Shown here: positions 1-64,000 of the stretch, one piece after another
Layout: the number at the start of each line of letters is the position of its first letter
How positions within the stretch are numbered: position 1 is the stretch's first letter
Virus record (IMG/VR): IMGVR_UViG_3300035698_035366
Coordinates: 232,120-296,119 of that record
DNA: 64,000 nucleotides
Strand: one strand, 5' to 3'
Notes under the pieces: generated by a model
What the model saw: the letters and a program-made list of their open reading frames with translations, nothing else
Database searches by the model: none
Told to the model about the DNA's origin: nothing
Translations under genes and position numbers: made by a program

Positions 1-67
1 TACAATTGATGTAGAAAATGATGACACTGTTCTTGATATTGATCCAGATTTAACACACATTGATGTT

Positions 68-1348
68 TTGGAAGATGGTTTATATTTCATTGGGTATTCA
101 ATGGATGTTGATTCGGGATCTAATGCAACCACACTTTCTGTCCATCTTAGAGATGTTGGTATAACTCCTATTGTTGACATTCCGGGAACCGTTCGAACCT
201 ATGCTGACGCAGAACACGGAATACTTGCTGCCAGCTCATTCGTTTACCTTGATGCAGGAAGTCGGCTCGAGATTGAAGCAAAAAGAATTGGATCCAATAC
301 GCCCACCATAGTTAATCCAACCATGTATGCTATGAAGGTTGAAGGTGCTAAGGGTGATCAAGGTCCTGCAGGGTCTGGATCAAGTATTCTTGTTAAAGAT
401 GAAGGCACGAATGTTGTAAATACCCCACATGATGCATTAAACTTTGTTGGTCCCAGCGTTACAGTCACAGACGGTGGTAGTGGAGTTGCAACGGTTACGA
501 TTTCTGCAACCCCAGACCAGGACTTATTTAAAACGGTAGCTACCGATTCTGGTAGCTCGGTTGCAGATAATTCAACTGATACCTTGACTCTCAATGGCGG
601 ATCAGGAATTTCAACATCAGCTTCTGGTGATACAATTACGATAACAAACGATTCGCCGAATATTGTCCAAGATGTATTTAAGACCGTATCTAGTGACTCG
701 GGTAGCTCGGTTGCAGATAATTCAACTGATACTTTGACAATTACGGGTGGATCAGGAATTTCAACATCAGCTTCCGGTGATACAATTACCATCTCTAATA
801 CATCTCCAAATATTGTTCAAGATGTATTTAAGACAATTGTTGTAAGTGGGCAATCTAATGTTGTAGCAGAAAGTTCCGCTGATACCCTAACATTGGTTGC
901 TGGAACTAATATGACTATTACTACTGATGCTGGATCAGATACTGTTACGTTTGCAGCATCAGGCGGCGCCGCATATGGCGCGGGATTTGAAGAATCGTCA
1001 AGTGATTCGGAATCAAGCACTACATCATCATATAAACAAACGAAACTAAGCCATACAACCGCATCGTTAACAAGTGGACATAAATATAGAATTGGATATT
1101 CGTTTGAATGTAAAAACTCCAGTGATAGTGGCAAAGTTCTAGTTGATGTGGAAATTGATGGTACTGATATAGGCAATACCTATTATCAACCAGGCGAGGA
1201 TTGCTCAAATAACTATATTATGCAATCAGGTTTTTACTATTCCGATAGTTTGTCTGGTGCAGAAACTATTACAATAAAATTTAGTAACAGTGGTTATGGA
1301 ACAGCGTATATTAAGAAAGCTAGAATAGAAATTTGGAGAGTCTCATAA
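68..1348 (+). CDS. Virion structural / tail-fibre-like protein (probably 5'-truncated by the window edge)
   Basis: Thr/Ser/Gly-rich; short collagen-like GAKGDQGPAG; three ~50-aa repeats (QDxFKTV...DTLTLxGGSGISTSASGDTITI). Confidence 0.7.
   Translation: MEDGLYFIGYSMDVDSGSNATTLSVHLRDVGITPIVDIPGTVRTYADAEHGILAASSFVYLDAGSRLEIEAKRIGSNTPTIVNPTMYAMKVEGAKGDQGPAGSGSSILVKDEGTNVVNTPHDALNFVGPSVTVTDGGSGVATVTISATPDQDLFKTVATDSGSSVADNSTDTLTLNGGSGISTSASGDTITITNDSPNIVQDVFKTVSSDSGSSVADNSTDTLTITGGSGISTSASGDTITISNTSPNIVQDVFKTIVVSGQSNVVAESSADTLTLVAGTNMTITTDAGSDTVTFAASGGAAYGAGFEESSSDSESSTTSSYKQTKLSHTTASLTSGHKYRIGYSFECKNSSDSGKVLVDVEIDGTDIGNTYYQPGEDCSNNYIMQSGFYYSDSLSGAETITIKFSNSGYGTAYIKKARIEIWRVS
518..960 (+). repeat. 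~150-bp tandem repeat (x3, third copy degenerate) inside the tail-fibre-like gene
   Basis: ggtagctcggttgcagataattcaactgatac and ggatcaggaatttcaacatcagcttc recur at 150-nt spacing. Confidence 0.85.
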
Positions 1349-1369
1349 TATTATTGAGGATTATTAAAA

Positions 1370-2302
1370 ATGGCATTATATAACAAAAATAAAACTGGTT
1401 CAATTAAGACAAATCAGCTTCAAGTAGAAATTAACAATGATCTAACTATTGTTCCTTCTTGTACTTCTATATCAAGCAATGGGGATGATTTAATTATTGA
1501 ATTTGCTGATACTTTGACGGGTGCAGAGGAAACTCAGCTTGATACATTGGTTGAAAACCATGTACCAACCGCCGATTTGGTAAATGCTGCTATGTTCCCT
1601 ATATCAGATATTGATGGAATTAAATTAGCGGTTCATTCTTCCCCGAAACCTGATGTTCCCGGTGTAAAATCTATTGCAGTTTGGACTGGTGCTGGAGATG
1701 ATCCAATAACTGGCTCTATTGGAGGAGGTGAATTATTGGGTTTTGAGTGTACTCCAGGAACAGCACTGGTTGAAATTGATGTTAAGTTTTCACCAGTAAA
1801 CGGACGAATATGGATTCATGAAGGTTATTTGAAATTTGATAATGGTGGCGTTGGTGACTATATGGATTCATTGGTTATTTGCAATCCGACGCCATTGCAA
1901 ACATCAGTTAATTTGGATTTAGTTATTGACGGAGATTGGATTAAATATTCACTTAGTGGTCCAGGAACCGGAACTCATGGCTTCGCCGATCCTACTTTAA
2001 TTTCATTGGTGCCAAGACCCTTTTTAAAAGATGGTGATTGGGATTATGATGGGACAAATCTTACCCCTAATTTCGCAGGGGACGGAAATTCTAAAATTTC
2101 AGCTGTAGAGAAAGTTGTTAGCAAATTTCTAAATAAAATTCCTGTTAAGGGGACTTCATCGTTTTTCACAATGACTTCCGATGAAACTACTGAATTGCCT
2201 GCAAATTTCTTCCTTAGAATTCGTGCTCATAATGTATCAAATACGACATGGTCAGCAACGGCTATTATGGAAATTTATAGAGAAAAAACAGTCGACGATT
2301 AA
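1370..2302 (+). CDS. Putative virion structural protein
   Basis: 310 aa, RBS gagga, beta-rich, directly follows the tail-fibre-like gene. Confidence 0.55.
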   Translation: MALYNKNKTGSIKTNQLQVEINNDLTIVPSCTSISSNGDDLIIEFADTLTGAEETQLDTLVENHVPTADLVNAAMFPISDIDGIKLAVHSSPKPDVPGVKSIAVWTGAGDDPITGSIGGGELLGFECTPGTALVEIDVKFSPVNGRIWIHEGYLKFDNGGVGDYMDSLVICNPTPLQTSVNLDLVIDGDWIKYSLSGPGTGTHGFADPTLISLVPRPFLKDGDWDYDGTNLTPNFAGDGNSKISAVEKVVSKFLNKIPVKGTSSFFTMTSDETTELPANFFLRIRAHNVSNTTWSATAIMEIYREKTVDD

Positions 2303-2379
2303 AATTATTAAGAATATTGATATTCCTTCTATTATTTGTTATATTAAATTATAATATCATAATAAAAGGGTTATAATTT

Positions 2380-3312
2380 ATGGATAATCAATGCAGGACT
2401 ACGGAAGAATTATATGATGAATGTAATCGGATCGTTAAGGAATCTGAACATGTATCAATCACACCATCCAAATATGTAAATTTTGATCATGCGTTTGTGG
2501 AGAACCCAGAGCCAGTTTCAATGGTGTGGTACCTAAGTGAAGATACAGATGATCACCAACAGGCGTTTGGTGAATTTATAGTTTCTTCCGCCTTTAATGG
2601 TGGTTACTGGTATGATACAGATCCCGTAACACAATGGGAAGTAAATGGTTCCGGTAGCATGGCTATGGAAAAATGGATACGTGAGGAATTATTCAATAAC
2701 GGCCTTCATCCATATCATTGCCAAGACCGTCAAAAAGTTATAAAGAAGCTTTATCCAAGTCTTGATTTGCAGCCAAATGCAGCACATCGAAAAAGAATTA
2801 TATCTGAACTTGCGTTTAATAACCGTCGATTTGCAGAACCCATTATGCGTCAAAGACACACAAATCGAGAAGAATACACTTTCAATTGGCTCGATGTTTC
2901 ATTTTTAGCAGATTGCTTACCTGAATCATTTGGTGGAGATCCGTATTTGAAAAAGGCTTGTTTAGTATATCTCATATTTACGGGTTGGCTTCGATCAAAG
3001 GGTATTAAAGTTACTGCTGATTTCCCAATCCCAACCGATTATCAAATGCCACGAATTTTCCAATATGAAGGAGCAATTGATATTACAGTAGCTTTTGAAA
3101 ACGAATTGAATGCCGGGAAGCTTGTTGATGTAACATCACCAGAAGTAATGGCTTTTAGAGCAGCGGGAATTGTTGTCGCACATGAACTTGCTGAACGTTA
3201 TGGTCTCGATGATTACCAGATTGATAATGTACTGTTTAGTCTGTATCGCAAAGACGAAAACTTCATAAAAAACTCTGTAAAACCAATGCGTTGCATGAGC
3301 ATGTGGTTCTAA
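2380..3312 (+). CDS. Queuosine salvage / queuosine-nucleotide glycosylase-like protein (DUF2419/QNG1 family)
   Basis: Motifs F..DPYLKKAcL and PTDYQMPRIF..G.I, then EVMAFRAAGIVVAHEL and YQIDNVLF, match the family pattern. Confidence 0.7.
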   Translation: MDNQCRTTEELYDECNRIVKESEHVSITPSKYVNFDHAFVENPEPVSMVWYLSEDTDDHQQAFGEFIVSSAFNGGYWYDTDPVTQWEVNGSGSMAMEKWIREELFNNGLHPYHCQDRQKVIKKLYPSLDLQPNAAHRKRIISELAFNNRRFAEPIMRQRHTNREEYTFNWLDVSFLADCLPESFGGDPYLKKACLVYLIFTGWLRSKGIKVTADFPIPTDYQMPRIFQYEGAIDITVAFENELNAGKLVDVTSPEVMAFRAAGIVVAHELAERYGLDDYQIDNVLFSLYRKDENFIKNSVKPMRCMSMWF

Positions 3313-3313
3313 C

Positions 3314-3559
3314 ATGCATATTGACACCCTAATACAAGAATATGTTGTAATTCGCGATAAAATGCGAAAAGCGCAGGAAATTGAGCAGGATTTGCGTTCC
3401 AAATGGTTTAATGAAGATGATTATCTAACAAACAAAGCCATTATGAAAATACGCAAGTCATGGTTGAGCCAACTTGATATTGTTAGTAATTTGTCTCAAA
3501 AAGCTAACAAGGCCAAGCGTTTGATTACTGAAGAGCTTGACAATCTCCCCAGTTCATAG
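3314..3559 (+). CDS. Hypothetical coiled-coil protein
   Basis: 81-aa ORF tightly packed between neighbours. Confidence 0.5.
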   Translation: MHIDTLIQEYVVIRDKMRKAQEIEQDLRSKWFNEDDYLTNKAIMKIRKSWLSQLDIVSNLSQKANKAKRLITEELDNLPSS

Positions 3560-3570
3560 TATAATAAGCT

Positions 3571-4017
3571 ATGACAAACATTACAACAAACCGCCGCGCG
3601 AAATTTGACTACGAACTGGAACAATCCTACGAAGCGGGGATTGAGCTCGTTGGTTCAGAAGTTAAGACTCTTCGAACTCGTGGAGCCAGCATTGTCGAAT
3701 CATATGTAGAGGTCAAAGACGACGAATGTTGGTTAATTAATGCTAACATTGAACCATATGAACCAGCTAGGATTAATCATGAGCCAAAGCGTCGCCGGAA
3801 GCTTTTGTTGCACCGGCGTGAAATCGACCAGATGACAGTGAAAGTTCAACAGCGTGGATATACTATTGTCCCAGTAAAAATGTATTTTAATTCCAGAGGC
3901 CGAGTGAAGATTGAAATTGCTATCGGCAAGGGGAAGCATACATATGATAAGAAAAGGGCTATTCGTGATCGTATAGTTGATCGAGAAACCCAACGAGAGA
4001 TGAAGAATTTAGGTTAA
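3571..4017 (+). CDS. smpB: SsrA (tmRNA)-binding protein SmpB
   Basis: NRRAKFDY, EAGIELVGSEVK, RRRKLLLHRREI, GKGKHTYDKK; ATG 6 nt after a TATAAT box (leaderless). Confidence 0.97.
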   Translation: MTNITTNRRAKFDYELEQSYEAGIELVGSEVKTLRTRGASIVESYVEVKDDECWLINANIEPYEPARINHEPKRRRKLLLHRREIDQMTVKVQQRGYTIVPVKMYFNSRGRVKIEIAIGKGKHTYDKKRAIRDRIVDRETQREMKNLG

Positions 4018-4029
4018 CAGGCATATAAA

Positions 4030-4533
4030 ATGACTTTGATTTATTGTGATCCTGTAGAACTTATTAGACACCAAACAATACTCAAGCTATCGTCGGATAA
4101 CCCGATCCGAACATATGAGATCGAGAACGAATTCGTATTCTTACCATTTGCTCCATGTTTATATAACCGCCGAAAGAGGCGACAAGAGCAATATCGTGGT
4201 ATTATTGGTATGTGTCGAATCGATGTTAATGCATTTAATCAATTGCAAGAAGATTACACCGAAGAATTGGAGGGCTTACCGGATTGGAAGCACTGCGCCG
4301 CGACCCAAAAAAATGCTCTTGAATATGTATGGTACATAAATGGTCCAGTTGATTTCGATACTGATTTGGTCGATATTGAGGCAGATGATTATATAGCATT
4401 AAGAAACAATCTAAGAACTAATTGTCGTCAAAATTGGCGAGTTGCTAATCCTAATAAAATTTTCAGACGTAAGACCATTAATATCATGATGCGTCAATTC
4501 TTGATGACCCATTTGTCGGCGAGTGATTTTTAA
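4030..4533 (+). CDS. Hypothetical protein
   Basis: 167-aa ORF, co-directional with neighbours. Confidence 0.6.
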   Translation: MTLIYCDPVELIRHQTILKLSSDNPIRTYEIENEFVFLPFAPCLYNRRKRRQEQYRGIIGMCRIDVNAFNQLQEDYTEELEGLPDWKHCAATQKNALEYVWYINGPVDFDTDLVDIEADDYIALRNNLRTNCRQNWRVANPNKIFRRKTINIMMRQFLMTHLSASDF

Positions 4534-4545
4534 CTAAATACTTAT

Positions 4546-4959
4546 ATGGTACAAGAAAATCAATTTTTAGAAACTACTGGCGAGCGTGAAATTTTACATG
4601 ATACTGTTCACGCAATCGAATTTGAATTACGGTCTGAAAAGGCTATAATTATTCGAGCAGCAATTACAACCGATGAAGAGGCTCAAGCTTATTCATTGAG
4701 GATGTGGATTTCTCGACAACCATTCTCTACATCTATTCCTGACGTTTATTCAAGCGTTAATATTATTGGTGTTTATCATGTACCTACGATCCTCCCGATC
4801 AAAGCAAAAGACGCTAAAATGTCGGTTGAAGGATATCATATTATCGAGCCAGCCGGAACGCTTTATGTAAACTTGCATAATCGCTCTGGGGCGAATGGAG
4901 CGTATGTTATTGATATCACTGAATTAGATAAGGACATATGTTTTAATCCTGATGAATAG
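4546..4959 (+). CDS. Hypothetical protein (late, leaderless)
   Basis: TAAATA at 4535 followed 5 nt later by ATG. Confidence 0.6.
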   Translation: MVQENQFLETTGEREILHDTVHAIEFELRSEKAIIIRAAITTDEEAQAYSLRMWISRQPFSTSIPDVYSSVNIIGVYHVPTILPIKAKDAKMSVEGYHIIEPAGTLYVNLHNRSGANGAYVIDITELDKDICFNPDE

Positions 4960-4997
4960 CAACTAAATACTATAGTTAATAACATCAGGAGAAAGTT

Positions 4998-5261
4998 GTG
5001 GAAGCGATCGAAACACTAATAAATTTAATACTGGCCGGCGGACCACAAGCAGTAGCAGCAATTTTGATTTTAGTAGTATTTTTCTGCATCTATACTATTA
5101 GATCTCTAAATGCAAGAATAAAAGAAAAAGATATACTTTTGAAGAATCGGGAAGAGAGAAATGAGCAATTAATGGAGCGTTATCATGATGCTACTTTAAC
5201 AGTAGTTGGGGCATTGAATAATGTCGAGAAAGCTATTGTAGAAATTAAGGCGAAACTATAA
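4998..5261 (+). CDS. Small membrane protein, holin-like (1 TM + coiled coil)
   Basis: Hydrophobic AVAAILILVVFFCIY followed by coiled coil; RBS aggag; TAAATA upstream. Confidence 0.5.
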   Translation: MEAIETLINLILAGGPQAVAAILILVVFFCIYTIRSLNARIKEKDILLKNREERNEQLMERYHDATLTVVGALNNVEKAIVEIKAKL

Positions 5262-5279
5262 CAACTGGAGCAAATTGAA

Positions 5280-6221
5280 GTGGATTGGTTAAACTACCTG
5301 TACCATAAAAATCCCGATTTAGCGAAGAAAGAAATACTTCAAGTTAAGTCTGAAGAGAAATTTTTAGAACAAAGCTATAATCTTCTTGCGAATGCCGTAA
5401 AAAACACTTCAAACGCGGTCGATGATCTTATATCAGGTGATAATGATCCATTATTTAAAACCAAGCGTAGAATTAATGCTATGGGACATTTAATACATGA
5501 TGTAATTGCGGTGACATCCAAAGATGGAACGATTGATACAATATCAAATAAATGCAATGCAATGTTTGGCCATGACGAAGAATATTACATTGGGGAAAAC
5601 ATCAGTGAACTTTTTGCTATTAGTGTTAGAGAACAACATTTTGGCTATTTTAATGGTGATATGCCATATGACCATGATACGAACCCAACCATTGAAACAA
5701 TTATGTGTCGTGGTGATCATTCAGAATTTTATGCTGAATTTACAATAGAAAAATTTGAGGAAGACGATGAATGTATGTTTATGATAATAATACGTGATAT
5801 CACTTCTAGAAAAGATGATGAAGGAAAACTTCAAGAAGCCAAAAGAAATGAAAACTTCCACCGAATGTTAGCAACCTGTCTAGATCACATTGACGATATG
5901 GTAATCCTGGTTAATGCGGAAAAAAACGCGGTATATGTTAATAAAGCATTCACTGATCATTATGGATTTTGCCTCGATGATATCGTTGGAAAAAGACCAC
6001 GGGATGTCATCGGAGAACTCCCAATTAATCCAGAATTATATGAAAATATATATAGTGATTATTTGGATAACGGCCTTATATGGACAGGGCAATTACCTAA
6101 TAAAACTAAAAATGGTAATGGTGTTATTGACGATATTAAAATTATTCCTATAATGGGTGATGATAACAAGCCACAATTTTATCTTTCCATCCATAAATTA
6201 GTGGTTGACAATTCTGTATAA
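5280..6221 (+). CDS. Tandem PAS-domain protein with no output domain
   Basis: Two PAS repeats: N...MFG....IG.NI..L...IIRDIT.RK and YVNKAF...YGF...DIVGK.P. Confidence 0.85.
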   Translation: MDWLNYLYHKNPDLAKKEILQVKSEEKFLEQSYNLLANAVKNTSNAVDDLISGDNDPLFKTKRRINAMGHLIHDVIAVTSKDGTIDTISNKCNAMFGHDEEYYIGENISELFAISVREQHFGYFNGDMPYDHDTNPTIETIMCRGDHSEFYAEFTIEKFEEDDECMFMIIIRDITSRKDDEGKLQEAKRNENFHRMLATCLDHIDDMVILVNAEKNAVYVNKAFTDHYGFCLDDIVGKRPRDVIGELPINPELYENIYSDYLDNGLIWTGQLPNKTKNGNGVIDDIKIIPIMGDDNKPQFYLSIHKLVVDNSV

Positions 6222-6257
6222 TGTAATATAATATGCATGTAACTTAAAGGAAGCAAC

Positions 6258-8525
6258 ATGACTGTATATGCATATAAGACAGAATTCGAAGACGAACAAG
6301 TCCTTGCGATCGTTGCCGGCGATACAATTTCTGAAATGAATGGCTGGTGGAAAAAGAACGAATCCCGAGACGATGTTTATATTACTGATATTTTAATGGA
6401 TCATGTATCCGACGACGAACTGCGGAAGTTTAAACGACCCGTTGTCATGCTCAAGCTAAACGGCGCGACGCCTGAAAGTAAAGCAAGCGCCGAAAGTATT
6501 GAGCTAGTGCCTGGGCCCAATGCTGCAAAGTCATGTCAGGAGAATATGGTCGCCGAAGAAAATGATGTCGATGAGTATTCTGCTTCAACTGGTGACCGAC
6601 GAACTATTGGTGAAGTAACTGGTACTGCCCACGCTGATAAATGGGATAAGGCACCAACTGATGCAAAAACTATGAAGGCACCAGATGGCGTTACTGGTCA
6701 AGATGGGCAGGGCGGCACAGCCGGCAAGCTAAAGAAGACCGAAGAGCAGATTGAAGAAGAGCGTGGAAAAATCGTCGAACGCAAAACAAACAAAATCCTT
6801 ATTGCTGTACGAGAAGGTCGGTGTTCAACGCACGCTGTTCACACTCTTGCAGATGAAATGCTCGGCGAAGAAAAGATTTCCGAAATCGTTGCAAACTCAA
6901 TCAGGTCTTCAATTCCCAAGCTAAATGATGCAAAGAAGGAAGTTAAGCGCGTTGCACTTGCGGAAATGCGCGGATATATTGAAGAACTAAATTCCGCCAT
7001 TATCAATCCAGCACAAGAAGTTGTTGATGCTGATCGTAACTCAATTGGTGTTATCCGCAACGAACAGGACGCCCACGGAAACATTAACATTACGGCCATC
7101 CATCGCTCATCTGAAGAGCGTGCCGAAGCACTTCGTCATATTACCGAAGCACGTGAGTCGGCCCGGAAACAGGACGAGAAGAATAAGGTTGCAGTCCAGA
7201 CCGCCGCAGCCAAAGTTGGCATGGATCCGATGAAGCCTGGCACTGCAACTTCGATTCTTCCTGATGGTCGTGTTGCTCAGGAGCATGGAACGGCCAAGGT
7301 TGTGAAGATTGTTGATGTCGATGGTCAAAATGCAAAACATTACAGCGTAACTGAGCAGGGCGAAATTACAGCCGAAGAGTATGAAGAGAAAGTTTCAAAG
7401 GCTGATGCGGTTATCCAGCGCGACCTAACTGACGGTGAAGAATTTGCCGATGCTGTTGATTCGTTGAAGGCCGCCGTTGACACGCTCGGAGAAGCTGTTG
7501 AGGATTTGAATGGTGCTATCACAGGACCAGTAAATATGGATGACATTGATTTAGTCGTCGAATGCACTGAGATTGCAGAACCAGAGACAGTTGTAGAGTC
7601 GGACCCCATAGAAAACCCCGAAAATTGGGTGTTCGCGGTTGCTGGTGATGTTGACTACGAAGAGCTTGTTATTATTTATCGGGAGGTTTGGGAAAAGACT
7701 GGTAAGACAGAACAGCCCAATGCCGCTGATGTTGATTGGCTAAACATCAACAATTATCGTTACAAGGGAAACGGTCGCTGGACATATTTGACAGGTTCAG
7801 TAACCGATGGCCGTAACCGCCTCATTAGTTATGGTTGTGAAGAACTTCCGGCTCTTACTAACGAACTTGATGAAAAATATGATTGGAAAGTTGGTAAGCG
7901 TGGTCAGCGTCTTTTCAAAGATGAAGAAAAGGCAAAGGATTATTACTTTGCCATTTGCCCGCCAGGGTTTCATGCGGAAGAAGAAACGATCTTTGGTCAC
8001 CGCACCTGGGTTGTCATGTTCCCACGCAAACGGTTTGATGATGGTGAAAATCCAGGCGAGCAGGAAGACTCAATCAGCGAAAAGACATTGAAAAAGTATG
8101 GTTGGGAAAGTCACGGGAACAATGTGTTCTCTGTTGAAACCCCCGCTGGTCAGGTTTCAGTTGGGCTTCTTGCACAGGATGCAAAAGAAAATGGTCAGTT
8201 GCTTTACCGTATGGGTCTCGACCCCAACACGGTACCATATGATTGGCCTTTCCATTACCGAGATTCTGGTACGCGAAAGAGTTCAAATGATTTCCGCCAG
8301 GAAGCGATTCGGATCCTAGAAATTGCCCGTAAGCAGGGAATTGTTCTAGAAGATGATAACGGAGTTGTCGAACACTCGGCTCCAGTTGGCGTCAACCAAG
8401 AAGTGGTTGGTGATGAGAGTGGTGATGATATCACCGAAGACGTTCTTAAAACACTTGGCACTTCACTAGATGAAGTCAACGCGAAGAAGAATAAGGACAA
8501 AGACAAAGAAGACGATAAAGAGTAG
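6258..8525 (+). CDS. Large acidic hypothetical protein
   Basis: 755-aa ORF, sigma70-like promoter and RBS upstream. Confidence 0.75.
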   Translation: MTVYAYKTEFEDEQVLAIVAGDTISEMNGWWKKNESRDDVYITDILMDHVSDDELRKFKRPVVMLKLNGATPESKASAESIELVPGPNAAKSCQENMVAEENDVDEYSASTGDRRTIGEVTGTAHADKWDKAPTDAKTMKAPDGVTGQDGQGGTAGKLKKTEEQIEEERGKIVERKTNKILIAVREGRCSTHAVHTLADEMLGEEKISEIVANSIRSSIPKLNDAKKEVKRVALAEMRGYIEELNSAIINPAQEVVDADRNSIGVIRNEQDAHGNINITAIHRSSEERAEALRHITEARESARKQDEKNKVAVQTAAAKVGMDPMKPGTATSILPDGRVAQEHGTAKVVKIVDVDGQNAKHYSVTEQGEITAEEYEEKVSKADAVIQRDLTDGEEFADAVDSLKAAVDTLGEAVEDLNGAITGPVNMDDIDLVVECTEIAEPETVVESDPIENPENWVFAVAGDVDYEELVIIYREVWEKTGKTEQPNAADVDWLNINNYRYKGNGRWTYLTGSVTDGRNRLISYGCEELPALTNELDEKYDWKVGKRGQRLFKDEEKAKDYYFAICPPGFHAEEETIFGHRTWVVMFPRKRFDDGENPGEQEDSISEKTLKKYGWESHGNNVFSVETPAGQVSVGLLAQDAKENGQLLYRMGLDPNTVPYDWPFHYRDSGTRKSSNDFRQEAIRILEIARKQGIVLEDDNGVVEHSAPVGVNQEVVGDESGDDITEDVLKTLGTSLDEVNAKKNKDKDKEDDKE

Positions 8526-8573
8526 ACATATTTTTTCAAGAGAATTGGGCGCCGTGTGCGTCCATTTCTTTGA

Positions 8574-9023
8574 TTACTTGATTAGTTTTTTATAAATTTT
8601 TAATAAATCCGTCTTTTTCTCTTTACCGGTTAATTCTTGCTCGTGTTCTTCAATGAGAATTTTTACCTGTTCGGTTTTATTTAATCGTCTAAATTTCTTC
8701 CAACGATCCGACATGAGACTTGGATGCTCATAAGTTGTATGCTCTTTTTTCAAGTAAACTAAAAGTTGCTCAACCCATTCAACATAATCAGTTCCTCGAC
8801 CAACATGACCAGATCGTTTGAATCGATAGAGCATTGTACCTTCGAGGAGGTTGCATTTTTGGCATAAAACTGAACGGATCATTCCTGTTTCGTGATCGTG
8901 ATCTACGTGTTGATTTGACCCGGATTCATCTCTTAAATCAAGTTTACAAATACCACATTTATAATCTTGTTTCTCTAATAATTCTTTTCGAACTGCTGGT
9001 AAATCTTTGTTTGTAAGCCTCAT
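8574..9023 (-). CDS. Recombination endonuclease VII (T4 gp49-like)
   Basis: Q.YKCGIC...HVDHDHETGMIRSVLCQKCN..EG; likely start ATG 9023 after TAAATA. Confidence 0.9.
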   Translation of the reverse strand: MRLTNKDLPAVRKELLEKQDYKCGICKLDLRDESGSNQHVDHDHETGMIRSVLCQKCNLLEGTMLYRFKRSGHVGRGTDYVEWVEQLLVYLKKEHTTYEHPSLMSDRWKKFRRLNKTEQVKILIEEHEQELTGKEKKTDLLKIYKKLIK

Positions 9024-9036
9024 GCTACTATTTATA

Positions 9037-9070
9037 AGGTTGACAAAAGTGCGATCTGTGTTATAATAAT
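9037..9070 (+). promoter_or_regulatory. Sigma70-type early promoter (representative of a repeated module)
   Basis: aggTTGACA-N17-TATAAT followed by cataacgcaaacaggaga; near copies at 9687, 22155, 33845, 34069, 34332, 40023, 44087, 54040 and on the - strand near 39160. Confidence 0.85.
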
Positions 9071-9096
9071 GACATAACGCAAACAGGAGATACAAA

Positions 9097-9375
9097 ATGA
9101 AAATTTCAGATCGTCATTTAGAAATCTTAAACTTTGTTGCTGCCAATCCCGATTGTTCCACTAACAAAGTGTATATTGGCACCAGCCCCATTTGTCAGAG
9201 TACTGGTCGAACAAGATCGATGGGAACGTCGGGGTGGACTATCCCGGATACTCTCAAACGCAAAGGTTTGATTACAATTAAAAAGATCATGCCCAAAAAT
9301 ACGTCTTATCACAACACTCATTTGGTTCGTTATTACTGGAACCTCACCAAAAAGGGTCGCAATGCAATTGCGTAA
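9097..9375 (+). CDS. Small winged-helix-like protein
   Basis: LEILNFV...LKRKGLITI...YYWNLTKKG pattern; strong promoter and RBS. Confidence 0.55.
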   Translation: MKISDRHLEILNFVAANPDCSTNKVYIGTSPICQSTGRTRSMGTSGWTIPDTLKRKGLITIKKIMPKNTSYHNTHLVRYYWNLTKKGRNAIA

Positions 9376-9381
9376 TTAAAA

Positions 9382-9687
9382 ATGAAGAATTGGACCGAGC
9401 ATCACCAAATTAGTCAATCAATCAAGCACACTTGCGTGGTTAAAACCAATGAGGATTGGTATCCAACAGTCAATGGTGAATTGAAGATGTCGGTGATGAA
9501 ATACAATGCCGGTAAAGCAAACAAACTAAATCGAATTTGTATCTGGGGTGGGGATGATTTTGGAATGGATCGAGATTTCGAAGATTTCGACTCGATAACG
9601 TTTGACGAAATGAAAGAGATTGCGGATAATATCCCAGAACCAATAACTGTTAAATGGCTATTAGCAAATGGTTTCATTTATGCATAA
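9382..9687 (+). CDS. Hypothetical phage protein
   Basis: 101 aa, WGGDDFGMDRDF motif. Confidence 0.6.
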   Translation: MKNWTEHHQISQSIKHTCVVKTNEDWYPTVNGELKMSVMKYNAGKANKLNRICIWGGDDFGMDRDFEDFDSITFDEMKEIADNIPEPITVKWLLANGFIYA

Positions 9688-9748
9688 GGTTGACATCTCC
9701 CAGTTCTATGTTATAATTATAACATAAGCAAACAACAGGAGAAGATCG

Positions 9749-10153
9749 ATGGAAAAGTTGGTAATCAGTTATCAAGTAGGTGACGACACCTATTCGAATG
9801 AAGTAATCGAATGCGTGCATTGTGAATCGAAAGATCATTTCGGTGTCATGTTCATCGAAGAGGTAGAGAAATTTTACAAATCGGAAGATCGGGGCCAGAC
9901 ACTGTGGTCAACCGTTGAAGCTGCAACCTCTGCCGGTAACACTGACAAGGCTAATAATGCTTTCGAAGAATATCTCGAATGGCAAACATCTAGACCACGT
10001 TCTGTTATCGTATGCGGTAAGGATTTTGGTAGTTTCCAGGATATGACGTTTGATATAAAAGGCAAGATGACGTCATTTGAACTTCCGGAAATCCAGACCT
10101 TGGAAGAATGGTTCGATAGTCGAATCCCATACATGGAGAATGAAAATGAATAA
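9749..10153 (+). CDS. Hypothetical early protein
   Basis: Promoter module plus RBS aggag. Confidence 0.65.
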   Translation: MEKLVISYQVGDDTYSNEVIECVHCESKDHFGVMFIEEVEKFYKSEDRGQTLWSTVEAATSAGNTDKANNAFEEYLEWQTSRPRSVIVCGKDFGSFQDMTFDIKGKMTSFELPEIQTLEEWFDSRIPYMENENE

Positions 10154-10701
10154 GTCGATTAGGAATATTCTTATCACATGCTCAATTCTTGTGATCCCGG
10201 CATTTCTTACGGTCCAACACATCAGGAAACAGAATGCCGAAATTGTTTCCTTGAAGAATCAGGTTGGTGTTTTGTCGGCTCTAACATGGACAACAAGCAC
10301 CGCACGAATGAAACCCTCAACGGGAATAAAATCATCCAAACCCCGAACTAATACGAGAAGTATATCACATGCAACGGGTCGGTGGTTGCGACCCGGATAC
10401 ACGCACAAACCCACCTACCGCTCCTTCACGTCAAAGCCTCCAAATTCGATGCATAAAATAAATTATTCAAGAACGGTTGGTCCCGCTACCCCGTGCGGTA
10501 AAACTACAAAGGGAAGGCAATAACACAATGTATCAGAAACTTTTTTACACAGTAACGTCGCCCAATAACGAAGGGTTTCCTGATTGGCAATCCGCCTTGT
10601 TCGCAACAGTCGTTAATTTGGTTATCATCCCTGCCCAGATTTATGGTTTGGTGTTCTTAGTTACGACTGCTATCAAGCACGCTTGGAATTTTTAGAAACA
10701 A

Positions 10702-11037
10702 ATGAAAAACCTTTTCCAATGGATTAATGGTCGGCAATTAGATTGTGAATATCAAAAATTTACAATCTGGTTCTTCTCCATCGGAAATTTCGGAACCGAC
10801 TGTTACATATTGCACTATCTACCAAACACAAATCTTCCGGAGCATACGGATCCAGTAAAAGGAAAGAATCATTATCGTTTAAATATCAACTTGTTTGGCG
10901 GTGGCGGATTTATATGTAAGAATGTAATTTTTAAATTTGGGACAATCGTTTTGTTTCGACCAGACAATGAACCACATTCAGTTATCAATAGTAATCATAA
11001 TCGTTGGATTTTAAGCATCGGATGGGTAAAGAAATGA
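10702..11037 (+). CDS. 2OG-Fe(II) oxygenase-like small protein
   Basis: HTD...H(SV)...R(WILSIGW) facial-triad pattern. Confidence 0.7.
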   Translation: MKNLFQWINGRQLDCEYQKFTIWFFSIGNFGTDCYILHYLPNTNLPEHTDPVKGKNHYRLNINLFGGGGFICKNVIFKFGTIVLFRPDNEPHSVINSNHNRWILSIGWVKK

Positions 11038-11289
11038 ATCACCGTAAAGCAATTAGATCGCATGTATTGAAAAAGCTGTCAACTCGAATTGATGTTCATG
11101 ATGGAACGACTGTTATCACTGAACTAAAAAGGCAAATCCGTGAGGGCGAAGCAATCAAGTTGCGTAAATCAGATTTTCTAAAGAAACGTCATAGCAAATG
11201 GCGATGTTTTTATGATAACAACAACGTCGTTGTTGTATTCGACGAGTTACATTCAACTATTATGACTGTATATCTTTAAGGAATATATT

Positions 11290-11751
11290 ATGGGACGCCG
11301 TAGGAAACGTCGGGAACGAGCATACGATTCCCAGGAAAAGGTGACGCCAATCATCGTTGAATATTGGGGTAACTACCCAGTTGGCGGAAGTGGATTGAGT
11401 ACATCTATCCAAATCACATTACAAGGTATGGCTCTACGAATTGTTGACTTAGAAGAAGAGATCGATGTTAGCTTGTCAATCATTCCTGGATATCACAATG
11501 AAGATAACGAAGTCGGGTATGGTGAAATATTAGCATCTCTACCATATACAATCGAGATTACCAAACATAACTGGAACGGCTTCAAAGACTCGAATTATAA
11601 GCTAAACTTCTCCATTAAGTTGAAGGATTTCGAAACCCTTAAAACATTAATGGAATGGTATGATGACAATGTACCAGAGTTTACCGGCATTGATGAAATT
11701 AATATGGATTTTTCTAGTCGAAGGGTGCAAGCTATTGACCTTCTAGTATAA
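11290..11751 (+). CDS. Hypothetical protein
   Basis: 153-aa ORF with RBS aagga. Confidence 0.6.
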   Translation: MGRRRKRRERAYDSQEKVTPIIVEYWGNYPVGGSGLSTSIQITLQGMALRIVDLEEEIDVSLSIIPGYHNEDNEVGYGEILASLPYTIEITKHNWNGFKDSNYKLNFSIKLKDFETLKTLMEWYDDNVPEFTGIDEINMDFSSRRVQAIDLLV

Positions 11752-12048
11752 ATAAACTTAACAGGAGTACAGAGAGCGGAACCTTCCCAGAAGATTCCAA
11801 AGAATTATATTTTAGCAGATGTTTATCTGTGCATGTAGCAAAAGCGAAGCTAGTAAACAAAAAAGTTTGCTAAAATATATAGTAGTTACAACAACCTAGA
11901 AAAAGGATTGTGGATTTTTCCAATTTTTTTCAAAATAAAGGTTGACGTAACTACGAACCCACTGTATACTCCTAAAACTAAGCAAAGGAAACGATGCTTG
12001 GTGGGATTAACCTCCCAAAATTATTTTCAACTTTTTTAAAAAAAGGAG

Positions 12049-12077
12049 TTGACAATAGATCGAAGTTAGTGTAGTAT
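12049..12077 (+). promoter_or_regulatory. Sigma70-type promoter for the leader/tRNA array
   Basis: TTGACA-N17-TAGTAT; a second TTGACG-N17-TATACT at 11942-11970. Confidence 0.8.
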
Positions 12078-12146
12078 ATAAAAACATTAACAAGCGTTAA
12101 CGGGCAATGGTGCCCAAGCAATTTTAAGGACTTAGGACAAACGAAA

Positions 12147-12368
12147 ATGTTTATCGAGACCAGACATATACAGACAGCGATTGCAAATGGCGTAAGCCAT
12201 ATTGTCGAGCTGTTGACTGGTGGGCTAGAAACATTATCACCTTGGTCAAACGGTGGAATCGGCTCAATGCAACTGGTCCAAATATGTGAAGATGATACAC
12301 GACCAGTAAAGAACCCTGAATATCGTTTTATTAATATTAAGGGTGGAGGTTCAAGTATGTTGCGGTAA
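12147..12368 (+). CDS. Putative attenuator leader peptide of the tRNA array
   Basis: 73 aa, all 20 amino acids, 41 distinct sense codons; last codons form the 5' strand of an antiterminator. Confidence 0.65.
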   Translation: MFIETRHIQTAIANGVSHIVELLTGGLETLSPWSNGGIGSMQLVQICEDDTRPVKNPEYRFINIKGGGSSMLR

Positions 12369-12437
12369 AGAGCACATACATAGCGCACACGGCGCAAATT
12401 GAACCTTCCAAGCAAAACGGCTTAGGAAGGTTTTTTT
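12344..12437 (+). terminator. Intrinsic terminator with overlapping antiterminator (attenuator)
   Basis: Terminator aaccttcc-aagc/gctt-a-ggaaggtt + T7 (12402-12437); tggaggttcaa (12344-12354) pairs with ttgaacct(t)cca (12399-12410). Confidence 0.8.
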
Positions 12438-12762
12438 GTACCTAAGCGTTAAGATCGGAGAAGCGGAAGAGTGAAACAGTTGGAGTTAATGAATGGAAAA
12501 TGTGACTTAGAGATTACTTAAAGAATTACCAAATTGGCATCGAGGTGTCAAGGAGGTGAGTGGGATACGCGGAACGAGGCTGCGGGATTAACCACTATAA
12601 ATAAGATCCAAACGGGCGGCGGCGCGGAGTAACACAAAGCGTCGGTAGACACAGTCGTAGTTGACAGAGTCTACGGTGGTGTAGCCGTATGCGGCAACAT
12701 AACGCCACCAAAAAATAAGCAGAATTTGGGGGTGGGTTCACCGTCCGTGGCCCACCCCATAA

Positions 12763-12837
12763 CGCCCCATAGTTTATCGGTTTAGAATTCCGGTTTTTCA
12801 CACCGGCGAGCGGGGTTCGATTCCCCGTGGGGCGACC
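12763..12837 (+). tRNA. tRNA-Glu(TTC)
   Basis: cgcccca/tggggcg acceptor; ccggt-ttTTCac-accgg. Confidence 0.9.
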
Positions 12838-12851
12838 CAGTTAAAATTTAT

Positions 12852-12924
12852 AGCGGGTTGGAGAAGTAGTTATCTCGACGTCCTCATAAGGCGTAGGTCG
12901 GCAGTGCAATTCTGTCACCCGCAA
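12852..12924 (+). tRNA. tRNA-Met(CAT), initiator-like
   Basis: acgtc-ctCATaa-ggcgt; mismatched 1:72; T-loop variant gtgcaattc. Confidence 0.8.
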
Positions 12925-13040
12925 CAAAACTTGGCTCTCGACTGACCGTCCCGATATTAAGAGCAAAGGTCATATGATATTTAATTATCTGCCACAAGCA
13001 GATATGAAGGTCATTAAAAAATTGCCGCCAAGTATTTTAT

Positions 13041-13115
13041 GCTCCGTTAGCTCATTGGTGGAGCGGGACACTGAAGATGTCCGCGTAGGTAGTTCGATTC
13101 TATCACGGAGCACCA
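13041..13115 (+). tRNA. tRNA-Phe(GAA)
   Basis: ggaca-ctGAAga-tgtcc; CCA end. Confidence 0.92.
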
Positions 13116-13121
13116 ATTTAT

Positions 13122-13197
13122 GCCTTTCAAGCTAATCTAGAGAAAGCGACGGATTGAAGACCCGTAGAGCCTGGAGCGTAACCAGGGAAAGGCACCA
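13122..13197 (+). tRNA. tRNA-Phe(GAA), non-canonical T-loop
   Basis: acgga-ttGAAga-cccgt; T-loop agcgtaa; CCA. Confidence 0.8.
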
Positions 13198-13301
13198 AAC
13201 ATTATTTGGTCACTGCAAAGTGTGTTAGCGACGGCTAATAGTTTAGGTGAGTATAGCACTCTTAAAGGGTACAGAACCGTCGCCTAATGCCAATGTTTTA
13301 T

Positions 13302-13390
13302 AAGGGTTGATCCTGCCCGCGGTATCAAACCCGTGGTCTTGAATAAGGCAGGAAGCAGGACGAGGGGAGCGTTACCTCCAACCTTTGCTA
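13302..13390 (+). tRNA. Atypical Trp-like tRNA with rearranged D region and ambiguous anticodon loop (tatcaaac)
   Basis: aagggttg/caaccttt acceptor, G73; tcctgc pairs with gcagga 3' of the anticodon arm. Confidence 0.5.
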
Positions 13391-13396
13391 ATTTAT

Positions 13397-13476
13397 AGGG
13401 GTGCCTGTATCGGTGAACTAAGCCGTCTCCAAAACGGTGCTTCGGCCTGGGAGTTCGAATCTCTCCACCCCTGCCA
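13397..13476 (+). tRNA. tRNA-Trp(CCA)
   Basis: gccgt-ctCCAaa-acggt; G73-CCA; odd D arm. Confidence 0.85.
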
Positions 13477-13485
13477 ATATAATAT

Positions 13486-13570
13486 GGGAAGGTAAAGCTA
13501 GTGGCTCTAGCAAGTGGTCTGTAAAACCACTCTCTTCGGGGGCGAGGATCGATACCTCACTTTCCCACCA
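13486..13570 (+). tRNA. tRNA-Tyr(GTA)
   Basis: gtggt-ctGTAaa-accac; long variable arm; CCA. Confidence 0.88.
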
Positions 13571-13772
13571 ATTAAAGCAGATACAGTCAATAAACATTCT
13601 GCCGTAGACACCATGTGTTGGGCGCAACTCATGTTGAAAACGGGTGACCCTGTTGAGACTATATGAAGGACTTGGTCTCCTTTAATCTGCACATGGCCAG
13701 AGAATATCGAACGAGGTGGTGGCTGATCCTGTCCGGGATGGGCCGTATGTTTCATACCGGGGGCCACCCTAA

Positions 13773-13850
13773 CGCCCCATAGTTTATCGGTTTTAGAACG
13801 CCGGGTTCTCAACCCGGAAAGCGCGGGTTCAACTCCCCGTGGGGCGACCA
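13773..13850 (+). tRNA. tRNA-Glu(CTC)
   Basis: ccggg-ttCTCaa-cccgg; paralog of 12763; CCA. Confidence 0.88.
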
Positions 13851-14136
13851 AAATAATACTTGACAATAAATTGGATGTTGTTATAATACTTAAATACTGT
13901 TCGTTAATTGGACAGATTTACAACCGGGGAACTAGTCCACTACGACGCCGGAAACATTGTAAATCCCGAAAGACGATTTAGTGTGATGGTTATAAGGTTA
14001 GACGGTGTCGGTATGTGGTCAACCCGCCCGTGACGTTATAATCACAGCGCAGGCTGGAGGCCTTAATGCGGGACGCAGGTACCCGAGGTGAGATGATAGG
14101 CCGTTAGTGGATAGGATGGGATCCATTTATTTTTAT

Positions 14137-14211
14137 GTTCCTGATGCCGACGAAGTGAGGCCTTGGATTGCAAATCCAAAGTACCGGATGCAAGCGCCGG
14201 CGGGAACTCCA
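14137..14211 (+). tRNA. tRNA-Cys(GCA)
   Basis: ttgga-ttGCAaa-tccaa; U73-CCA; variant T-loop. Confidence 0.8.
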
Positions 14212-14311
14212 AAACAATACTTGACACTTATAAATAGATGTGTTAGTATTACAGAATAAGCATTGCGCTTATAACGCCATAATGGCAGTCAACATGATAA
14301 AGGAAAAGACA

Positions 14312-14650
14312 ATGGAATTAACAACTCAACATCAAGCTTCGATTTATAAAGGCATTGGTCACGTAATTGGGGCCATCCCAACCAAAGCATTTAGACTTCA
14401 TAACAATTTGCGGAATGTCAACCGATCAGTTCGGTTTTATGACAAATATGGAAACTCCATGTTATTTTCCGGTAATGAAATCTGCACCAACGATACTCTT
14501 AATCAACAAGGTGCTAGGTTGAATGTCGGTGAAGCAGGCCAAAAATACTCCTTGATTTGGCCAGATGACTTGGAAAAATTCAGGGAGATGTTCCAATACG
14601 ACGTTTCAAAGAAAAATGAAGTATTAATCGAAATCGTATCAATATTCTAA
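14312..14650 (+). CDS. Hypothetical protein
   Basis: Likely start ATG 14312 after aaggaa. Confidence 0.6.
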   Translation: MELTTQHQASIYKGIGHVIGAIPTKAFRLHNNLRNVNRSVRFYDKYGNSMLFSGNEICTNDTLNQQGARLNVGEAGQKYSLIWPDDLEKFREMFQYDVSKKNEVLIEIVSIF

Positions 14651-14764
14651 TTCAACAATTTGCATTACAGTCCACAGCGTTCAAGAGCTTAGGCATTAGG
14701 TGGCTACTGTGGTTGAACCCGTTCAAATCGGGTTAAGAGACTCTTGATAATGCAAAGATTTTAT

Positions 14765-14840
14765 GGACCATGACTCAGCAAGGAACGAGACCTGCTTTAC
14801 ATGCAGGATTTGCGGGGAGCGTTACCTCGATGGTCCACCA
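14765..14840 (+). tRNA. tRNA-Val(TAC), non-canonical T-loop
   Basis: cctgc-ttTACat-gcagg; T-loop agcgtta; CCA. Confidence 0.82.
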
Positions 14841-14845
14841 AATTA

Positions 14846-14982
14846 TGAGGTAGTTGGCTAGGTTGGCGGTTCGACTCCGTCGTTCCTGATGGTCAGGTGT
14901 GGTTCGAGTCCACGTTAAATTAAGCGGAAAACAAATAGGGTAGCACCCGCCTATTAAGGTTCAACTCCTTAATACCTCACCA
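14846..14982 (+). ncRNA. tRNA-like RNA with three T-arm hairpins
   Basis: tgaggta/tacctca-CCA acceptor enclosing ggttcgactcc, ggttcgagtcc and ggttcaactcc hairpins; no anticodon arm. Confidence 0.6.
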
Positions 14983-15053
14983 ATATAGTGTGCGCCAAAT
15001 GGCGAAGGCTCGGTCGCTCCGAGCATCTTGCGGGCCAAATTGGCCCGCATTAT

Positions 15054-15129
15054 CCGGGTGTGGGAAAGTCTGGCTTAATCCGTTCGCTTTGGGAGCGAAA
15101 GACCGCAGGTTCAAATCCTGCCCCCCGGA
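15054..15129 (+). tRNA. tRNA-Pro(TGG)
   Basis: ttcgc-ttTGGga-gcgaa. Confidence 0.85.
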
Positions 15130-15149
15130 CAGAGAAATTATAAACATAA

Positions 15150-15225
15150 CAGGGTATAGCTCAATCTGGTAGAGTAGGGGCCTCGGAAGCTTCGGGTGCC
15201 GGTTCGAATCCGGCTATCCTGACCA
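15150..15225 (+). tRNA. tRNA-Pro(CGG)
   Basis: ggggc-ctCGGaa-gcttc; CCA. Confidence 0.9.
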
Positions 15226-15235
15226 ATAAAACAAT

Positions 15236-15320
15236 GGGTGGCGCAGCTAATGCGATGTCTGGGACCGACGCGGGCTCTTAATCCGTGAACCAAGGGGTTC
15301 AATTCCCTCGCCACCCGCCA
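15236..15320 (+). tRNA. tRNA-Lys(CTT) with expanded D region
   Basis: gcggg-ctCTTaa-tccgt; gggtggc/gccaccc; ~25-nt D region. Confidence 0.7.
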
Positions 15321-15326
15321 ATTTAT

Positions 15327-15408
15327 CCCTGAGTGGCGGAACGGTATACGTAGCGAGCTTAAACCTCGTGGCTTCGGCATGTGAGTTCGACTCTCACCTT
15401 AGGGACCA
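15327..15408 (+). tRNA. tRNA-Leu(TAA)
   Basis: gcgag-ctTAAac-ctcgt; variable arm; CCA. Confidence 0.9.
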
Positions 15409-15418
15409 ATAAAATAAT

Positions 15419-15494
15419 GGACCGGTAGCTCAGAGGCAGTAGCGACGGGCTCTTAACCCGTAGGTCGAGATTTCGAAATTCTCCCGGTTCACCA
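15419..15494 (+). tRNA. tRNA-Lys(CTT)
   Basis: acggg-ctCTTaa-cccgt; CCA. Confidence 0.9.
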
Positions 15495-15545
15495 AAAATA
15501 TTGACATTAAACATAGATATGTGTATAGTTTATAAATACAAAATT

Positions 15546-15631
15546 GCCTGAGTGGCGGAACCGGTATACGCGAAGGTCTCAAAAACCTTTGTCCTTGCGG
15601 CATGTGAGTTCGAATCTCACCTCAGGCACCA
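15546..15631 (+). tRNA. tRNA-Leu(CAA)
   Basis: aaggt-ctCAAaa-acctt; CCA. Confidence 0.92.
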
Positions 15632-15674
15632 ATATATAAATTTAGGCAGGATTAATCCGTAAGTCCTATTTTAT

Positions 15675-15753
15675 GCCCGAGTGGTCAAATTGGTAAAGAC
15701 GTCCGCCTAAGAAGCGGAAGATTTTGTGGGTTCGAGTCCCACCTTGGGCACCA
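15675..15753 (+). tRNA. tRNA-Leu(AAG)
   Basis: tccgc-ctAAGaa-gcgga; A34 anticodon; CCA. Confidence 0.88.
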
Positions 15754-15850
15754 ATAGATTTTTGTTCGATTGTGCGGCTGGTCCCAAACAATCGTTCAAG
15801 AGAAGACCAGTTGAACGCAAACTGACCAGAGTGCGTTATTAAACTGGAGG

Positions 15851-15914
15851 CCGTCGTCTAAAAGAAAGGACGCCCCCGTTGAGGGGGAAATGGTGGGTGC
15901 GAGTCCCCTCGGCA
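15851..15914 (+). pseudogene. Degenerate tRNA-like element
   Basis: D-like tcgtctaa..ggac, ccccc-gttga-ggggg arm, gggtgcgagtccc T arm, short acceptor. Confidence 0.45.
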
Positions 15915-15939
15915 AAGTGCTTCTTACATAAATAGTTAT

Positions 15940-16164
15940 ATGAGATACGAACACATCATACAAGAAGAACCAGTTATATCAAGTTGGATTTCAGATCTAA
16001 CGTATGATGATGGTGACGTGATCATGGCATTAAATTCAGGGCGTGAATATCAAATACAAGATGTTCCGTTAGATGTTTATGAATCATGGATGGAATATGG
16101 TTCAAAAGGTCAATTTTGGCACGGGTATATCCGTGGTATGTACCAAGTTTGGCGAATTGCTTAA
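15940..16164 (+). CDS. KTSC domain protein
   Basis: SSWISDLTYD...SGREYQIQDVP..VYE.W....SKGQFW..IRG.Y. Confidence 0.88.
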   Translation: MRYEHIIQEEPVISSWISDLTYDDGDVIMALNSGREYQIQDVPLDVYESWMEYGSKGQFWHGYIRGMYQVWRIA

Positions 16165-16192
16165 ATTTACAATACAATTATACTTATACTGA

Positions 16193-16269
16193 TCCTAGCG
16201 GTCCCTGTCGGCAAGGGAGCGGCGCTGTTAACGCCGTTGTTCCAGGTTCGAGCCCTGGGCTAGGAGCCA
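16193..16269 (+). tRNA. tRNA-Asn(GTT)
   Basis: cggcg-ctGTTaa-cgccg; tcctagc/gctagga; G73-CCA. Confidence 0.85.
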
Positions 16270-16409
16270 AATTTGTTCAGACCTGATTTGCAAGTCAACT
16301 GAACATCGCTCGGACGATGGGCTTCATGAGCTTATCACATGCGAATTAAAATGGCTTTAACTGCGGCCGCGGTTGACTCCAGGAGATTTGCTTCCGAGCA
16401 ACCAATTAT

Positions 16410-16493
16410 GCGACGCGTAGGCGAGAAGGTTCTGCCGCTGGGCTTCCACCCCAGTCCGAAAGGTGTAGGGTTCGATTCCCTCGCGTCGCTCCA
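16410..16493 (+). tRNA. tRNA-Gly(TCC) with 8/4 fold and long variable arm
   Basis: gcgacgcg/cgcgtcgc 8-bp acceptor, 4-bp T stem aggg/ccct, ctggg-ctTCCac-cccag, U73-CCA. Confidence 0.75.
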
Positions 16494-16501
16494 ATATAAT
16501 T

Positions 16502-16660
16502 TTCTCTGTAGCTTAATGATCTTCATTGATGACGGTTCCGACGGGAACGGAATGAAGGCCGCAAGGCGTTGCAATGGTCTAGAACATTGTGTTAGTCGCC
16601 GATAAAAGGGCAGAGCGCCACCCGCGGAGGTTGGAGGTAGGGTTCAATTCCCTTAGAGAA
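16502..16660 (+). ncRNA. tRNA scaffold with ~90-nt structured insertion in the D loop
   Basis: ttctctg/tagagaa acceptor; tagcttaa...ggcagagc D arm split by an insert; agggttcaattccct T arm. Confidence 0.55.
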
Positions 16661-16668
16661 TTTAGTTT

Positions 16669-16742
16669 GCTCCTGTGATGTTCTGGGAACATATCCGGCT
16701 GTCTACCGGACGAGGTGGGTTCAATTCCCATCAGGAGCGCCA
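16669..16742 (+). tRNA. tRNA-Asp(GTC)
   Basis: tccgg-ctGTCta-ccgga; G73-CCA. Confidence 0.85.
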
Positions 16743-16745
16743 ATT

Positions 16746-16818
16746 GGGCGTGTGGTGAAGCGGTTAACACAGTGGATTGTCTATCCACCATTCGCAGGTT
16801 CAAGTCCTGTCACGCTCG
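16746..16818 (+). tRNA. tRNA-Asp(GTC)
   Basis: gtgga-ttGTCta-tccac. Confidence 0.87.
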
Positions 16819-16868
16819 CAAAGCTTAAATACTAAATAGTATATAATAATATTATTGAGGTTTAAATT

Positions 16869-17537
16869 ATGCGATTAAATGAAATAGACGCAAAACGTCC
16901 AGATCAAAGACATCCTGATGTAGAATACGAAGAGGTTCCAAAAAAGAAATCAGAACCTGATGTGATCGACAGCGTTATCGCATACCTTTCTGGCGGAGAA
17001 TCAGGAGCATACACAAAGCTTGCAAAAAGATTCAAAGATATAAAGGACGCTGAGGCGCAACTTATCGAGAATAAAAATAAATTAAATGCAGAACTAAAAG
17101 AAAACGTTGATAATTTATTTCCAGAAGCCGACGATATTTTTACAAGAGTTGTTGATACCGCGTCATTAGTTATTAAAATTGGGAAAGCAGAAAAAGCTCA
17201 CCAGATTGATAGATTTGATGCAGAAGGTTATATCAAAGAAATTGAAAAAATGTTTCCGGAGTTAACTGAATCTTTTAAAACAGTCCGTGAAAAATTTACC
17301 ACAGTTCAAGAGATTGCTGCAAAATCTCCCAAGCTTTTAACTCCCAAGTTGAAAGATAAAGGTGACGACAAGATTAAGAAAACAACAAAAACCGAAACCG
17401 TTATTTACGAAGGAATCGGCGAAAGATTTTCTCAGTATCTTCAAGCAGTTGCTAATAAAATCGGAAGGCTTCTTAGTAATTGGGACAAGAAATATGCAGA
17501 TATCAATTCAAGATTAGAATCTGCTATTGCAAATTAA
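16869..17537 (+). CDS. Hypothetical late protein (MRLNEI-type N-terminus)
   Basis: 222 aa; TAAATA motifs and RBS gagg upstream. Confidence 0.7.
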   Translation: MRLNEIDAKRPDQRHPDVEYEEVPKKKSEPDVIDSVIAYLSGGESGAYTKLAKRFKDIKDAEAQLIENKNKLNAELKENVDNLFPEADDIFTRVVDTASLVIKIGKAEKAHQIDRFDAEGYIKEIEKMFPELTESFKTVREKFTTVQEIAAKSPKLLTPKLKDKGDDKIKKTTKTETVIYEGIGERFSQYLQAVANKIGRLLSNWDKKYADINSRLESAIAN

Positions 17538-17560
17538 TCAAATACATATTATAATATTAT

Positions 17561-17650
17561 ACTTGGCGTAGCTCAGGGATGCTTGATAAGCAGGGTAGAG
17601 CAGCCGCGCGAGAACAGCGGTGTGACGGTGGTTCGAAACCATCCCCAAGT
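17561..17650 (+). ncRNA. tRNA-like RNA with a hairpin inserted in the D loop and a 9-nt anticodon loop
   Basis: tagctcag[ggatgcttgataagcag]ggtagagc; gccgc-gcgagaaca-gcggt; ggttcgaaacc. Confidence 0.55.
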
Positions 17651-17660
17651 ACAAAATAAT

Positions 17661-17739
17661 GCCCTTGTGGTCAAATTGGAAAAGGCGCTCGGTTTAGGTC
17701 CGAGAGATTTTGCAGGTTCGAGTCCTGCCAGGGGCACCA
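17661..17739 (+). tRNA. tRNA-Leu(TAG)
   Basis: ctcgg-ttTAGgt-ccgag; CCA. Confidence 0.9.
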
Positions 17740-17747
17740 GAAATTAT

Positions 17748-17821
17748 ATCCTTGAGGTCCAGGGAATGGACACCTCCTTGTCCGGGAGGAGATCACCACT
17801 TCGATGTGGTCAAGGATGCCA
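17748..17821 (+). tRNA. tRNA-Asp(GTC), divergent
   Basis: cctcc-ttGTCcg-ggagg; atccttg/caaggat; G73-CCA. Confidence 0.72.
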
Positions 17822-17902
17822 AGCTTAGAAGTGGATGGGAATTGACACCTTGTTACTCTCCCAGGTAATGTAGGATGCAAGCCACGCTAGGCGTAAAATT
17901 AT

Positions 17903-17980
17903 GCATCTGTATCCCTGTCCGCTGCGAACGGATTGAAAGGTAATTGGATCATGCACGTTCGAATCGTGTCAGGTGCGCCA
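17903..17980 (+). tRNA. tRNA-Arg(GCG) with D-loop displaced 3' of the anticodon arm
   Basis: gcatctg/caggtgc; only 7 nt before gtccg-ctGCGaa-cggat; taattgga after the arm; canonical T arm; CCA. Confidence 0.72.
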
Positions 17981-17990
17981 AAACAAATAG

Positions 17991-18147
17991 GTGAACGGTA
18001 GTAGCCTTTGATGTGCGGATGGAGTTCGATTCTCCTACTGGATGGGTTCGACTCCCACCCGGGCTTGGTTTAGCAAAACATCATACGCGAGAGCGTGTCG
18101 CGTCAACATTGGTCGATCCAACGGAAACCAAGGATTGAATGGCGCAC
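17991..18147 (+). ncRNA. Structured RNA with two tandem T-arm hairpins
   Basis: ggagttcgattctcc and gggttcgactccc side by side; tgatgt/acatca and cttggttt/aaaccaag pairings. Confidence 0.5.
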
Positions 18148-18158
18148 TTTTATTTTAT

Positions 18159-18237
18159 GCGTCTGTATGCCGCCGGTTTTCGAGACCGGAGAAAGCTAAC
18201 TGGACACATGCGGGTTCGACTCCTGCCAGGCGCGCCA
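18159..18237 (+). tRNA. tRNA-Arg(TCG) with D-loop displaced 3' of the anticodon arm
   Basis: gcgtctg/caggcgc; ccggt-ttTCGag-accgg; agctaactgga after the arm; CCA. Confidence 0.72.
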
Positions 18238-18253
18238 AGTTATAAATACTTAC

Positions 18254-18922
18254 ATGATATATAATGAATTATTAGAAGGCCGCGACGCATCACTTTGGCA
18301 TGGTATACAAATGAAGTATGCCCATGAGATTCTATCTAATATGAAAATAGAAGGTCGAACAACTCAAAGATATTGGCCTGACGGAATGCGGAGAAGAGAA
18401 GATGATCCAGACTATGAAGATAGCTTTTGGATGAAAGGCATTTCAACAACTCGTGATCCGTTATATGCATCTAGTTGGGGAAGCTTAGTTTTAGAATTAG
18501 ATCAAGCAGCGATAACACGGAATTACAAAATTGTTCCGTATAGCTGGGGATTCCATATGAAGGGTGCCAGCACTAAGAGAGAACGAGAAGAATTTATTAT
18601 TCTGTCGATGACTGGCAAGTCTATGAAAGATTATGAAAAAATATCAAATGATTCCATGCAAACTGATAACCCAACAAGTGCAATGAATTTATGGTATGCC
18701 CCAGAAGGAAAAGCATTAGATTTGAACAAATGCTTAAAAGGTGTATACATATCGGATTCAACATTTGAAATATATGGCGAAGATAATGATGAGATACAAT
18801 ACATCATGAAACATCCAAAATTCAAAGGATTGCTTCCAAGCACTATTCGTTCGGACAATCCAGAAAAGAAAGCTGCACGTAAAGAATTACGTGACCGAAT
18901 TAATAGTCAAATCAAAAATTAA
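18254..18922 (+). CDS. Hypothetical late protein (possible ADP-ribosyltransferase-like fold)
   Basis: LWHG...GISTTRD...EREEF pattern; leaderless after TATAAATA. Confidence 0.55.
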   Translation: MIYNELLEGRDASLWHGIQMKYAHEILSNMKIEGRTTQRYWPDGMRRREDDPDYEDSFWMKGISTTRDPLYASSWGSLVLELDQAAITRNYKIVPYSWGFHMKGASTKREREEFIILSMTGKSMKDYEKISNDSMQTDNPTSAMNLWYAPEGKALDLNKCLKGVYISDSTFEIYGEDNDEIQYIMKHPKFKGLLPSTIRSDNPEKKAARKELRDRINSQIKN

Positions 18923-18934
18923 ATTCTATATTAT

Positions 18935-19011
18935 GGTGAGCATGGTGTAGTGGTTGCACAACAGACTGTGACTCTGTTAGAGTTGGGTTCGATTCCCACT
19001 GTTCACCCCCA
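18935..19011 (+). tRNA. tRNA-His(GTG)
   Basis: acaga-ctGTGac-tctgt; G-1 and C73. Confidence 0.9.
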
Positions 19012-19068
19012 CAGTTTGACAACATGACAAATATACTGTATATTTATTTTGTAATTATATGGGATTGA

Positions 19069-19581
19069 ATGATGTCTACTGTTATTTGGTATAAAGGAAA
19101 ATTATATTCCGATAGTCGGGTTACGAATGACTTATTAAATACGGAAACAGGTGATCTAGTAGATAGAATAATTGGAAAAGGTAAGAAACTTTTCCGCCAT
19201 CCCAAGAAAAATAAAATTTATGGTGTTACTGGTACGCTTGAAGGATTCGCTGATTTCAAAAGTCGTGGATATAAAGGATCATTGCGCTGGGGTACTGAAT
19301 CTTCATCGAAAACTTTGGTCATTGAATGGGATGGCGAACATTTGATTGGATGGGTTTACAAGGAAAAATATATCAAATGGCTTAGGATTTACATTTCCAA
19401 GTTTGTAAAAACAAAATATAATTGGAAGGATGCTCCAGAATTCAAGATATCAATGGGATCTGGTACCGAATATGCTAGTGAAATGTTAGATTACGGGTGT
19501 TCAATTAGAGAAGCAATTCAATATGCATCGGATCGAGATGAATATACCGACGATGAAGTTGTTACGTTAGAATTAGAATAA
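19069..19581 (+). CDS. Ntn-hydrolase / proteasome-subunit-like phage protein
   Basis: N-terminal STVIW..GKLYSDSRVT, SMGSG..YA, AI.YA...D.YT pattern. Confidence 0.6.
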   Translation: MMSTVIWYKGKLYSDSRVTNDLLNTETGDLVDRIIGKGKKLFRHPKKNKIYGVTGTLEGFADFKSRGYKGSLRWGTESSSKTLVIEWDGEHLIGWVYKEKYIKWLRIYISKFVKTKYNWKDAPEFKISMGSGTEYASEMLDYGCSIREAIQYASDRDEYTDDEVVTLELE

Positions 19582-19582
19582 T

Positions 19583-19657
19583 GGTCTGTTAGTACAGTGG
19601 CTAGTACCCCCGCCTGATGAGCGGGTAACTCCAGTTCGAATCTGGAACGGACCACCA
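19583..19657 (+). tRNA. tRNA-Ile(GAT)
   Basis: cccgc-ctGATga-gcggg; CCA. Confidence 0.88.
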
Positions 19658-19681
19658 AAAAGGTTTGTAAGATAATCCTAT

Positions 19682-19751
19682 AGCGAGTTGGCCTGGGGCC
19701 GCGCAGTGTTTTGAGCTCTGCTGGGAGGGATCGTAACCTTCACCCGCTGCT
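19682..19751 (+). tRNA. Degenerate tRNA-Gln(TTG)-like
   Basis: gcagtg-ttTTGag-ctctgc; mini D arm; T-loop atcgtaa. Confidence 0.5.
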
Positions 19752-19760
19752 AAAATTTAT

Positions 19761-19834
19761 GGGCTTGTAGCTTAGTTGGCTAAAGCATTCGGTTGATAAC
19801 CGAAAGACCGCTGGTTCGAGTCCAGCCAGGCCCA
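19761..19834 (+). tRNA. tRNA-Ile(GAT)
   Basis: ttcgg-ttGATaa-ccgaa. Confidence 0.92.
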
Positions 19835-19851
19835 CCCAATTTTTTAATCAT

Positions 19852-19927
19852 GGTCTTGTAGTGTTAGCGGCAAGCACGCTGGTTTTGTATTCCAGTAGCC
19901 GGAGTTCGAATCTCCGCGGGACCTCCA
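19852..19927 (+). tRNA. tRNA-Thr(TGT)
   Basis: ctggt-ttTGTat-tccag; CCA. Confidence 0.82.
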
Positions 19928-19939
19928 ATTAGAAGCTTT

Positions 19940-20014
19940 GCCCTTAAAGCATATAAGGTGATGCACGGCTCCCGTAAAGCTGTGAACCACGTTCGAGTCG
20001 TGGTAAGGGCACCA
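19940..20014 (+). tRNA. tRNA-Thr(CGT)
   Basis: cggct-ccCGTaa-agctg; CCA. Confidence 0.82.
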
Positions 20015-20020
20015 ATTTAT

Positions 20021-20097
20021 TGCGGAGTGGAGCAGTGGTCAGCTCGTCGGTCTCATAAGCCGAAGGTCGAAGGTTCGAATCCTTCCTCACGCAACCA
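20021..20097 (+). tRNA. tRNA-fMet(CAT)
   Basis: tgcggagtggagcagtggtcagctcg initiator-type 5' half; ctCATaa; CCA. Confidence 0.88.
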
Positions 20098-20106
20098 AAC
20101 AAAAAT

Positions 20107-20187
20107 CCTCCGGCCGCTGGGACGGGTTGTGGTCTTCTAAGCCCTTGTCTTTGAACTAGCTAGGTTCGATTCCTAGACGGAGGACCA
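20107..20187 (+). tRNA. Atypical tRNA-Arg(TCT)
   Basis: ggt-ctTCTaa-gcc; mini D arm; long variable region; ctaggttcgattcctag; CCA. Confidence 0.6.
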
Positions 20188-20248
20188 ACAATTTGTTGAT
20201 TATTTTTCTATCATGTTGTATAGTAAATTCTTACTATAAGGAAATAAA

Positions 20249-20869
20249 ATGGCCAAGACTATCGACGTACAGAAAATTGTAACAAATTTTCCACAATCAA
20301 GTTTAACATTATATCCAAGGACTAGAACACCTGGATATGATAATGATTCAAGCGAACAATTAATTACAATATTATGTGCTGGCCCCTGGGTTCCTGCTAG
20401 ACAGAACCAGGTTAAAGCTCAAGCGTTGGAATGGTATCGATCGAATAATGTTTCCGACCTGCGCGAACTAAACTTGGTTAATGTTAAGGCTGAAAATCCT
20501 TATCCGTTATTTTGGCAAAAGAAGTTGTTATATAATATAATTGCAACTTGCCAAACATCATTTTATACGTTCAACCAACACGTTGAAAAATGGCGATCAG
20601 ACCAAATACCAAAAAGAGCTATTCTAGATTTTTTCGATTTTTGTGGTGTTGGTGAATCCGGAACAAAAATTTCTTGGTCATTCGTCAGGGACCATTTAGA
20701 TCATGATGGTTTTCCGATTGATAGATGGGTGCGTCGTGGTTTGAAATATTTTGATTTGCCTATTGACGCCCATTATATCATCGAAGCGTGTAATGAAGGC
20801 GGTGTTAACGTTTCGAAATTTAACTACGATATCAAAGCTTTTGCTAGGATGAACAAATTAACTGGATAA
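20249..20869 (+). CDS. HhH-GPD-like DNA glycosylase
   Basis: GVG..G.KI...F......FPIDRWVRR motif; next to denV. Confidence 0.55.
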   Translation: MAKTIDVQKIVTNFPQSSLTLYPRTRTPGYDNDSSEQLITILCAGPWVPARQNQVKAQALEWYRSNNVSDLRELNLVNVKAENPYPLFWQKKLLYNIIATCQTSFYTFNQHVEKWRSDQIPKRAILDFFDFCGVGESGTKISWSFVRDHLDHDGFPIDRWVRRGLKYFDLPIDAHYIIEACNEGGVNVSKFNYDIKAFARMNKLTG

Positions 20870-20870
20870 T

Positions 20871-20940
20871 GCCTTGACCGACTGGACCGGAGTTTGGCCT
20901 CCTAAGCTAAAACCTGCAGGTTCGAATCCTGCTCAGGGCA
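20871..20940 (+). tRNA. tRNA-Arg(CCT), shortened D arm
   Basis: ttggc-ctCCTaa-gctaa; gcaggttcgaatcctgc. Confidence 0.75.
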
Positions 20941-21003
20941 CGAAAAATAACATTTGATAATGAAATAATAATATGTTAAATTATGTTTTGATAGGAGAAC
21001 AAA

Positions 21004-21417
21004 TTGACACGTATTAACATCGTTCCACCCACCGAACTTACTGACCAGCATCTTGTTGCTGAGTACAGAGAAATTTTTATGGTGGGTCCTTCCTTACAAA
21101 GAAGTATTAAAAGCAAGGCTGGGGTGCATGGTATACCGAATCGCTATACCTTAAACAAAGGGCATGTTAAGTTCTTCTATAATAAGGGAAAATATCTGCA
21201 TAACCGGTATTTATCCTTAATAGCAGAAATGAGAGATCGCGGAATGAATCCAAATCCAGATCGTGTTTTTTCGGTTGATCATTTTCCAGATCCATATTAT
21301 AATGACTGGTGTCCAGAAGACGGTGATTTCGACATTGTCCGAGATAGGATTCGGCTTCGGATTTCGGAACGACCCGGGTGGTATAAACGTAACGGAAAAA
21401 AGATTGAGAAGGTGTAA
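21004..21417 (+). CDS. denV: Pyrimidine-dimer DNA glycosylase (endonuclease V)
   Basis: MTRINIVP..L.DQHLVAEYREI, GHVKFFYNKGKYL..RY..L..EM..RG. Confidence 0.95.
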   Translation: MTRINIVPPTELTDQHLVAEYREIFMVGPSLQRSIKSKAGVHGIPNRYTLNKGHVKFFYNKGKYLHNRYLSLIAEMRDRGMNPNPDRVFSVDHFPDPYYNDWCPEDGDFDIVRDRIRLRISERPGWYKRNGKKIEKV

Positions 21418-21418
21418 A

Positions 21419-21832
21419 ATGGCTGTTTTCAAATTAACCGGAACTGATGCAACTGATGACGAGCAGAAAAGAGGATCATTTATTAATGCCATAGCTCGCA
21501 GTTTGGAGGCTGTTAAGGAACACCCGGCTCTTAACGAATCAGCCCACCAAGCGAATGTTCAAGATATTCAAGATGAAGTTGTTGCGTTTACCGGGTTTAA
21601 GATTAAGACGACAAATCGAAAATCGAATTATTACGAGACTCATCGATTTGATATTAAGGGATTTAATGTCCCCGGAACGTCTCTAAAGTTTGATTGTTGT
21701 TACCAGATGAATTTTACCCAAAAGAACGCTATTGCGTTGGAAAGCCATTTGGTGGCAGTATTTCCGAATCTTAAGATTAACGTTAGTTTTGGTGATGGTA
21801 AGGCACGTTTTGTTGTTCATGTTTGCCTGTAA
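21419..21832 (+). CDS. Hypothetical protein
   Basis: Likely start ATG 21419 immediately after denV. Confidence 0.6.
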   Translation: MAVFKLTGTDATDDEQKRGSFINAIARSLEAVKEHPALNESAHQANVQDIQDEVVAFTGFKIKTTNRKSNYYETHRFDIKGFNVPGTSLKFDCCYQMNFTQKNAIALESHLVAVFPNLKINVSFGDGKARFVVHVCL

Positions 21833-22217
21833 AGGTTGACATTGATCTATATGATGTTAAAATAATACATAACGAATAACGTTTACGAATTGTTATAATT
21901 TTTGGAAAGGATGATGGTTATGAGTCTTGAGATCGTCGACGTTTATCAGACGTCAGTTGGTTATTTTCGAACTCTTGAAGAGGCATCTCGGAAGAAGAAT
22001 TGTCCAAAAACCACGGGTGGTGGATGGCGTGAACCCAACGTCAGAGAGATGCCCAAAATGGTATCAGCGTTGATTGATATCGATACCCAAAGGGTATTCC
22101 GATTGGAGAATATTGATCTAATAGTCGAATAATATTCGACAATTTTCTGAGATAAGGTTGACAGCCTGTCAATTTATGCTATAATTATGGCATAAGCAAA
22201 CAACAGGAGATCGAAAC

Positions 22218-23411
22218 ATGGATGCAAAACAGTTTATAGAGATCGGAAATACGGTGTTTGGTGTTGATACCCGTTGGGGTTCTAAGATGGCAACAGCCAT
22301 TGGTGTAACACCAGCCACTGTTTCGAATATCCGCACCGGTCGCGCCAACATTAGCGAAAAACTCACAAACCGTATCGCTGCACTGGTTGCAAATCGTAAA
22401 GTTGATACTGAAGGTGCAATTAGCTTCGCAGACACCGAAATTGCAGGCGATGCATGTTTTAAGCTTCGGCTTACAGCAACTGATCTTTCCAGCAATAAGT
22501 TTGTTAAGGTTGCTGATGTTAACCCGGCGCTGTTTTTCCCGCGCTTTGCTCCTGAGCCGCAGGTTATGGTTCAGCAGTTTGTCCAGGGTAGTAAGACTGC
22601 GCCGACGGCTTGCAGCGACGATAACCTGACAGACCAGGAAATTTTGGATCGAATTGGTAAGCGTGTTCGTGTTATGGACACCATTACCAACAGTGTTATT
22701 GCTGGTGATATTCCGAGCATGGTTGTTTACGGCGCCCCCGGGGTTGGAAAAAGCTACTCAGTTATGAAGGCGCTGAATGATACGGCGCGGTCGGATACGG
22801 AATTCAAGTTTGACGTGATCAAGGGTTCAGTAACAGCCGCTGGGCTTTACCGAGCACTGTTCAACCAGCGCAACGGCGGTATTGTTATGCTTGATGATTC
22901 GGATTCGATCTTCAAGGACGAGGAAAGCTTGAACCTCTTGAAGGCCGCTCTTGATAGCAGCGATGTTCGCCAGCTCAGCTGGAGGAAACAGTCTCGCTGG
23001 TTGGAAGAGCTTGCTGAAGAAAACGGTTTACGCCTGGAAGACGTCCAGGACTTTGAGTTTGAGGGTGGTGTAATTTTTATCACCAACATCAACCTCAAGG
23101 AGAAAGCACAGGCCGATTCGCGGATGTCACCGCATTACTCGGCTCTTATTAGCCGGTCGTTTTATGTGGACCTTACAACTGACAGTACCCGCGCCCGGTC
23201 CCTTCGTGTTAAGCAGGTGTTTGTTGACGGTACGATGGCAACGGCGCTTGGACTGGATGCGGATCAGGCGGAAGAGATTATGGAGTTTATTTCCGAGAAC
23301 AAGGATGAACTGATGGAAGTCAGCCTTCGGATGGCGAACTCAATTGCCAAGCTTTACCTGGCGGACGCTGACACTTGGAAAGAGATCGTCGAAGTGACGA
23401 AGATGAAATAA
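22218..23411 (+). CDS. HTH + AAA ATPase protein
   Basis: N-terminal HTH (MATAIGVTPATVSNIRTG); Walker A GAPGVGKS; Walker B VMLDD; IFITN. Confidence 0.85.
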   Translation: MDAKQFIEIGNTVFGVDTRWGSKMATAIGVTPATVSNIRTGRANISEKLTNRIAALVANRKVDTEGAISFADTEIAGDACFKLRLTATDLSSNKFVKVADVNPALFFPRFAPEPQVMVQQFVQGSKTAPTACSDDNLTDQEILDRIGKRVRVMDTITNSVIAGDIPSMVVYGAPGVGKSYSVMKALNDTARSDTEFKFDVIKGSVTAAGLYRALFNQRNGGIVMLDDSDSIFKDEESLNLLKAALDSSDVRQLSWRKQSRWLEELAEENGLRLEDVQDFEFEGGVIFITNINLKEKAQADSRMSPHYSALISRSFYVDLTTDSTRARSLRVKQVFVDGTMATALGLDADQAEEIMEFISENKDELMEVSLRMANSIAKLYLADADTWKEIVEVTKMK

Positions 23412-23413
23412 GG

Positions 23414-23761
23414 ATGGAAACGATGGAACAAGACCTATTATTATCATGTCCCTGGGTCAATATAACGGTTCTAGGGAAAACGTCGACCCTCAACTCAGTT
23501 GAAATCGAAGGTTGTAATTTATTTACGCGCCGAATACCAATTAAATGGCCAACGGCTGATTACATTGTAAATTTTATTGACGCCGACGATGAAAACGGTT
23601 ATGATTATGTCATGGTCCATGATCGAGACTTTACTAAAGTGGAATTCATATATGATGTTTCTGCTGAATGCTGGATTGATGTCGAAGTGTTTGATTCGGA
23701 ATCCAATACTTTTAGTGCCGATGAATATATGAATCGAGCAAAGTTTTTAGTTAATAAATAA
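23414..23761 (+). CDS. Hypothetical protein
   Basis: ORF follows the ATPase; start uncertain. Confidence 0.5.
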   Translation: METMEQDLLLSCPWVNITVLGKTSTLNSVEIEGCNLFTRRIPIKWPTADYIVNFIDADDENGYDYVMVHDRDFTKVEFIYDVSAECWIDVEVFDSESNTFSADEYMNRAKFLVNK

Positions 23762-23767
23762 CACGAT

Positions 23768-23836
23768 GGCGGTCGTGCAAGGTCACAGTTACCCTTCATA
23801 CGGGTGATCTGCCAGGCGCAATACCTGGGTCCGCTA
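23768..23836 (+). tRNA. Atypical tRNA-Met(CAT)
   Basis: ttaccc-ttCATac-gggtga; mini D arm; T arm ccagg-cgcaata-cctgg. Confidence 0.6.
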
Positions 23837-23840
23837 CAAA

Positions 23841-23974
23841 CGAGCCGAAGACAAATGGGTTATCATCTTGAAAATGGCCAGCGGGGGTTCGAATCCCTCA
23901 CCTTCCACTAATTTATATATGGGAGGTTAGTGTAGCGGATAGCACGGAAACGCTCCATAGTCATAACTTGCTCG
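23841..23974 (+). ncRNA. Y RNA-like (YrlA-type) RNA
   Basis: cgagcCGAAg.../...cttgctcg terminal stem with the GNCGAAG motif; T arm precedes a closed acceptor stem (accttcca/tgggaggt) then the D arm; cat-ctTGAaa-atg hairpin. Confidence 0.8.
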
Positions 23975-23980
23975 TTTTAT

Positions 23981-24055
23981 GGGGTACGCTCTGGGGAAGC
24001 GGTTTGCACCTGCAATGCGAATGTCTGCCGAATTCGATTTTCGGGTACTCCACCA
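23981..24055 (+). tRNA. tRNA-Ala(TGC), atypical
   Basis: G3:U70; ttgca-ccTGCaa-tgcga; CCA. Confidence 0.75.
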
Positions 24056-24120
24056 AATAACGCTTAATCAAGCGTTATATTGACTTGCATAATAAATATC
24101 GCTATAATAGAGGTATTAAT

Positions 24121-24717
24121 ATGGCTACGTATGAAGATATTGATCTCGACGTTGTAGACTTTGAAGGTTGCGAAGAAGGTTATAGAGAACCAAAGCGTGC
24201 AAAACGCCGTCGGGTAAGAGAACAAAAAATTGAATATACAAAGAAATGGTTAAAAGCAGAACGGAGTCGATACAAAGTTAAAGAACCACATCGCTATCTG
24301 TTTTTAGACCCAGAAGATGATGAAGATATGATGTTTATATGGTCTCTAACAGATGATGATCTAAAACCGTTTAGGGGGTTTCGAAATGAAATCGTTTATT
24401 ACATTGAGGGTTATGGAGTTAAAAATCCGCCAGTGCCATTAATTGATTGGTGTGGACATGAATACACACCAGATTTACCGTTTTTAACTGATGAAGATAT
24501 TGATAAATCAATACGAGCTGAAGCTGTAAAAATTCACAACACACCCAAGCAATGTAATTGTGATTCTTGTAGCAATAAGCGTTCTTATCGTGGAAAGAAA
24601 TATGGTACACGGCAAGAAAGAAGAGCAAGAGAGTCTTTTATAAATATTATGGAAGAATTTGGATACAACCCAAACCCGTTTGTTGGGAAGAGAATAACAA
24701 AGGGTAATGGTTGGTAA
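24121..24717 (+). CDS. Hypothetical protein (C-x-C-x2-C motif)
   Basis: PKQCNCDSCSNKR...TRQERR; RBS gagg. Confidence 0.65.
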   Translation: MATYEDIDLDVVDFEGCEEGYREPKRAKRRRVREQKIEYTKKWLKAERSRYKVKEPHRYLFLDPEDDEDMMFIWSLTDDDLKPFRGFRNEIVYYIEGYGVKNPPVPLIDWCGHEYTPDLPFLTDEDIDKSIRAEAVKIHNTPKQCNCDSCSNKRSYRGKKYGTRQERRARESFINIMEEFGYNPNPFVGKRITKGNGW

Positions 24718-24722
24718 GAAAT

Positions 24723-24805
24723 GGAAGCTTAATTGGGCTGGGCCCGAGACCGCCTTGAAAGCGGATCGTACCGAGAGGTATGGGGTTCGATTCCTCAGGC
24801 TTCCG
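24723..24805 (+). tRNA. tRNA-Ser(TGA)
   Basis: ccgc-ctTGAaa-gcgg; long variable arm; G73. Confidence 0.87.
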
Positions 24806-24815
24806 CAGAATTTAT

Positions 24816-24889
24816 TGGGGTATAGTATAATGGTAGTGCAGAGGGTTTTGATCCCTCTGGCCCGGGTTCGATTCCTGGTACCCCAGCCA
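24816..24889 (+). tRNA. tRNA-Gln(TTG)
   Basis: gaggg-ttTTGat-ccctc; CCA. Confidence 0.92.
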
Positions 24890-25168
24890 AATATTAAAGT
24901 TGGTTATAATGAAATATATTGATAAATTTTTAAGTAAATTACCGCATAGGAATAGAATTAATTTAACTCCAGATCAATGCGGAACGGTATGGGTTTCACT
25001 AAATGAACATACGCAATCAGGCAGTGTTGTCATTCGTTCCGACATAAAACAGTGGTTAGAGGATAATAATATTCATTACCAATTTATTGGTCATAGAAAA
25101 CAGTTATGTTTTTTGAAGAAGAATGATGCTATAATGTTCCAGTTAACCTGGGTAGAATAGAATTTAAT

Positions 25169-25256
25169 GGAAAGTAAATCTAGCAGGGTCTAGAGGGGGA
25201 TTGCTAATCCTTTCGCACTTGAAAAATAGTGTTCGGTTCGAGTCCGATGCTTTCCT
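25169..25256 (+). tRNA. tRNA-Ser(GCT)
   Basis: gggga-ttGCTaa-tcctt; long variable arm. Confidence 0.85.
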
Positions 25257-25260
25257 CAAA

Positions 25261-25377
25261 GGGCCGATAATAAAAGGTTACCCAAACAGCAGGTCGTGAG
25301 TTCAAACCTCACTCGCAGTCATTGTTGATTGTGATAGCTCAGTTGGTAGAGCAGCCGTCATTACGCTTTTATTGCCC
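25261..25377 (+). ncRNA. Y RNA-like (YrlA-type) RNA
   Basis: gggcCGA..aataaaag/cttttatt-gccc stem; T arm, closed acceptor tcgcagtca-ttgt-tgattgtga, then D arm tagctcagttggtagagc. Confidence 0.8.
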
Positions 25378-25393
25378 ACTTGCCCTTTACTTT

Positions 25394-25477
25394 GGACGAT
25401 AATCTTGGATGGGTCCAAGGACTGCCTCGAAAACAGATTGTACCGAAAGGTATCTGGTTCAATTCCAGTGTCGTCCG
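25394..25477 (+). tRNA. tRNA-Ser(CGA)
   Basis: ctgc-ctCGAaa-acag; variable arm taccgaaaggta; G73. Confidence 0.82.
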
Positions 25478-25490
25478 CACGAGGATTAAA

Positions 25491-25697
25491 ATGAGATATC
25501 TAACAGACAAAAAACGCCATCTTATATGTGAACCATATAGTATAGAAAATTTGCATATTATGGCAAATGATTTAGGTATCAAACGTTGTTGGTTCCATCG
25601 AACACATTATGATATACCAAAGAGAAGAATAAAAGAAATTGAGGACCAATGCGAGATAGTATCATCGCAAGATATTGTTCGTATAATTAAAATTTAA
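25491..25697 (+). CDS. DUF4031-like small protein
   Basis: HLI...S.ENLH.MA..LGIKRCWFH..HYDI. Confidence 0.75.
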   Translation: MRYLTDKKRHLICEPYSIENLHIMANDLGIKRCWFHRTHYDIPKRRIKEIEDQCEIVSSQDIVRIIKI

Positions 25698-25788
25698 TGC
25701 CGTCAGAACAAGTGTTCAGAGGGGTCTTATAAGCCCTTTCCACCAGATTAGTGGCTTTGGCTGGGAGCGTTACCCAGGGCGGCGACCA
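25698..25788 (+). tRNA. tRNA-Ile(TAT), atypical D arm, variable arm and T-loop
   Basis: ggggt-ctTATaa-gccct; D arm gaac-aagt-gttc; T-loop agcgtta; A73-CCA. Confidence 0.7.
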
Positions 25789-25859
25789 ACTAAGTAAATT
25801 CTTGTCTTATTGAAGAATAAAGTATAAATAATAAAAACACTTTATGCAAGGATTTCAAA

Positions 25860-26417
25860 ATGTCAAAAGAACTTAAAAAACATATGCGCACAATGCTTGA
25901 TCTAATGGAGGCTGATGTTACTCAGGGACCTTGGACTGGTCAAGGTGTTGGTCCGCAACAAGGTACAGGTAATATGTACAATATGACGACAGGACAGAAA
26001 GTCACTGGTCCAATGGATATGTCAAAGGCTGAAAAGCTAGATCTAGCTGATGTTTTTGGTGGCGATGAATATTCAACTATTAGAAAGCTCGGTTATACAT
26101 GGTTTGAAAAGCCAGGATATTTTAGTGATATTAAGGAGAAGACTTCCATTCCAAGAGGCGAGGTCGCCCGAGTTGAGCGTGCAATTGGTAGAAAATTAGA
26201 AAATGTTTACATGGGTGATTTAATAGTTCCATTTAAAGATGGGAATTATTATCCACAAGCTGATGCTGATTTTGAACGTTACCCAGAAGAAACTGTAATT
26301 GTCACTGTCAGTAAATGGGACGCAGAAGATAGCGATGAAGTTAGAGATGGTGATATATTTCTTGCAAACCGTACAGGTGCAAGCAAGTATTATCGTATGT
26401 GGATGCGCGTCATTTAA
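25860..26417 (+). CDS. Hypothetical late protein
   Basis: TATAAATA and RBS aagga upstream. Confidence 0.65.
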   Translation: MSKELKKHMRTMLDLMEADVTQGPWTGQGVGPQQGTGNMYNMTTGQKVTGPMDMSKAEKLDLADVFGGDEYSTIRKLGYTWFEKPGYFSDIKEKTSIPRGEVARVERAIGRKLENVYMGDLIVPFKDGNYYPQADADFERYPEETVIVTVSKWDAEDSDEVRDGDIFLANRTGASKYYRMWMRVI

Positions 26418-26429
26418 TCTCAAGTTTAT

Positions 26430-26503
26430 AGGGGGATAGTATAATGGTAGTGCAGCGGGTTCTGATCCCGCTGGTCGGGGTTCGATTCCCTGTCCCCCTG
26501 CCA
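26430..26503 (+). tRNA. tRNA-Gln(CTG)
   Basis: gcggg-ttCTGat-cccgc; CCA. Confidence 0.92.
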
Positions 26504-26688
26504 AATGAGAAAATTTATAATTATCTCAATATTTTGTTTTCTAACAAGCTGTACATCATATAGCCAATGTGCCAAGAATGGTGAAAATTGGGGGTATGTT
26601 TATGGTATATTTAAAACTAAAAATCCAGTTAAAATTAAAATCTATTCAATAGTAGGCCAAGAAATAGGTTCTAAATATTGCAAATAAC

Positions 26689-26760
26689 GCCGGTATAGTG
26701 ATAATGGTAGCACGAGGCATTGGTAATGCTTTAGTGGTGGTTCAATTCCTCCTATCGGCA
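26689..26760 (+). tRNA. tRNA-Thr(GGT)
   Basis: aggca-ttGGTaa-tgctt. Confidence 0.87.
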
Positions 26761-26872
26761 CTCAATTAAAAGGTTGACTAATGATGTAATCGTGTTATAA
26801 TAAAACATATTAAGGGAATGCCACGCGCCCATGCATATTGCAGAAAAACGTAAACTCCAATGGAGAAGCACA

Positions 26873-27607
26873 ATGGATCGAAAAGTTTGGAACATCGAAG
26901 AGTTTAACAAGGTTAATCTCCCCGAGGTTATTGGTTCAATAACCAATCGAAATAGATTCTCAGAATTTAACAGGACTCGCGTATTGGACCTGCCAATTCA
27001 TATGCCCGGGCAGGGATGGAAGATTCCATCCGAGATTAATAATTTCTTAGAACCAATCAAATTGGCTGCAAAAGCTGAAAGCCGCTTTGGTGATTTCCTA
27101 AACACTCATTACGTTTATGTGACAATTGATCAAAAGGTTGTCCAAGCCGGGAAGACTGGCCGTCGTGCTGGCGCCCATTCGGATGCCTATATAGAAGTAG
27201 ACGAAGAACAGCTTGATCTGATAGCTGAAAATGCTGATGCTATCGCTAAAGAAAAACAAGAAGTATCACATACATATGTTATTGCTGATCAAGTACCAAC
27301 GGAGTTTTTCAATGCGAAATTCCCGTTAGTGGATAGTTCATGCAACGGCGGATCATTAAAAACTTTTGATGAGATTGCAGAAAAAGCAGAAATAATAACG
27401 TATCCAGGATACACGTTGCTTCGTATGGATCCATATGTTGTTCACAGAAGCGCATTGGTTACAGAGACGATGGAACGAACATTTATGAAAATTAGCTTTT
27501 CGCGCAAAAAATATGCGAGGAAAGGAAATACAGTTAACCCAGGATTTGAATATGACTGGGAATTGACAGCGCGTTCACCTGATAAAAGAAATCATCCCTG
27601 GAAATAG
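26873..27607 (+). CDS. Putative 2OG-Fe(II) dioxygenase
   Basis: H-S-D ... VVHRS ... RTFMKISFS pattern; start 26873 after ggag. Confidence 0.55.
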   Translation: MDRKVWNIEEFNKVNLPEVIGSITNRNRFSEFNRTRVLDLPIHMPGQGWKIPSEINNFLEPIKLAAKAESRFGDFLNTHYVYVTIDQKVVQAGKTGRRAGAHSDAYIEVDEEQLDLIAENADAIAKEKQEVSHTYVIADQVPTEFFNAKFPLVDSSCNGGSLKTFDEIAEKAEIITYPGYTLLRMDPYVVHRSALVTETMERTFMKISFSRKKYARKGNTVNPGFEYDWELTARSPDKRNHPWK

Positions 27608-27662
27608 ATAGATAACTATACAATAATATTGTATACTGTTATCTTAATATAGGAGCGTTATT

Positions 27663-28526
27663 ATGACAGGATACACAACAAGAATTGCACCAAGCCCAAC
27701 GGGTGATATGCACCTGGGGACCGCTCGCACGGCTTATTTCAATTGGCTGATGGCTCGAGCATCAGGTGGTAAATTCATTCTTCGTATTGATGATACTGAT
27801 CTCGCAAGGAACGATCAGAAACATATTGATATTATTCTAGAGACAATGGAGTGGCTTGGGTTAACTTATGATGAGCTAGAATATCAGAGCAAACGTATCG
27901 ATGTGTATTATCGAGCAACAAATGATCTTGTCAAAAAGGGATTTACGACTACATTAGAGAATGGTGCAATTGCTGTTAATCTATCTTCTGTGATTGATTT
28001 CCCAACCACATGGCGCGATGAGATTTCAGGTGATATTAATATCACATCAACCAACCACGATCAAACAGATGGTATGATTCTTATTAAAGGAAATGGATAT
28101 CCGGGTTACAATTGGGCTTCGGTGGTTGATGATGTTGATCTTGGTGTAGATTATATTATTCGAGGCCATGATCATATCACAAACACTTCAAGCCAAGCAA
28201 TTCTTTATAAGTTACTAGATAAGCCATTGCCCAAATTTGCGCATGTTGGTTTAATTCACGCCAATAAAAAGAAAATGTCCAAGCGTGATGGTGCTGCGAG
28301 TATGATGCAGTATAAAGCCGATGGGTATGATCCAGACGCATTGTTGAATTTTATGCTTCGTCTTGGATGGGGGCCAACTATCGACGATAAAACGACTAAG
28401 ACTATTGACAAGGATCGTGCATTAGAGTTGTTTATTAATGGTGGACGAATGCGATCCGCCCCATCAAATTTAGATACAGCAATGCTAAATTCATATGATA
28501 GAAAATATAAGGCTAGAAAGAAATAA
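27663..28526 (+). CDS. Minimal glutamyl-tRNA synthetase-like protein (catalytic domain only; GluQ-RS-like)
   Basis: RIAPSPTGDMHLGTARTA, LRIDDTD, IRGHDH, KMSKR; 287 aa, no Zn-cysteine cluster, no anticodon-binding domain. Confidence 0.88.
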   Translation: MTGYTTRIAPSPTGDMHLGTARTAYFNWLMARASGGKFILRIDDTDLARNDQKHIDIILETMEWLGLTYDELEYQSKRIDVYYRATNDLVKKGFTTTLENGAIAVNLSSVIDFPTTWRDEISGDINITSTNHDQTDGMILIKGNGYPGYNWASVVDDVDLGVDYIIRGHDHITNTSSQAILYKLLDKPLPKFAHVGLIHANKKKMSKRDGAASMMQYKADGYDPDALLNFMLRLGWGPTIDDKTTKTIDKDRALELFINGGRMRSAPSNLDTAMLNSYDRKYKARKK

Positions 28527-28541
28527 TCTAGCCTTAGATCG

Positions 28542-28612
28542 ATGAGCCGAAGGTTTAGGGTTATCATTTTGACTTCTAATCAAACCAACACCCTTTTCCA
28601 CTCCTTGCTCAT
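28542..28612 (+). ncRNA. Minimal Y RNA-like RNA carrying an Arg(TCT) anticodon stem-loop
   Basis: atgagcCGAAGG/CCTTgctcat stem; gggttatcat shared with 23841; tttga-ctTCTaa-tcaaa. Confidence 0.7.
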
Positions 28613-28950
28613 TCTTAATAGGAAAAATAAATGAACATCGACGATATGATAAAACTAATTCGGCCAATACATAACGATATTTGTATTCTTTATGATACTA
28701 ATTTGGTTCGAGTTGTTGGTGTGGCTGAAGATGAAAGGGATTTGTATTATATTGTTCGAGATTTGGAACATCGAGATCATCCAGAACACTGGGCATCTGC
28801 GGTTGGGCATATTGTCAGCCTGAATGGGATTTACCCTGAAGAGCGATATAAACATATGGATGATGTATTTCGGATGAATGGTGCAGAAAGAAGTGAAGAA
28901 TTTATTGTTATCGTAGAAGAATAAGAGTTGTTCTTCTGACTAAATACGAT

Positions 28951-29361
28951 ATGTCATACAAAATTAGATACATACCGAATCTCATCGCGGCTCTTATAAC
29001 CAACACCATCGAGCCACCACCAGATAGAATGGTTGAGATACAAGAATGGTATGATCATATCAAAAAAAGCATATTAGAAGAAGGTTTCCGCAATCCCGTT
29101 GTCTTAACAGCAAAAGACGGTAAACTGGAACCACGTTATGGTGGTACAAGGGTTAAAATTGCACAAGAACACGGAATGAAAATACCAGCTATTATTGCAG
29201 ATTTTGATGATCAATTTCCCGAAGCTGAAACATTGGAAACATGGGAAGTTCCAGATAAATTCCTAGACAAACCAAAGAAAATACTCTTTAAGACCTATGG
29301 AATCAATGCTTCGGGCTTACCTGATACCGTAGAAGAATTCAATAAAAAACTTGACAAATAG
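28951..29361 (+). CDS. ParB/Srx-like domain protein
   Basis: SILEEGFRNPVVL...GGTRVKIA. Confidence 0.7.
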   Translation: MSYKIRYIPNLIAALITNTIEPPPDRMVEIQEWYDHIKKSILEEGFRNPVVLTAKDGKLEPRYGGTRVKIAQEHGMKIPAIIADFDDQFPEAETLETWEVPDKFLDKPKKILFKTYGINASGLPDTVEEFNKKLDK

Positions 29362-29409
29362 ATAAAACACTATACAATAGTTATTGTAATTATATAGAAA
29401 GATCGTATC

Positions 29410-30519
29410 ATGCGTATTGGAGAAATCGTAACGGTAGTTGTTTTTGTGTTTTTCATGTGTATCTCATATGGAGCAAACGCAACTGTAATCGGACAGAGCG
29501 AAGGCTTGTCTTTTATCAAAGCCGCCAATAACGCTCGCAGCGGGACGACAATGGATTTCCGCCAGCTTCAGAATTTTTTTAGCCCGACACAGGGAAACGA
29601 TAACCAGATTTTGAGCCGCACCGAAGCTCTTCTGGCGGAACTTGATGACGATGACAGCATCAAGCGGATATCGGTGATCGCAACCTTAATGCTTGAATCA
29701 GGAAAGGTTTATGAAGCCAACATTACAAACGGCTATCAGCTTTCCGTTGATAGCACGGGTTGGGATTTTGGTCCCAACGGTTCGCCTGTTCATAAGGATT
29801 TCCGTAAAGTAACTGAACATGATGTGGTATCTAGCGGATACGCTGTAAGCGATAACGATCTCGTTGACGGTCTTTCTGGAGTTCGAAATTTCTCAGATCG
29901 CGCAATCAACGGTGTTTATACTGTAACAGTCGTGTTTACTGGTCGGGATACGAAATTCGATACATTTGAAATTAATGGGTCTAACGTGATCGTTCGAAAC
30001 GTTAGTGAGATATCTAACCGTTTGGATATGACGAAACCAGGAGATGAGAAACTGCACAAGTCAATTGCAATTCGAACTTGGACAGTTGTAACTGAAAATC
30101 AGCTTAATGTTGCTTTCCCGAAGTTTCCTGAAAATTCCGTATTGTCGGCAATCATTATTACTCCAGTCAACATGCTACAGGTAATTGACCGTCGAGTTGA
30201 GGATTTGATCGACTCTCGCAAGCCGTTCGTGTACAATGCTGGTGGGTTTGGATCACGTAATGGATTTGATTATGGCATATCCCGATATTTTGCATACTCT
30301 AAGGATGGGTTCATCTCTACCCGAGGCCATGGTGGTTGCTGTAGTATCCCAGGCGATGATGGGCCATACGACGTACCGGTGTTTGTTCCTGGCGGAGACG
30401 GTGACCCAACCGATGTTCCAGGTATTACCATTCCAGGTACCGTTCCGGAACCCGGTGCGCTTGCACTATTCGGAATCGGCATTATTGGATTATTAATTAC
30501 TCGTCGTAGGAAAAAATAA
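29410..30519 (+). CDS. Secreted PEP-CTERM protein
   Basis: N-terminal signal peptide; C-terminal VPEPGALALFGIGIIGLLITRRRKK. Confidence 0.9.
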   Translation: MRIGEIVTVVVFVFFMCISYGANATVIGQSEGLSFIKAANNARSGTTMDFRQLQNFFSPTQGNDNQILSRTEALLAELDDDDSIKRISVIATLMLESGKVYEANITNGYQLSVDSTGWDFGPNGSPVHKDFRKVTEHDVVSSGYAVSDNDLVDGLSGVRNFSDRAINGVYTVTVVFTGRDTKFDTFEINGSNVIVRNVSEISNRLDMTKPGDEKLHKSIAIRTWTVVTENQLNVAFPKFPENSVLSAIIITPVNMLQVIDRRVEDLIDSRKPFVYNAGGFGSRNGFDYGISRYFAYSKDGFISTRGHGGCCSIPGDDGPYDVPVFVPGGDGDPTDVPGITIPGTVPEPGALALFGIGIIGLLITRRRKK

Positions 30520-30794
30520 TGTTTTACCTTTATTATGAAATATTTATAGGGCTCAAATCCGAACCTGAATATTATGTTGATAGCCATGAAGGTCCTGGGC
30601 TGTTTACTTTTACTAGAAAACGTGGTTCACTCAATACTACACAAATGGCTCATCGTATATGGGAACAGAACAGTGAAGATGGCTCTGTGAGATATCTAAA
30701 AAATAAATTAACAGAAGATCTAATTGTTGATATTGAAGAATTTAAAATAGTAAAATTATCAGCGTCAGAAGTATCACACGATTCTTTCAGGTAA
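30519..30794 (+). CDS. Hypothetical protein (paralog of 30801)
   Basis: Shared RIW.Q..DGS...LKN...VDIEEFKI.KLSASE. Confidence 0.7.
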   Translation: MFYLYYEIFIGLKSEPEYYVDSHEGPGLFTFTRKRGSLNTTQMAHRIWEQNSEDGSVRYLKNKLTEDLIVDIEEFKIVKLSASEVSHDSFR

Positions 30795-30800
30795 AAATAA

Positions 30801-31058
30801 ATGATAACATTATATTTTGAGATGCCAACAACTTGGGGTAGAGATCATATTGATTTCCTATATTACTATAAGGAAACTTCTAAATATTTAATTGAACCAT
30901 TACATTCTGTCCCGTTGGGTTATTCATATAAATCAACCCGTATATGGTTACAAAAAGAAGATGGTTCAATAATGTTTCTAAAGAATAGACATTCCGGACA
31001 CCAAACGGTTGATATTGAAGAATTTAAGATAATAAAATTATCAGCATCAGAAATTTAA
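30801..31058 (+). CDS. Hypothetical protein (paralog of 30519)
   Basis: Shared C-terminal motif. Confidence 0.7.
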   Translation: MITLYFEMPTTWGRDHIDFLYYYKETSKYLIEPLHSVPLGYSYKSTRIWLQKEDGSIMFLKNRHSGHQTVDIEEFKIIKLSASEI

Positions 31059-31127
31059 TTTATTACTTGACATTATCTAACAACTCTGTTAGTATAAATA
31101 ATACAAACAAACAAGGAGATTATTATC

Positions 31128-31157
31128 ATGTTTAAGAGACTCAAACACAAACGATAA
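31128..31157 (+). CDS. Lys/Arg-rich leader peptide MFKRLKHKR upstream of the tRNA-Lys cluster
   Basis: TTGACA and TATAAATA promoters, strong RBS aaggag; stop codon lies in a switchable hairpin. Confidence 0.65.
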   Translation: MFKRLKHKR

Positions 31158-31204
31158 TAACTCTAGGCCCGCGATCCTAGAGTTGTTGTTGAATAGCAAT
31201 TTTA

Positions 31205-31290
31205 GGATCATGCAGCATAATCGGCAGGCTGGGCCGCCAAGGGACTTTTAACCCCTCGCTTAAAAGGTTCGATTCCTTCTTGATCCTCCA
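31205..31290 (+). tRNA. tRNA-Lys(TTT) with expanded D region
   Basis: aggga-ctTTTaa-cccct; ggatca/tgatcc; CCA. Confidence 0.68.
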
Positions 31291-31301
31291 GATTAAATTC
31301 T

Positions 31302-31384
31302 GGACGGGTGACCCGAGTGGCGATGGGCCTGGACTCTTAATCCAGTATTATACACCGTGGGTTCGAATCCCACCTCGTCCACCA
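31302..31384 (+). tRNA. tRNA-Lys(CTT) on a class-II-like body
   Basis: ctgga-ctCTTaa-tccag; long variable loop; CCA. Confidence 0.8.
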
Positions 31385-31394
31385 GATATGTTAT

Positions 31395-31517
31395 GGACCG
31401 GTAGCTCAGAGGCAGAGCAGCGGGCTTTGGTAGAAAGGGTTTCAAGCCCATTAGAGTGCAAATCTCAAATCTACAAACCTAATCCGCGTGTCGAGATTTC
31501 GAAATTCTCCCGGTCTA
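31395..31517 (+). tRNA. tRNA-Lys-like gene with a 51-nt insertion (intron?) in the anticodon loop
   Basis: Flanks nearly identical to tRNA-Lys 15419; loop 31425-31482 is 58 nt; removing 31429-31479 gives ctTTTaa. Confidence 0.7.
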
Positions 31518-31924
31518 CTAAATTTATATTGAATTCTGCTTAATTAAAAATCGTCGTTGTATCGTGGATCGAGTCTTCTGTTGATTTCATTCATTAAGCG
31601 ATGCTCTAATTCATTTGCATCATTTAGACCAAATCTTGGTTTATCAATGAAGTTCTGTTGTAATTTTTCGATTGCATCCGAATTTTTCTCAATCTGTCTT
31701 CGATCTGTACTCGCACTTGTAACCAACGATTCCGTTCTTAATGATTCAGATCGAACTGTTTCGTCGATCGAATGTAACAAAGAATAAACGGTTTGAAATG
31801 CCCAACCAGCGGCGCTTATTCCTGCAATAATGATTGCTATAGAAATCTTGTTTAATATTTTACCAATTTCAGGTTGACTTTATCAATAAACTTAGTTATA
31901 ATCTAGAAATTGGTGTATAGAAAT

Positions 31925-32001
31925 GCGCCCGTAGCTCAGCTGGATAGAGCAACAGATTTCTAATCTGTGGGTCGCAGGTTCAAATCCTGCCGGGCGCACC
32001 A
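31925..32001 (+). tRNA. tRNA-Arg(TCT)
   Basis: Canonical; acaga-ttTCTaa-tctgt; CCA. Confidence 0.95.
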
Positions 32002-32724
32002 AAAACTATATAAAAAATGAAAATAAAAGGTTGACATTATTTCATTTTCTGCTATATTAAATACAGTTGTTGACCGAAACGCTGGCGAACGCGGCAAAGT
32101 AGAAAGCAACTGTTAAGCAAACCTATAGAGAATGATTTAGTAAAAATATTGAGAAACTGGGCCCCGGGACAATGTTCCGGGGTTCAGCGTATCTGGGTCT
32201 TTAAAAAATATAAAAAATATAAAAAATCTAAAAATAATTGGTGATAAAGGTTGACACTGTACCATTTCCTGCTATAATACACGGACAAACAAAGACACAC
32301 TAACACGTTAAAGGTGTTTTAAAATTAAAGGATATGAAAATGGCTGATAATAGACTTACTAAGGATGAAACTGTTGCATTGAAACAAATGTTGTTGGTGG
32401 CTTGTAACAGTCTGGACTATTCACAAATTTCCCGTCTTGTTGGACGATTTAACAAGTTAACGGACGAAAGTGTTGCAAAGTTAATCGAGAAACACAATAA
32501 TTGAGGAGTGAAATCTAACGCGGGAGAACAACTCCGTAAGTCGTGAGTAACTGCCAGTTGACGCTCACACGTTGTAGATGCTCCTGGCCTTTTTATTATG
32601 GTGCAAACGGCCCGCGATGTTGTCCACCCTAAAGGACCCGGGTACGAGTTGAATGGTGTATACACGGTAAGTCCTAGTGCCCCAGCCAGCGTTTTAAAGA
32701 GATGACCAATTTATACAGAATTAT

Positions 32725-32812
32725 GCCAGTGAAGCTGTAGGTCAGCGGCCGGGTAAGACCCGGTGACAAACAAACCCTGATCAGGTATGGGTTCAATTCC
32801 CAAGCTGGCACC
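32725..32812 (+). ncRNA. tRNA-like RNA without a canonical anticodon loop
   Basis: gccagt/gctggc acceptor; ccgggt-aag-acccgg arm; tgggttcaattccca T arm. Confidence 0.5.
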
Positions 32813-32819
32813 TAATTAT

Positions 32820-32900
32820 GTCCTGTCAACGTGAGATGCGTTGCTCCGGAGGTGATATCACCGGAGTAGGAGTGCGGTGCAATACCGACGCAGGACTCCA
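32820..32900 (+). ncRNA. tRNA-like RNA without a canonical anticodon loop
   Basis: gtcctgt/gcaggac-tCCA; ctccgg..ggtgatatcacc..ggag arm; cggtgcaataccg T arm. Confidence 0.5.
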
Positions 32901-33610
32901 AAATTTGCGGCTGTGAAAACCGGTAAGTAGCAGTTGCGAGATCATCGTGTCGTGTTATCCTCCTTCCTTTAACGGTAGGTTCGGTGGTTCGACTCCAAAT
33001 AGACACGGTGTGTAATAGAAAGAGCGTGGTGGCGAGGCTTTGAATAGCACGGGATAACACAACTTTTTAAGAATTATGGACTGAAGGTGGACGTATGCCC
33101 TGGGATTGAGTTATCATCAATTAAATCGACGCGTAGGTTTGTTGTTAGTTAGCCAATCAAAATCGGACAGAACCTGGCTTAACAGCCGAAAGGACTTAGG
33201 GGCATATTTTAGAGGCATCGGCGGGCGACTATCTTAAACGTGATAGCAAGTGCTGATCGAGCCCATCGCGCTCGATGGGGCCGGAAGCTAAAAGAGTCGG
33301 CAAAATGGAGCCAAGCTGTGGGAGTTAAATCTCACAGCCCAGATTCGTCCGAATGGACATGTTTTAACAAGGAGAGAAGAAATGGGAAAGAAAACGCTTA
33401 AAGATAAAGTTGTCGACGTAAACGACCCAGCGTATCTAAAAGAGCTCCTTCAAAAGGCTCTTCCGTTCCTCGAAAGTTATGATCTAATGGGAACTGGTGG
33501 TCTTGTTGATCGCTCTGAATATGGCGAAATGAATATGTTGGAGAAGGAAATTGCCGAGGCTATCGGTGAAAACTCCAACGATTATGGTTTTCATAACTCG
33601 AGTGGTTAAA

Positions 33611-33841
33611 ATGGCTAAAATGGTTGCAGTAAAATGTGAAAATTGCCCTACGGTATTTGAAGCGCGAGTTGCTGATCGCAAGCGCGGCTGGGGTAAATTT
33701 TGTTCTAAATCATGTAAAGCAAAAAAACAAGAAAAGCGCACTGGTCAATATAAAAGGTTTATGGACCGTCAAGATTCAATGGATGAGCAGTATGAACCGC
33801 ACCCGTTTAGTTCCGAAGCTTTAGGACAATGGGATGATTAG
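33611..33841 (+). CDS. Small Zn-finger protein
   Basis: CENC...RKRGWGKFCSKSCK. Confidence 0.7.
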   Translation: MAKMVAVKCENCPTVFEARVADRKRGWGKFCSKSCKAKKQEKRTGQYKRFMDRQDSMDEQYEPHPFSSEALGQWDD

Positions 33842-34402
33842 CAAAGGTTGACATCTCCTTGGTTGGTGTTATAATAAGGTATAACGCAACAAGGGGATTT
33901 GATATGCAGGACTTAGTCACAGAGTTATATGAATCGGACAAAACGTCAGAACTTACGAACCGCGCCGCTCGAGAAATTGAACGCCTGCGTGTAGAAAATG
34001 AACGTCTGCGTGTAGAAAATGAACGCCTGGAGTTTGAATCAAATATTGTTACCTTTGGTTTCTAAGCAAAGGTTGACAGCTTAACAAATTATGTTATAAT
34101 AAATGTACAAGTAAGCAATAACGCTTAACAAACACAAGGGAAAAGATCGATGGATTACGAAACGTGGAAAGAATTGAGCATTGAACAACGGCTTGAAGCC
34201 GATGCAAAAGCAGCGAGCACGCGCGAAGAGCCCAGTTTCCCTTCAGCTGAAGAATGGGAATTGCTTGAGTTCAAACAGAAGAGTATTATGGAGTTCGTTT
34301 CCGCGCAAAAAATTTAAAAAGTTGACAAGAAAAGGTTGACAGCTTAACAAATTATGTTATAATATAGGAACAGTTAAGCAATAACACTTAGATAGAGGAG
34401 AA

Positions 34403-34624
34403 ATGGATATGGCTATTAGAACCGCAAAGAAGGAAGGTTACTAGCGTGGTCATTGGTGGGTCCGCTTGTTTGAGGATGGTAAACCGGTTGACTACATAGG
34501 ATTCCCAGTAAAGGGATTTGACGGTAGTGATTTTGACACTGAATATCGCAAGGCCCGAAGGTCCCGAGATTCTTGGATTAAAAAATGGTTAAAGCATGAA
34601 ATAGATCTTGACGATTCCATATAA
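34403..34624 (+). pseudogene. Early small gene interrupted by an in-frame TAG (34442-34444)
   Basis: Promoter + gaggag RBS; MDMAIRTAKKEGY*RGHWWVRLFEDGKPVD... open to TAA 34624. Confidence 0.55.
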
Positions 34625-34666
34625 TATGCTATAATATAGGAACAGTTAGGGAATACAGTTTAGTGA

Positions 34667-34938
34667 AACTTGGGGTATTATGCCCCGCCCTAACGGAGTG
34701 CTAGAGCAAAGATCGTTAGCTCGCCCCGTTAGGTTTTTATTAGCCCGAATGGGCAAAGGTTAAGGTCGGTGGATTAGACTCCCGCCGCTAAGTTGAGGGG
34801 AAGATGAGACCCTTAAACCGTAGAAACAACGGCAGGAGCGCAACTTAACTCCGTAAGCCCGATGAACTTGGGGCTTGTTCCCCGCCCTAGTGGAGTGCTT
34901 GAGCAAAGATCGTAAGCTCGCCCCACTAGGTTTTTATT
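34667..34938 (+). repeat. Two copies of a ~75-nt structured RNA element (34667-34741, 34865-34938)
   Basis: aacttgggg..ccccgcc-ctaacgg/ctagtgg-agtgct.gagcaaagatcgt.agctcgcc-ccgttag/ccactag-gtttttatt, with compensatory changes. Confidence 0.85.
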
Positions 34939-35082
34939 TACCCGTGATAACCAGCGGGCCATGGTTGGATAGTGCCGGGGCAGGCAAAAAAGCGATTTCG
35001 ATATCGTAGCTGTAATGGTTAGCAGTTCAGGTTGGATAATAGTTGTGCCATAAAACGGTTCGAATCCGTCGAATTTTAAGAG

Positions 35083-35211
35083 TTTGTAGTAGCATAATAA
35101 TCCTGGGTCGCACTTGGGATAATGCCCCGGCGTTAAACCGGAAGATGAGTGTAGAAATGTTGGGTCGACACGACAAAGTAAGCTGGGTTAAATTACCATC
35201 CTACAAAGCCA
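35083..35211 (+). ncRNA. tRNA scaffold with insertions in the D loop and variable/T region
   Basis: tttgtag/ctacaaa-gCCA; gcat/atgc D stem around atcctgggtcgcacttgggat; ccgg-cgttaaa-ccgg. Confidence 0.5.
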
Positions 35212-35583
35212 TTTTTGGAGTCCAAGATGAAATACTGGTACACAGATCTTTACAAAAAGAAAAATTGGTTAGAAACCGACGAGACCGATCCTCTGAAAAT
35301 TATTAAGCGTTACTATAATGCTGAATGCATAGTCCATGACGCAGATGTTTGCGGAGATGAAGAAATTTTCTTTATTTTTGACACCAATATTGCATATTGT
35401 TTATCATACAATTGGTGGATCGAATACGATCCAGAATGGGAAATATTCAATGAACATTATATCAAAGAAGTACCTTTATTAGCATTCAAATATCCAGAAA
35501 ATCGGGATTGGTTAGACCTAAAACGTTGACATGCAATTTGATTGTGTTATAATAATATTATAACGCAAACAAAGGAATATTTA

Positions 35584-35877
35584 ATGAGGATCTTTTCTTA
35601 TATATTCGCATCGGTCTTATTGATAGTATCGGTATTGGATATTGCTTCGACCAATACGGGACTTGCTGTCGGCGCTGTTGAAGTAAACCCAGTAATGAGT
35701 TTTTTCCAAGATGTATTCGGCGGCTATTGGTATATTCCGAAGATGGTGCTTATTGGTTGTGCAATTTACATTATGATCCTGCATCCAAGCACACCTGTTT
35801 TTGTTGCAATGAGTGTTGTAATATTATATACTTGCGTGATAGTATATGGAAATTTTAGTTTAGCTGGTGTAATATAA
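35584..35877 (+). CDS. Small membrane protein (DUF5658-like)
   Basis: LDIAST..GL..GAVEVNPVM motif; 3 TM segments. Confidence 0.7.
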   Translation: MRIFSYIFASVLLIVSVLDIASTNTGLAVGAVEVNPVMSFFQDVFGGYWYIPKMVLIGCAIYIMILHPSTPVFVAMSVVILYTCVIVYGNFSLAGVI

Positions 35878-35952
35878 GCCCTGTTAGTTCAACGGCAGAA
35901 CGGCGCCCTCATAAGGCGACAGTTGGGGGTTCGAATCCCTCACGGGGCACCA
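35878..35952 (+). tRNA. tRNA(CAT) Met or Ile2
   Basis: cgcc-ctCATaa-ggcg; A73-CCA. Confidence 0.88.
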
Positions 35953-36365
35953 ACACAAGTAAATAATGTTGTGTCAATACAAGTTTTAATGCGGAGAAAT
36001 GTTATGCAGAGAAATAAAAGTATTCAAACCCATAATCTCATGGAGGATATTATGGATGACCGTGATAACATTTCGACCACCGAAAAGTCTTCTCGAAATA
36101 TAGCTTGGGAAAACAATCGACCAACTAATACTAAGATTAGTAAATCAATGAAAGGACGGCGCTTAACGAGTCGAGAAATGTCAGTCCTTCGTCGTTTGGA
36201 ACAAATCTACCCTGGAGATATTCAAGCCGATGCCGATTCGCTGCGCGGATTTAATGTTTCATAATTGTTACAAGTAATAGGATCGAGAAGATGCATAGCA
36301 ACGTTGAAGTGTAGGTATTTCTAGTAGCAGCATAAATATATGCGGAGTAGTTTTGAGGATAACGA

Positions 36366-37424
36366 ATGAAAATAAGTATCATCGGTGGCGGCATTATTGG
36401 ATGGAGTACAGCCTATCATATTGGTTCACAAGCTGATGTCACTGTTTATGAGAAAGACCCAAGTTATTCTTTAAGCAGCTTTGCCCGTAGCTGCGGTGGT
36501 TTACGATTCCAATATTTTACCAAAACAAACATTGAAATGAGCCGATGGTCAATCGACTTTATCAAAACACAAACAGATGTTGATTTTACGCCAAATGGCT
36601 ATTTGATGCTATTTGGTAATGATCAAAAGGAAAATCACGATCATAGTTTAGCGGTACAAACTGCTCACGGTGCTACAACGATAAGTATGTCGCCCGATAT
36701 ACTTTTGCCCTACTATCCCTATATAAACATTGGTGATTTATATCGTGGAAGCGTAACTAGGGATGGATCTGAGGGATGGATAGATCCTGTAATACTGCAT
36801 TCATGGTTCAAAACAAACGCACAATCATTTGGTGTAAAATCAATAATTGCTGATGGCACATTGGTCAATCATGATGATGTAGACGCGGTAATTATTTGCT
36901 CTGGCTGTTGGTCTGATGAAGTTGGAAAACACTTCGGTTTGAACATACCAGTGAAAGGTCATAAACACACTGTATTCAATGTTGATACACAAGCGTCACA
37001 TATTCCAGACATGCCGTTGATAGCTGATCTAATAACAGGAATTTATCTTCGACCTGAGGGAAACGGTTATATCGTTGGTTATGATGGCAATGGCGAATGG
37101 GGATCAGATGATTTAGAGCCCAATTACGAAAGTTGGGAGAAGGTATGGGAATTATTATACCATCGTTTCCCAACAATCTTCGATGCAGCAAAAATGACTG
37201 GTGCATGGAGTGGATATTATGATACTTCGACGATTGACAATAACGCCATAATCGATCAAGACGGTAAGTTTTTCTTTGCAACTGGTTTTACGGGTCGAGG
37301 CTTAATGCATTCACCTGCGGTTGGTTTAACAATGAGCGAATTGGTTTTAGATAATGAATTAACATTCAATATCGATAGCTATCGTTTAAATAGATCTCCT
37401 AATATTGAAAAATATGTAATTTAA
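36366..37424 (+). CDS. FAD-dependent oxidoreductase (DAO / sarcosine-oxidase-beta-like)
   Basis: IIGGGIIG Rossmann motif; S.GGLR.QY; WSGYYD; ATGFTGRGLMHSPAVG. Confidence 0.9.
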   Translation: MKISIIGGGIIGWSTAYHIGSQADVTVYEKDPSYSLSSFARSCGGLRFQYFTKTNIEMSRWSIDFIKTQTDVDFTPNGYLMLFGNDQKENHDHSLAVQTAHGATTISMSPDILLPYYPYINIGDLYRGSVTRDGSEGWIDPVILHSWFKTNAQSFGVKSIIADGTLVNHDDVDAVIICSGCWSDEVGKHFGLNIPVKGHKHTVFNVDTQASHIPDMPLIADLITGIYLRPEGNGYIVGYDGNGEWGSDDLEPNYESWEKVWELLYHRFPTIFDAAKMTGAWSGYYDTSTIDNNAIIDQDGKFFFATGFTGRGLMHSPAVGLTMSELVLDNELTFNIDSYRLNRSPNIEKYVI

Positions 37425-37477
37425 TTATTGACATTATGTTTCTTGTATAATATTGTATATATGCAAAGGAGAGTATT

Positions 37478-38086
37478 ATGGGCGGATGCGTTAATGTGTT
37501 TCTAAGAGACAAGGATCGAAACTTCCATCAGATGACGCGTTGGACAAATATATTGCCATCTTTTCTAGATTGCATTGGTAACGTAGAAGACGAAGATGAA
37601 CATCTCCAGGAATATATGGAGACCTGGTTTGAAATGAAAGAAGATTGGGAGAAGAATCGTCAGACCGCAGATTTCGAACACCCGATGACGTCGATGTATT
37701 TTCCCAGTCCAACAAAAATATGTCAATCAGAATATGGCTTGGTATTTGTTGATTATATAACGAAGACAATTGTTTCCTATCAGGATTATACTTCTATTGG
37801 GATTGTTAGCATAGCGGCAATTATGGTTTCGTATGACAATGATGAACGTGATCGCATTCTTAAAATTGCTGATGCTGGTAGAATATCTTACCAACCATTT
37901 ACTCTTGATATATCGAGTAGACGAAAGGTCGAAGACACTGCTCATATGGAACAATTGATTAAAGACCGAGAAGGTGACTTGCCACAATTTATTGTTGATA
38001 ATAGTCCTTGGAATATAATTGATTGTGATAAATGCGTAAGATTTACAAAGATAAAGTCCGGTATAAATCAAATTTTAGCGAAATAA
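37478..38086 (+). CDS. Hypothetical protein
   Basis: Promoter and RBS aaggag; 202 aa. Confidence 0.65.
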   Translation: MGGCVNVFLRDKDRNFHQMTRWTNILPSFLDCIGNVEDEDEHLQEYMETWFEMKEDWEKNRQTADFEHPMTSMYFPSPTKICQSEYGLVFVDYITKTIVSYQDYTSIGIVSIAAIMVSYDNDERDRILKIADAGRISYQPFTLDISSRRKVEDTAHMEQLIKDREGDLPQFIVDNSPWNIIDCDKCVRFTKIKSGINQILAK

Positions 38087-38128
38087 GGTTGACAAATTAT
38101 TTAAATTGTATTATACTGTAAAAACTAA

Positions 38129-38203
38129 GCCCTTTTAGCTCAATGGATTTAGAGCGTATCCCTCCGAAGGATAAGGTCGCGGGTTCGATCCCCGCCAAGG
38201 GCT
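38129..38203 (+). tRNA. tRNA-Arg(CCG)
   Basis: tatcc-ctCCGaa-ggata. Confidence 0.88.
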
Positions 38204-38706
38204 CATGAAAAGCGAAAAGGAAATAAGTGTACCTGAAAAAACACTAGAGGATTTCTATGCTAAGTGCGGAAAAATCCTTGAAATAGAGCATACTTGGGTA
38301 ACACCACATGTTCGAAAAGGCGGGCGTTGGAATCGCAAACTTGGTAATGGTCGTTTCTCAGGATACGGAGTAATTCGTCCCTGGGGATCAGGTTATCAAG
38401 TTATGAGTCGATCCAATGGTACCAAATTGTTTAACACTCAACAAGAGGTTTATGAGTTCCTCGAAAGATAAAACTCTTTTTAGATCGAATTTAATATCCC
38501 ATATTTTGACCAGTTTTGAAACGGACAATTTGTTCCTGTTCCAACTGCTTGAAATCAAGGTGATCATCTTCCGGAATAAGTACCGTTGCCAGTGTCGACC
38601 ATGTTCCAGCGTCGACGACGCATTCAATGCCAAACAAGCGCATTGCAACAACCAGGCCAATCGTTCCAACTTGTTCTTCAATCATTTTATTCTCCAGTTC
38701 CAAAAT

Positions 38707-39090
38707 TTAGTTGCAAAATTCTTCAAAACGGTGGGCTTCGCTGTAGCTGAGACCTAGTGTGTAACAGATGTAATCACCGCCATACATGCGGTCATCTTCG
38801 TTAAGGTCCATGCTGTCCAAGATCCAGCGAATTGCTGTCTTCTCGTCGCCAGCGCCCAGGTCGATAGTTTCTTTAACCTGGGCTGTGAAATCCGCCAGGG
38901 CGGCGGCTTCATTCCGTTTGTCTTCTTCCATTGCCGCGTCCATTGCCCTGAGGAGCTAATCCCAAATATTCTGCTTTTCATCGTCGGATACTTCGTTCCA
39001 ATTTTCAAACCAGGCGCAGGTCGGACGGAAGCCATAAGCGTCTTTGTGGAGGTCCGAAACAATCTGGGAATCAAAAGTGAAAGTAGACAT
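38707..39090 (-). pseudogene. Phage early gene with an in-frame TAG (38956-38958)
   Basis: MSTFTFDSQIVSDLHKDAYGFRP...KQNIWD*LLRAMDAAMEE...; promoter module and ggag RBS upstream of 39090. Confidence 0.65.
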
Positions 39091-39192
39091 TTAAGTAACT
39101 CCGATCTATGTTTGCGTTTTGCTTATGTCCTTATTATAACATTAAATTGGAGACTGTCAACCTTTACACCGTATAATAAATTCTGCATATTT

Positions 39193-39486
39193 TTATAATC
39201 TTTGGTCATTCCCATAACGGATGATGCCAAATTTTACTTCAGCGATTGCATCTTCGGATGATAGCCTAAACCATTCACCCTTCTCACGATGATGACTGAT
39301 TTCTCTATGTATCGCTTTCTCAACTAATCTCACACGTTCATCTGCAACTTCTTCGATGTGATAGATTTTAAGATTTTCGATATTTCCTGTTTGTAATGAA
39401 CTCAAACGCTTCTTAGGATCCTGGCTAAATCCTATTTTCATAAAACCATTTTCGTTCTCTGGGCCTATGACATAAATGTAATTCAT
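39193..39486 (-). CDS. T5orf172/MUG113-like GIY-YIG domain protein
   Basis: YIYVIG...KIGFS.DP.KRL..LQTGN...E..IH......GEWF. Confidence 0.88.
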   Translation of the reverse strand: MNYIYVIGPENENGFMKIGFSQDPKKRLSSLQTGNIENLKIYHIEEVADERVRLVEKAIHREISHHREKGEWFRLSSEDAIAEVKFGIIRYGNDQRL

Positions 39487-39558
39487 ACATATATTTAATG
39501 TAAAAAGTTGACAGCTTTCCTAATTGTGTTATAATAATGGTATACAACGGAAAACAAG

Positions 39559-40044
39559 ATGAACAAGATGAACAAGACAATTGCAGAGCTTTTAATTTAT
39601 ATCGGAACCGATGAGGGAATCGTGCTTGATAAGAACGAATTCAATATCATCATTAACCAGCTTACTGATATCCAGAAGCAGGCGATTAAGGACCAGTGCG
39701 GAGGATCTGCACCGGTAGTCGTTGATATCACATTAACGAATCCGAAAGTGAGCACGTTCATCAGTTGGAGTATTTACGAAGACACATCTGCGGAAGATCC
39801 GGATGATTGGGTTGAAGACTATAGCATCGCCGCTCCGGATGGCGTCTACACTGTTCGTTTCGATTATCTCGATAAACAATTTGGAGAGCGACATGGTGTC
39901 CAGGTTAAGGACGGTATGGTTGTAAATCCCGAAGAAACGCTCGAACTGGTCGGCCAGGCTCGAAATGAAGCTGGTTACTGGGGAACATTTTTAGAGAGAC
40001 TAGAATTCGACGGTAAGAAGATCACCGCCCGCATCGGTAGTTAA
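39559..40044 (+). CDS. Hypothetical early protein
   Basis: Sigma70 promoter upstream; 161 aa. Confidence 0.6.
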   Translation: MNKMNKTIAELLIYIGTDEGIVLDKNEFNIIINQLTDIQKQAIKDQCGGSAPVVVDITLTNPKVSTFISWSIYEDTSAEDPDDWVEDYSIAAPDGVYTVRFDYLDKQFGERHGVQVKDGMVVNPEETLELVGQARNEAGYWGTFLERLEFDGKKITARIGS

Positions 40045-41709
40045 GGTTGACAAGTTACCGATTTGTGCTATAATATTGGTACGAAAGGAAGTTAAGCAAT
40101 GACTTTTGAACAGGATATGCAGATCTTTTTTGGAAAACCAAGTACCGCAGTAGATTGGGAAATTGGTGGAACGAAAATACAAACAAACCGCCGCTGGGTT
40201 AAGGCAATCGGAACATTTACCAATCGAGCCAGTGCGGAAAGAACCATTGGTATGCTGGATAAAAGTCAAAAGTATCGTATCGCCAGAGAAGGCGATGGTT
40301 TTATCATTCAAACATTCAAGGTGGAATAAAACAATGACCAACACAAAAATGATTTACCGTAGTCGTACATTCGGAGATGATGTCCTTACACTCGATACAG
40401 CCAAGGGCTATTTCCCGGATCCAGATCGAACGGTGTTCCGCGTAATGTATGCTGAATTCATCGGATTTGGCGACCTGGACAACAAGGAATTCAACTCAGT
40501 AAACATGGAACTATTCACAGATCGCGATACTGCAATCCGCGCCTATGAAATTCGACTGAAATCGGATAATCCGGTAGCAGAATCGGGCGTAACAAATGAT
40601 CGCCTGGAAAAAGAGTCTTTAGCCGATATCCTCGCAAAAGCACTGGGGTAAACCAATGAAAATTAGCATCAAATTATCTATCGCCGGTCTTATTGTGTGG
40701 ATTGGACTTGGGTTTCTAATGCATATCCTTTTCCTTGGGACTGCAATTGATTGGTCAAGTGCCCTGTCTTGGTTCGTGATCTTGCTTTGGCCGGCGTATA
40801 TTGTTTTCAAACTGTTCATAATTTTCCTATATGCGGCAGCAATTGTGGCAATCATCGCCGTTACATATCTTGTGGGCGAATGGCTCTATACCAATTACCT
40901 AAAATCATGGATTGAAAAGGAATAACAATATGCCATCTGCTGAACAGAAGTCTGCTCACGAAATTATTCGAAATGCTATAAACGAAATTAGGCAAGAATT
41001 TATGCCTGTTTTTGAAGAAGATAGCGAAATGGTCGATATGGTTATTTCATCGGCATTGATGGCAACCGCAGAGAAGATGCTCGTTGATATGCATGGAACT
41101 TTGCATACAAGCGAAATGCTTTATGCGGCTGCGGATGATATGCAGACTCGACATGCTGTTGAGATTCTCGAACGGGACGAACGGGACGAAGACTAACAAT
41201 TATCGTTCCTAACATTGACAGACCTGAAAAACCATGTTACAATAAGTAACTAAATTGAAAGGAGAGATCGATGCGTAAATTTTATATCCAAGGTGTTGAT
41301 GTTTACACTGAAGTCGATGAATATGGTGTTGAACAATTCCGTCAGACTATTGTATGCGACGTAAAGACACTGGTAATTTTTTCCTGTGCTAATGTCGTTG
41401 GATTTGTTAAATCACCATCCTTTGCCCGGATAGTCTTCCAGACATTTTTTGGCACTGCCATGTTTATGGCAGGATTTTTTTACGCAACACTGTGAAAGAA
41501 AGGAACAGACCAATGAAGTATCGTGCAGTTCTAAAGTTTTACGATGAATCAGGCCTGACCAAGACAGTCCCGGTTCCGGACGCGAAGTGGCGTTCAGCGC
41601 GTGAACAGGCCGTTGATGATCTCGTTCAGTTTGTTCTTTCCGGTGAAACAGTTGATGTTCCGGAAAAGTGGTCTCCGGCAGGGAACGACGTTCAGAAACG
41701 TTCTAATTA

Positions 41710-42177
41710 ATGTCATCGGACATACGGTATACGCCATTCAAACACCGGATCAACCTACATCCGAAATTCGTAGATGAACCAACTCCGCATTGGAGACAGT
41801 GTACTCATGAATTTATTGTTGCGAAGGTTAGCGCATTATGGAAGATGTATGTTCGTTTAGAAATTGAAAAAGACAAGGATTCGTATTACACGGATCAAGA
41901 ATTGGCTGCAAATTTCAAAGTACGAGCAAACATCAATACGAAGATGAATATTGCATCTGTTAAACTTTCAAACCAACAAGCATTGAGTTTTACTTTATGG
42001 GTTGAACAAGATGATTCAGGCAGTAGAACTATAATGTTCCCTGGAAATATTAAATGGGCGGGCGGATCAATTCCCAATCTATCTCTTTCTCCCAATGCTA
42101 TGGATATGTTCGTTTTTACTACTTGGAATTCAGGCGCTGTTTGGTATGGCGCTATTGGTGGAATGGATTTTGATTAA
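41710..42177 (+). CDS. Protein with a C-terminal tail-fibre-type beta domain
   Basis: SFTLWVEQD.SGSRTI.FP.NIKWAGG..P.LS...NA.D.F.F.T...G..WYG. Confidence 0.65.
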   Translation: MSSDIRYTPFKHRINLHPKFVDEPTPHWRQCTHEFIVAKVSALWKMYVRLEIEKDKDSYYTDQELAANFKVRANINTKMNIASVKLSNQQALSFTLWVEQDDSGSRTIMFPGNIKWAGGSIPNLSLSPNAMDMFVFTTWNSGAVWYGAIGGMDFD

Positions 42178-43703
42178 TGCTCAATAGACAATTAGCAATA
42201 AGTGCATCCAATATGATAATTGCAACCAGTGATTCTATTAATGTTTTTGAATTTGCCGTAGCAAATATTCCAATTTCAAAATTATTATCCAATGACATCG
42301 ATCTAACTAAATCACCACCTTTAACTATTACAGAAGTCTGTAATGTTGTGGGTGGTAGAGCAGCAATTAGCGGGGGTAGTATTCTTTTTAATTGCCTTGT
42401 TAGAGCAGGAGAAACAGCGTCCTTCAAATATCGAGTGAAAAACAAAATAGGTAAAGCTGCTCTTGGAACAGTAAATTTAACAGTTTTACCAACACCAAGT
42501 ATTGTCGCCCGCGATACATCAGTTGAAATAAAACAAGATTCAAGCTTCATTATTTCTAATGAAGAGTTATTAAAGAATGTTAAAACTAAAAATCTTCCGG
42601 TAACAATATCATCGATTGATTCACCAGTTGGCGGAACATTAAATGTAATTGGTAATGGAGTTGAGTTCACACCTAATGTTCAGTGTGGAAAATCAGCATC
42701 GTTTAGATATACAGTACAGGACTCGATGTCAAACAATGCTGCTGGTAATATGTGGGTTAACCTTAGCCACCTTCCTGATACCGAAGCCTTCATTTTCAAC
42801 AATACATCTAGATTCAATAATTTCATAAAGTCATATGCCCCTCCTTCTAGACCCAATACACTGGCCAAATGGAATAGAATTGAAAACAATGAATTATTCC
42901 AATTTGCTAACGGCACCAGTGAAAATGCATCTGGGTGGAAAGGTAATCATAATCTTGACCGAATCGAAACAACAAAGGGGTCATCATCCTTCATTGGTCT
43001 TATAGACCCATCCAATTCATCTGACAATTTTACATTTGAAGCAGATCTTGGATCCACTTGCGTTCATCGCAATCTTGTTGGTGTTATTGTTGCATTTAGA
43101 AGAATGAATAATATTAATCATTACATTGCAGCTATTCGAACAACTAACGGATTTGAAAATATTGGCTACCCGTCGGTTCATAATTGGTCTCTAGTTTATA
43201 ATCTCAAAGGTCTCCAATCTTCATTCTTTCCTGGCTCAGTTGTTCTTGAAAATAAACCTTTAACACAACTCGACCCGCCAGTAAATGATTGGCATACTTG
43301 TGGAACCACAAGAGTTAAAGTAATTCGCCGAGGAAATATTATCGAATGTTTTTCATCACCATTTGGAAGCAACGTAATTGATGCAGATTCAAAAATTGTT
43401 ATTGATTTAGAAAAAGATGCCCGCCTTGATTGGGCTAAAGATACACAATTACCACATGGTTATTGCTCAATGGGTCAAACAAATGCTATCTTTTCAAATC
43501 CCAATACGTCATCTGGTATTGATACCAGTAAAGCGTTTGATGCTGTTAATAATTTGGTATATGAATTCAAAGATAATAAATGGCAAATTGTTGCAAATAA
43601 AACAATAGCTGAAATAATTGGATATCCAAGAACAGTAACTAATCCAGATACTGGTCTAACATTTAACATTGATTATTCTGGTAATATTAAACTTTCTCTA
43701 TAA
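42177..43703 (+). CDS. Cadherin/Ig-like repeat + lectin-like domain protein (adhesin / tail accessory)
   Basis: Two LL.ND.D/..ITI..V....GG...F....G..ASF.Y.V.D repeats, then a beta-sandwich. Confidence 0.7.
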   Translation: MLNRQLAISASNMIIATSDSINVFEFAVANIPISKLLSNDIDLTKSPPLTITEVCNVVGGRAAISGGSILFNCLVRAGETASFKYRVKNKIGKAALGTVNLTVLPTPSIVARDTSVEIKQDSSFIISNEELLKNVKTKNLPVTISSIDSPVGGTLNVIGNGVEFTPNVQCGKSASFRYTVQDSMSNNAAGNMWVNLSHLPDTEAFIFNNTSRFNNFIKSYAPPSRPNTLAKWNRIENNELFQFANGTSENASGWKGNHNLDRIETTKGSSSFIGLIDPSNSSDNFTFEADLGSTCVHRNLVGVIVAFRRMNNINHYIAAIRTTNGFENIGYPSVHNWSLVYNLKGLQSSFFPGSVVLENKPLTQLDPPVNDWHTCGTTRVKVIRRGNIIECFSSPFGSNVIDADSKIVIDLEKDARLDWAKDTQLPHGYCSMGQTNAIFSNPNTSSGIDTSKAFDAVNNLVYEFKDNKWQIVANKTIAEIIGYPRTVTNPDTGLTFNIDYSGNIKLSL

Positions 43704-44152
43704 TAAAATTGACTTAGCATTTCCGATAATATAAATTAAATAAAAACAACGGAGAACAAAATGAACTACCCCGAAATTACCGTCGAATGCCCCTCATCTA
43801 TAAACGAATTTTTGGGACTTTCTTTTGAGCATCAAGCAATAATCAAAGAACAAAATCAAAAAATCGCGCAGGAAAACACACAATTAATTGAAGACCAAAT
43901 TTTCATCGCAATTGACGATGAAGCAAAGAAAGTTTTAACTGAACTAAAAATTAAAGAACTACGTTATATTGTTGACCAACGTGTAATATTTCCCTGGAAC
44001 GAGCGTGATATAGCTGCTCGAGAATTGTATATTATGGGGTATGATGTTCATAATCATTACATTTTAGAAAAATATAACGAACGATAAGGTTGACGCCTTT
44101 CCATTTTGTGTTATAATAATGACATAACGCAAGCAGCAACACGGAGATCGAA

Positions 44153-44503
44153 ATGCTTATTAATGTTTATCACAAGGATATGAGCAACGAAAAGACCGCA
44201 GTTTTTGAACAGGTTGCAACTGTTAAAACTGACATCGTTGGTGTTATGAACGCTTTGGAATATGCATACCGTTGGACAAACAACGTTGAAGGCTCTTGGA
44301 GTAGTAAAGAAGCAATCCTCGAGTATGATGGTGAAACTTATCCCAATGGCGACTTGAACGACAATGTTGAAGTTACTGCACCGCTCCCCACGCATTTGGG
44401 TAGGACAATGGGACATCGAAGTACATCAAGGTTCGACGAGATGGAAATTGTTGAGACAGGCGAACGCTTCCGTGTTGCAATGTGTGGCTTTGAAAAGGTT
44501 TAA
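44153..44503 (+). CDS. Hypothetical early protein
   Basis: LEYAYRWTNNVEGSWS...RSTS..D motif; promoter module. Confidence 0.65.
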   Translation: MLINVYHKDMSNEKTAVFEQVATVKTDIVGVMNALEYAYRWTNNVEGSWSSKEAILEYDGETYPNGDLNDNVEVTAPLPTHLGRTMGHRSTSRFDEMEIVETGERFRVAMCGFEKV

Positions 44504-45301
44504 TTGAGATCGATAAAGAATAAGCTTCATGATGCGCCAGGCCCAACAAACCCGGACGACATTATCTCCAAGGATCCTACCACTGTTTACACCGTGGTGT
44601 AATTAAGCGGGATCCACCTTACACTAAGGTTCGGAGTATCAAGGGTACAGCGGTCAATGAGGCTTTAATTTTTTAATTGGAGAAGACAATGGGCGACGCA
44701 TTTAAATGGGAATTAACATATATCGATAAAGATCATATCGGTGTATCATGCAATGGGCGCATCTTTGTTTTGCGTGAGCGCGGAGAAGATGGTCAAATTT
44801 GGTGGGATATTTTTTATATCGACGAATACAGAATAGTTGATAGTGATGTTGATGCCCCTTATTGGCAAGACAGTATTGGTAGCTTTGAAGCCGCGCTTGA
44901 ATGTATCCCGGATATGATTGGAAATTGGACCGACGAAGAACTAGAAGAATTGGGTGAAAGCGATGACTAAATTCAAAGACGTTACGATCTCGGCCGAAGA
45001 TTTTGAGAAGTTGACAAATCTTTTGACTCTTGCTAATGTTGGTAAGGAGTCATGCCAGGATCAAAAGGACGTTATTTGGCCCATCTCAAATGAAACTATG
45101 GATGATGCGGTTGAGTTTGGATACGACATTGTTTCTGCAATGGTTGGAAGTTAAATATTTTTGGAACTGGCCCGGCGAAAACGAATAGCCCACTATGGAA
45201 ATGGGGTGAAAGAATTTCCGGGTCTTTTTCATTTTTTTGTTGACACTTAAAAAACAATCTGTTATTATGTATAAATAATAACGTTAAACCCAGTAAGAAA
45301 T

Positions 45302-45374
45302 GGGGCCTTAGCTCATCTGGGAGAGCGACGCCTTTGCAAGGCGTAGGTGGTCGGTTCGAGTCCGACAGGCTCCA
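45302..45374 (+). tRNA. tRNA-Ala(TGC)
   Basis: G3:U70; acgcc-ttTGCaa-ggcgt. Confidence 0.93.
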
Positions 45375-45529
45375 CAAATGTGAAAAGGGGTATTTCCCTT
45401 GTGATGCGGTTGACTGTGTTTACACAGGTATCCTGGAAGGTGAATCTTCTAGAACGCATGAGGGGGTTCGACCGAGACTCTTAATGATCGCGATAACCAG
45501 GCCTTTTGGCATTAAGAGAAACAGTATAT

Positions 45530-45602
45530 GCGGCTATAGCTCAATGGTAGAGCGGTTCGTTGCCAACGAACATACCAGGGTTCGATTCCCTGTAGCCGCT
45601 CC
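45530..45602 (+). tRNA. tRNA-Gly(GCC)
   Basis: gttcg-ttGCCaa-cgaac; U73. Confidence 0.92.
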
Positions 45603-46125
45603 GAAGAAAGAAGATGATATGAAATGGCTTGAAAAAAATAAAGTCGATGTTACTGAAATGTCTGTTGAAGTGCTCGCTAGAGTCGGCATTCCAATTATCG
45701 CTATTGTTGTTCTTGTTCTTTGTTTCCTTCCTGGATTTGCTAAGAGTCTACATGCGGATGATAGTTCTCAAAAATTAAGTAATCATATCGAACGACAATT
45801 GCAATGTTTCTGTAGTGTTTGTTATAAAGGAATTGATTAATGTACACTATTGATAGAAAGAAAGTAGTTTTCGAAACAATTTTAGATATTGACATTTAAC
45901 CAATTTTAATATATTATAAATAATAATACGGTTTGCCCATGAACCGCCTAATTCGTTAGGTTCCCAACTCAGGGAAGAAGCATATGACAAGGATGGTAAC
46001 CCAGTTAGTAGCAATATGCGAAAAGAACAGAGGCCAAGGGTGAGCCATCCGGTGAGATGGACAGGGAGCCAGGCCCCTTAAGATCTGGCGAATATACCGG
46101 GGTGGGTCTATTGGCCCACCCCATT

Positions 46126-46815
46126 TTAATATTTCCAATTATTAATTCTGTCAAGCAATACACTATACGACATATTACTATTATCATTTTTTCTTTTATT
46201 ATCTAAATGAATCATTAATTTGCAATTGGCAGGATGTGCAAGATTTTTTGGATTGTAATCGTTTTTAAATCCTTCCGAAATTGATATTATATGATCACGT
46301 GAAACCCCATTGATATTTTTAGGAAGGTTACTTCTCTTTTGTCCTGGACAAGTATACCATCCATGTTTTTCAATTAATGATAAATTGAAATAATCAGGGA
46401 AATCGAAAACATTAAATTTAAAACGTGATAACTCGTAATATTTTTCTTTTTCTGTTTTAATATAAGGAGACTGTTGTCTCCTGCCACCGCCTGGTCCAAT
46501 GGAACAATATATCTTTCCAGTAATATCGCATTTAATAAAATCGACTTTTCTAAACGGAAAAATTGTTTTTTCTGGGCCACTTTTTAATCGGGGTATTAAA
46601 TTTGTAACTGTAGCCGAGCACGAATGAGAACAATATTTATTTCTTCTTTTTTCATATACCAGTGGTATATTACAATTATTACAAAATTTTGGTTTAGTAT
46701 TATATTTTTCTACACGTGATAATTTTAATTGATTGTTTCGATGTGTTATTTGACAAGACAGGGAACAAAATTTTGGATTTTTTGTCAATTCGTTACAATT
46801 AAGGCACTTTTTCAT
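46126..46815 (-). mobile_element. HNH-type homing endonuclease with N-terminal Cys motifs
   Basis: CLNC..KFCSLSC and CNNC..KYCSHSC; SRDHIISI...HPANC..M.H..N..K; antisense insertion within the tRNA region. Confidence 0.8.
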
Positions 46816-46848
46816 TTGCTTTTCCATGGTCGTTGTGTTATTATAAAC

Positions 46849-46928
46849 TATAAATAATGGAGCGGGACAGCCCCTCTCCATGGTGGGTTTTTGTTGTTAG
46901 AGCAACAAATTACCGCCAATATTATTTA
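46849..46928. promoter_or_regulatory. Structured leader of the HNH gene (motif shared with the GIY-YIG gene)
   Basis: tataaata..gcgggacagccc-ctctccatggt-gggt..ttgttg/caacaa-attaccgc..tattta. Confidence 0.7.
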
Positions 46929-46944
46929 GTATAAATATTAATAT

Positions 46945-47018
46945 GCGAGTGTCGTCCAGTGATAGGGCCTTAGATTTCCAATCTAAAGACGAGGGTTTGA
47001 TTCCCTCCACCCGCTCCA
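46945..47018 (+). tRNA. tRNA-Gly(TCC)
   Basis: ttaga-ttTCCaa-tctaa; U73-CCA. Confidence 0.88.
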
Positions 47019-47235
47019 ACTTTTAGTATAGGATAAAATGTCCAAACTTAAAATATATCCCACCATACAAGAACAATTAGATTTATTGCTAGAAAATTAT
47101 CAAACAGCCAAAACTAAAAAAAATGCTGACCGTTGTTTTAGAGAATATCAAGAATTTTCTACATTTGTCGATGATTGTTATTTGGGAAGTGGCATAAAAC
47201 CTCCACATTCTCCAAAATAAAAGGTTAATCAAAAA

Positions 47236-47700
47236 ATGATTATATCAAAACCACCTAAATACCTAAAAAATACAAAGGGTAAGAGTATTTTTCTTGCTGG
47301 ATCCATCGAGATGGGCAAAGCAATTGATTGGCAATCTAAAATCCAAAAAGCCTTAAAAGATTATAATGTTACCATCTTCAATCCGCGGCGTGATGATTGG
47401 GATAGTTCATGGGAACAGTCAATTGATAATAAAGAATTTAAGACCCAAGTAACATGGGAATTGGATCATATTGACAAGGCCGACATTGTCGTTGTATATT
47501 TTGACAAAGATACACAATCACCAATTACTTTATTAGAATTGGGCCTCGGTGCTGCCAAGTATCCAGAAAAATTTATTGTTTGTTGCCCAGATGGGTTCTG
47601 GAGAAAAGGCAATGTTGATATTGTCTGTGAACGTTATGCCGTGCGACAAGTTGATTCGACCGAAGAATTGATACAGGTATTGGAAATCTTAATTCAATAA
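47236..47700 (+). CDS. Nucleoside 2-deoxyribosyltransferase-like protein
   Basis: IFLAGSI..G.A.DWQ, FNPRRDDWD, QV.WEL, SPITLLELG. Confidence 0.9.
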   Translation: MIISKPPKYLKNTKGKSIFLAGSIEMGKAIDWQSKIQKALKDYNVTIFNPRRDDWDSSWEQSIDNKEFKTQVTWELDHIDKADIVVVYFDKDTQSPITLLELGLGAAKYPEKFIVCCPDGFWRKGNVDIVCERYAVRQVDSTEELIQVLEILIQ

Positions 47701-47756
47701 CTTGATTACACGGATAAATAAAATGGTACTATTACTATTTTAACCGAGGATCAAAT

Positions 47757-48965
47757 ATGAAATTTAGAAATTTGGTGTTTATCACCGCATTAATTGCATT
47801 TATTGCACCAGCGGGCGCTCAACCACATAATCCTGATACCACAACATCAATCGAAACCATTGATGAATCTTCAAAAGATTATCAACAGCGTATCTTGTTC
47901 AATTACATACTTGATTATATCCAAAAAAATCATTACAAAAAAGCCACAACCGAGGAATTGGTTCAAGCAGCTATTCAAGGTATGATGCGATCTCTTGACG
48001 CTCATTCGTCATATACCGCTCCAAAGGATGCAGAAAAACAACGAAATGATTTACGCGGTGAAATATCTGGTATCGGCGCTACTTTAACAATTGATAAAGA
48101 ACGTGGAAATAGTCTTACTATTGTTGACGTTCTACCTGGAGGACCAGCAGACAAAGCTGGTATAAAAGCCGGTGACATAATTGATGAAGTGGATGGTCAT
48201 CCTACTAGTTTAGTTGATCTTCAGGGAGCAATTGAAAAAATCACAGGACCAGTTGGCACAGAGGTTAAATTAAAAATTATTCATAAAGGTAAAAAGGAAT
48301 GGTTTACGCTTACAAGAGCAGTTATTAAAAAGCCAATTGTTCGGTTTGAAATATTACAAGATGATATTGCATTTGTACGTTTAGAGCAATTTACACCAAA
48401 TGCAAGTGAACAGATTCGTAAAGCATGGAAAAATATGACAGCTATTACTCCAGCAACGAATATAAAGGGGATTATCTTAGACCTTCGATATAACCCAGGC
48501 GGTTTACTTGATCAAGCAGCAACCATCGTTGATATGTTTTCTTCCCATGGAACAGCGGTAATAGTTAAGGATGGAAACGGTGTTGAGACAGAACGATTTG
48601 ATGTTAGTAAGGAAGTGTTCTTCCCAGAAAATATACCATTAGTTATTCTTATTAATCGTTATTCGGCCTCGGCCTCAGAAATTGTTTCCGGCAGTTTAAA
48701 ACAAATGGGACGAGCATTTCTTATTGGAGAAAAGACTTATGGAAAGGGATCAGTACAAACAGTTTCACCAGTATATAATGGTGGGTTGTTAAGATTAACC
48801 ATGCAGCATTATTTTACGCATAATGATACTAGCCCACACGATGTGGGAATTGAGCCCAACTTGGCAATTATTAACGATGTTAAAAAAACAATCCGCCGCA
48901 CTGGAAAAATACCATTCGATGATCAATTACGGGCAGCTATTAATCATATCAATGCATCTAAATAA
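47757..48965 (+). CDS. S41 carboxy-terminal processing protease (CtpA-like)
   Basis: Signal peptide; LDAHS; PDZ (GIG, PADKAGIKAGD); DLRYNPGGLL; SASASEI; TYGKGSVQ. Confidence 0.95.
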   Translation: MKFRNLVFITALIAFIAPAGAQPHNPDTTTSIETIDESSKDYQQRILFNYILDYIQKNHYKKATTEELVQAAIQGMMRSLDAHSSYTAPKDAEKQRNDLRGEISGIGATLTIDKERGNSLTIVDVLPGGPADKAGIKAGDIIDEVDGHPTSLVDLQGAIEKITGPVGTEVKLKIIHKGKKEWFTLTRAVIKKPIVRFEILQDDIAFVRLEQFTPNASEQIRKAWKNMTAITPATNIKGIILDLRYNPGGLLDQAATIVDMFSSHGTAVIVKDGNGVETERFDVSKEVFFPENIPLVILINRYSASASEIVSGSLKQMGRAFLIGEKTYGKGSVQTVSPVYNGGLLRLTMQHYFTHNDTSPHDVGIEPNLAIINDVKKTIRRTGKIPFDDQLRAAINHINASK

Positions 48966-49164
48966 TAGGCATAAGGAGTTAATATTATGAATGAACTTTC
49001 CACCGATGCGTTAAAAATCGAAATTAATGAAATTCAAGTTAAGACTGAAAAATTAATGAAGAAAGCCGACGATGATGGTATGACTGTACCAAAAATCATT
49101 ATGGATGGTCTTAAAGCTCAATATGCCTCTCTTAATGCTGAATTAGATTCTAGGAGATAACACG

Positions 49165-49632
49165 GTGGTCGGCAACCCACAAAATATGCGTAAGTTTGTT
49201 AATTTATTGGAAAATAAGAAACAGATCAAAGAAGATCAGGTTTCTCTTCGTGATCAAATGGTTGAACGGTTGAAAACAGCCGATAAGAATGATTTTTGGA
49301 GTATTGTTCATGCTATTGGTTGGGGATCAGAGACAACCGATTCCGATTTAATTAAGTCTGCATTACGTGAAGTTTTTACACCAACCCAAATCGAAAGATT
49401 GGATAATAAAGCTGTCGAGTTTAGAAAAGCTCTTCAAACTAGAATTTGGCAATATGAAAAAGAACATGGAATCGTCAATCTTTATGGTGTTGGCGACGAT
49501 GGGTTCTGGGACGTCACGGCTCATGTCGTTGGTTTGGGAAAAGATTTCTATAGCCAAGTTATGAAAGATCCTGGTAGCTATTCGGGAAGAGGGGCGGTTG
49601 AAAATTTTGAATATTCCTTTAGCAAATATTAA
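49165..49632 (+). CDS. Hypothetical protein
   Basis: FWSIV...GDDGFWDV.AHVVGLGKDFY. Confidence 0.6.
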   Translation: MVGNPQNMRKFVNLLENKKQIKEDQVSLRDQMVERLKTADKNDFWSIVHAIGWGSETTDSDLIKSALREVFTPTQIERLDNKAVEFRKALQTRIWQYEKEHGIVNLYGVGDDGFWDVTAHVVGLGKDFYSQVMKDPGSYSGRGAVENFEYSFSKY

Positions 49633-49916
49633 AAACAACTTGACATTGCATATATAATATTGTTAAATTAAGTTTGGGATTTAAATTATGAATATCGCAT
49701 TTAATGAATTTTTCTTAGTAATAATTGTCGCAGTCTGGTTATTTACTGGACAACGAATATATCACATTGTTTCAAATTTCTTGCTGGCTTATCCATTGTT
49801 CATTTCTTCTTCAAGTGAGGAAATACCTGAACGCAATCGTAAAACCAAATAATAAGCATTCTATTGGGATTTTTCACTCCGCCATTGGTTATTGGTATTA
49901 TCTTTTGTTTATTTGA

Positions 49917-50285
49917 CTAATTTGCTGGATGAATAATCGTATTTTTCAAAGCATTTCGGCCAAGGATAAATGGATAGGTCATATTTGATCTATCAGCCAA
50001 GGAAACTTTGATATTCTTTATGATACCATTTACGCTGACTTTCATACGAACAATATAACTTTCTCTGGAACCATTTGCATTTCTAATCGTTTTTGTTCCT
50101 ACCAACGGGAAAGATAATTCAGTACCATTGTGATCAAAGGTAACTATTTCGTTTTTAATCTTGATGTTGTCAGCATGGATTGAAGACGTAGTCGCGCCTG
50201 TATCTATTCTAGCATCCAATTTACCGATTTTTGGTATCTTAACAACTGTTTTATATCCGAAGATTTCAATCGTTTTCAGAGACAT
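49917..50285 (-). CDS. RimK-associated retropepsin-like (putative Zn/Asp) protease
   Basis: ARIDTGATTSSIHA; SLADRSNMTYPFILGR. Confidence 0.9.
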   Translation of the reverse strand: MSLKTIEIFGYKTVVKIPKIGKLDARIDTGATTSSIHADNIKIKNEIVTFDHNGTELSFPLVGTKTIRNANGSRESYIVRMKVSVNGIIKNIKVSLADRSNMTYPFILGRNALKNTIIHPAN

Positions 50286-50936
50286 TTACTTGTTCTTCTG
50301 AATCTTCATCTTGTAATGATTCTTTATTTTCATCTAATGTTGGATCTGATTTTCTATTTGGATCCATTTCCGCGTCGTTTTCAGCTGTCAAATCAGCTAT
50401 TTGCTTGATTGGCGCATTAGTTTGCCATTCAGCTATAACTTCTTTCCATCTCATATTACAATACTCATTATTAAACGTATACTATTTATACCCATTATTG
50501 TTGACAAGAAGTCAAATCGTGTTATAATAATATTATAAACAACTTATAAGGTGATTTAAATGTCTACAATATTTAAAGGTTTAGCGTGGGTTTGGTTAAT
50601 TATCGTTACGCTTATCCTGATGACATTTGTTATTGACACCAATGAACAAAGTTATATTGGGGTAGCGGTTGTGTGGATGATATTCAATATCCCGACTGTT
50701 ATCACATATGGCTTTGGTGCGGTTTTGAAAAGAATCTAAAAACATATAAATCTGTATTGTGTTTTGGTTAAATATAGTATAATATACAAAGTAGCCAATA
50801 CATGATAGTAAATTAGTGGTTTAATACATAAAAGCGATAAATTTTCGTAAATAAATCAAGGTGTTATAAATGCTATTGTGTGAGAGATGCGTGTTGCTAC
50901 ACAACTAGCATATTGTTAACTATTAAGGGGATTATA

Positions 50937-51551
50937 ATGCCATTAGATCCAGGAACTGAAGAAGAATTAACCAACGCTTATCGCAAAATGATGATCCGCA
51001 CCGACAAGATGTATAATCACCCAGGGGATCGATCATACAGAGTTTATAATTTCTCTTTGCGTGGAAATGCCATATTTAATTATGCTGTGCCTCCATCTGC
51101 CGGATGTCATTATCCTGATGCCGAAAAGCGTCAAATATCTGAAGATCATTATATTGAGCAGTTCGATAAGAAAAATAGTAATTTCTATGCAAATCTTGAA
51201 CAAGATGTTTTAAAGAATGGTTTTCGTAATCCAATCTTAATTACGCGCGGCTGGGCTCCAGATAGTGCAAAAAAGCGAATTGATCAGGGATTTCCTGATA
51301 TGGATTATGAAAATACCATGTTTTGTTGCACATTCGGGGGAAGCCGTCTCTGGGTTGCAACAAAGCATAAAATGCTTATTCCGTGTATTGTGGTTGATTA
51401 TACCAATGGTCCATTAATATCTTCTAGAATTGACTATGTCGGTGATTTATATCGTTTATTTAATGATATGCCTGGTCCAATTATGTTCAATGATGATTCA
51501 TTGCGCATCACACCACCCAAATTTTCTCCAACGAATTATCCACTAGCATAA
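50937..51551 (+). CDS. ParB/Srx-like domain protein
   Basis: VLKNGFRNPILI...GGSRLWVA; paralog of 28951. Confidence 0.65.
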   Translation: MPLDPGTEEELTNAYRKMMIRTDKMYNHPGDRSYRVYNFSLRGNAIFNYAVPPSAGCHYPDAEKRQISEDHYIEQFDKKNSNFYANLEQDVLKNGFRNPILITRGWAPDSAKKRIDQGFPDMDYENTMFCCTFGGSRLWVATKHKMLIPCIVVDYTNGPLISSRIDYVGDLYRLFNDMPGPIMFNDDSLRITPPKFSPTNYPLA

Positions 51552-51579
51552 TTATCTCGGTTCAACACTTAAATACTGG

Positions 51580-52275
51580 ATGAAAAGAATAATGTATGAA
51601 CTAGTAGAAATCAAGCGATCGCATAATATTTTGTGTGCATTTATGAAACAGGATCCAATTCATCCTCTTCATGGTGCTGCAAATCTTAGTCACAGGTTTT
51701 CTGCATCACATCGCAATTATGCATATGTTAATGAGAATAATGATCCGGTAATGATTTGTTGCATCAAACTATCCCATAAACCAATTGGCAAAATGGATGA
51801 TATTTTTAATACCGTCGACGATTATAATGACAAGGACGCCAAAATTAGAAATGTCCTAACATTTTATAGTATATTTAGGACAAAGGTTGAAAGTGTAGAT
51901 ATTGGAAAAGATTTGGGTTTATCGTTAATGATGGATGTAACAAAATTGATTCACAGCGAATTTGATGAAATCAAGGTTATAAGAACACTAAGTCCGATAC
52001 CCACATTATCTGAACATTGCGCAAACCTCGTTGGAGAAGAAGCTGTTAGCAATTATATAAAAAGCAAACGAGATCCTGTTGCTAAATTCCATCTGCGTAA
52101 TAAGGCGAAAATGTCGGGAGTTATATTTAATGCAGATTGCAGCAAACTACGCCAGGAACAAAGTTATGGGTGGATGGTAGCATATGATTATTCTGATTGT
52201 TCATTATTTAAAAAAGATGAAGAAGTTGCTGAAGAACTCAAGGAAGTAATACCAAGTAAAGTAGAAGGTAAGTAA
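51580..52275 (+). CDS. Malonyl-CoA decarboxylase-like (catalytic GNAT domain only)
   Basis: DPIHP, TFYSI, TLSPIP, DPVAKFHLRN.A, AD.S....QSYG.MV.Y.Y. Confidence 0.8.
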   Translation: MKRIMYELVEIKRSHNILCAFMKQDPIHPLHGAANLSHRFSASHRNYAYVNENNDPVMICCIKLSHKPIGKMDDIFNTVDDYNDKDAKIRNVLTFYSIFRTKVESVDIGKDLGLSLMMDVTKLIHSEFDEIKVIRTLSPIPTLSEHCANLVGEEAVSNYIKSKRDPVAKFHLRNKAKMSGVIFNADCSKLRQEQSYGWMVAYDYSDCSLFKKDEEVAEELKEVIPSKVEGK

Positions 52276-52336
52276 TATAGACATCCAAGTAATAATCCTT
52301 TATTATTGTATTTTTACTAATAAAGGATTAATAAAA

Positions 52337-53314
52337 ATGTCCAATTACAAATATATTGTTTATTTCGCTGGTCCCATAACAGGCCTCTCTTACGGTTCTG
52401 CTACAGACTGGAGAGATTATGCTAAGTCCAAATTAGACGCAAGTATTGTTGGAATGAGTCCATTGCGTGGTAAGTCATATCTAAGTCAAATTGAAAATAT
52501 TCAAAACACACATGAAGATATCGCATTAAGTTGCGCAAAGGGAATTACCGCCCGGGACTTCAATGATTGCAAACGCGCCGATATGGTAATTGCTAATTTT
52601 GTTGAATCCAACATTCAAGATGAATTCGCAAAACAACATGGTTATGCCGGCATGGCAGATCTACTCGATGAAGCATTCATTCTTAATAATACCCTTCCCA
52701 ATACGCTCAACGAAGAAAAGTTACGCAATCTTCCATACGGTATTGTTTATATCAATGCTGATATTTGGGGAAAGTTGAGACAAAAAGCGGCAGATATTTT
52801 ACGGGTAAACACAATGGCTTGGGCCCGTCTCCGCCTTCCATTTAAAGATGATATAGCAATCGATCAAGTGACACTTGTTAACACATGGGTTGAAAACTTT
52901 ATTATATGCATTGAAGAAAAAGTTAAAATGGATAAACTAATGTCGATTTCTGGTCACGGTTTTAAGACAGATGACTTTGATACCAGTAGAGAACTATGGA
53001 TTAGACATGATTCATGGTGTTCATACGCGACACGAGTTTTGTCAAATTGGAGCGAATTTTGCAAGTTATATTCGTTAGAATCATATTTTTCTATCGCCAA
53101 GAAACAGGCATTAAACAATGATAAACAGGGATTAGTGGAATTTTTCAATGGTCTGTTTGAATTACTGTTGATTAACATGGCATTATGGAAAGTTAGAGAA
53201 AATTGGTGTCCAAAGCCTTCACCGCAGGATTATTCAATTTCAAGCTTCCACGATGACATGGCTGCAGAAGTAGCCAAACGATTTCTTAATGAACGAGATA
53301 AAGATGATTATTAA
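52337..53314 (+). CDS. N-terminal nucleoside-deoxyribosyltransferase-like region fused to an unknown domain
   Basis: VYFAGPITG...DWR...SPLRGK...RD..D....D.VIANF. Confidence 0.65.
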   Translation: MSNYKYIVYFAGPITGLSYGSATDWRDYAKSKLDASIVGMSPLRGKSYLSQIENIQNTHEDIALSCAKGITARDFNDCKRADMVIANFVESNIQDEFAKQHGYAGMADLLDEAFILNNTLPNTLNEEKLRNLPYGIVYINADIWGKLRQKAADILRVNTMAWARLRLPFKDDIAIDQVTLVNTWVENFIICIEEKVKMDKLMSISGHGFKTDDFDTSRELWIRHDSWCSYATRVLSNWSEFCKLYSLESYFSIAKKQALNNDKQGLVEFFNGLFELLLINMALWKVRENWCPKPSPQDYSISSFHDDMAAEVAKRFLNERDKDDY

Positions 53315-54107
53315 GCTTGACATTTAATTTAGATATGTTATCATTAGTTATTGAAATTATAGCAAATGGAATGAGAATATGTCTCTACTGAAGCGCAAAT
53401 TGGTTATAAAGGCCTGCAGAGTATGGGCTAAGACTGATAATCGAACATTCAGATTACAAATGCGCCCCATTGCCGAAATGGCGCGAGGATTTGTTATCGT
53501 TGAATCAATCAACACCCTCGAATTTGGCATTCCCGGAGATGAGCTACTTCGAGAAGAAATTGATAATATTCTGAAGAATAACGCCCTTGACATTCGGAAT
53601 GGAACGTTGACGATTGATATTATCAAAGGCTAAACCACCAGCAAATAATGTAATTATTGATAGAAAGAATTATTATGAACCCCTCCGCAGAATGGCTACA
53701 AGGTCGGAATTATCTCGCAACTTTTTACGGTGAGCGATTCGCTGATGCCTCGATAGCTTCTGCAAAAGTACAGATGCTGAAAAATAACGCAAACTTTAAG
53801 CGCATGGATGACCTCCGATGGAAATCGGTTCATTTCAAAAGCGGGATGATCGGTCGCCTGGTTGCTAAGATCGCGTATTATTTCCTCAATGTGTGTTATC
53901 CATATCGTTTGTACGAAGAAGAACAAATCGCCCTCGCTGAGCGCATGATCCGAATCGGTGAGGCCATTGTTTTTGTTACCCCTCCCAATAGTTCTTGCAT
54001 GTTTCCAAGCAACTGGTATCAAGCTAAACACCGTTCCAAAGGTTGACAAGCTTCAAACCTATGCTATAATAGTGGAACAAGCAAACAACTTACATGGAGA
54101 TCGAAAA

Positions 54108-54404
54108 ATGGTAAAGCATGATTTTAAGGTTGGTGATGGTGTGTCCTACAGCGCAGGAAGCGATCGTTATCCCGGTACCGTGATTCGAGTTACGAATACT
54201 CGGATTTTTGTTCAGGACGACAAATATGAATGCACAAGCCCCGCAAGCGCATACGGCGCAGATGATGCCGTTTTCAAATTCACGCCCAACACTGAAGGCG
54301 GCGTCCGGATGTACAGCGTGAAGAATAACGGTCGAATTAGCGGCAAGGGTGGTTATGGCGGCATTGGCCATGGTCGGCGCTATTACCAGGATCCAAGTTT
54401 TTAA
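54108..54404 (+). CDS. Hypothetical early protein (SH3-like)
   Basis: VGDG.....SDRYPGTVI...GRRYYQDPSF; promoter module. Confidence 0.7.
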   Translation: MVKHDFKVGDGVSYSAGSDRYPGTVIRVTNTRIFVQDDKYECTSPASAYGADDAVFKFTPNTEGGVRMYSVKNNGRISGKGGYGGIGHGRRYYQDPSF

Positions 54405-54516
54405 GGTAGGAACAATCTCCTTTCAAACGGCGATTAGTAACGTCAGTTAAAAAGATTTCTTGACAGTGGCATGTTCCTACCGAGGGTGTGAGTGGCCCAA
54501 AGAAATCATTTACTAA
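54405..54516 (+). ncRNA. Candidate double-pseudoknot RNA
   Basis: ggtaggaaca/tgttcctacc; gatttct/agaaatc; ttagtaa/ttactaa. Confidence 0.55.
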
Positions 54517-54550
54517 ACACAGAACCCGGACAATCCGGGTTTTGTTGTGA
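54517..54550 (+). terminator. Terminator-like hairpin
   Basis: cagaacccgga-caa-tccgggttttg. Confidence 0.65.
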
Positions 54551-55203
54551 ATAGTGGTTGACACCCAGACAAGTGTGTTATATTATATTGTTGAATAATA
54601 ATTGGAGCATGTAATGAAGATTAATGTTATCAAAAAAGAAATACATCGCCTAAACGGAATTATGTCTTTAGCGAAATTGATCGAACGGCCGCAAGAACGT
54701 ATTCAATATTCAGGAAAAACTAATCGGTTATTGAATGTTACGGATACCGATAATATCCTGGGAGACGCTGTACAAAAATTTGCAATCTTTTTTGTTAACG
54801 ATGTGGGGATACGATTCCAAACAGTCTTATCAAAAAATAGGTTTATTCGAAACGACGTAGTTCTTGCTTCGGTTCGAAAAGCTGATATACCAGTTTATCA
54901 AAAACTAGCCCAGATCAAAATTGACCCAAATACCGTTATCGAAGGAAAACTCTATATTTCACCAGAGCTTGTTCGATTTAACGATTTTGAATTAAACATG
55001 AGTTCATTCCAAAAAGCTACGAAGTCGAGATACGCACCATACGATGTCGCCGGAGCCTTCCAGAACTCTTATGGATGGTCTTGGAATATTGTTATGGTTC
55101 CCGCAATTAAAGAGTGGCTTGAAAAGAATAACATTGAACTTTAGGGGTTGACATCAACATTTATTATGTTATACTTTACAAAATTATAACTATGGAGATC
55201 TAG

Positions 55204-57576
55204 ATGCGCCTGAGCAATAATATTGAAAACGTAGAGACCACTGGTGTTAGTGACCAGGTAAATTTCTCAATTACCGCTAGTGCGAAAGCCTTCCAGATTC
55301 TTTCGGATGGACTTTATTCTGATAAGATTCGAGCAATTATTCGTGAGCTGGCATGCAATGCACATGATGCTCATGTTGCCGCTGGATGCCCAGATCGCAA
55401 ATTCGATGTACAGTTCCCAACGGCGATGGAACCTGAATTCGTTATTCGGGATTACGGAATTGGGTTGAGTTATGATGACGTAATGCATCTGTACACCACA
55501 TATTTTGACAGCACAAAAACCCAGTCAAATGATTTCACCGGCGCACTTGGTCTTGGCTCAAAGAGTCCATTCAGTTACACCAAATCCTTTACCGTCATCA
55601 GCTATCATGGTGGTAAGAAGATGACGTTTACGTCGTTTATTGGTGAGAATGGCACGCCGCAATGTGCTCATATGTTCACCGAGCCAAGCACGGAAGAAGT
55701 TGGTCTTGAAGTCCGCTTCGGTGTTAATGATAGCGACTTTTATCAATTCGAAAATCGAGCCCAGCGCGTTTTCCGCTTTTTCAATAATGTTCCGAATATT
55801 ACTGGGATAGAATTTATCCAAGAGGAACAGACCATTATCGCCAGCGGTGAAGGCTGGCGGATTATCCGAAATGGTCGGCACCATAATGGTCGTGTTTTTG
55901 TTGTTCAAGGAAATGTTGGTTATCCCGTTAACGCAGATAGTATCAAGTTTGCAGACAATGAAACACCAATCCACAAGTTCCTGTCTCTTTCCAATGCCAC
56001 TGTTGAAATTGATTTCCCAATCGGTGAGCTCCAGTTTGCTGCTAGTCGCGAAGAACTTGGGTATGATGACGGGACACAGAAAAATCTCAAGGATCGTACC
56101 CGTGAAATTATGGCGGAAATCGCTGCAATGGTTAGCGATGATATTAAGGACGCCAAGACGCTTTGGGAAGCCCATATCAAACTTCATGATATTACTGAAA
56201 ATTATGGTCAATCATTGCTTGACTCATTGTCGGATGACTTTGCTCCAACCTGGCAAGGTCGACCGGTTCATAAAGAGAAATTAATGGTTGACTTGGATGA
56301 ATTTTCAGTAAGCCGTGGATATACTAAGTGGGGTGGCGGGAAATTCGACGAAGATGAAAACACTTTGGACTTGATGGTTAGCAAGTTTATCGAACCGTCA
56401 GAAGGTATTAATTGGAAAAAGATCAACGATGATCGTACATATGGTCGCGGCGCATATACAACACACATTTTTGACCGAACAGGATCCAAAATTACCATCC
56501 GTCCGGCATCACGTGTAACAATCATCGTTGATGATGTTCGCAAGCGCGGCATTTACAGCCGTATCAATAATGCGCTGCAAGATGCTCAATGGCGGAAGGC
56601 GAATAATGTACAGAGGCAAACCCTTGCGCTGTTTGAATTCTCAAACGACAATGATCAAGAAGCACTTCTAAACGAACTTGGAAATCCACCGGTTATCAAG
56701 GTTAGTGAACTACCTGCAAAGGTTGTTGGAAATAGCCGCGGCGATCATAATATCTTTCAATGCTCGTTCAAAGGACATAATGTTCGTGACCGTTGGACCC
56801 CAGAAACAGAGATTGGTCTAGAAGATGGTGGCATTTATGTGGAATTAAAGGCATTTATTCCGTATAAAGCAAATAGGGACAAATGGGACAATTCATTGTT
56901 TCGTAATATTATTAATGACGCAGTAGCATTGGGACTTCTCAAAGATGTATCTGATGTTAAGGGTTTCCGTGTTGCCCAGGTTAAAGAATACGAATTGGAT
57001 AAAAACCCAGATTGGATTGAATTTGGTGATTTCATGCGGGCTGAGATTTTGAAGAAATTGAAATGGACGCGCCTAGGTAAAAAGACGGTCCAGTCTTCTT
57101 CGAATCGGTTCGGCAATCGAGAGTATAAAATTGATAGCTTAAATGCAAAAAACAAGAATTGGGATCTTCTTGATAAGGAAACTGATCTCTGGAAGTTTAT
57201 TGAAAAAATACGCGATGTTAACCGAGACGAAATTAAACTTCGAGTACCAAAGTCTTTTGAAAAATATAACAAAGCCAATAATAACCGTTATAACGTAACA
57301 TGGGATATCAAGCTTGTTGAGATGGCTCGCATTATGCATATTAATATTCACGACGAGTTTGTTCTTGAACAGGATAATTTGAGCAAACAATACGATGAAA
57401 TTGCAACCAAATATCCAATGGTTTGTGCAATTGAACTAGATAGCTATGAACATAAACGAGCCGATCTATCCAACCCCAAACCCGTGATATCACAAGAGCC
57501 TGGCAACTATCGAACAGACATCAATGATGTTATGGCATGGCAATTGTGGGATGCAGTTGTTAATATCAAAGATTGA
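55204..57576 (+). CDS. rIIA: RIIA lysis-inhibition / exclusion-protection protein (GHKL domain)
   Basis: AFQILSDGLYSDKIRAIIRELACNA.DAH; IRDYGIGLS; SNDFTGALGLGSKSPFSY. Confidence 0.93.
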   Translation: MRLSNNIENVETTGVSDQVNFSITASAKAFQILSDGLYSDKIRAIIRELACNAHDAHVAAGCPDRKFDVQFPTAMEPEFVIRDYGIGLSYDDVMHLYTTYFDSTKTQSNDFTGALGLGSKSPFSYTKSFTVISYHGGKKMTFTSFIGENGTPQCAHMFTEPSTEEVGLEVRFGVNDSDFYQFENRAQRVFRFFNNVPNITGIEFIQEEQTIIASGEGWRIIRNGRHHNGRVFVVQGNVGYPVNADSIKFADNETPIHKFLSLSNATVEIDFPIGELQFAASREELGYDDGTQKNLKDRTREIMAEIAAMVSDDIKDAKTLWEAHIKLHDITENYGQSLLDSLSDDFAPTWQGRPVHKEKLMVDLDEFSVSRGYTKWGGGKFDEDENTLDLMVSKFIEPSEGINWKKINDDRTYGRGAYTTHIFDRTGSKITIRPASRVTIIVDDVRKRGIYSRINNALQDAQWRKANNVQRQTLALFEFSNDNDQEALLNELGNPPVIKVSELPAKVVGNSRGDHNIFQCSFKGHNVRDRWTPETEIGLEDGGIYVELKAFIPYKANRDKWDNSLFRNIINDAVALGLLKDVSDVKGFRVAQVKEYELDKNPDWIEFGDFMRAEILKKLKWTRLGKKTVQSSSNRFGNREYKIDSLNAKNKNWDLLDKETDLWKFIEKIRDVNRDEIKLRVPKSFEKYNKANNNRYNVTWDIKLVEMARIMHINIHDEFVLEQDNLSKQYDEIATKYPMVCAIELDSYEHKRADLSNPKPVISQEPGNYRTDINDVMAWQLWDAVVNIKD

Positions 57577-57605
57577 CAGTCCTGAATAACGTGTTATAAT
57601 ACATT

Positions 57606-58094
57606 ATGACTGAAACTTGGTATAAATCTTCGGGAACGATTGTTTATGATCCCCCGCGTCCGAAGCTTCGAAAGCGACCGGACCATTGGGTTGTAATCAA
57701 TGCTGATTATGAAATCGCCCGTTATTTCCGCTATTGGGTGGATAAGGAAGTCTTGAACCCTCTTGGTTTTGAGAAGGGTGGTCTCGCTGAGCCCAGCTGG
57801 GGAGCCCATATTAGTATCATTCGCGGCCTTAACGATATACGCAATTGTCCGTTTGATTGGAAGACTATCTGGAAGCGTTATCACGGACAGAAAGTTGAGT
57901 TTGAATATAGCAATAAGGTCCGTTATACTGGCGATACTACTGGGCACGATCGTCCGGGAGATTATTGGTTCGTTGAGGTTCGTTGCCCGTTAGCGGAACA
58001 GATACGCGACGAATTCAAGTTGATCCGTGATTGGTCGCTACATCTTACGATTGGTCGGACTTGGCCTGATCGCGTTGTAAAGCTCAAGAAGTAG
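57606..58094 (+). CDS. 2H phosphoesterase
   Basis: Two HxS/T motifs: AHISII and LHLTIG. Confidence 0.8.
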   Translation: MTETWYKSSGTIVYDPPRPKLRKRPDHWVVINADYEIARYFRYWVDKEVLNPLGFEKGGLAEPSWGAHISIIRGLNDIRNCPFDWKTIWKRYHGQKVEFEYSNKVRYTGDTTGHDRPGDYWFVEVRCPLAEQIRDEFKLIRDWSLHLTIGRTWPDRVVKLKK

Positions 58095-58797
58095 TATCGA
58101 GGTGCTTCCAGGTTCGTCCAGCAATGATGTCCTGGATAGTGCCTTGAGCTACGCCATATTCCTTACACCAAGCATTTAATATTTTACCACGGTGACCTAT
58201 CGGAGTTGTTTTATATGTTTGAGCAGAAGCCTTAATAATGCGGACAGCTTGCTCTGTCATCTTGGCAAGATAGCAATTTTCACCTTGGACTTTCTTTCTA
58301 CCTTCATAATATTTGGCAGTTTGTTTTTTGCCATACATTGGATTGCCAGATCCTTTTCTTTGATCACTTATTTCTTTCTTTCTTTCTTTGGAAAATTTAC
58401 AACCTTGTCTATTTTGCAAAGCGTTACCTTTCATTCGTTTCCGGAATTCGTCGCGTCTTTTTTCAGCCCCGTCAAGAAGCCAAGGATTAGGAGGATTGAC
58501 TCCTAAGGCAATATTCATCAAACAACCTTGAGGTTCGATTTCACGCCTTCCAAAGAATAATATCAATTCTTCCTCTATCCTGATCGCCTCATTTTCTTCT
58601 AATCCTGTATGGACTAATCGAATTATTGGTTGCTGCCCAGAGCGGAGTATCTTTTGGAGTTTTCGATATTTACGTTCGTTAATAGTTGTATCAACAGTTT
58701 CGTTTAGATGAGCCTGCCAGCGTTTATTACATCCTTTTCCGATGTAGAATGGTTTAAGATCTGTCGGATCTATATAGACATATACATAATATTTCAT
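58084..58797 (-). mobile_element. GIY-YIG homing endonuclease (NUMOD3-type repeats)
   Basis: YYVYVYIDP....FYIGKG...R...H; GSGNPMYGKK; inserted antisense between rIIA and rIIB. Confidence 0.9.
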
Positions 58798-58822
58798 ATT
58801 GATTCTCCTTGGTTTTTCGTGT

Positions 58823-58902
58823 TATAAATAACCAAGTAACGGGACAACCCGCCTCCTTGGTGGGCCTTGATTGCTCAAACAATCAATTACCGTTACTATT
58901 TA
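58823..58902. promoter_or_regulatory. Structured leader of the GIY-YIG gene (motif shared with the HNH gene)
   Basis: tataaata..gtaacgggacaaccc-gcctccttggt-gggc..ttgattg/caatcaa-ttaccgttac-tattta. Confidence 0.7.
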
Positions 58903-59100
58903 GCAGTTTTTTTGACAGGATCGATCCTTTTCTTTCGAAGTAATGGATCGCGCTCAGCCTTTAACTCTTCGAGCTCTTTCATATCACGCTTCTTCTTGTG
59001 GTGGGCTATCTCTTTGTATCTCATACTCATATTTAGCTTGACAATCGCGTAGAATGTGTTATTATGCTATAATTGGATATAGTGAAAACGGGATAATTTG

Positions 59101-59469
59101 ATGAAAAAATTACTTTTAGCCGTTGTAATATTGGTAATGGCTGTGAATGTTTCTAAAGCTTCGGAATTAACGAATGAAGAAATAATTAAAATGAATGAAT
59201 ATTGCGCCACTGTTAGAAATAGCAAATATGAAATACTGCTAAAAATGTATGAAAAGAACAAGTTGAAACTGTCGAAGGGGAAGTGGAAAAACCCAAAACT
59301 ACAACAAATGCTTCTAGATCAAAATAACCAATTTATAGATAAACACCGCGCGCAAAATCGAAACACGAAAGATATTGATTGGTGGGCCTATATGAATCGA
59401 CGTTCTAAAGCGAGTAATTGGAAAAAAGACACCATGAAGTGTTATTATTTTTATCTTAAAATACAATAG
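59101..59469 (+). CDS. Secreted hypothetical protein
   Basis: Signal peptide MKKLLLAVVILVMAVNVSKA. Confidence 0.6.
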   Translation: MKKLLLAVVILVMAVNVSKASELTNEEIIKMNEYCATVRNSKYEILLKMYEKNKLKLSKGKWKNPKLQQMLLDQNNQFIDKHRAQNRNTKDIDWWAYMNRRSKASNWKKDTMKCYYFYLKIQ

Positions 59470-59569
59470 AGGACCGAAAGGTTAAGATTCGAAAATAAAT
59501 GTTGACAATAGCGTTTCAACGTGTTACCATTTATGTTAACTGTACTAAACTTTGATGGAGTAGAAACCA

Positions 59570-61201
59570 ATGAGCAAGCTTGATGCTGCAATCGCTGGTA
59601 GCGATTATATCACCGTGACAATCGATGGTGTGACACATTCACTCACCGAATCACACCCAAATTACGAAAAAGCTCGAGAAGCTCTAAAGATTCGGGATGC
59701 TGATCTGCTCTCGACCCTCGTTGATATTCCAAAATCCATTAATACGTTCAGTGGTGGTAAGGTCACCGTTGAAGGTGGTGTGATTATGTTTTCGGGGAAA
59801 GCCATTCATAACAGCCTAACACGGCGTATGATTGAGATGATGAAGGAAGGTTTTGACATCACATCTCTTGCCAATTTCTTGAAAAACATCCAGGGCAATC
59901 CAAGCTTCCGGGCAGTGAATGAACTTTATACGTTTTTGGAAGAGAACAAGCTTCCAATTACGGATGACGGGCATTTCCTAGCTTACAAGCGTGTTCGATC
60001 CAACTTCACAGATATCTTTACTGGAACATTTGATAATAGCCCAGGTAAGACGTGCGCGATGCCTCGTAACCAGGTCAACGAAGATAAGGACCAAACTTGC
60101 TCGGAAGGTCTACACTTCTGCTCAATCGAATACCTACCGCACTTTGGTTCGTATGGCGGAAATGACAACATCGTCATCGTTAAGATTAACCCAAGGGACG
60201 TTGTTTCGATTCCTTCCGATTACAACAATGCCAAGGGTCGAACTTGTCGCTATGTGGTAGTTGACCAATGGATGGGTTGGGAAGAGTTCGTCAAGGAACA
60301 GAAGGACTTCTTCGACAAGAGCGTAGTTAATGATTATACACCACCGTCCACCAAGGGCTCTGATGGTGAGACGCTAATGGACTTTGATCAAGCCGCTGAT
60401 CTCATTTGTGGTCATACACAGAACCCAGCTTCGTCTCTCCGTAAGCGTATCAATCGCGGAACCATTCGTACGGTAAATGGTCAGGTTGTTGTTGACGGCT
60501 TTTATACGCCACCAGTAACCATTGACGAAACACCTTCTAAGGTCGATATGACCGATGACGAAAAGAAGGATACTCGCGCCTGGAAGAATGGTTGGACTGC
60601 TGGCCGCGATGCAGCCTTAAATGATGTTTATTCACCAACGAGTGGTGTTGAAGCCCACCTAACAGACGAGCAGCGGCAAAATCCAGGACTTTACACAGAA
60701 GGATTTAGGGCCGGCTATGAAGGTATACAACCCATTGAGGTCATTGACGATGTCATTGATGCAAAGACCGGTGAAGTTAATTCCATTGAATGGCATCGGG
60801 GATTTTCCGAGGGAATTGTTATGGCTGATAAAGACATTGTCGATAATGATGTTTACGGTGATGGGTATGATGATATTGCTGGAGAACCTGGTGATAGAAA
60901 CGCTGGTTTTATTGTTGGTTATGATGAAGCATATGAGGCTTGGGTCAAGAGCGGAAAGGGTCGTCGAGCAGGCGCATCAAACAGTGAAGATTCAAAGCAT
61001 ACCGACCGTTCTTGGATCCAAGGAATCACTGACGGTATGAGTTCAGGAAAGATGGATAAAGTGTCTGGAAAAACGAAAGATGGTTGGCATAGGCCACCTG
61101 ATAATGTTTCACGCACGGATTATTACACTGAAGCATATACTCTTGCATATGAGCGAGTGTGGGACAATAGTGGGTGGAACTGGTTTGACGGCGACCGGTA
61201 A
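59570..61201 (+). CDS. rIIB: RIIB protein with a long repeat-containing C-terminal extension
   Basis: NPSFRAVNELY.FL, ITDDGHFLAYK, MPRNQV, CSEGLH, INPRDVVSIPSDYNNAKGRTCRY. Confidence 0.93.
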   Translation: MSKLDAAIAGSDYITVTIDGVTHSLTESHPNYEKAREALKIRDADLLSTLVDIPKSINTFSGGKVTVEGGVIMFSGKAIHNSLTRRMIEMMKEGFDITSLANFLKNIQGNPSFRAVNELYTFLEENKLPITDDGHFLAYKRVRSNFTDIFTGTFDNSPGKTCAMPRNQVNEDKDQTCSEGLHFCSIEYLPHFGSYGGNDNIVIVKINPRDVVSIPSDYNNAKGRTCRYVVVDQWMGWEEFVKEQKDFFDKSVVNDYTPPSTKGSDGETLMDFDQAADLICGHTQNPASSLRKRINRGTIRTVNGQVVVDGFYTPPVTIDETPSKVDMTDDEKKDTRAWKNGWTAGRDAALNDVYSPTSGVEAHLTDEQRQNPGLYTEGFRAGYEGIQPIEVIDDVIDAKTGEVNSIEWHRGFSEGIVMADKDIVDNDVYGDGYDDIAGEPGDRNAGFIVGYDEAYEAWVKSGKGRRAGASNSEDSKHTDRSWIQGITDGMSSGKMDKVSGKTKDGWHRPPDNVSRTDYYTEAYTLAYERVWDNSGWNWFDGDR

Positions 61202-61274
61202 TCACAAATGGAAATATAATGCACGTTTAGGACCCGGCGGGTCTAGGGGGCTCGGGGAAACTCGAGCCTCTTTT

Positions 61275-61610
61275 TTATGACAAATTAGCCTGATCTAATT
61301 CTTCCTTAACCTTGAAAACAATTTCAAGTTCATTTTGTGTACCAGGACGAACAAGATATTCATCAGATAGACCAGTTTTTTCTAAATGACTTAGTTGCTT
61401 AGTCGAATAACCATATACATTATCCTTAATTGTGACTATAGCTTCACGGTCATTATCTTCATCATAAATAACTCCAAAACCATCGGTCTCAATTGGTAAC
61501 CCGATTCTATCAAATGCGTAATGGATTAATTTCTGGATGTTTTCCTCACGAGTCATTAGAGCATCATCATCCTCTTCATTTTCCCGAACTATATCAACAA
61601 ATTTTTTCAT
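61275..61610 (-). CDS. Hypothetical late protein
   Basis: 111 aa; RBS aagga on the - strand. Confidence 0.6.
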   Translation of the reverse strand: MKKFVDIVRENEEDDDALMTREENIQKLIHYAFDRIGLPIETDGFGVIYDEDNDREAIVTIKDNVYGYSTKQLSHLEKTGLSDEYLVRPGTQNELEIVFKVKEELDQANLS

Positions 61611-61678
61611 AATCAGTCCTTTGTTTGTGTATTGTTATTTATTGTTTAATAAATATTAGAAACATTTGGTGAGTTAAG

Positions 61679-62035
61679 ATGGACCATAAACTAGAACAAA
61701 AATTGTTGGATAGCTATCCAAAATTATTTACCCCTGATTATCGTGGTTGCTCGGTGAGTAATGGGTGGTTTAATTTATTAATAGAATTATTTGACGCAAT
61801 ACACAATTACCCACTTGACAATGACACTTATCCTGTTATTATATTGGATATACAATCGATATATGGTGAACTTCATATTCACTATTTAGGTGGAGATAGT
61901 ATCATACATCACTTAGTGGCACATGCCATGTATATGAGCAGAAATACATGTGAAATATGCGGAAAGCCCGGGATGGCAACATCAAAGACTTGGATTATGA
62001 CACTTTGTAAGGAACATAGAACACATGACGCCTGA
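61679..62035 (+). CDS. Hypothetical protein (paralog of 62025)
   Basis: GW..L..ELFDA.H...G.L...S..TCE.CGKPG....WI.TLC.EH. Confidence 0.75.
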   Translation: MDHKLEQKLLDSYPKLFTPDYRGCSVSNGWFNLLIELFDAIHNYPLDNDTYPVIILDIQSIYGELHIHYLGGDSIIHHLVAHAMYMSRNTCEICGKPGMATSKTWIMTLCKEHRTHDA

Positions 62036-62375
62036 ACTTGTTACGAAAATTAAAGATACATATCCACTCGCCAAAGAATATCGAGGAGGGTTTGATTTCA
62101 GTGATGGTTGGTATGATATTATTATCGAGCTCTTTGATGCGCTACACAACCATACACTTGATCCCGAGGATGATCCGTTGCAATTCACAACGTTCAAGGA
62201 AAAGTTCGGAACACTGAGCATTTATAGTTATGGTGGCGATGAAACTACCTACGAACTAATTCGCCATGCAGAAAAACGAAGCGATCATACATGCGAAGAA
62301 TGCGGAAAACCTGGAGAAATGCGTTCTGGATCTTGGATTAGGACTCTATGTGACGAGCATACGAAAGCCACATAA
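62025..62375 (+). CDS. Hypothetical protein (paralog of 61679)
   Basis: KEKFGTL; TCEECGKPG; WIRTLCDEH. Confidence 0.75.
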   Translation: MTPELVTKIKDTYPLAKEYRGGFDFSDGWYDIIIELFDALHNHTLDPEDDPLQFTTFKEKFGTLSIYSYGGDETTYELIRHAEKRSDHTCEECGKPGEMRSGSWIRTLCDEHTKAT

Positions 62376-62468
62376 AGATATTTTAATCTTGCAATTCCTA
62401 GCATTCTTTGCTATAAATAATGTAACAGTTTACAGTTTTATTACAAAATCCCAGACTAGGAGACCACG

Positions 62469-63422
62469 ATGAAACTAATCGCCGGTAACTCGAATCCCGA
62501 ACTTGCAGAAGAAATTGCTGACTATTTGGATACGCATTTGGCAGATGTTAAAATTTCCAAATTTTCAGATCTTGAAACAAATGTTGATATTCGAGAAAAT
62601 GTTCGCGGTGAGGATGTTTTCATTATTCAATCTACATGTTCCCCAGTTAATGAACATTTGATGGAACTTTTAATTACAATCGATGCATTGCGTCGTTCAT
62701 CAGCAAAGAGAATAACGGCCGTATTGCCATATTTTGGTTATGCACGCCAGGACCGAAAGTCTGCACCAAGAACACCAATTACGGCTAAGCTTACTGCCAA
62801 CTTGCTTGAGACTGCTGGCGCAAACCGAATCCTTACAATGGATTTACACGCTGATCAGATCCAGGGATTTTTTGATATTCCCGTTGATAATTTGTATGCT
62901 CTACCAATTCTTGTAAAGGATATTCGGAAACGACTAAATGTAGATAATATGGTTATCGTATCACCTGATGTTGGTGGTGTTAAACGTGCCCGGGCCGCCG
63001 CCAAAAAACTCGGATGTGAGCTTGCTATTATTGATAAACGACGTGAAAAGACCAATGAATCCGAAGTAATGAATATTATTGGTAACGTAGAAGGACGTGA
63101 ATGTGTCATGATCGATGACATGGTTGACACGGCTGGTACACTCGTTAATTCGGCTCGAGCACTTGCAAACGCTGGAGCATTAGCGGTTGATGCTTACGCT
63201 ACACACGGAGTTCTTTCAGGGCCAGCAACAGAACGTTTGAATGAAAATGCCGATGTATTGCGGTCGTTAACAATCACCGACTCTATTCGTTATCCATTGT
63301 CACCAAAGGCACCCATTACTGATGTTGCAAAAAATATCCGAAAAGTTACAGTTTCAACTTTACTTGCCAAGGCAATTGGGCGTATAGCCAATGAAAGCAG
63401 TGTCTCGGAGTTACTCAACTAA
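62469..63422 (+). CDS. prs: Ribose-phosphate pyrophosphokinase
   Basis: [47 protein letters not shown]. Confidence 0.97.
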
Positions 63423-63685
63423 CTTGAAAAGAGTTGCATATCGTGAAGCTTTTCTATCTGGGTATCATTGTGTGGAAATTGCAGATGATGTACCTATAAA
63501 CATTATTTTTGATTGGCTTGAGAAGCATGGGGCTAAAGAATATGCTATGGCAGGAATGAAGAATTCTCGTTGTATAGCTATTAAGGATACGAGTATTGCG
63601 GCTTTGTTCAAATTAACCTGGATGGTTTGACATTCATACCAGTGTATGCTACACTAAGAGTTATAAAAATATATGGAGAAGTATT

Positions 63686-64000
63686 ATGGCTAGTGAAGAA
63701 ATACAGGAATTGTTGGACATTATCAAGGAAAACCAGACCATAATTGAAAATGTGGTTAGTGACATTATTAATCCATGTAAACAAAAAATCCACAATATAG
63801 AACAGCAAATAACAATTAAGATCGCCAACGATCTAAAAAATAAAAATCTTAAAGAACATGCCAATTTGAACCCAAATAATCTCCTATTGGGATTCTGGAA
63901 CTGTGAAGATAGCCCCACAGGTGAATGCGTGTATGATGAGTTCGATGACCCGATGAGCGATAATTGTTTATACTGTGGTGAACCCGATGAACGAAAATAA
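63686..64000 (+). CDS. Hypothetical Zn-binding protein
   Basis: WNCEDSPTGECVY...CLYCGEPDERK; RBS ggag. Confidence 0.65.
   Translation: MASEEIQELLDIIKENQTIIENVVSDIINPCKQKIHNIEQQITIKIANDLKNKNLKEHANLNPNNLLLGFWNCEDSPTGECVYDEFDDPMSDNCLYCGEPDERK

What the first reader, a model, noticed from the sequence alone, without database searches (positions are those of the whole stretch)
17903..18237. tRNAs with the D-loop transplanted to the 3' side of the anticodon arm
SEEN: two Arg tRNAs (GCG 17903-17980, TCG 18159-18237) have intact acceptor and T arms and CCA, but only ~7 nt between the acceptor and anticodon arms. A D-loop-like segment gaaag(g/c)taa(t/c)tgga, with GG and a following A resembling the Arg identity element A20, lies after the anticodon arm. 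The 5' linker covaries with it (tatCC...aaGG vs tatGC...aaGC). The Trp-like gene at 13302-13390 shows the same topology (tcctgc pairing with gcagga 3' of the anticodon arm). INFERENCE: an internally rearranged cloverleaf that may keep the L shape while escaping host tRNA-targeting toxins. Standard tRNA finders probably miss or mis-score these genes.
Basis: partly seen in the sequence, partly recalled or inferred. Interest (0 to 1): 0.85.

Follow-up and report, generated by a model that had tools for sequence, protein, structure and literature searches.

The report
Phage arginine tRNAs with swapped core
Two unannotated genes in this giant phage belong to a widespread phage family of arginine tRNAs whose D-arm half and anticodon arm have changed places along the strand, yet which appear to keep the contacts that hold the normal L shape; standard gene finders miss nearly all of them.

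Summary
Window 17903-17980 (anticodon GCG) and 18159-18237 (TCG) have a normal acceptor stem, anticodon arm, T arm and CCA. Only 7 nt separate the acceptor from the anticodon arm, and a D-loop-like block follows the anticodon arm.

I found 102 distinct genes of this build in 85 loci, all with Arg anticodons. They occur in viral contigs, one prophage and phage-like MAG contigs. They are also present, unannotated, in cultured phages (Wildcat, Persimmon, A3Wally, XacN1, DC31, Cp1R7A-A1).

The order fits an exchange of canonical blocks 10-21 and 22-47, and every linker keeps about its canonical length. Covariation supports all stems and a 3-bp D-stem analogue. It also supports two tertiary pairs: 19:56 (G:C 87, A:U 13) and 15:48 (A:U 92, G:C 6).

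The bacterial Arg identity elements A20, C35 and G/U36 are kept. The anticodons complement the canonical Arg tRNAs in the same arrays (1 redundant of 49; 14.9 expected). ARAGORN of 102. After the blocks are swapped back in silico it of 102 as tRNA-Arg.

Best reading: functional tRNA-Arg with a new strand topology. The toxin-escape idea is untested. The "Trp-like" element is unsupported. I found no prior description.

The parts
17903..17980 (+). Rearranged tRNA-Arg gene, anticodon GCG, 78 nt including CCA
   Evidence: Sequence. Model R1 gives 83.9 bits. ARAGORN makes no call. No Rfam tRNA hit at the gathering score.
17903..17909 (+). Gene 1: acceptor 5' strand (1-7), pairs with 17970-17976
   Evidence: 7 of 7 pairs. 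All 7 acceptor pairs covary across the family.
17910..17911 (+). Gene 1: U8 A9
   Evidence: TA in all 56 genes found by a scan that did not require it.
17912..17916 (+). Gene 1: TCCC = 3' strand of the D stem (22-25), then nt 26 (T)
   Evidence: C24:G11 and C23:G12 pair. C25.A10 is a mismatch in this subfamily. Register and covariation.
17917..17933 (+). Gene 1: anticodon arm (27-43), loop CTGCGAA, anticodon GCG at 17924-17926
   Evidence: 5 bp. All 5 pairs covary.
17934..17937 (+). Gene 1: TGAA = variable-loop analogue (44-47)
   Evidence: Length is 3-5 nt in all 102 genes.
17938..17941 (+). Gene 1: AGGT = 5' strand of the D stem (10-13)
   Evidence: Pairs with 17913-17915. The family shows 20 different D-stem combinations.
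17942..17951 (+). Gene 1: D loop (14-21) AATTGGATCA, with A14, A15, G18 G19 at 17946-17947, A20 at 17948, A21 at 17951
   Evidence: 19:56 and 15:48 covariation, A20 in 98 of 102 genes, A21 in 102 of 102.
17952..17952 (+). Gene 1: U48, partner of A15
   Evidence: 15:48 is A:U in 92 genes and G:C in 6, and A15 never occurs with C48.
17953..17969 (+). Gene 1: T arm (49-65), loop TTCGAAT
   Evidence: 5 bp. Covariation.
17970..17980 (+). Gene 1: acceptor 3' strand, discriminator G, CCA
18159..18237 (+). Rearranged tRNA-Arg gene, anticodon TCG, 79 nt including CCA
   Evidence: Sequence. R1 gives 94.8 bits. ARAGORN makes no call. Rfam tRNA scores 31.2 bits with the D arm deleted.
18159..18167 (+). 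Gene 2: acceptor 5' strand (18159-18165) and U8 A9
   Evidence: 7 of 7 pairs with 18227-18233.
18168..18172 (+). Gene 2: TGCC = D stem 3' strand (22-25), then nt 26 (G)
   Evidence: C24:G11 and G23:C12. This is the compensatory partner of gene 1's C23:G12.
18173..18189 (+). Gene 2: anticodon arm, loop TTTCGAG, anticodon TCG at 18180-18182
18190..18197 (+). Gene 2: AGAA (44-47) followed by AGCT (10-13)
18198..18209 (+). Gene 2: D loop AACTGGACACA (G18 G19 at 18202-18203, A20 at 18204, A21 at 18208), then U48 at 18209
18210..18237 (+). Gene 2: T arm (loop TTCGACT), acceptor 3' strand, discriminator G, CCA

Best explanation
The two genes encode working elongator tRNA-Arg molecules of a phage-borne family with a transposed core. 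Read 5' to 3' the order is: acceptor 1-7, U8 A9, 22-25 (3' strand of the D stem), nt 26, anticodon arm 27-43, 44-47, 10-13 (5' strand of the D stem), D loop 14-21, nt 48, T arm, acceptor 3' strand, N73, CCA. Canonical blocks 10-21 and 22-47 have exchanged places. The short D stem now closes around the anticodon arm, so the two form one continuous arm, which is how they stack in a normal tRNA. The D loop becomes the strand that leads into the T arm. The usual core contacts are kept (19:56 and 15:48 by covariation; U8, A14, A21 and G18 by conservation), so the molecule should still fold into the L shape. Shown here: the gene anatomy, its conservation, covariation of the stems and of two tertiary pairs, restriction to Arg anticodons, retention of A20/C35/G-U36, and anticodons that complement the canonical Arg set. 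Inferred: transcription and processing within the tRNA array, charging by the host ArgRS through A20 and C35, and reading of CGN codons here (AGR in other members) on the ribosome. Why this topology persists is unknown. The simplest reading is a tolerated alternative architecture that spread by descent and anticodon switching.
For: (1) 102 distinct genes in 85 loci share the order, and all have Arg anticodons (TCT 44, ACG 27, CCT 17, TCG 9, CCG 4, GCG 1). In a structure-only scan with no anticodon requirement (about 650 kb of tRNA arrays) all 56 convincing genes were Arg; most of the 12 non-Arg hits look like canonical tRNAs read in the wrong register, and a few (L002 and L061 Cys, L021 Leu-TAA) were not resolved. 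(2) In a 64-sequence alignment 96.9% of cells pair, against 63% in shuffles and 34-44% in slid controls, and 20 of 21 pairs show double changes. RNAalifold predicts the same stems without being given a structure. (3) In the 11 genes whose D-stem analogue no search pattern constrained, 30 of 33 positions pair in a register anchored on U13-A14-R15. Shuffles give 14.8 +/- 3.3 (0 of 10,000 as high), and shifts of 1-3 nt abolish the pairing. (4) Elbow pair 19:56: a scan for U56 with the D loop unconstrained gave 19 valid genes, of which 18 have A19 and one has G.U. Overall G:C 87, A:U 13, G.U 1, A.C 1, Fisher p = 2e-14. (5) Pair 15:48: A:U 92, G:C 6, G.U 3, G.G 1, and A15 never with C48, p = 7e-8. 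(6) Segment lengths are close to canonical: 2 nt for 8-9 (3 in two genes), 4 nt, 1 nt, 17 nt, 3-5 nt, 4 nt, a 9-14 nt D loop (slightly longer than the usual 7-11), and 1 nt. (7) A20 in 98 of 102 genes, with C35, G/U36 and N73 = G/U/A in 98 of 102. This matches the bacterial Arg identity set in PMC9976931. (8) Only 1 of 49 rearranged genes duplicates a canonical Arg anticodon in its locus, against 14.9 +/- 2.7 expected (0 of 10,000; the loose parse for that count let in a few false positives). In the window, GCG and TCG complement canonical CCT, TCT and CCG. (9) Swapping the blocks back in silico raises ARAGORN calls from 0 of 102 to 95 of 102, all Arg with the same anticodon; wrong rearrangements give 41-59. 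(10) Decayed copies exist for contrast (L012, L190/L200 have lost the acceptor pairing).
Against: There is no expression, processing, aminoacylation or structural data. The L shape is inferred from covariation and conservation, not modelled. I could not check that the three new backbone joins (9 to 22, 47 to 10, 21 to 48) are geometrically feasible. The D stem has only 2-3 Watson-Crick pairs: 10:25 is a C.A mismatch in 29 genes, and 13:22 is almost always U.U or U.C. G15 also occurs with U48 or G48. Many members are related, so Fisher p values overstate independence, although the A19:U56 state occurs with at least five different D-stem sequences. Part of the gene set was collected with patterns that fixed some positions. 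Two redundant cases exist (L019, and A3Wally with a canonical ACG nearby). The single-sequence folds are not more stable than shuffles.
Confidence: 0.8

Rival explanations
1. A D-armless tRNA of the mitochondrial kind. The D arm was simply lost, the little helix is just an extension of the anticodon stem, and the 3' block is a long floppy variable region with no D-loop role.
For: Rfam's tRNA model fits it that way, with the D arm deleted and an insertion in the variable region. The helix has only 2-3 pairs. D-arm loss is known in mitochondria (PMC7609411).
Against: The 3' block carries A14, R15, G18, G/A19, A20 and A21 in D-loop order. Position 19 covaries with 56, and 15 with 48. Segment lengths match canonical numbering. 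Swapping the blocks back gives a cloverleaf that ARAGORN recognises in 95 of 102 genes.
Confidence: 0.07
2. A tRNA mimic that is not used in translation, for example a decoy that soaks up a host tRNA nuclease or another tRNA-binding factor.
For: The unusual topology could keep it off the ribosome. Phage tRNAs are known to counter tRNA-targeting defences (PMC11555353, listed; not read in detail).
Against: The anticodons fill exactly the gaps in each phage's canonical Arg set. A decoy has no need for that. All ArgRS identity elements, a 7/5 acceptor/T branch and a mostly encoded CCA are kept.
Confidence: 0.07
3. The gene is rearranged but the RNA is cut and re-ligated into a canonical tRNA, as happens with permuted tRNA genes.
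For: Permuted and split tRNA genes are repaired at the RNA level in algae and archaea (PMC3978253, PMC3218864). An RNA ligase gene lies next to the tRNA array of A3Wally.
Against: The 5' and 3' ends are already in their normal places. Repair would need an internal exchange of two blocks, which means two cuts and two joins in a new order. No such pathway is known in bacteria or phages. I did not search formally for bulge-helix-bulge motifs, but the conserved helices leave little room for one.
Confidence: 0.03
4. Non-functional relics of tRNA genes scrambled by recombination in tRNA arrays.
For: Arrays are rich in homing endonucleases, and truly decayed copies exist.
Against: Compensatory changes occur in every stem across 64-102 genes in phages of many hosts. 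There are zero exceptions to Arg anticodons, and the anticodons are complementary to the canonical set.
Confidence: 0.03

Closest known systems
Canonical bacterial and phage tRNA-Arg (Rfam RF00005, class I tRNA)
   Same: 7-bp acceptor stem, 5-bp T stem with a TTCGA loop, a 5-bp anticodon stem with a 7-nt loop, U8, A14, G18-G19, A21, pairs 19:56 and 15:48, the Arg identity elements A20, C35 and G/U36, and a length of 73-80 nt to the discriminator.
   Different: The strand order of the core differs: 22-47 comes before 10-21. There is no separate D hairpin. The secondary structure is a three-way junction, not a four-arm cloverleaf.
Mitochondrial D-armless tRNAs (mammalian mt-tRNA-Ser(AGY), nematode mt-tRNA-Ser)
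   Same: A short connector between the acceptor and anticodon stems, and no D hairpin (PMC7609411).
   Different: Those tRNAs have lost the D loop and the canonical D/T-loop contacts and are flexible. Here the D loop and a D stem are retained in a new place, and their tertiary partners covary.
Circularly permuted and split tRNA genes (Cyanidioschyzon merolae, some Archaea)
   Same: The gene order departs from the canonical order of tRNA segments (PMC3978253, PMC3218864).
   Different: There the 3' half precedes the 5' half, and processing through a circular intermediate restores a canonical tRNA. Here the ends are normal, the exchange is internal, and the mature RNA is expected to keep it.
allo-tRNAs and other 8/4 or 9/3 tRNAs of bacteria and phages
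   Same: Non-canonical tRNAs found in phage tRNA clusters and missed by standard searches (PMC5389517).
   Different: Those change the acceptor and T stem lengths but keep the cloverleaf strand order.
tRNA-like structures of plant RNA viruses (TYMV-type TLS)
   Same: From my own knowledge, not tested here: an L-shaped tRNA mimic built with a non-canonical strand topology and recognised by a synthetase.
   Different: They are 3' UTR elements with a pseudoknotted acceptor arm, not free adaptors with an anticodon used in decoding.

Membership tests
tRNA (RF00005, canonical cloverleaf) | A D hairpin (stem 10-13/22-25 with its loop) lying between the acceptor 5' strand and the anticodon arm | tested here: not met
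   Only 7 nt lie there. Rfam deletes the D arm to align the gene. ARAGORN makes no call.
tRNA (RF00005, canonical cloverleaf) | A 7-bp acceptor stem, a 5-bp anticodon stem with a 7-nt loop (U33, R37), and a 5-bp T stem with a T-loop motif directly before the 3' acceptor strand | tested here: met
   97-100% paired, with covariation in every stem.
tRNA (RF00005, canonical cloverleaf) | Conserved tertiary pairs of the L-shaped core (G19:C56, R15:Y48; U8, A14, A21, G18 conserved) | tested here: met
   19:56 is G:C 87, A:U 13. 15:48 is A:U 92, G:C 6. A21 is present in 102 of 102 genes. U8 A9 is present in 56 of 56 genes of an unbiased scan. The three-dimensional fold itself was not tested.
tRNA (RF00005, canonical cloverleaf) | Score at or above the Rfam gathering threshold (29 bits) | tested here: inconclusive
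   Window gene 2 scores 31.2 bits and gene 1 is below threshold. 6 of 23 family members pass, at 29-44 bits.
Bacterial tRNA-Arg identity | A20 in the D loop, C35, G36 or U36, and N73 = A, G or U (PMC9976931) | tested here: met
   A follows G18-N19 in 98 of 102 genes. All anticodons are NCG or NCT. N73 is G 38, U 35, A 25, C 4.
Bacterial tRNA-Arg identity | Charged with arginine by ArgRS | not testable with these tools
   This needs an in vitro arginylation assay or acid-gel Northern blots.
D-armless mitochondrial-type tRNA | Loss of the D stem and D loop, with loss of the G18-G19 / T-loop contacts | tested here: not met
   The D-loop motif is retained and covaries with the T loop.
Circularly permuted tRNA gene | The 3' half is encoded upstream of the 5' half, and the mature ends are joined in the precursor | tested here: not met
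   The acceptor 5' and 3' strands are at the gene's two ends, with CCA at the 3' end.
Class II tRNA (long variable arm) | A base-paired extra arm between the anticodon arm and the T arm | tested here: not met
   The 19-20 nt after the anticodon arm form no conserved hairpin. Their first part pairs with the 5' linker instead.

The most novel reading that the evidence does not exclude
The swapped strand order is adaptive, not neutral. It keeps everything the translation machinery reads (ArgRS, EF-Tu, ribosome) but changes the backbone path through the core. A host or phage factor that depends on the canonical D-arm connectivity, such as a tRNA-targeting nuclease, a defence effector or a modification or decay enzyme, would then no longer act on it. 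On this reading it is a structural form of tRNA-level counter-defence, and a natural orthogonal tRNA scaffold.
Probability: 0.2. Interest if true: 0.95.

Novelty: new variant of a known kind. Interest (0 to 1): 0.88.

Why it matters
The cloverleaf strand order is among the most conserved features in biology. Known natural exceptions lose arms, resize stems, or permute the gene but not the RNA. If this is confirmed, the L-shaped adaptor can be built from a different strand order, and evolution has done so in a family spread across phages of Actinobacteria, Proteobacteria and other phyla.

It also has practical consequences:
- Phage tRNA inventories are systematically incomplete for arginine. 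Every cultured-phage copy I checked is unannotated.
- Covariance models need a new class for this architecture.
- The scaffold could be useful for engineering orthogonal tRNAs.
- Carriers with laboratory hosts exist, for example Wildcat in M. smegmatis and Persimmon in S. lividans, so the question is directly testable.

Tried and rejected
- **Canonical cloverleaf.** No D hairpin can be drawn. ARAGORN and Rfam confirm this.
- **Long variable arm.** There is no conserved hairpin in that region.
- **Close relatives of the window phage.** Megablast of 12 kb against deposited phages found nothing. The search for related loci with ORF 18254-18922 returned only the same contig. Synteny could therefore not be used.
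- **The two flanking 222-aa ORFs.** They are unrelated to each other and have no Pfam family.
- **ArgRS or other Arg-specific enzymes in the window.** None was found among 30 ORFs.
- **A cellular (host) version.** Pattern 1 gave 0 hits in 596 Gb of genomes. Pattern 2 gave 114 loci, of which 14 were valid by structure, 99 failed the stem tests and one lay at a contig edge. One valid locus (L171) is beside prophage genes, six sit on contigs with multi-gene tRNA arrays, and the rest are undetermined.
- **The same topology in non-Arg tRNAs.** No clear case in the DNA held; most non-Arg hits look like mis-parsed canonical tRNAs, and a few (L002 and L061 Cys-GCA, L021 Leu-TAA) were not resolved.
- **The "Trp-like" element.** Two collection scans with its stems left free found only the same phage.
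- **The spacer 17981-18158.** Its fold is not significant.
- **A clean Levitt-pair rule.** This was only partly borne out, because G15 also occurs with U48 or G48.
- **Literature.** Nine searches and three papers checked turned up no description of this topology. The library lacks most subscription journals, so prior work cannot be excluded.

Full report
**1. The observation**

Each gene has:
- a 7-bp acceptor stem;
- a 7-nt linker (TATCCCT / TATGCCG);
- a 5-bp anticodon stem with a 7-nt loop carrying U33 and A37 (anticodons GCG and TCG);
- the block N-GAAAG(G/C)TAA(T/C)TGGA plus a few nucleotides ending in AT;
- a T arm with a TTCGA loop, the 3' acceptor strand, discriminator G and CCA.

ARAGORN finds 34 tRNAs in the window but neither of these. 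Rfam's tRNA model reaches only the second, at 31.2 bits against a threshold of 29. It does so by deleting the D arm and inserting 17 nt in the variable region. So the unusual order is real, and it is seen independently by a covariance model.

**2. It is a family**

The window belongs to a 296-kb viral contig (L005/L006). The same phage occurs as a 363-kb metagenome contig.

- A pattern taken from the shared 3' block plus the T arm matched 29 loci in the viral collection. Every match had the complete architecture and an Arg anticodon.
- A covariance model built from 27 distinct genes (A1, R1) scores members at 84-100 bits and canonical tRNAs at 38 bits or less. It revealed divergent members (inspected).
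- A second pattern found about 40 more genes. Two further scans added a third subfamily.
- In all I hold 102 distinct genes from 85 loci: TCT 44, ACG 27, CCT 17, TCG 9, CCG 4, GCG 1.
- A scan that asked only for an acceptor stem, a T arm, an anticodon arm 4-9 nt after the acceptor and at least 12 nt before the T arm, with no anticodon condition, found 56 distinct Arg genes. From the printed parses, most of its 12 non-Arg hits look like canonical tRNAs read in the wrong register. A few (L002 and L061 Cys-GCA, L021 Leu-TAA) I did not resolve.

**3. Anatomy: a block exchange**

Laid out in canonical numbering, every segment has close to its canonical length:

| Segment | Content |
|---|---|
| 1-7 | acceptor 5' strand |
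| 8-9 | U8 A9 |
| 22-25 | four nt |
| 26 | one nt |
| 27-43 | the 17-nt anticodon arm |
| 44-47 | three to five nt |
| 10-13 | four nt ending in U13 |
| 14-21 | A14, R15, ..., G18, G/A19, A20, ..., A21 (9-14 nt) |
| 48 | one nt |
| 49-65 | T arm |
| 66-72, N73, CCA | acceptor 3' strand, discriminator, CCA |

Blocks 10-21 and 22-47 have changed places. The D stem (10-12 with 25-23) now encloses the anticodon arm, so the two helices form one continuous arm. The D loop becomes the strand that leads into the T arm.

**4. Tests of the secondary structure**

- On the 64-sequence alignment A2, 96.9% of cells pair. Shuffles give 63% and slid controls give 34-44%. 20 of 21 pairs show double changes.
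- For the D-stem analogue, 11:24 is CG 32, GC 29, AU 2, UA 1 with none unpaired. 12:23 is CG 46, GC 16, UA 1 with one unpaired. 10:25 pairs in 35 genes and is a C.A mismatch in the window's subfamily.
- RNAalifold, given no structure, returns the acceptor, anticodon and T stems plus 11:24 and 12:23.
- Some genes were collected with patterns that fixed one or both strands. I therefore analysed separately the 11 genes that no pattern constrained, with the register anchored on U13-A14-R15 rather than on pairing. There 30 of 33 positions pair, against 14.8 +/- 3.3 in shuffles (0 of 10,000 as high). Shifts of 1-3 nt abolish the pairing.
- Twenty different D-stem sequence combinations occur.

**5. 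Tests of the tertiary core**

If the relocated block is a true D loop, its G19 should pair with C56 of the T loop.
- One bystander gene (L067:6312) had A19 with U56.
- I then scanned the viral collection for family members with a TTTGA T loop and left the D loop free. Of 19 structurally valid genes, 18 have G18-A19-A20 and one has G19 (a G.U pair).
- Over all 102 genes, 19:56 is G:C 87, A:U 13, G.U 1, A.C 1 (Fisher p = 2e-14).
- The A:U state occurs with at least five different D-stem sequences.

Likewise the nucleotide just before the T stem behaves as position 48. With A15 it is always U (92 genes). C48 occurs only with G15 (6 genes). G15 is also seen with U48 (3) and G48 (1).

A21 is invariant (102 of 102). 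U8 A9 was present in all 56 genes of the scan that did not require it. These are the contacts that hold the canonical L shape together. Their retention is the main reason to think the fold is kept. The fold itself was not modelled.

**6. A direct test of the model**

I re-ordered the blocks in silico, as an analysis control only.
- In the natural order ARAGORN of 102.
- With blocks 10-21 and 22-47 exchanged back it of 102, full length, all Arg with the same anticodon.
- Three wrong rearrangements of the same letters give 41-59.

**7. Evidence for function as tRNA-Arg**

- The bacterial Arg identity set is A20, C35, U/G36 and A/G/U73 (PMC9976931).
- In this family A follows G18-N19 in 98 of 102 genes, all anticodons are NCG or NCT, and N73 is G, U or A in 98 of 102.
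- CCA is encoded in 78 of 102.
- In 35 distinct viral loci that also carry canonical Arg tRNAs, only 1 of 49 rearranged genes repeats a canonical Arg anticodon. Shuffling gives 14.9 +/- 2.7 (0 of 10,000 as low). The loose parse used for that count let in a few false positives (5 of 74 genes had non-Arg anticodons), which does not change the result.
- In the window, GCG and TCG complement canonical CCT (20871-20941), TCT (31925-32001) and CCG (38129-38204).
- Decayed copies that have lost the acceptor pairing (L012, L190/L200) show what relics look like.

**8. Distribution**

- The first pattern has no match in 596 Gb of bacterial and archaeal genomes.
- The looser second pattern gave 114 loci. 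Fourteen are valid by structure, 99 fail the stem tests and one lies at a contig edge.
- Of the 14, six lie on contigs with multi-gene tRNA arrays (4 to 27 ARAGORN calls: L075, L111, L117, L133, L135, L174). These look like phage contigs binned into MAGs. The other four MAG loci (L084, L104, L128, L131) show few or no other tRNAs, and I did not examine their context further.
- The other four are in cultured Hyphomicrobiales. In Limnoniibacter's relative Limoniibacter endophyticus (L171) the gene lies a few kb from a terminase and a tape-measure gene, which indicates a prophage. In Paramesorhizobium (L183) and Mesorhizobium (L094) it sits beside a chromosomal tRNA-Gln next to ppx. That is an integration-site-like setting, but no integrase or phage gene was identified there. 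The Phyllobacterium locus (L160) gave no family match, so its context is undetermined.
- Cultured phages carry it with nothing annotated under the match. Verified with R1: Streptomyces phage Persimmon, Microbacterium phage A3Wally, Mycobacterium phage Wildcat, Limnohabitans phage DC31, Xanthomonas jumbo phage XacN1 and Mesorhizobium phage Cp1R7A-A1, at 46-77 bits.
- By blastn only: WhereRU, Mildred21, Braelyn, Navo, Stanimal, Yaboi, Zooman, Cosmo, Azrael100 and EniyanLRS.
- Rfam's tRNA model passes its threshold on only 6 of 23 members tested, at 29-44 bits.

**9. Mechanism and rivals**

The best-supported reading is a working tRNA-Arg with a new strand topology (confidence 0.8).

Nothing here supports it either. 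Canonical Arg tRNAs with other anticodons sit in the same arrays, so the topology is not a general requirement in these phages.

Alternatives considered:
- A floppy D-armless tRNA. The tertiary covariation argues against it.
- A decoy. The anticodon complementarity argues against it.
- RNA-level repair to a canonical order. No known pathway exists, and the ends are already normal.
- Relics. Compensatory evolution argues against it.

**10. The "Trp-like" element (13302-13390)**

The tcctgc/gcagga pairing around a hairpin exists, so the nested topology is superficially similar. Against it:
- the inner loop is 8 nt;
- the would-be T loop (GGAGCGTTA) lacks the T-loop motif;
- there is no CCA;
- no Rfam family or R1 hit was found;
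- the fold is not significant (z = -1.53);
- the only other copy is the same phage.

It can be neither confirmed nor excluded. A better Trp(CCA) candidate lies just downstream at about 13397-13476.

**11. Novelty**

Nine full-text searches and three papers checked gave no description of this topology:
- the 2020 review of non-canonical tRNAs (PMC7609411);
- the allo-tRNA paper (PMC5389517);
- the 2023 identity review (PMC9976931).

The literature on permuted tRNA genes (listed, read only at abstract level) describes a different phenomenon.

The library does not cover most subscription journals, so prior work cannot be ruled out. I rate this a new variant of a known kind (tRNA), and a very unusual one.

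Noticed in passing
window 13397-13476 (+): A tRNA-Trp(CCA)-like gene read by eye: 7-bp acceptor stem, loop CTCCAAA, TTCGAAT T loop, CCA. It has a weak D stem and a small extra hairpin (GCTTCGGC) in the variable region. ARAGORN misses it, and it only weakly hits Rfam's tRNA-Sec model (28.2 bits).
   Followed up: partly
window 13486-13569 (+): A tRNA-Tyr(GTA)-like gene read by eye: 5-bp D stem GCTAG/CTAGC, loop CTGTAAA, a variable arm, an unusual T loop ATCGATA, and CCA. Neither ARAGORN nor Rfam calls it.
   Followed up: partly
window 15236-15316 (+): A tRNA-like gene with an 8-bp acceptor stem and a 4-bp T stem (an 8/4 build like allo-tRNAs) and the loop CTCTTAA (anticodon CTT). It gives a weak tRNA-Sec model hit of 19.6 bits.
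   Followed up: partly
window 20106-20184 (+): A tRNA-like element with a 7-bp acceptor stem, a TTCGATT T loop and the loop CTTCTAA (TCT, Arg). It has an irregular core and an extra nucleotide between the T stem and the acceptor. It gives a weak tRNA-Sec hit of 22.4 bits. It is not of the rearranged type.
   Followed up: partly
window 16410-16493 (+): ARAGORN calls an 84-nt tRNA-Gly(TCC). Rfam fits it better to the tRNA-Sec model (41.4 bits, below that family's threshold of 47).
   Followed up: no
window 17981-18158 (+): The spacer between the two Arg genes holds two T-arm-like motifs (ggagttcgattctcc and tgggttcgactccca). These may be decayed tRNA remnants. The fold is not significant (z = -0.69).
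   Followed up: partly
window 27663-28526 (+): A 287-aa protein consisting of a class I Glu/Gln-tRNA synthetase catalytic domain alone (PF00749, E = 5e-62). Its size and content resemble a GluQRS/YadB-type tRNA-modifying enzyme.
   Followed up: no
window 62469-63422, 47757-48965, 51580-52275, 58084-58797(-): Auxiliary genes in the same region: a PRPP synthetase, an S41 peptidase with a PDZ domain, a malonyl-CoA decarboxylase-like protein and a GIY-YIG/NUMOD3 homing endonuclease.
   Followed up: no
L027:8363-8711 (-): A bacterial class A RNase P RNA (254.7 bits) lies on an 8.9-kb 'viral' contig. The same contig carries Arg tRNAs for all six anticodons, one of them rearranged. It is either a phage-borne RNase P RNA or a cellular contig filed as viral.
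   Followed up: no
L075:2274-2353 and 3703-3776 (-): A tRNA array on a Bacteroidota MAG contig contains an ARAGORN call with a 4-nt anticodon (tcaa) and a tRNA with anticodon tta, which would read the stop codon UAA. The same array holds a rearranged tRNA-Arg.
   Followed up: no
L296:2494-2569 (Mycobacterium phage Wildcat, record about 61151-61226): Wildcat's rearranged tRNA-Arg(CCT) has the anticodon loop CCCCUAC. That gives C33 in place of the near-universal U33.
   Followed up: no
L295:2054-2485 and L298:2126-2488: In Persimmon and in A3Wally the rearranged gene starts about 7-11 nt after the stop of an annotated HNH endonuclease gene.
   Followed up: no
L298 (Microbacterium phage A3Wally, MZ150783.1): The record's tRNA product names disagree with ARAGORN. 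For example, genes annotated tRNA-Thr(acg), tRNA-Pro(ccg) and tRNA-Pro(cct) are called Arg with anticodons acg, ccg and cct. It looks as if anticodons were translated as codons.
   Followed up: partly
L012:1665-1738; L190 and L200: Decayed copies of the rearranged gene. The 3' two-thirds are intact but the acceptor pairing is lost. In L012 the copy sits directly after a canonical tRNA-Arg(TCT).
   Followed up: partly
L015:6578-6966, L044:6503-6806, L058:9015-9318, L072:5763-6138: tmRNA genes lie inside or next to the phage tRNA arrays that carry rearranged Arg genes.
   Followed up: no

What the first reader, a model, noticed from the sequence alone, without database searches (positions are those of the whole stretch)
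23841..28612. Three phage Y-RNA-like RNAs, two displaying anticodon-loop decoys
SEEN: 23841-23974 and 25261-25377 have the permuted order T arm, closed acceptor stem, D arm, inside a terminal stem starting G(A/G)GCCGA. The element at 28542-28612 keeps the same stem (gagcCGAAGG/CCTTgctc) and the gggttatcat motif but carries only an anticodon hairpin (tttga-ctTCTaa-tcaaa, Arg). The first RNA also has cat-ctTGAaa-atg (Ser). KNOWN: YrlA Y RNAs are tRNA mimics bound by Ro60/Rsr through a GNCGAAG bulged helix. INFERENCE: the anticodon loops could act as decoys or sensors for anticodon nucleases, releasing Ro60 on cleavage. No Ro60/TROVE gene is in this window.
Basis: partly seen in the sequence, partly recalled or inferred. 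Interest (0 to 1): 0.8.

Follow-up and report, generated by a model that had tools for sequence, protein, structure and literature searches.

The report
Phage Y RNAs scattered among tRNA genes
Three small non-coding RNAs in the tRNA gene island of a 296-kb salt-lake phage are Y RNAs, the partners of the RNA-binding protein Ro60, which this phage encodes 134 kb away; two of them, like many of their relatives, carry a hairpin that closely copies a tRNA anticodon loop.

Summary
All three elements are at the stated places; only E2 needs a correction, because its true 3' strand lies 11 nt further on (25258-25388).

- **Ro60 link.** The shared motif (GCCGAAG, a short gap, GGGTTATCAT) found nine independent structured elements in viral contigs, and seven sit next to a Ro60 gene.
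- **Model from small Y RNAs.** It scores E3 at 57.5 bits and E1 at 33.8 bits.
- **Model from Ro60-adjacent phage YrlA-type RNAs.** It was built from 21 RNAs, none from this window, and scores E2 at 73.5 bits and E1 at 70.7 bits.
- **Ro60 in this phage.** The window has no Ro60 gene. The same contig has an intact one about 134 kb upstream, with at least three more Y RNAs beside it.

E1 and E2 are YrlA-type Y RNAs and E3 is a small Y RNA. The class is known, phages included. Less expected are their position inside tRNA operons far from Ro60, and the anticodon-like hairpin:

- Across 103 relatives, the hairpin after UUAUC most often has a 7-nt loop with consensus C-U-N-N-N-A-A.
- 17 loops fit the anticodon pattern, against 0.4 expected.

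The decoy or sensor idea for anticodon nucleases remains untested. No RNA data were available.

The parts
23840..23975 (+). E1: YrlA-type Y RNA, about 136 nt, lying between a tRNA-like gene (23767-23836) and a tRNA-Cys-like gene (23980-24053)
   Evidence: R2 70.7 bits, E = 4e-14, full model length. R1 33.8 bits, E = 2e-6. Fold.
23840..23850 (+). E1 5' strand of the Ro60-binding module: lower stem ACGAGC, bulged C23846, G.U and A-U pairs, unpaired A. It contains the GNCGAAG motif.
   Evidence: Sequence. Aligned to the R1 and R2 consensus. The motif is defined in Chen 2014.
23850..23864 (+). E1 upper-stem 5' strand ending in GGG, followed by UUAUC (23860-23864)
   Evidence: Sequence. UUAUC is present in 79 of 103 family members. 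It corresponds to the YUAY motif of YrlA.
23863..23877 (+). E1 anticodon-like hairpin UCAU|CUUGAAA|AUGG. Its loop is identical to the anticodon loop of the phage tRNA-Ser(UGA)-like gene at 24723-24804.
23883..23899 (+). E1 T arm (GGGGG / UUCGAAU / CCCUC)
23900..23927 (+). E1 closed acceptor-like stem: ACCUUCC pairs with GGGAGGU (7 bp, including G3.U70), closed by a 14-nt stretch that begins A-CUA
   Evidence: Weak tmRNA-type Rfam matches.
23930..23945 (+). E1 D arm (GUGU / AGCGGAUA / GCAC)
23954..23975 (+). E1 3' strand of the module: upper stem, internal loop AUAA, CUUG, lower stem GCUCGU
25258..25388 (+). E2: YrlA-type Y RNA, 131 nt, abutting the tRNA-Ser(GCU)-like gene (ends about 25257) and the tRNA-Ser(CGA)-like gene (starts 25394).
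   Evidence: R2 73.5 bits, E = 9e-15. R1 with filters off 23.9 bits. Rfam YrlA 24.6 bits, below the gathering score of 69. Fold.
25258..25282 (+). E2 5' strand: lower stem AAAGGGC, bulged C25265, GA, U, upper stem AAUAAAAG, then GGUUACC (the UUACC variant of the motif)
   Evidence: UUACC occurs in 18 of 103 relatives.
25296..25312 (+). E2 T arm (GUGAG / UUCAAAC / CUCAC)
25313..25334 (+). E2 closed acceptor-like stem: 9 bp closed by the loop UUGU
25337..25352 (+). E2 D arm (GCUC / AGUUGGUA / GAGC)
25366..25388 (+). E2 3' strand: upper stem CUUUUAUU, internal loop GCCCAC, UU, lower stem GCCCUUU
28542..28612 (+). E3: small Y RNA, 71 nt, in the 105-nt gap between the GluQRS-like gene (stop at 28526) and the next ORF (start at 28631)
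   Evidence: R1 57.5 bits (E3 was a seed). R2 25.5 bits, E = 8e-4, independent of E3. Rfam sbRNA RF01656 16.4 bits. Fold z-score -3.06.
28542..28565 (+). E3 5' strand: lower stem AUGAGC, bulged C28548, GAA, upper stem GGUUUAGGG, then UUAUC
28568..28584 (+). E3 anticodon-like hairpin UUUGA|CUUCUAA|UCAAA: 5-bp stem and 7-nt loop
28591..28612 (+). E3 3' strand: upper stem CCCUUUUCC (three U.U mismatches), internal loop ACUC, CUUG, lower stem GCUCAU

Best explanation
E1, E2 and E3 are three Y RNAs of a huge phage.

Shown:
- Each has the Ro60-binding module. It consists of a lower stem with a bulged C, then G.U and A-U pairs, an asymmetric internal loop, an upper stem, and a loop that opens with UUAUC or UUACC.
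- E1 and E2 add the YrlA-type tRNA-like domain: T arm, acceptor stem closed by a loop, D arm.
- E1 and E3 add a hairpin whose 7-nt loop copies an anticodon loop.
- The phage encodes an intact Ro60 about 134 kb away, beside further Y RNAs.

Inferred:
- The three RNAs are transcribed as parts of mixed tRNA/mRNA operons.
- E1 and E2 are cut free by the enzymes that process the tRNAs abutting them. E3 sits in an intergenic gap without flanking tRNAs, so how it is released is open.
- They are bound by the phage Ro60 through the module.
- Their tRNA-like parts (the elbow, and in E1 and E3 the anticodon-like loop) bring Ro60 together with proteins that recognise tRNA, or with a host exoribonuclease such as PNPase. 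The RNP would then act on tRNA or other structured RNA during infection.
For: 1. The shared motif was searched in viral contigs as DNA only. It found nine independent structured elements, and seven lie within about 1 kb of a Ro60 gene. None of the six in-ORF chance matches does.
2. Model R1 found 99 matches (E < 0.1) in 75 viral Ro60 loci. All are on the Ro60 strand and flank the gene.
3. Across 103 matches, 90.2% of cells are paired against 65% in shuffles. There are 478 compensatory cells against 162 in shuffles, and at most 141 when the 3' partners are slid by 1-3 columns.
4. Model R2 was built from 21 Ro60-adjacent phage YrlA-type RNAs. It scores E2 at 73.5 bits and E1 at 70.7 bits over the full length. 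In its seed alignment, 20 of 25 pairs show compensatory change.
5. The window's own contig encodes a 544-aa protein with TROVE and vWA_Ro60 domains. It scores 434 bits to D. radiodurans Rsr and 424 bits to X. laevis Ro60. At least three R1 matches lie upstream of it.
6. E1 and E2 lie directly between tRNA-like genes, with no terminator-like site on the + strand.
7. From the literature:
   - the YrlA features are listed in Chen 2014;
   - in D. radiodurans a Y RNA tethers Rsr to PNPase (Chen 2014, abstract);
   - a phage Ro60 with its Yrl RNAs binds host PNPase (PMC12135203).
8. 21 of 60 viral Ro60 loci have tRNA genes within 2.5 kb, all on the same strand.
Against: - No expression data: no RNA run was listed for this sequence.
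- Rfam's own YrlA model reaches only 24.6 bits on E2 (gathering score 69) and misses E1.
- The RNAs are 134 kb from Ro60, whereas published YrlA genes are nearly all within 4 kb of it.
- E3's upper stem has three U.U mismatches.
- No syntenic relative of this phage was found, so E1-E3 have no orthologues of their own for covariation.
- The binding partner of the tRNA-like domain is unknown even for the studied YrlA RNAs.
Confidence: 0.78

Rival explanations
1. The anticodon-like loops of E1 and E3 act as decoys or sensors for host anticodon nucleases. They soak up or report the nuclease, and cleavage changes the Ro60 complex.
For: - Anticodon-type loops are strongly enriched at this position across the family: 17 observed against 0.43 +/- 0.66 in shuffles. 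The loop consensus is C-U-N-N-N-A-A.
- They also occur in bacterial Y RNAs (11 of 26).
- The loop is kept while the stem covaries (L003 against L014).
- Close relatives differ in the 'anticodon' alone (L024 CUUGAAA, L025 CUUGUAA).
- The RNAs sit in a tRNA island, which is consistent with conflict over tRNAs.
- The Salmonella rsr-yrlBA-rtcBA operon is induced by tRNA halves. Hughes et al. proposed that YrlA might be a competitive inhibitor of an anticodon nuclease.
Against: - No nuclease, host or cleavage data are available.
- The stems are short (4 bp in E1).
- E2 has no such loop.
- Salmonella YrlA was not a substrate of the nuclease studied.
- The loops would serve equally well for modification enzymes or for RNA-RNA pairing.
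Confidence: 0.2
2. The anticodon-like hairpin is chiefly a legacy of descent from tRNA genes. In the dimeric-tRNA origin model, the anticodon arm, variable loop and T arm come from a first tRNA, and the acceptor 5' strand and D arm from a second. The hairpin is then kept as a stable U-turn loop that helps folding, without any partner that reads anticodon loops.
For: - In YrlA-type members the hairpin is followed by a variable-loop-like (A/G)GGUC and then the T stem, as in a tRNA (R2 consensus).
- E1's acceptor 3' strand is followed by A-CUA, a decayed ACCA.
- Real tandem tRNA pairs in the window give partial matches to R2.
- The origin model is cited in Wang et al. 2018.
Against: - Small Y RNAs with no other tRNA part (E3, L003a, L089 and others) keep the loop.
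- The loop framework is conserved across Ro60 proteins that are only 45-55% identical, while the stems covary. Neutral decay would have erased it.
Confidence: 0.3
3. E1 and E2 are non-functional debris of tandem tRNA gene duplications in a tRNA-rich region, and E3 is a chance hairpin.
For: The window holds 34 called tRNA genes and several degenerate ones. Tandem tRNA pairs give partial R2 matches.
Against: - All three carry the complete Ro60-binding module, with E-values from 1e-6 to 1e-14.
- Tandem tRNAs lack this module and score at most 38 bits.
- The phage has a Ro60 to bind them.
Confidence: 0.03
4. E1 is a two-piece, tmRNA-like or permuted-tRNA precursor. It would be cut in the loop that closes the acceptor stem, repaired to CCA, and charged with alanine through G3.U70. 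It would then work with the phage SmpB encoded at 3571-4017.
For: - G3.U70 in the closed acceptor stem.
- A T arm and 3' strand resembling the tmRNA tRNA-like domain, with weak Rfam matches: permuted tmRNA 17.5 bits and tmRNA 13.1 bits.
- SmpB is in the window and no tmRNA was found there.
Against: - There is no tag reading frame and no pseudoknots.
- E1 has a proper D arm, which tmRNA lacks.
- The end reads ACUA, not ACCA.
- The full-length match to YrlA-type RNAs explains every part of E1.
Confidence: 0.03

Closest known systems
YrlA Y RNAs of bacteria and mycobacteriophages (Chen et al. 2014, PMC4201824; Rfam RF02553)
   Same: E1 and E2 share these features:
- a GNCGAA-type motif near the 5' end;
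- YUAY at the start of the next loop;
- an optional 'V' hairpin;
- a T arm, an acceptor-like stem closed by a loop, and a D arm;
- a Ro60 gene in the same genome, on the same strand.
   Different: - They lie 134 kb from Ro60 instead of within 4 kb.
- They are embedded in tRNA operons.
- They score below Rfam's gathering score.
- In E1 the V hairpin has a full anticodon-type 7-nt loop, whereas the structural paper states that YrlA lacks an anticodon loop.
Yrl1 and Yrl2 of Thermus phage phiLo with phage Ro60 (PMC12135203)
   Same: Phage-encoded Ro60 with several small Y-like RNAs that have a stem, a bulge and a CGAA motif. The proposed role is to capture host PNPase.
   Different: - The phiLo RNAs lie just upstream of Ro60, and no tRNA-like domain is reported for them.
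- The phiLo Ro60 is only distantly related to this phage's Ro60 (22.6 bits).
Nematode stem-bulge RNAs and vertebrate Y RNAs (Rfam RF01656; Kowalski and Krude 2015, PMC4726728)
   Same: - The layout is the same as in E3: lower stem with a bulged C in CCGA paired to UUG, one unpaired base on the 5' side against 4-5 on the 3' side, a 9-bp upper stem ending GGG/CCC, and a loop opening with UUAUC.
- Three Ro60-adjacent phage relatives pass RF01656's gathering score of 38 bits (40.2, 40.2 and 38.1 bits).
   Different: - E3 itself scores 16.4 bits.
- E3 has no 3' oligo-U tail.
- This is a phage and bacterial setting.
- The UUAUC motif of animal RNAs has been tied to DNA replication, which has no known counterpart here.
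Deinococcus radiodurans Yrn1
   Same: A Ro60 (Rsr)-bound Y RNA with tRNA-like parts, including a possible 'anticodon arm'. It tethers Rsr to PNPase.
   Different: In Yrn1 the order of the arms relative to the RNA's ends differs, the loop has 6 nt, and the D arm is incomplete.

Membership tests
YrlA-type Y RNA (Chen et al. 2014; Rfam RF02553) | GNCGAAN0-1G motif near the 5' end | tested here: met
   E1 and E3 have GCCGAAG. E2 has GCCGAUA, a variant also seen in Ro60-adjacent members such as L036, L033 and L059.
YrlA-type Y RNA (Chen et al. 2014; Rfam RF02553) | Conserved YUAY that begins the V loop | tested here: met
   UUAU in E1 and E3, UUAC in E2. UUAUC or UUACC is present in 97 of 103 relatives.
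YrlA-type Y RNA (Chen et al. 2014; Rfam RF02553) | T-like and D-like stem-loops with tRNA-invariant bases, in the order T, closed acceptor-like stem, D | tested here: met
   Met for E1 and E2. E3 has none of these and is a small Y RNA, not a YrlA.
YrlA-type Y RNA (Chen et al. 2014; Rfam RF02553) | Score at or above Rfam's gathering score (69 bits) | tested here: not met
   E2 scores 24.6 bits (E = 0.059) and E1 has no match. Ro60-adjacent phage relatives also stay below it, at 29-38 bits, so the Rfam model fits this branch poorly.
YrlA-type Y RNA (Chen et al. 2014; Rfam RF02553) | Full-length match to a model of RNAs that lie next to Ro60 genes | tested here: met
   Model R2, from 21 viral Ro60-adjacent RNAs: E2 73.5 bits, E1 70.7 bits.
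YrlA-type Y RNA (Chen et al. 2014; Rfam RF02553) | Encoded within about 4 kb of Ro60, on the same strand | tested here: not met
   Ro60 is at contig positions 120185-121819 and E1 at about 255960. They are about 134 kb apart, on the same strand.
YrlA-type Y RNA (Chen et al. 2014; Rfam RF02553) | Bound by Ro60/Rsr; carries tRNA-type modifications | not testable with these tools
   This needs binding assays and RNA from infected cells. No RNA run was listed.
Animal Y RNA / nematode sbRNA (Rfam RF00019, RF01656) | Bulged-C lower stem, asymmetric internal loop, upper stem, UUAUC at the start of the loop | tested here: met
   E1 and E3.
Animal Y RNA / nematode sbRNA (Rfam RF00019, RF01656) | Rfam gathering score | tested here: not met
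   E3 scores 16.4 bits against 38, and there is no RF00019 match. Three phage relatives do pass RF01656.
Two-piece (permuted) tmRNA | Tag reading frame, pseudoknots, CCA end, alanine identity pair | tested here: not met
   Only G3.U70 and the T arm fit. There is no room for a tag frame and the end is ACUA. Rfam scores are 17.5 and 13.1 bits against a gathering score of 47.

The most novel reading that the evidence does not exclude
The hairpin that follows UUAUC in phage and bacterial Y RNAs may be a selected mimic of the tRNA anticodon stem-loop. It would present the Ro60 particle to enzymes that read anticodon loops, either anticodon nucleases or the A37-modifying enzymes. In support of the second, 24 of 27 loops have U or A at position 36 and 20 of 27 have A at position 37, as in tRNAs that carry t6A or i6A. 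On this reading Ro60 is tied directly to surveillance of tRNA damage. Huge phages would place extra copies inside their tRNA operons so that decoy and tRNA are made together.
Probability: 0.2. Interest if true: 0.8.

Novelty: new variant of a known kind. Interest (0 to 1): 0.55.

Why it matters
Ro60 and Y RNAs have been known for four decades, yet the partner of the tRNA-like domain of bacterial Y RNAs is still unknown.

- **Where to look.** Y RNAs need not sit beside Ro60. A huge phage scatters them through its tRNA operons, so surveys that look only near Ro60 will miss some.
- **A testable feature.** Many phage and bacterial Y RNAs carry a conserved anticodon-type loop. The literature read here does not describe it; one paper states that YrlA lacks an anticodon loop. 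It gives a concrete handle: does the loop meet anticodon nucleases, modification enzymes or other RNAs?
- **Common descent.** The module is almost identical to that of nematode and vertebrate Y RNAs. Some phage relatives pass Rfam's threshold for a nematode family. The phage Ro60 is as close to the frog protein as to the bacterial one. This bears on whether bacterial and animal Y RNAs share an ancestor, which a 2015 review denied.

Tried and rejected
- **Phage records.** Megablast of 23400-29000 against 50,697 phage records found nothing.
- **Relatives of a neighbouring protein.** A search with 26831-27607 in viral contigs returned only the window's own contig, so E1-E3 have no syntenic orthologues.
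- **Rfam at gathering thresholds.** Only tRNAs were found in the window.
- **Ro60 in the window.** The tblastn search was negative. Pfam scans of about 45 window proteins found no RtcB, RNA ligase or PNPase.
- **RNA evidence.** No RNA run was listed.
- **DNA contigs from four other samples of the same lake.** They carry the same phage with no variation in E1-E3, so there is no population covariation to use.
- **A tmRNA to go with the phage SmpB.** None was found.
- **A 'tRNA-ended' Y chimera in the window.** None was found; it occurs only in other contigs.
- **My first loose motif scans.** They mostly returned chance matches and were replaced by covariance models.
- **The first anticodon-loop count.** It also picked up T loops and the UUAUC motif itself, so I redid it with position limits.
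- **Two reviews.** PMC10870794 and PMC6047535 are not held, so I cannot exclude that they mention anticodon-like loops.

Full report
**What is there**

The window is the last 64 kb (232120-296119) of a 296,119-bp viral contig, IMGVR_UViG_3300035698_035366. It comes from a salt-lake metagenome.
- ARAGORN tRNA genes, all on the + strand. Several more tRNA-like genes go uncalled.
- There is no close match among deposited phages.
- The nearest protein-level relative of one gene is an uncultured 635-kb phage.

The three elements lie in gaps within this tRNA island.
- **Flanks.**
  - E1 (23840-23975) sits between a tRNA-like gene and a tRNA-Cys-like gene.
  - E2 sits between tRNA-Ser(GCU)-like and tRNA-Ser(CGA)-like genes.
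  - E3 (28542-28612) sits just after a 287-aa truncated Glu-type synthetase gene.

**Are they Y RNAs?**

Rfam's YrlA model touches only E2, and weakly: 24.6 bits against a gathering score of 69. I therefore asked the sequence collections directly.

- **Motif search.**
  - The motif shared by E1 and E3 (GCCGAAG, 4-8 bases, GGGTTATCAT) matched 18 viral loci.
  - Six matches lie inside reading frames and have no pairing partner.
  - After removing duplicates, the rest are structured elements in nine contigs.
  - In seven of those nine a Ro60 gene (TROVE plus vWA_Ro60) lies within about 1 kb.
- **Model R1.**
  - I built it from 14 small elements.
  - In 75 further viral Ro60 loci it found 99 matches, all on the Ro60 strand and flanking the gene.
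- **Covariation.** Over 103 matches, 90.2% of cells pair against 65% in shuffles. Compensatory changes number 478 cells against 162 in shuffles, and at most 141 when the partners are slid.
- **In the window.**
  - R1 scores E3 at 57.5 bits (a seed of the model) and E1 at 33.8 bits (not a seed).
  - With filters off it scores E2 at 23.9 bits.
- **Model R2.**
  - I built it only from 21 Ro60-adjacent phage RNAs of the YrlA type, none from the window. In that alignment 20 of 25 pairs show compensatory change.
  - It scores E2 at 73.5 bits and E1 at 70.7 bits over its full length.
  - Real tandem tRNA pairs reach at most 38 bits.
- **E2 boundary.** Both models place E2's 3' strand at 25378-25388, so E2 is 25258-25388 and has a canonical module.

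**Where is Ro60?**

Not in the window. A profile of eight phage Ro60 proteins found 308 viral contigs. One of the 80 loci returned is from the window's own contig.
- The gene spans contig positions 120185-121819, on the same strand, about 134 kb from E1.
- The protein has 544 aa with both Ro60 domains.
- It scores almost equally against bacterial Rsr (434 bits), frog Ro60 (424 bits) and human RO60 (417 bits).
- About 2 kb of non-coding DNA upstream of it holds at least three more Y RNAs. All have the same GAGCCGAA start as E1 and E3. A wcaG RNA motif lies there too.

**How they compare with what is known**

Chen et al. 2014 defined YrlA by the following features:
- a GNCGAAN0-1G motif;
- a conserved YUAY that opens the 'V' loop, and an optional V hairpin;
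- T and D arms around a closed acceptor-like stem;
- a position within about 4 kb of Ro60.

They found such RNAs in 254 bacterial species and 22 phages.

E1 and E2 meet every structural feature. They fail only the distance to Ro60 and the Rfam threshold. Phage Ro60 with Y-like RNAs has since been studied in Thermus phage phiLo, where the complex binds host PNPase. Some jumbo phages are also known to carry TROVE proteins. The class is therefore known.

E3 and its relatives resemble animal Y RNAs closely.
- The layout matches nematode stem-bulge RNAs base for base in the conserved parts.
- Three Ro60-adjacent phage RNAs pass that family's gathering score.
- The same module occurs next to Ro60 in Deinococcus, Armatimonadota, Verrucomicrobiota, Planctomycetota, Myxococcota and Chloroflexota.
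- A 2015 review held that bacterial Y RNAs are not homologous to the vertebrate ones, and noted UUAUC as an animal feature.

**The anticodon-like hairpin**

In a YrlA-type RNA the Ro60-binding stem stands where the anticodon stem would be. The hairpin before the T arm is the 'V' stem-loop of Chen et al. Even so, its loop looks like an anticodon loop, and not only in the window:
- 66 of 103 relatives have a hairpin of at least 4 bp right after UUAUC.
- A 7-nt loop is the commonest size: 27 cases against 5.9 in shuffles.
- The loop consensus is C (20/27), U (23/27), N, N, N, A (20/27), A (21/27).
- 17 loops fit Y-U-NNN-R, against 0.43 +/- 0.66 in shuffles (maximum 3 in 300 shuffles).
- These 17 come from at least 13 contigs, whose Ro60 proteins are only about 45-55% identical to the query where compared.

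Further points:
- In YrlA-type members the hairpin is followed by a variable-loop-like GGUC and then the T stem, as in a real tRNA.
- Between related phages the loop is kept while the stem covaries (L003 against L014). Elsewhere only the middle triplet changes (L024 against L025).
- E1's loop, CUUGAAA, equals the anticodon loop of the phage tRNA-Ser(UGA)-like gene about 850 nt downstream.
- The structural paper on YrlA states that YrlA lacks an anticodon loop. It also cites a model in which YrlA arose from a tRNA dimer. E1 fits that model well: an anticodon-like arm, a 5-nt linker, a T arm, a 3' acceptor strand followed by A-CUA, a spacer, a 5' acceptor strand and a D arm.

**How it most likely works**

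Shown:
- the module and its tie to Ro60;
- the tRNA-like domains;
- the phage's own Ro60;
- the position of the RNAs inside tRNA operons.

Inferred:
- **Transcription.** The RNAs are co-transcribed with their neighbours. Sigma-70-like promoters lie at 24080-24108 and 26774-26801, and there are no + strand terminators.
- **Release.** E1 and E2 are released by tRNA-processing enzymes.
- **Binding and tethering.** They are bound by the phage Ro60. Ro60 is then tethered to a tRNA-recognising partner or to an exoribonuclease, as in the D. radiodurans and phiLo complexes.

A third of viral Ro60 loci lie in or beside tRNA arrays, which points to tRNA metabolism as the field of action.

A purely historical or structural role for the loop is at least as likely on present evidence.

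**Limits**
- No RNA data were available.
- No orthologues of E1-E3 themselves were found, and there is no natural variation in the lake samples.
- Only 64 kb plus one 6.6-kb piece of the 296-kb genome could be read.

Noticed in passing
L003:3506-3632; also L014 (same as L006), L023 about 2653-2781, L004 and L018 (minus strand), L024 about 2755-2885, L025, L043: These are 'tRNA-ended' Y chimeras, a circular permutation of E1. The acceptor stem is open, as in a normal tRNA gene. The Ro60-binding module is closed by a tetraloop (GCAA, CUUG, AUUA) and sits between the D arm and an anticodon-like hairpin. Rfam reads the L003 copy as a tRNA (43.4 bits) with a 63-nt insert. There is none in the window. 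I did not find this form described in the papers I could read.
   Followed up: partly
window 3571-4017: A phage-encoded SmpB (Pfam 185 bits), but no tmRNA was detected anywhere in the window by ARAGORN or Rfam. E1's closed acceptor stem carries G3.U70 and gives weak tmRNA-type matches.
   Followed up: partly
L056:810-925 (same contig as the window, upstream of Ro60): A wcaG RNA motif (Rfam RF01761, 56.2 bits, gathering score 42) lies directly after two Y RNAs in the 2-kb non-coding stretch before the phage Ro60 gene.
   Followed up: no
window 23767-23836, 23980-24053, 24723-24804, 25169-25257, 25394-25476, 25698-25784, 31394-31510: Seven tRNA-like genes that ARAGORN and the Rfam tRNA model do not call:
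- three serine-type genes (UGA, GCU, CGA) interleaved with E1 and E2;
- one Cys-like gene;
- one with a CAU loop and an odd T loop;
- one with a long arm and a 9-nt loop;
- one with an insert of about 45 nt in the anticodon region.
   Followed up: partly
L059:4477-4615: A Ro60-adjacent Y RNA whose loop holds a whole tRNA in normal order (acceptor, D, anticodon and T arms). ARAGORN calls it tRNA-Ile inside the Y RNA.
   Followed up: no
L056:1-2460 and the window + strand (for example 28536): AGATCG occurs 7 times on the + strand of the non-coding stretch before Ro60 (0 on the other strand, 0.6 expected), and four of the seven are immediately upstream of a Y RNA or close to one. It also precedes E3. 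In the window it is three times commoner on the + strand (33 against 11), often as GGAGATCGA just before a start codon. This may be a processing or initiation signal.
   Followed up: partly
alignment A4 (103 Y RNAs), 7-nt hairpin loops: Position 36 of the anticodon-like loops is U in 15 and A in 9 of 27. Position 37 is A in 20. That is the pattern of tRNAs that receive t6A37 or i6A37. Serine-type triplets (GCU, UGA, CGA) are the commonest: 15 of 55 over all sets. Relatedness of the sequences was not controlled for.
   Followed up: partly
window 27663-28526: A 287-aa protein with only the class I Glu/Gln synthetase catalytic domain (210 bits), the size and make-up of glutamyl-Q tRNA(Asp) synthetase. 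It lies directly upstream of E3 and is probably co-transcribed with it.
   Followed up: no
L079:5902-6248; L032, L065, L067, L087, L088: Other phage Ro60 loci sit inside tRNA arrays (up to 14 tRNA genes within 2.5 kb, all on the Ro60 strand). One has a tmRNA gene beside the Y RNAs.
   Followed up: partly

What the first reader, a model, noticed from the sequence alone, without database searches (positions are those of the whole stretch)
26873..28612. Minimal GluRS-like enzyme flanked by a putative 2OG-Fe(II) dioxygenase and a Y-like RNA; queuosine link
SEEN: a 287-aa class I catalytic domain with HLGT and KMSKR, lacking the Zn insertion and the anticodon-binding domain. The window also encodes a queuosine-salvage-like glycosylase (2380-3312) and three tRNA-Asp(GTC) with unusual loops (pyrimidine at position 37). 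KNOWN: GluQ-RS (YadB) is a catalytic-domain-only GluRS paralog that glutamylates queuosine on tRNA-Asp. INFERENCE: a phage module for wobble-base (Q/GluQ) remodelling, or an anticodon-blind GluRS.
Basis: partly seen in the sequence, partly recalled or inferred. Interest (0 to 1): 0.65.

Follow-up and report, generated by a model that had tools for sequence, protein, structure and literature searches.

The report
Minimal phage glutamyl-tRNA synthetase, not GluQRS
A salt-lake jumbo phage encodes a conserved 287-residue glutamyl-tRNA synthetase stripped to its catalytic core, one of a large clade found here only in viral or phage-like contexts, which most likely charges phage tRNA-Glu without reading the anticodon and shows no real link to queuosine.

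Summary
The ORF at 27663-28526 is real, intact and under strong purifying selection (dN/dS about 0.085). It is a bacterial-type GluRS catalytic core with HLGT and KMSKR. It lacks the zinc-binding part of the acceptor-binding insertion and the whole anticodon-binding domain.

It belongs to a large clade of 260-330-residue proteins. All seven inspected contexts and all IMG/VR hits are phage-like, on contigs up to 608 kb. The best cellular match is an ordinary full-length gltX at 39% identity.

By HMM score, PDB sequence search, fold search and diagnostic columns it is GltX-like, not GluQRS-like. Eleven columns are shared with GltX against GluQRS, and none the other way.

In at least five lineages the gene lies within about 0.7 kb of phage tRNA-Glu genes (3 nt away in one locus). 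tRNA-Asp lies nearby in one locus only. None of 15 other phage records carrying this enzyme, nor the window's own record, encodes a tRNA-guanine transglycosylase.

- **Upstream ORF (26873-27607):** plausibly a 2OG-Fe(II) oxygenase, but its pairing with the synthetase holds only in the nearest relative.
- **"Y-like RNA" spacer:** no Rfam match, and absent from that relative.

Verdict: the anticodon-blind GluRS reading is supported; the queuosine/GluQ module is not.

The parts
26774..26801 (+). Sigma-70-like promoter candidate (TTGACT, 16-nt spacer, TG-extended TATAAT; 11 of 12 matches). It lies just after tRNA-Thr and ahead of the two ORFs.
   Evidence: This is a consensus match only; co-transcription of the two ORFs is inferred.
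26873..27607 (+). 244-aa 2OG-Fe(II) oxygenase-like protein. A longer frame starts at 26831, but homologs begin at the 26873 Met.
   Evidence: Homologs of 232-268 aa include Salicola phage SCTP-2 and Ralstonia phage RsoM2USA. H102, S103, D104, H191 and R202 are invariant. The AF2 model has pLDDT 85. The leading PDB fold matches are 2OG oxygenases. phrog_1843 matches at 2.5e-26 with unknown function. No Pfam hit.
27651..27655 (+). Shine-Dalgarno AGGAG, 7 nt upstream of the ATG of the synthetase gene.
   Evidence: Sequence read.
27663..28526 (+). Minimal GluRS (287 aa): Rossmann catalytic fold, a shortened CP/acceptor-binding insertion and the stem-contact-fold domain. It ends at the boundary where GltX's anticodon-binding domain would begin.
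27711..27722 (+). HIGH signature (HLGT, residues 17-20).
   Evidence: H17 and G19 are invariant in 40 family members.
27942..28001 (+). Short replacement (residues 94-113) of the roughly 55-residue zinc-binding part of GluRS domain 2.
   Evidence: phmmer alignment to 7k86 and the four-sequence alignment. The sister clade 'mini2' lacks the whole of domain 2.
28272..28286 (+). KMSKS signature (KMSKR, residues 204-208).
   Evidence: S206, K207 and R208 are invariant. R208 matches GltX, where GluQRS has Q.
28508..28613 (+). Two hairpins: 28508-28536, which overlaps the stop codon, and 28541-28613.
   Evidence: Fold -31.2 kcal/mol, z -3.2. No Rfam hit. No terminator-like T-tract. The spacer is absent in L208 and is not repeated elsewhere in the genome.
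12763..12837 (+). tRNA-Glu(UUC), a candidate substrate with an unusual C1:G72 acceptor start.
13773..13850 (+). tRNA-Glu(CUC), a candidate substrate with the same acceptor stem as the UUC isoacceptor.

Best explanation
The gene encodes an active, minimal, bacterial-type glutamyl-tRNA synthetase. It belongs to a clade found here only in phage-like contexts.

**Shown**
- The protein keeps the Rossmann fold with HIGH and KMSKS, the conserved class I active-site signature residues, a remnant of the acceptor-binding insertion and the stem-contact-fold domain.
- It has lost the zinc-binding sub-domain and the whole anticodon-binding domain.
- The clade is conserved and is GltX-like.
- No anticodon-binding domain is encoded elsewhere in the near-complete relatives' genomes or in the window's own 79%-complete record.
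- Phage tRNA-Glu genes recur nearby.

**Inferred**
- It activates glutamate and transfers it to the 3' end of the phage's own tRNA-Glu (UUC and CUC isoacceptors).
- It recognises the tRNA through the acceptor end, the D-arm and the body rather than the anticodon.
- This gives the phage a supply of Glu-tRNA that does not depend on how the host GluRS treats phage tRNAs.
- Some charging of tRNA-Gln (non-discriminating behaviour) is possible.
- The conserved basic C-terminal helix (R280, K281, K283, K286) may substitute for lost tRNA contacts.
For: **Identity**
- Pfam tRNA-synt_1c matches at 4.8e-62.
- gltX_bact scores 260 bits against 160-163 for the GluQRS models.
- PDB phmmer gives 195 bits to bacterial GluRS against 73 to E. 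coli GluQRS.
- The AF2 model (pLDDT 94) matches GluRS 7k86 at TM 0.87 and 37% identity. GluQRS ranks only 42nd.

**GltX-type residues**
- 27 columns are conserved across GltX, GluQRS and the mini clade.
- 11 columns are shared with GltX against GluQRS, including R22, T23, T45, R208, N229 and W236.
- 0 columns are shared with GluQRS against GltX.

**Selection and spread**
- The 120 best-scoring clusters in the word search are all 54-78% identical to the window protein and 277-365 aa long.
- 48 columns are invariant in the 40-member alignment.
- dN/dS is about 0.085.

**Clade**
- mini plus mini2 form one clade with 100/100 support, apart from the GluQRS clade (100/99) in the ML tree.

**Distribution**
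- All seven contexts inspected are phage-like.
- 30 IMG/VR loci lie on contigs up to 608 kb.
- The best hit among the representative genomes of 185,579 species is full-length gltX at 39% identity.

**Substrate**
- tRNA-Glu genes lie within about 0.7 kb of the gene in L108 (3 nt away), L110, L112, L113, L120, L131 and L144, which represent at least 5 lineages.
- Glu makes up 20 of 96 neighbouring tRNAs, against 2 of 34 in this phage's own set.

**No partner domain**
- PF19269 is absent in the own record and in 14 of 15 related records, including 6 that are at least 93% complete.

**Precedent**
- A C-truncated E. coli GluRS remains specific for tRNA-Glu. This is taken from the title of Dubois et al. 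2009 as cited in PMC3927822.
Against: - No biochemical data exist, and no RNA-seq run holds the region.
- Part (and in mini2 all) of the acceptor-binding insertion is deleted, including the column that is invariably Arg in GltX and GluQRS (Ala here; R141 in E. coli GltX). This removes contacts that canonical GluRS is thought to use for the acceptor arm, so the acceptor could differ from a normal tRNA 3' end.
- In this window the nearest tRNAs are Thr and Gln. The two tRNA-Glu genes lie 14-15 kb away.
- The tRNA-Glu proximity is suggestive only. It covers 5 of about 9 lineages that have any tRNA within 1 kb, and these regions are tRNA-rich.
- The AU test does not reject a common clade with GluQRS (p 0.14).
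Confidence: 0.6

Rival explanations
1. GluQRS-like enzyme. It would glutamylate a modified wobble base (queuosine or a relative) of the phage's unusual U37 tRNA-Asp, or of another tRNA, docking the anticodon loop in the active site.
For: - The catalytic-domain-only architecture is the same as GluQRS.
- Both phage tRNA-Asp(GUC) have an odd U37.
- A weak DUF2419/Q_salvage-like ORF lies at 2380-3312.
- The AU test cannot reject a shared clade with GluQRS (p 0.14).
- One mini2 locus (L144) has two tRNA-Asp genes next to the gene.
Against: - It scores 160.6 bits on TIGR03838 against a cut-off of 276.7, less than true E. coli GltX scores on that model (264.6).
- It shares 0 columns specifically with GluQRS, against 11 with GltX.
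- It lacks the Zn/Cys sub-domain that GluQRS keeps.
- No TGT is found in its own record or in 15 other related records. QueC is not found above its cut-off.
- tRNA-Asp lies nearby in 1 of 32 loci, against tRNA-Glu in 8.
Confidence: 0.08
2. Non-discriminating or Gln-directed GluRS. Its main role would be to make Glu-tRNA-Gln from the phage tRNA-Gln genes, for host GatCAB to amidate.
For: - In this window the nearest upstream tRNAs include tRNA-Gln(CUG) at 26430-26503 and tRNA-Gln(UUG) at 24816-24889.
- By established knowledge, loss of the anticodon-binding domain removes the element (Arg358 in T. thermophilus GluRS) that discriminates C36 from G36.
- Among the best structural matches is a non-discriminating GluRS, 2cfo.
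Against: - tRNA-Gln lies near the gene in only 3 of 32 related loci, against 8 with tRNA-Glu.
- C-truncated E. coli GluRS is reported to stay specific for tRNA-Glu (title cited).
- No amidotransferase was looked for in the phage.
Confidence: 0.15
3. Glutamate-activating enzyme with a non-tRNA acceptor (a small molecule, protein or other RNA), by analogy with MshC or the amino-acid:carrier-protein ligases derived from aaRS.
For: - Most or all of the acceptor-arm-binding insertion and the anticodon domain are lost.
- The clade sits on a long stem branch of 0.9-1.0.
- No protein neighbour is conserved that would indicate a role in translation.
Against: - The stem-contact-fold domain and the GltX-specific residues that GluQRS has lost are retained.
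- The gene is repeatedly adjacent to tRNA-Glu and embedded in tRNA/aaRS-rich regions.
- By established knowledge, GluRS-type enzymes need tRNA to activate glutamate.
Confidence: 0.12
4. A decaying fragment of a captured host gltX, with no function.
For: It is shorter than any cellular GltX. It falls below the gltX equivalog cut-off (260 against 290 bits).
Against: - dN/dS is about 0.085.
- More than 120 homologs have the same ends, at 54-78% identity.
- 48 columns are invariant, including the catalytic motifs.
- The model is confident and compact.
- The gene has its own ribosome-binding site.
Confidence: 0.01

Closest known systems
Bacterial glutamyl-tRNA synthetase (GltX; TIGR00464; e.g. PDB 7k86, 8i9i, 2cfo, 1j09)
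   Same: - Rossmann fold with HIGH and KMSKS.
- The conserved class I active-site signature residues, and 11 GltX-specific columns.
- The stem-contact-fold domain.
- 32-37% identity and TM 0.85-0.88.
   Different: - No anticodon-binding domains 4-5.
- No zinc-binding part of domain 2; the mini2 clade has no domain 2 at all.
- The column that is invariably Arg in GltX (R141 in E. coli) is Ala here.
- A basic C-terminal helix is conserved only in this clade.
- Below the equivalog cut-off (260 against 290 bits).
- Seen here only in phage-like contexts.
GluQRS / YadB (TIGR03838; PDB 1nzj, 4a91)
   Same: It is a GluRS paralog of about 290-310 aa made of the catalytic part only, with no anticodon-binding domain.
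   Different: - The ML tree places the two clades apart, though the AU test is inconclusive (p 0.14).
- 160 bits against a cut-off of 277.
- 26% identity, TM 0.74.
- No GluQRS-specific columns.
- GluQRS keeps the Cys/Tyr zinc cluster and has KLSKQ, whereas this protein has KMSKR like GltX.
- No association with queuosine genes.
Full-length GluRS of huge phages (Al-Shayeb et al. 2020, PMC7162821, Extended Data Fig. 7)
   Same: They are phage-encoded GluRS, thought to charge the phage's own tRNA variants.
   Different: - Those are 440-540 aa with an anticodon-binding domain, and they nest among host-like GltX (viral_long rows).
- The mini clade is a separate long-stemmed lineage without that domain.
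- The papers searched do not mention a truncated form.
Engineered C-truncated E. coli GluRS (Dubois et al. 2009, cited in PMC3927822)
   Same: A GluRS catalytic part without the distal anticodon-binding domain, reported to remain specific for tRNA-Glu.
   Different: It is a laboratory construct that is stimulated by the free distal domain. The phage enzymes are natural, further reduced, and have no distal domain encoded in the near-complete relatives' genomes or in the window's own 79%-complete record.

Membership tests
GluRS, bacterial type (GltX) | Class I catalytic domain PF00749 with HIGH and KMSKS | tested here: met
   Pfam 4.8e-62. HLGT and KMSKR are present, with the key residues invariant in the family.
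GluRS, bacterial type (GltX) | Score above the TIGR00464 equivalog cut-off (289.95 bits) | tested here: not met
   260.2 bits. The match ends at profile position 315 of 470.
GluRS, bacterial type (GltX) | C-terminal anticodon-binding domain (PF19269) | tested here: not met
   Absent from the ORF and from the 296-kb record. Absent from 14 of 15 related records.
GluRS, bacterial type (GltX) | GltX-specific conserved residues, as opposed to GluQRS | tested here: met
   11 columns where mini matches GltX but not GluQRS; 0 columns the other way.
GluRS, bacterial type (GltX) | Esterifies glutamate to A76 of tRNA-Glu | not testable with these tools
   Indirect support only: tRNA-Glu genes lie next to the gene in at least 5 lineages.
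GluQRS (YadB) | Catalytic-domain-only architecture of about 290-310 aa | tested here: met
   287 aa, no anticodon-binding domain.
GluQRS (YadB) | Score above the TIGR03838 cut-off (276.7 bits) | tested here: not met
   160.6 bits. E. coli GluQRS scores 380.8 and E. coli GltX 264.6 on the same model.
GluQRS (YadB) | Falls inside the GluQRS clade | tested here: inconclusive
   The ML trees place the mini clade (100/100) apart from GluQRS (100/99). The AU test does not reject forcing them together (p 0.14).
GluQRS (YadB) | Zinc-binding Cys/Tyr cluster in the insertion domain | tested here: not met
   The region is deleted.
GluQRS (YadB) | Glutamylates queuosine-34 of tRNA-Asp | not testable with these tools
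   Context argues against it: no TGT in 16 phage records, and tRNA-Asp nearby in 1 of 32 loci.
2OG-Fe(II) oxygenase (upstream ORF 26873-27607) | Double-stranded beta-helix fold | tested here: met
   The AF2 model has pLDDT 85. The leading Foldseek matches and all top VIA-align matches are 2OG oxygenases, with Z up to 9.4 over 165-185 residues. This Z is only moderately above background.
2OG-Fe(II) oxygenase (upstream ORF 26873-27607) | HxD...H iron triad and a basic 2OG-binding residue | tested here: met
   H102, D104, H191 and R202 are invariant in 34 homologs. Their placement in the metal site was not checked on the model.
2OG-Fe(II) oxygenase (upstream ORF 26873-27607) | Match to a curated family model | tested here: not met
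   No Pfam or NCBIfam hit. Only phrog_1843, of unknown function.
Y RNA / YrlA (spacer 28527-28630) | Match to the Rfam covariance models | tested here: not met
   No hit at E up to 10 in 26400-29000.
Y RNA / YrlA (spacer 28527-28630) | Conserved in related genomes | tested here: not met
   The spacer is absent in the closest relative, L208.

The most novel reading that the evidence does not exclude
The mini clade (283-330 aa) and the even smaller mini2 clade (260-285 aa, with no CP domain at all) would be the smallest natural tRNA-charging synthetases known. On this reading they are anticodon-independent GluRS that form private pairs with phage tRNA-Glu species carrying non-standard acceptor ends. 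In this phage that end is C1:G72; in relatives it is G1:U72. Such pairs would let huge phages keep Glu decoding running independently of the host GluRS. They would also offer a living model of the proposed primordial catalytic-domain-only GluRS, and ready-made compact orthogonal pairs.
Probability: 0.3. Interest if true: 0.75.

Novelty: new variant of a known kind. Interest (0 to 1): 0.58.

Why it matters
Phage-encoded synthetases and the truncated paralog GluQRS are both known. A deep, widespread clade of GltX-type enzymes that has shed both the anticodon-binding domain and the zinc sub-domain, seen here only in phage-like contexts, was not found in the papers searched here.

If it charges tRNA-Glu, three things follow:
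- A class I synthetase can work in nature with little more than the Rossmann fold and the stem-contact fold.
- The idea that ancestral GluRS was catalytic-domain-only gains support.
- It suggests how huge phages make their own tRNA sets usable.
- It provides very small candidate parts for orthogonal translation.

It also corrects a tempting misannotation: a short GluRS is not necessarily GluQRS.

Tried and rejected
**Searches that found nothing**
- Megablast of 26500-29500 against GenBank phages gave no match. A single-protein pattern scan of IMG/VR also gave none.
- tblastn against GenBank phages gave nothing above 39% identity. No deposited phage record in that collection carries a mini-clade member, apart from the mini2 form in LR745206.1.
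- Rfam found no Y RNA in the spacer and nothing near the TROVE gene.

**Neighbourhood conservation**
- tblastn of the 258-aa upstream ORF against the ten relatives' loci fetched by then found nothing.
- All-against-all clustering of ORFs in 34 loci found no protein neighbour shared beyond sub-lineages. Those sub-lineage neighbours include RyR-domain proteins and a carbamoyltransferase.
- A gene two upstream in L001/L002 carries PF13532 (2OG-FeII_Oxy_2). It was not matched by tblastn with the window's oxygenase-like ORF.

**Other tests**
- A separately encoded anticodon-binding domain is rejected.
- Queuosine genes: no TGT. QueC gives only a 19-bit sub-threshold PP-loop hit.

**Phylogeny**
- The careful tree on all 94 rows did not finish in two 300-s runs. 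A 48-row careful tree was used instead.
- The AU test of mini plus GluQRS as one clade was inconclusive.

**Considered and set aside**
- D43 (RIDDTD in place of RIEDTD) was considered as a specificity change. It was set aside because some true GltX also have D, and my GltX sample was drawn through a pattern containing it.

**Not run**
- Complex prediction, because no binding claim is made.
- Read laying, because only contig-level DNA runs hold the region.
Full report
**Setting.** The window is the last 64 kb of a 296,119-bp IMG/VR virus record, with CheckV completeness 79%. It carries 34 ARAGORN tRNA genes, almost all genes on one strand, and about 39% GC. Near-identical DNA occurs only in salt-lake metagenomes. 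Other translation-related genes include SmpB. This is a jumbo phage with a large translation toolkit.

**The observation.** The ORF at 27663-28526 (+) encodes 287 residues, with AGGAG 7 nt before the ATG.
- It matches Pfam tRNA-synt_1c at 4.8e-62.
- HLGT (residues 17-20) and KMSKR (204-208) are present.
- Against the bacterial gltX model it scores 260.2 bits. The match stops at profile position 315 of 470 and skips profile positions 92-150.
- Alignment to solved GluRS structures shows the same gap: query residues 94-113 stand in for about 55 residues of GluRS.
- A direct alignment with E. coli GltX shows that the missing part is the Cys/His zinc-binding stretch.

**Is it a real, functional gene?**
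- The word-index search returned 3,797 homologs. The best 120 are all 277-365 aa (median about 295), 54-78% identical, and carry PF00749 only.
- In a 40-member alignment 48 columns are invariant, including R7, S11, H17, G19, D44, Y149, D156/D157, R167-G168, D170-H171, N174-T175 and S206-K207-R208.
- Against two relatives dN/dS is about 0.085, with synonymous sites near saturation.
- AlphaFold2 gives a compact model with mean pLDDT 94.

A decaying gltX fragment is excluded.

**GltX-type or GluQRS-type?** Every similarity measure points to GltX.
- *HMM scores:* 260 bits on the gltX model against 160-163 on the GluQRS models. Genuine E. coli GltX scores 264.6 on the GluQRS model and E. coli GluQRS scores 380.8. 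The phage protein is therefore further from GluQRS than ordinary GltX is.
- *PDB sequence search:* 195 bits to GluRS of Stenotrophomonas against 73 bits to E. coli GluQRS.
- *Foldseek:* GluRS structures fill ranks 1-41 (TM 0.79-0.88, up to 37% identity). GluQRS appears at rank 42 (TM 0.74, 26%).
- *Diagnostic columns:* I aligned 33 short phage proteins, 42 full-length GluRS (cellular and viral) and 17 GluQRS. GluQRS rows were selected with TIGR03838 from 61 proteobacterial genomes plus E. coli, Acinetobacter and Collinsella. Eleven columns are conserved and shared by the phage clade and GltX but not GluQRS: R22, T23, G35, F38, T45, R208, A226, N229, W236, F257 and D271. No column is shared by the phage clade and GluQRS against GltX.
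- *Trees:* The short phage proteins form one clade (SH-aLRT 100 in the 94-row tree; 100/100 in a 48-row careful tree) on a long stem. GluQRS forms its own clade (99; 100/99), next to an alphaproteobacterial GltX pair.
- *Caveat:* An AU test does not reject a tree that forces the two short groups together (delta lnL 4.8, p 0.14). Both have long stems, so independent truncation is the preferred reading but not a proven one.

**Distribution.**
- A pattern scan of one genome for each of 185,579 prokaryote species, using two motifs invariant in the clade, found only ordinary 440-540-aa gltX genes at 39% identity or less.
- IMG/VR yielded 30 loci at 43-58% identity, with ORFs of 274-328 aa, on contigs of 17-608 kb.
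- It also yielded a second, smaller group (mini2, 260-285 aa, about 36% identity). Mini2 lacks the whole insertion domain and includes the 635-kb phage LR745206.1.
- Seven looked-up contexts are all phage-like: one-strand arrays of small unknown ORFs with DNA polymerase B, ligase, CysRS, an AsnRS/AspRS-type enzyme, RF-1 and tRNAs.
- No GenBank phage record in the collection carries a mini-clade member above 40% identity.

**What does it act on?** ARAGORN on 32 related loci found 96 tRNA genes, of which 20 are tRNA-Glu, 3 tRNA-Gln and 2 tRNA-Asp. In this phage's own set Glu is 2 of 34.
- tRNA-Glu genes end 3 nt before the start codon in L108.
- They lie 230-510 nt upstream in L110, L112 and L113.
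- One lies 88 nt downstream in L120.
- One lies 665 nt upstream in L131.
- In the mini2 locus L144 one lies about 790 nt upstream, followed by two tRNA-Asp genes.
- In L111 the two tRNA-Glu genes lie about 2 kb upstream.

On the tree the loci with tRNA-Glu within 1 kb represent at least five separate lineages. By my rough reckoning, about nine lineages have any tRNA within 1 kb. With a chance of about 0.2 per lineage of including a Glu, five or more has a probability of about 0.02. This is suggestive, not decisive.

No anticodon-binding domain is encoded anywhere in the own record. The same holds for 14 of 15 related records, six of which are 93-100% complete. The exception is LR745206.1, which also has a normal 498-aa GluRS. 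A split enzyme is therefore unlikely.

The literature held here cites a C-truncated E. coli GluRS that stays specific for tRNA-Glu (Dubois et al. 2009, title cited in PMC3927822).

Taken together, I infer a 3'-end glutamylating enzyme for phage tRNA-Glu that does not read the anticodon. Both tRNA-Glu genes of this phage share the acceptor stem CGCCCCA/UGGGGCG, that is C1:G72. Several relatives' tRNA-Glu have G1:U72. E. coli GluRS uses G1:C72 and U2:A71 as identity elements (established knowledge, not tested here). This makes a private enzyme-tRNA pair an attractive idea, but it remains untested.

**The queuosine link.**
- No TGT family member is found in the own record or in 15 other related phage records. 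QueC gives only a 19-bit sub-threshold hit.
- The ORF at 2380-3312 resembles Q_salvage/DUF2419 only weakly. Pfam gives 17.4 bits against a cut-off of 25. The only PDB sequence hits are three DUF2419 enzymes at E about 0.4, over the same C-terminal 70 residues. This is a lead, not an identification.
- Two, not three, tRNA-Asp(GUC) genes are found. Both have U at position 37, and no other tRNA in the window has a pyrimidine there. That oddity is real and remains unexplained, but nothing ties it to the synthetase.

**The flanks.**
- *Upstream ORF:* Homologs are 232-268 aa and begin at the Met at 26873. They include hypothetical proteins of Salicola phage SCTP-2 and Ralstonia phage RsoM2USA.
  - It has no Pfam, NCBIfam or PDB sequence match.
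  - H102-S-D104, H191 and R202 are invariant.
  - Its model (pLDDT 85) aligns only with 2OG-Fe(II) oxygenases: Foldseek E 1e-4, VIA Z up to 9.4 over 165-185 residues.
  - I accept "2OG-Fe(II) oxygenase-like" at moderate confidence.
  - It sits beside the synthetase only here and in the nearest relative, L208. It is not beside the other 30-odd family members.
- *Promoter:* A strong promoter-like site at 26774-26801 could drive both genes.
- *Downstream spacer:* It folds into two hairpins (z -3.2). It has no Rfam match, no T-tract terminator and no copy elsewhere in the genome. It is absent from L208, where the stop codon abuts the ATG of the conserved 99-aa downstream gene. It is not a conserved RNA gene.

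**Literature.** Huge-phage synthetases, including GluRS, are described as related to those of hosts and possibly charging phage tRNA variants (PMC7162821). A review of aaRS paralogs lists only YadB/GluQRS under GluRS (PMC9437257). Searches combining GluRS, phage and truncation or anticodon-binding terms found no description of this clade. Absence from this library is not proof of absence.

**Verdict.**
- The protein observation is confirmed.
- The oxygenase call is plausible.
- The Y-like RNA is not confirmed.
- The queuosine module is not supported.

I rate it a new variant of a known kind, of moderate to good interest.

Noticed in passing
G000:C1:120281-121150 (outside the window) and window 25267-25378 (+): The phage encodes a TROVE/Ro60 (Rsr)-like protein: PF05731 at 90.5 bits, in a 554-aa open frame. 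Separately, window 25267-25378 gives a weak full-length YrlA (Y RNA-like) match of 24.6 bits against a gathering score of 69. It has a T-arm-like hairpin followed by a D-arm-like hairpin. This could be a real Y RNA-like gene or two tRNA fragments.
   Followed up: partly
window 16669-16742 and 16746-16819: Both tRNA-Asp(GUC) genes have U at position 37 (loops CUGUCUA and UUGUCUA). All the other 32 tRNAs have a purine there. Relatives' tRNA-Asp in L144 have the usual A37 and C38.
   Followed up: partly
window 12763-12837 and 13773-13850: Both tRNA-Glu isoacceptors share the acceptor stem CGCCCCA/UGGGGCG, so the first pair is C1:G72 rather than the usual bacterial G1:C72. Several relatives' tRNA-Glu have G1:U72.
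   Followed up: partly
window 24723-24804 and 25394-25476 (+): Two long-variable-arm tRNA-like genes were missed by ARAGORN. They score 43 and 40 bits on the Rfam tRNA-Sec model, below its gathering score. Their anticodon loops read UGA and CGA, so they are probably tRNA-Ser. A further weak tRNA lies at 18159-18234, with an apparent UCG anticodon.
   Followed up: partly
window 3571-4017 (+): A phage-encoded SmpB (Pfam 8.8e-55). ARAGORN finds no tmRNA in the 296-kb record, although two related phage loci (L114, L131) do carry tmRNA genes.
   Followed up: partly
window 29410-30519 (+): A 369-aa secreted-looking protein ends in a PEP-CTERM sorting signal (PF07589, 28.7 bits). This hints that the host has an exosortase system.
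   Followed up: no
loci L138, L139, L143, L144, L157 and L018 (LR745206.1:23578-24189): A sister clade ('mini2') of 260-285-aa GluRS-like proteins lacks the entire CP/acceptor-binding domain. LR745206.1 also carries a normal 498-aa GluRS.
   Followed up: partly
loci L011, L013, L015, L109, L209, L210: Within one sub-lineage the mini-GluRS gene is flanked by a RyR-domain protein (PF02026, about 220 aa) upstream and a carbamoyltransferase (Carbam_trans_N/C, about 550 aa) downstream. In L013 a CysRS also follows. Neither the RyR-domain protein nor the carbamoyltransferase was found within 8 kb of the gene in the window.
   Followed up: partly
window 2380-3312 (+): A 310-aa ORF has a weak, sub-threshold resemblance to queuine-salvage DUF2419 enzymes, limited to the C-terminal 70-90 residues. 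The equally long neighbouring ORF at 1370-2302 is unrelated to it.
   Followed up: partly
window 27616-27640 (+): An AT-rich near-palindrome (TATACAATAATATTGTATA) lies between the oxygenase-like gene and the synthetase gene. It may be an operator or an internal promoter element.
   Followed up: no
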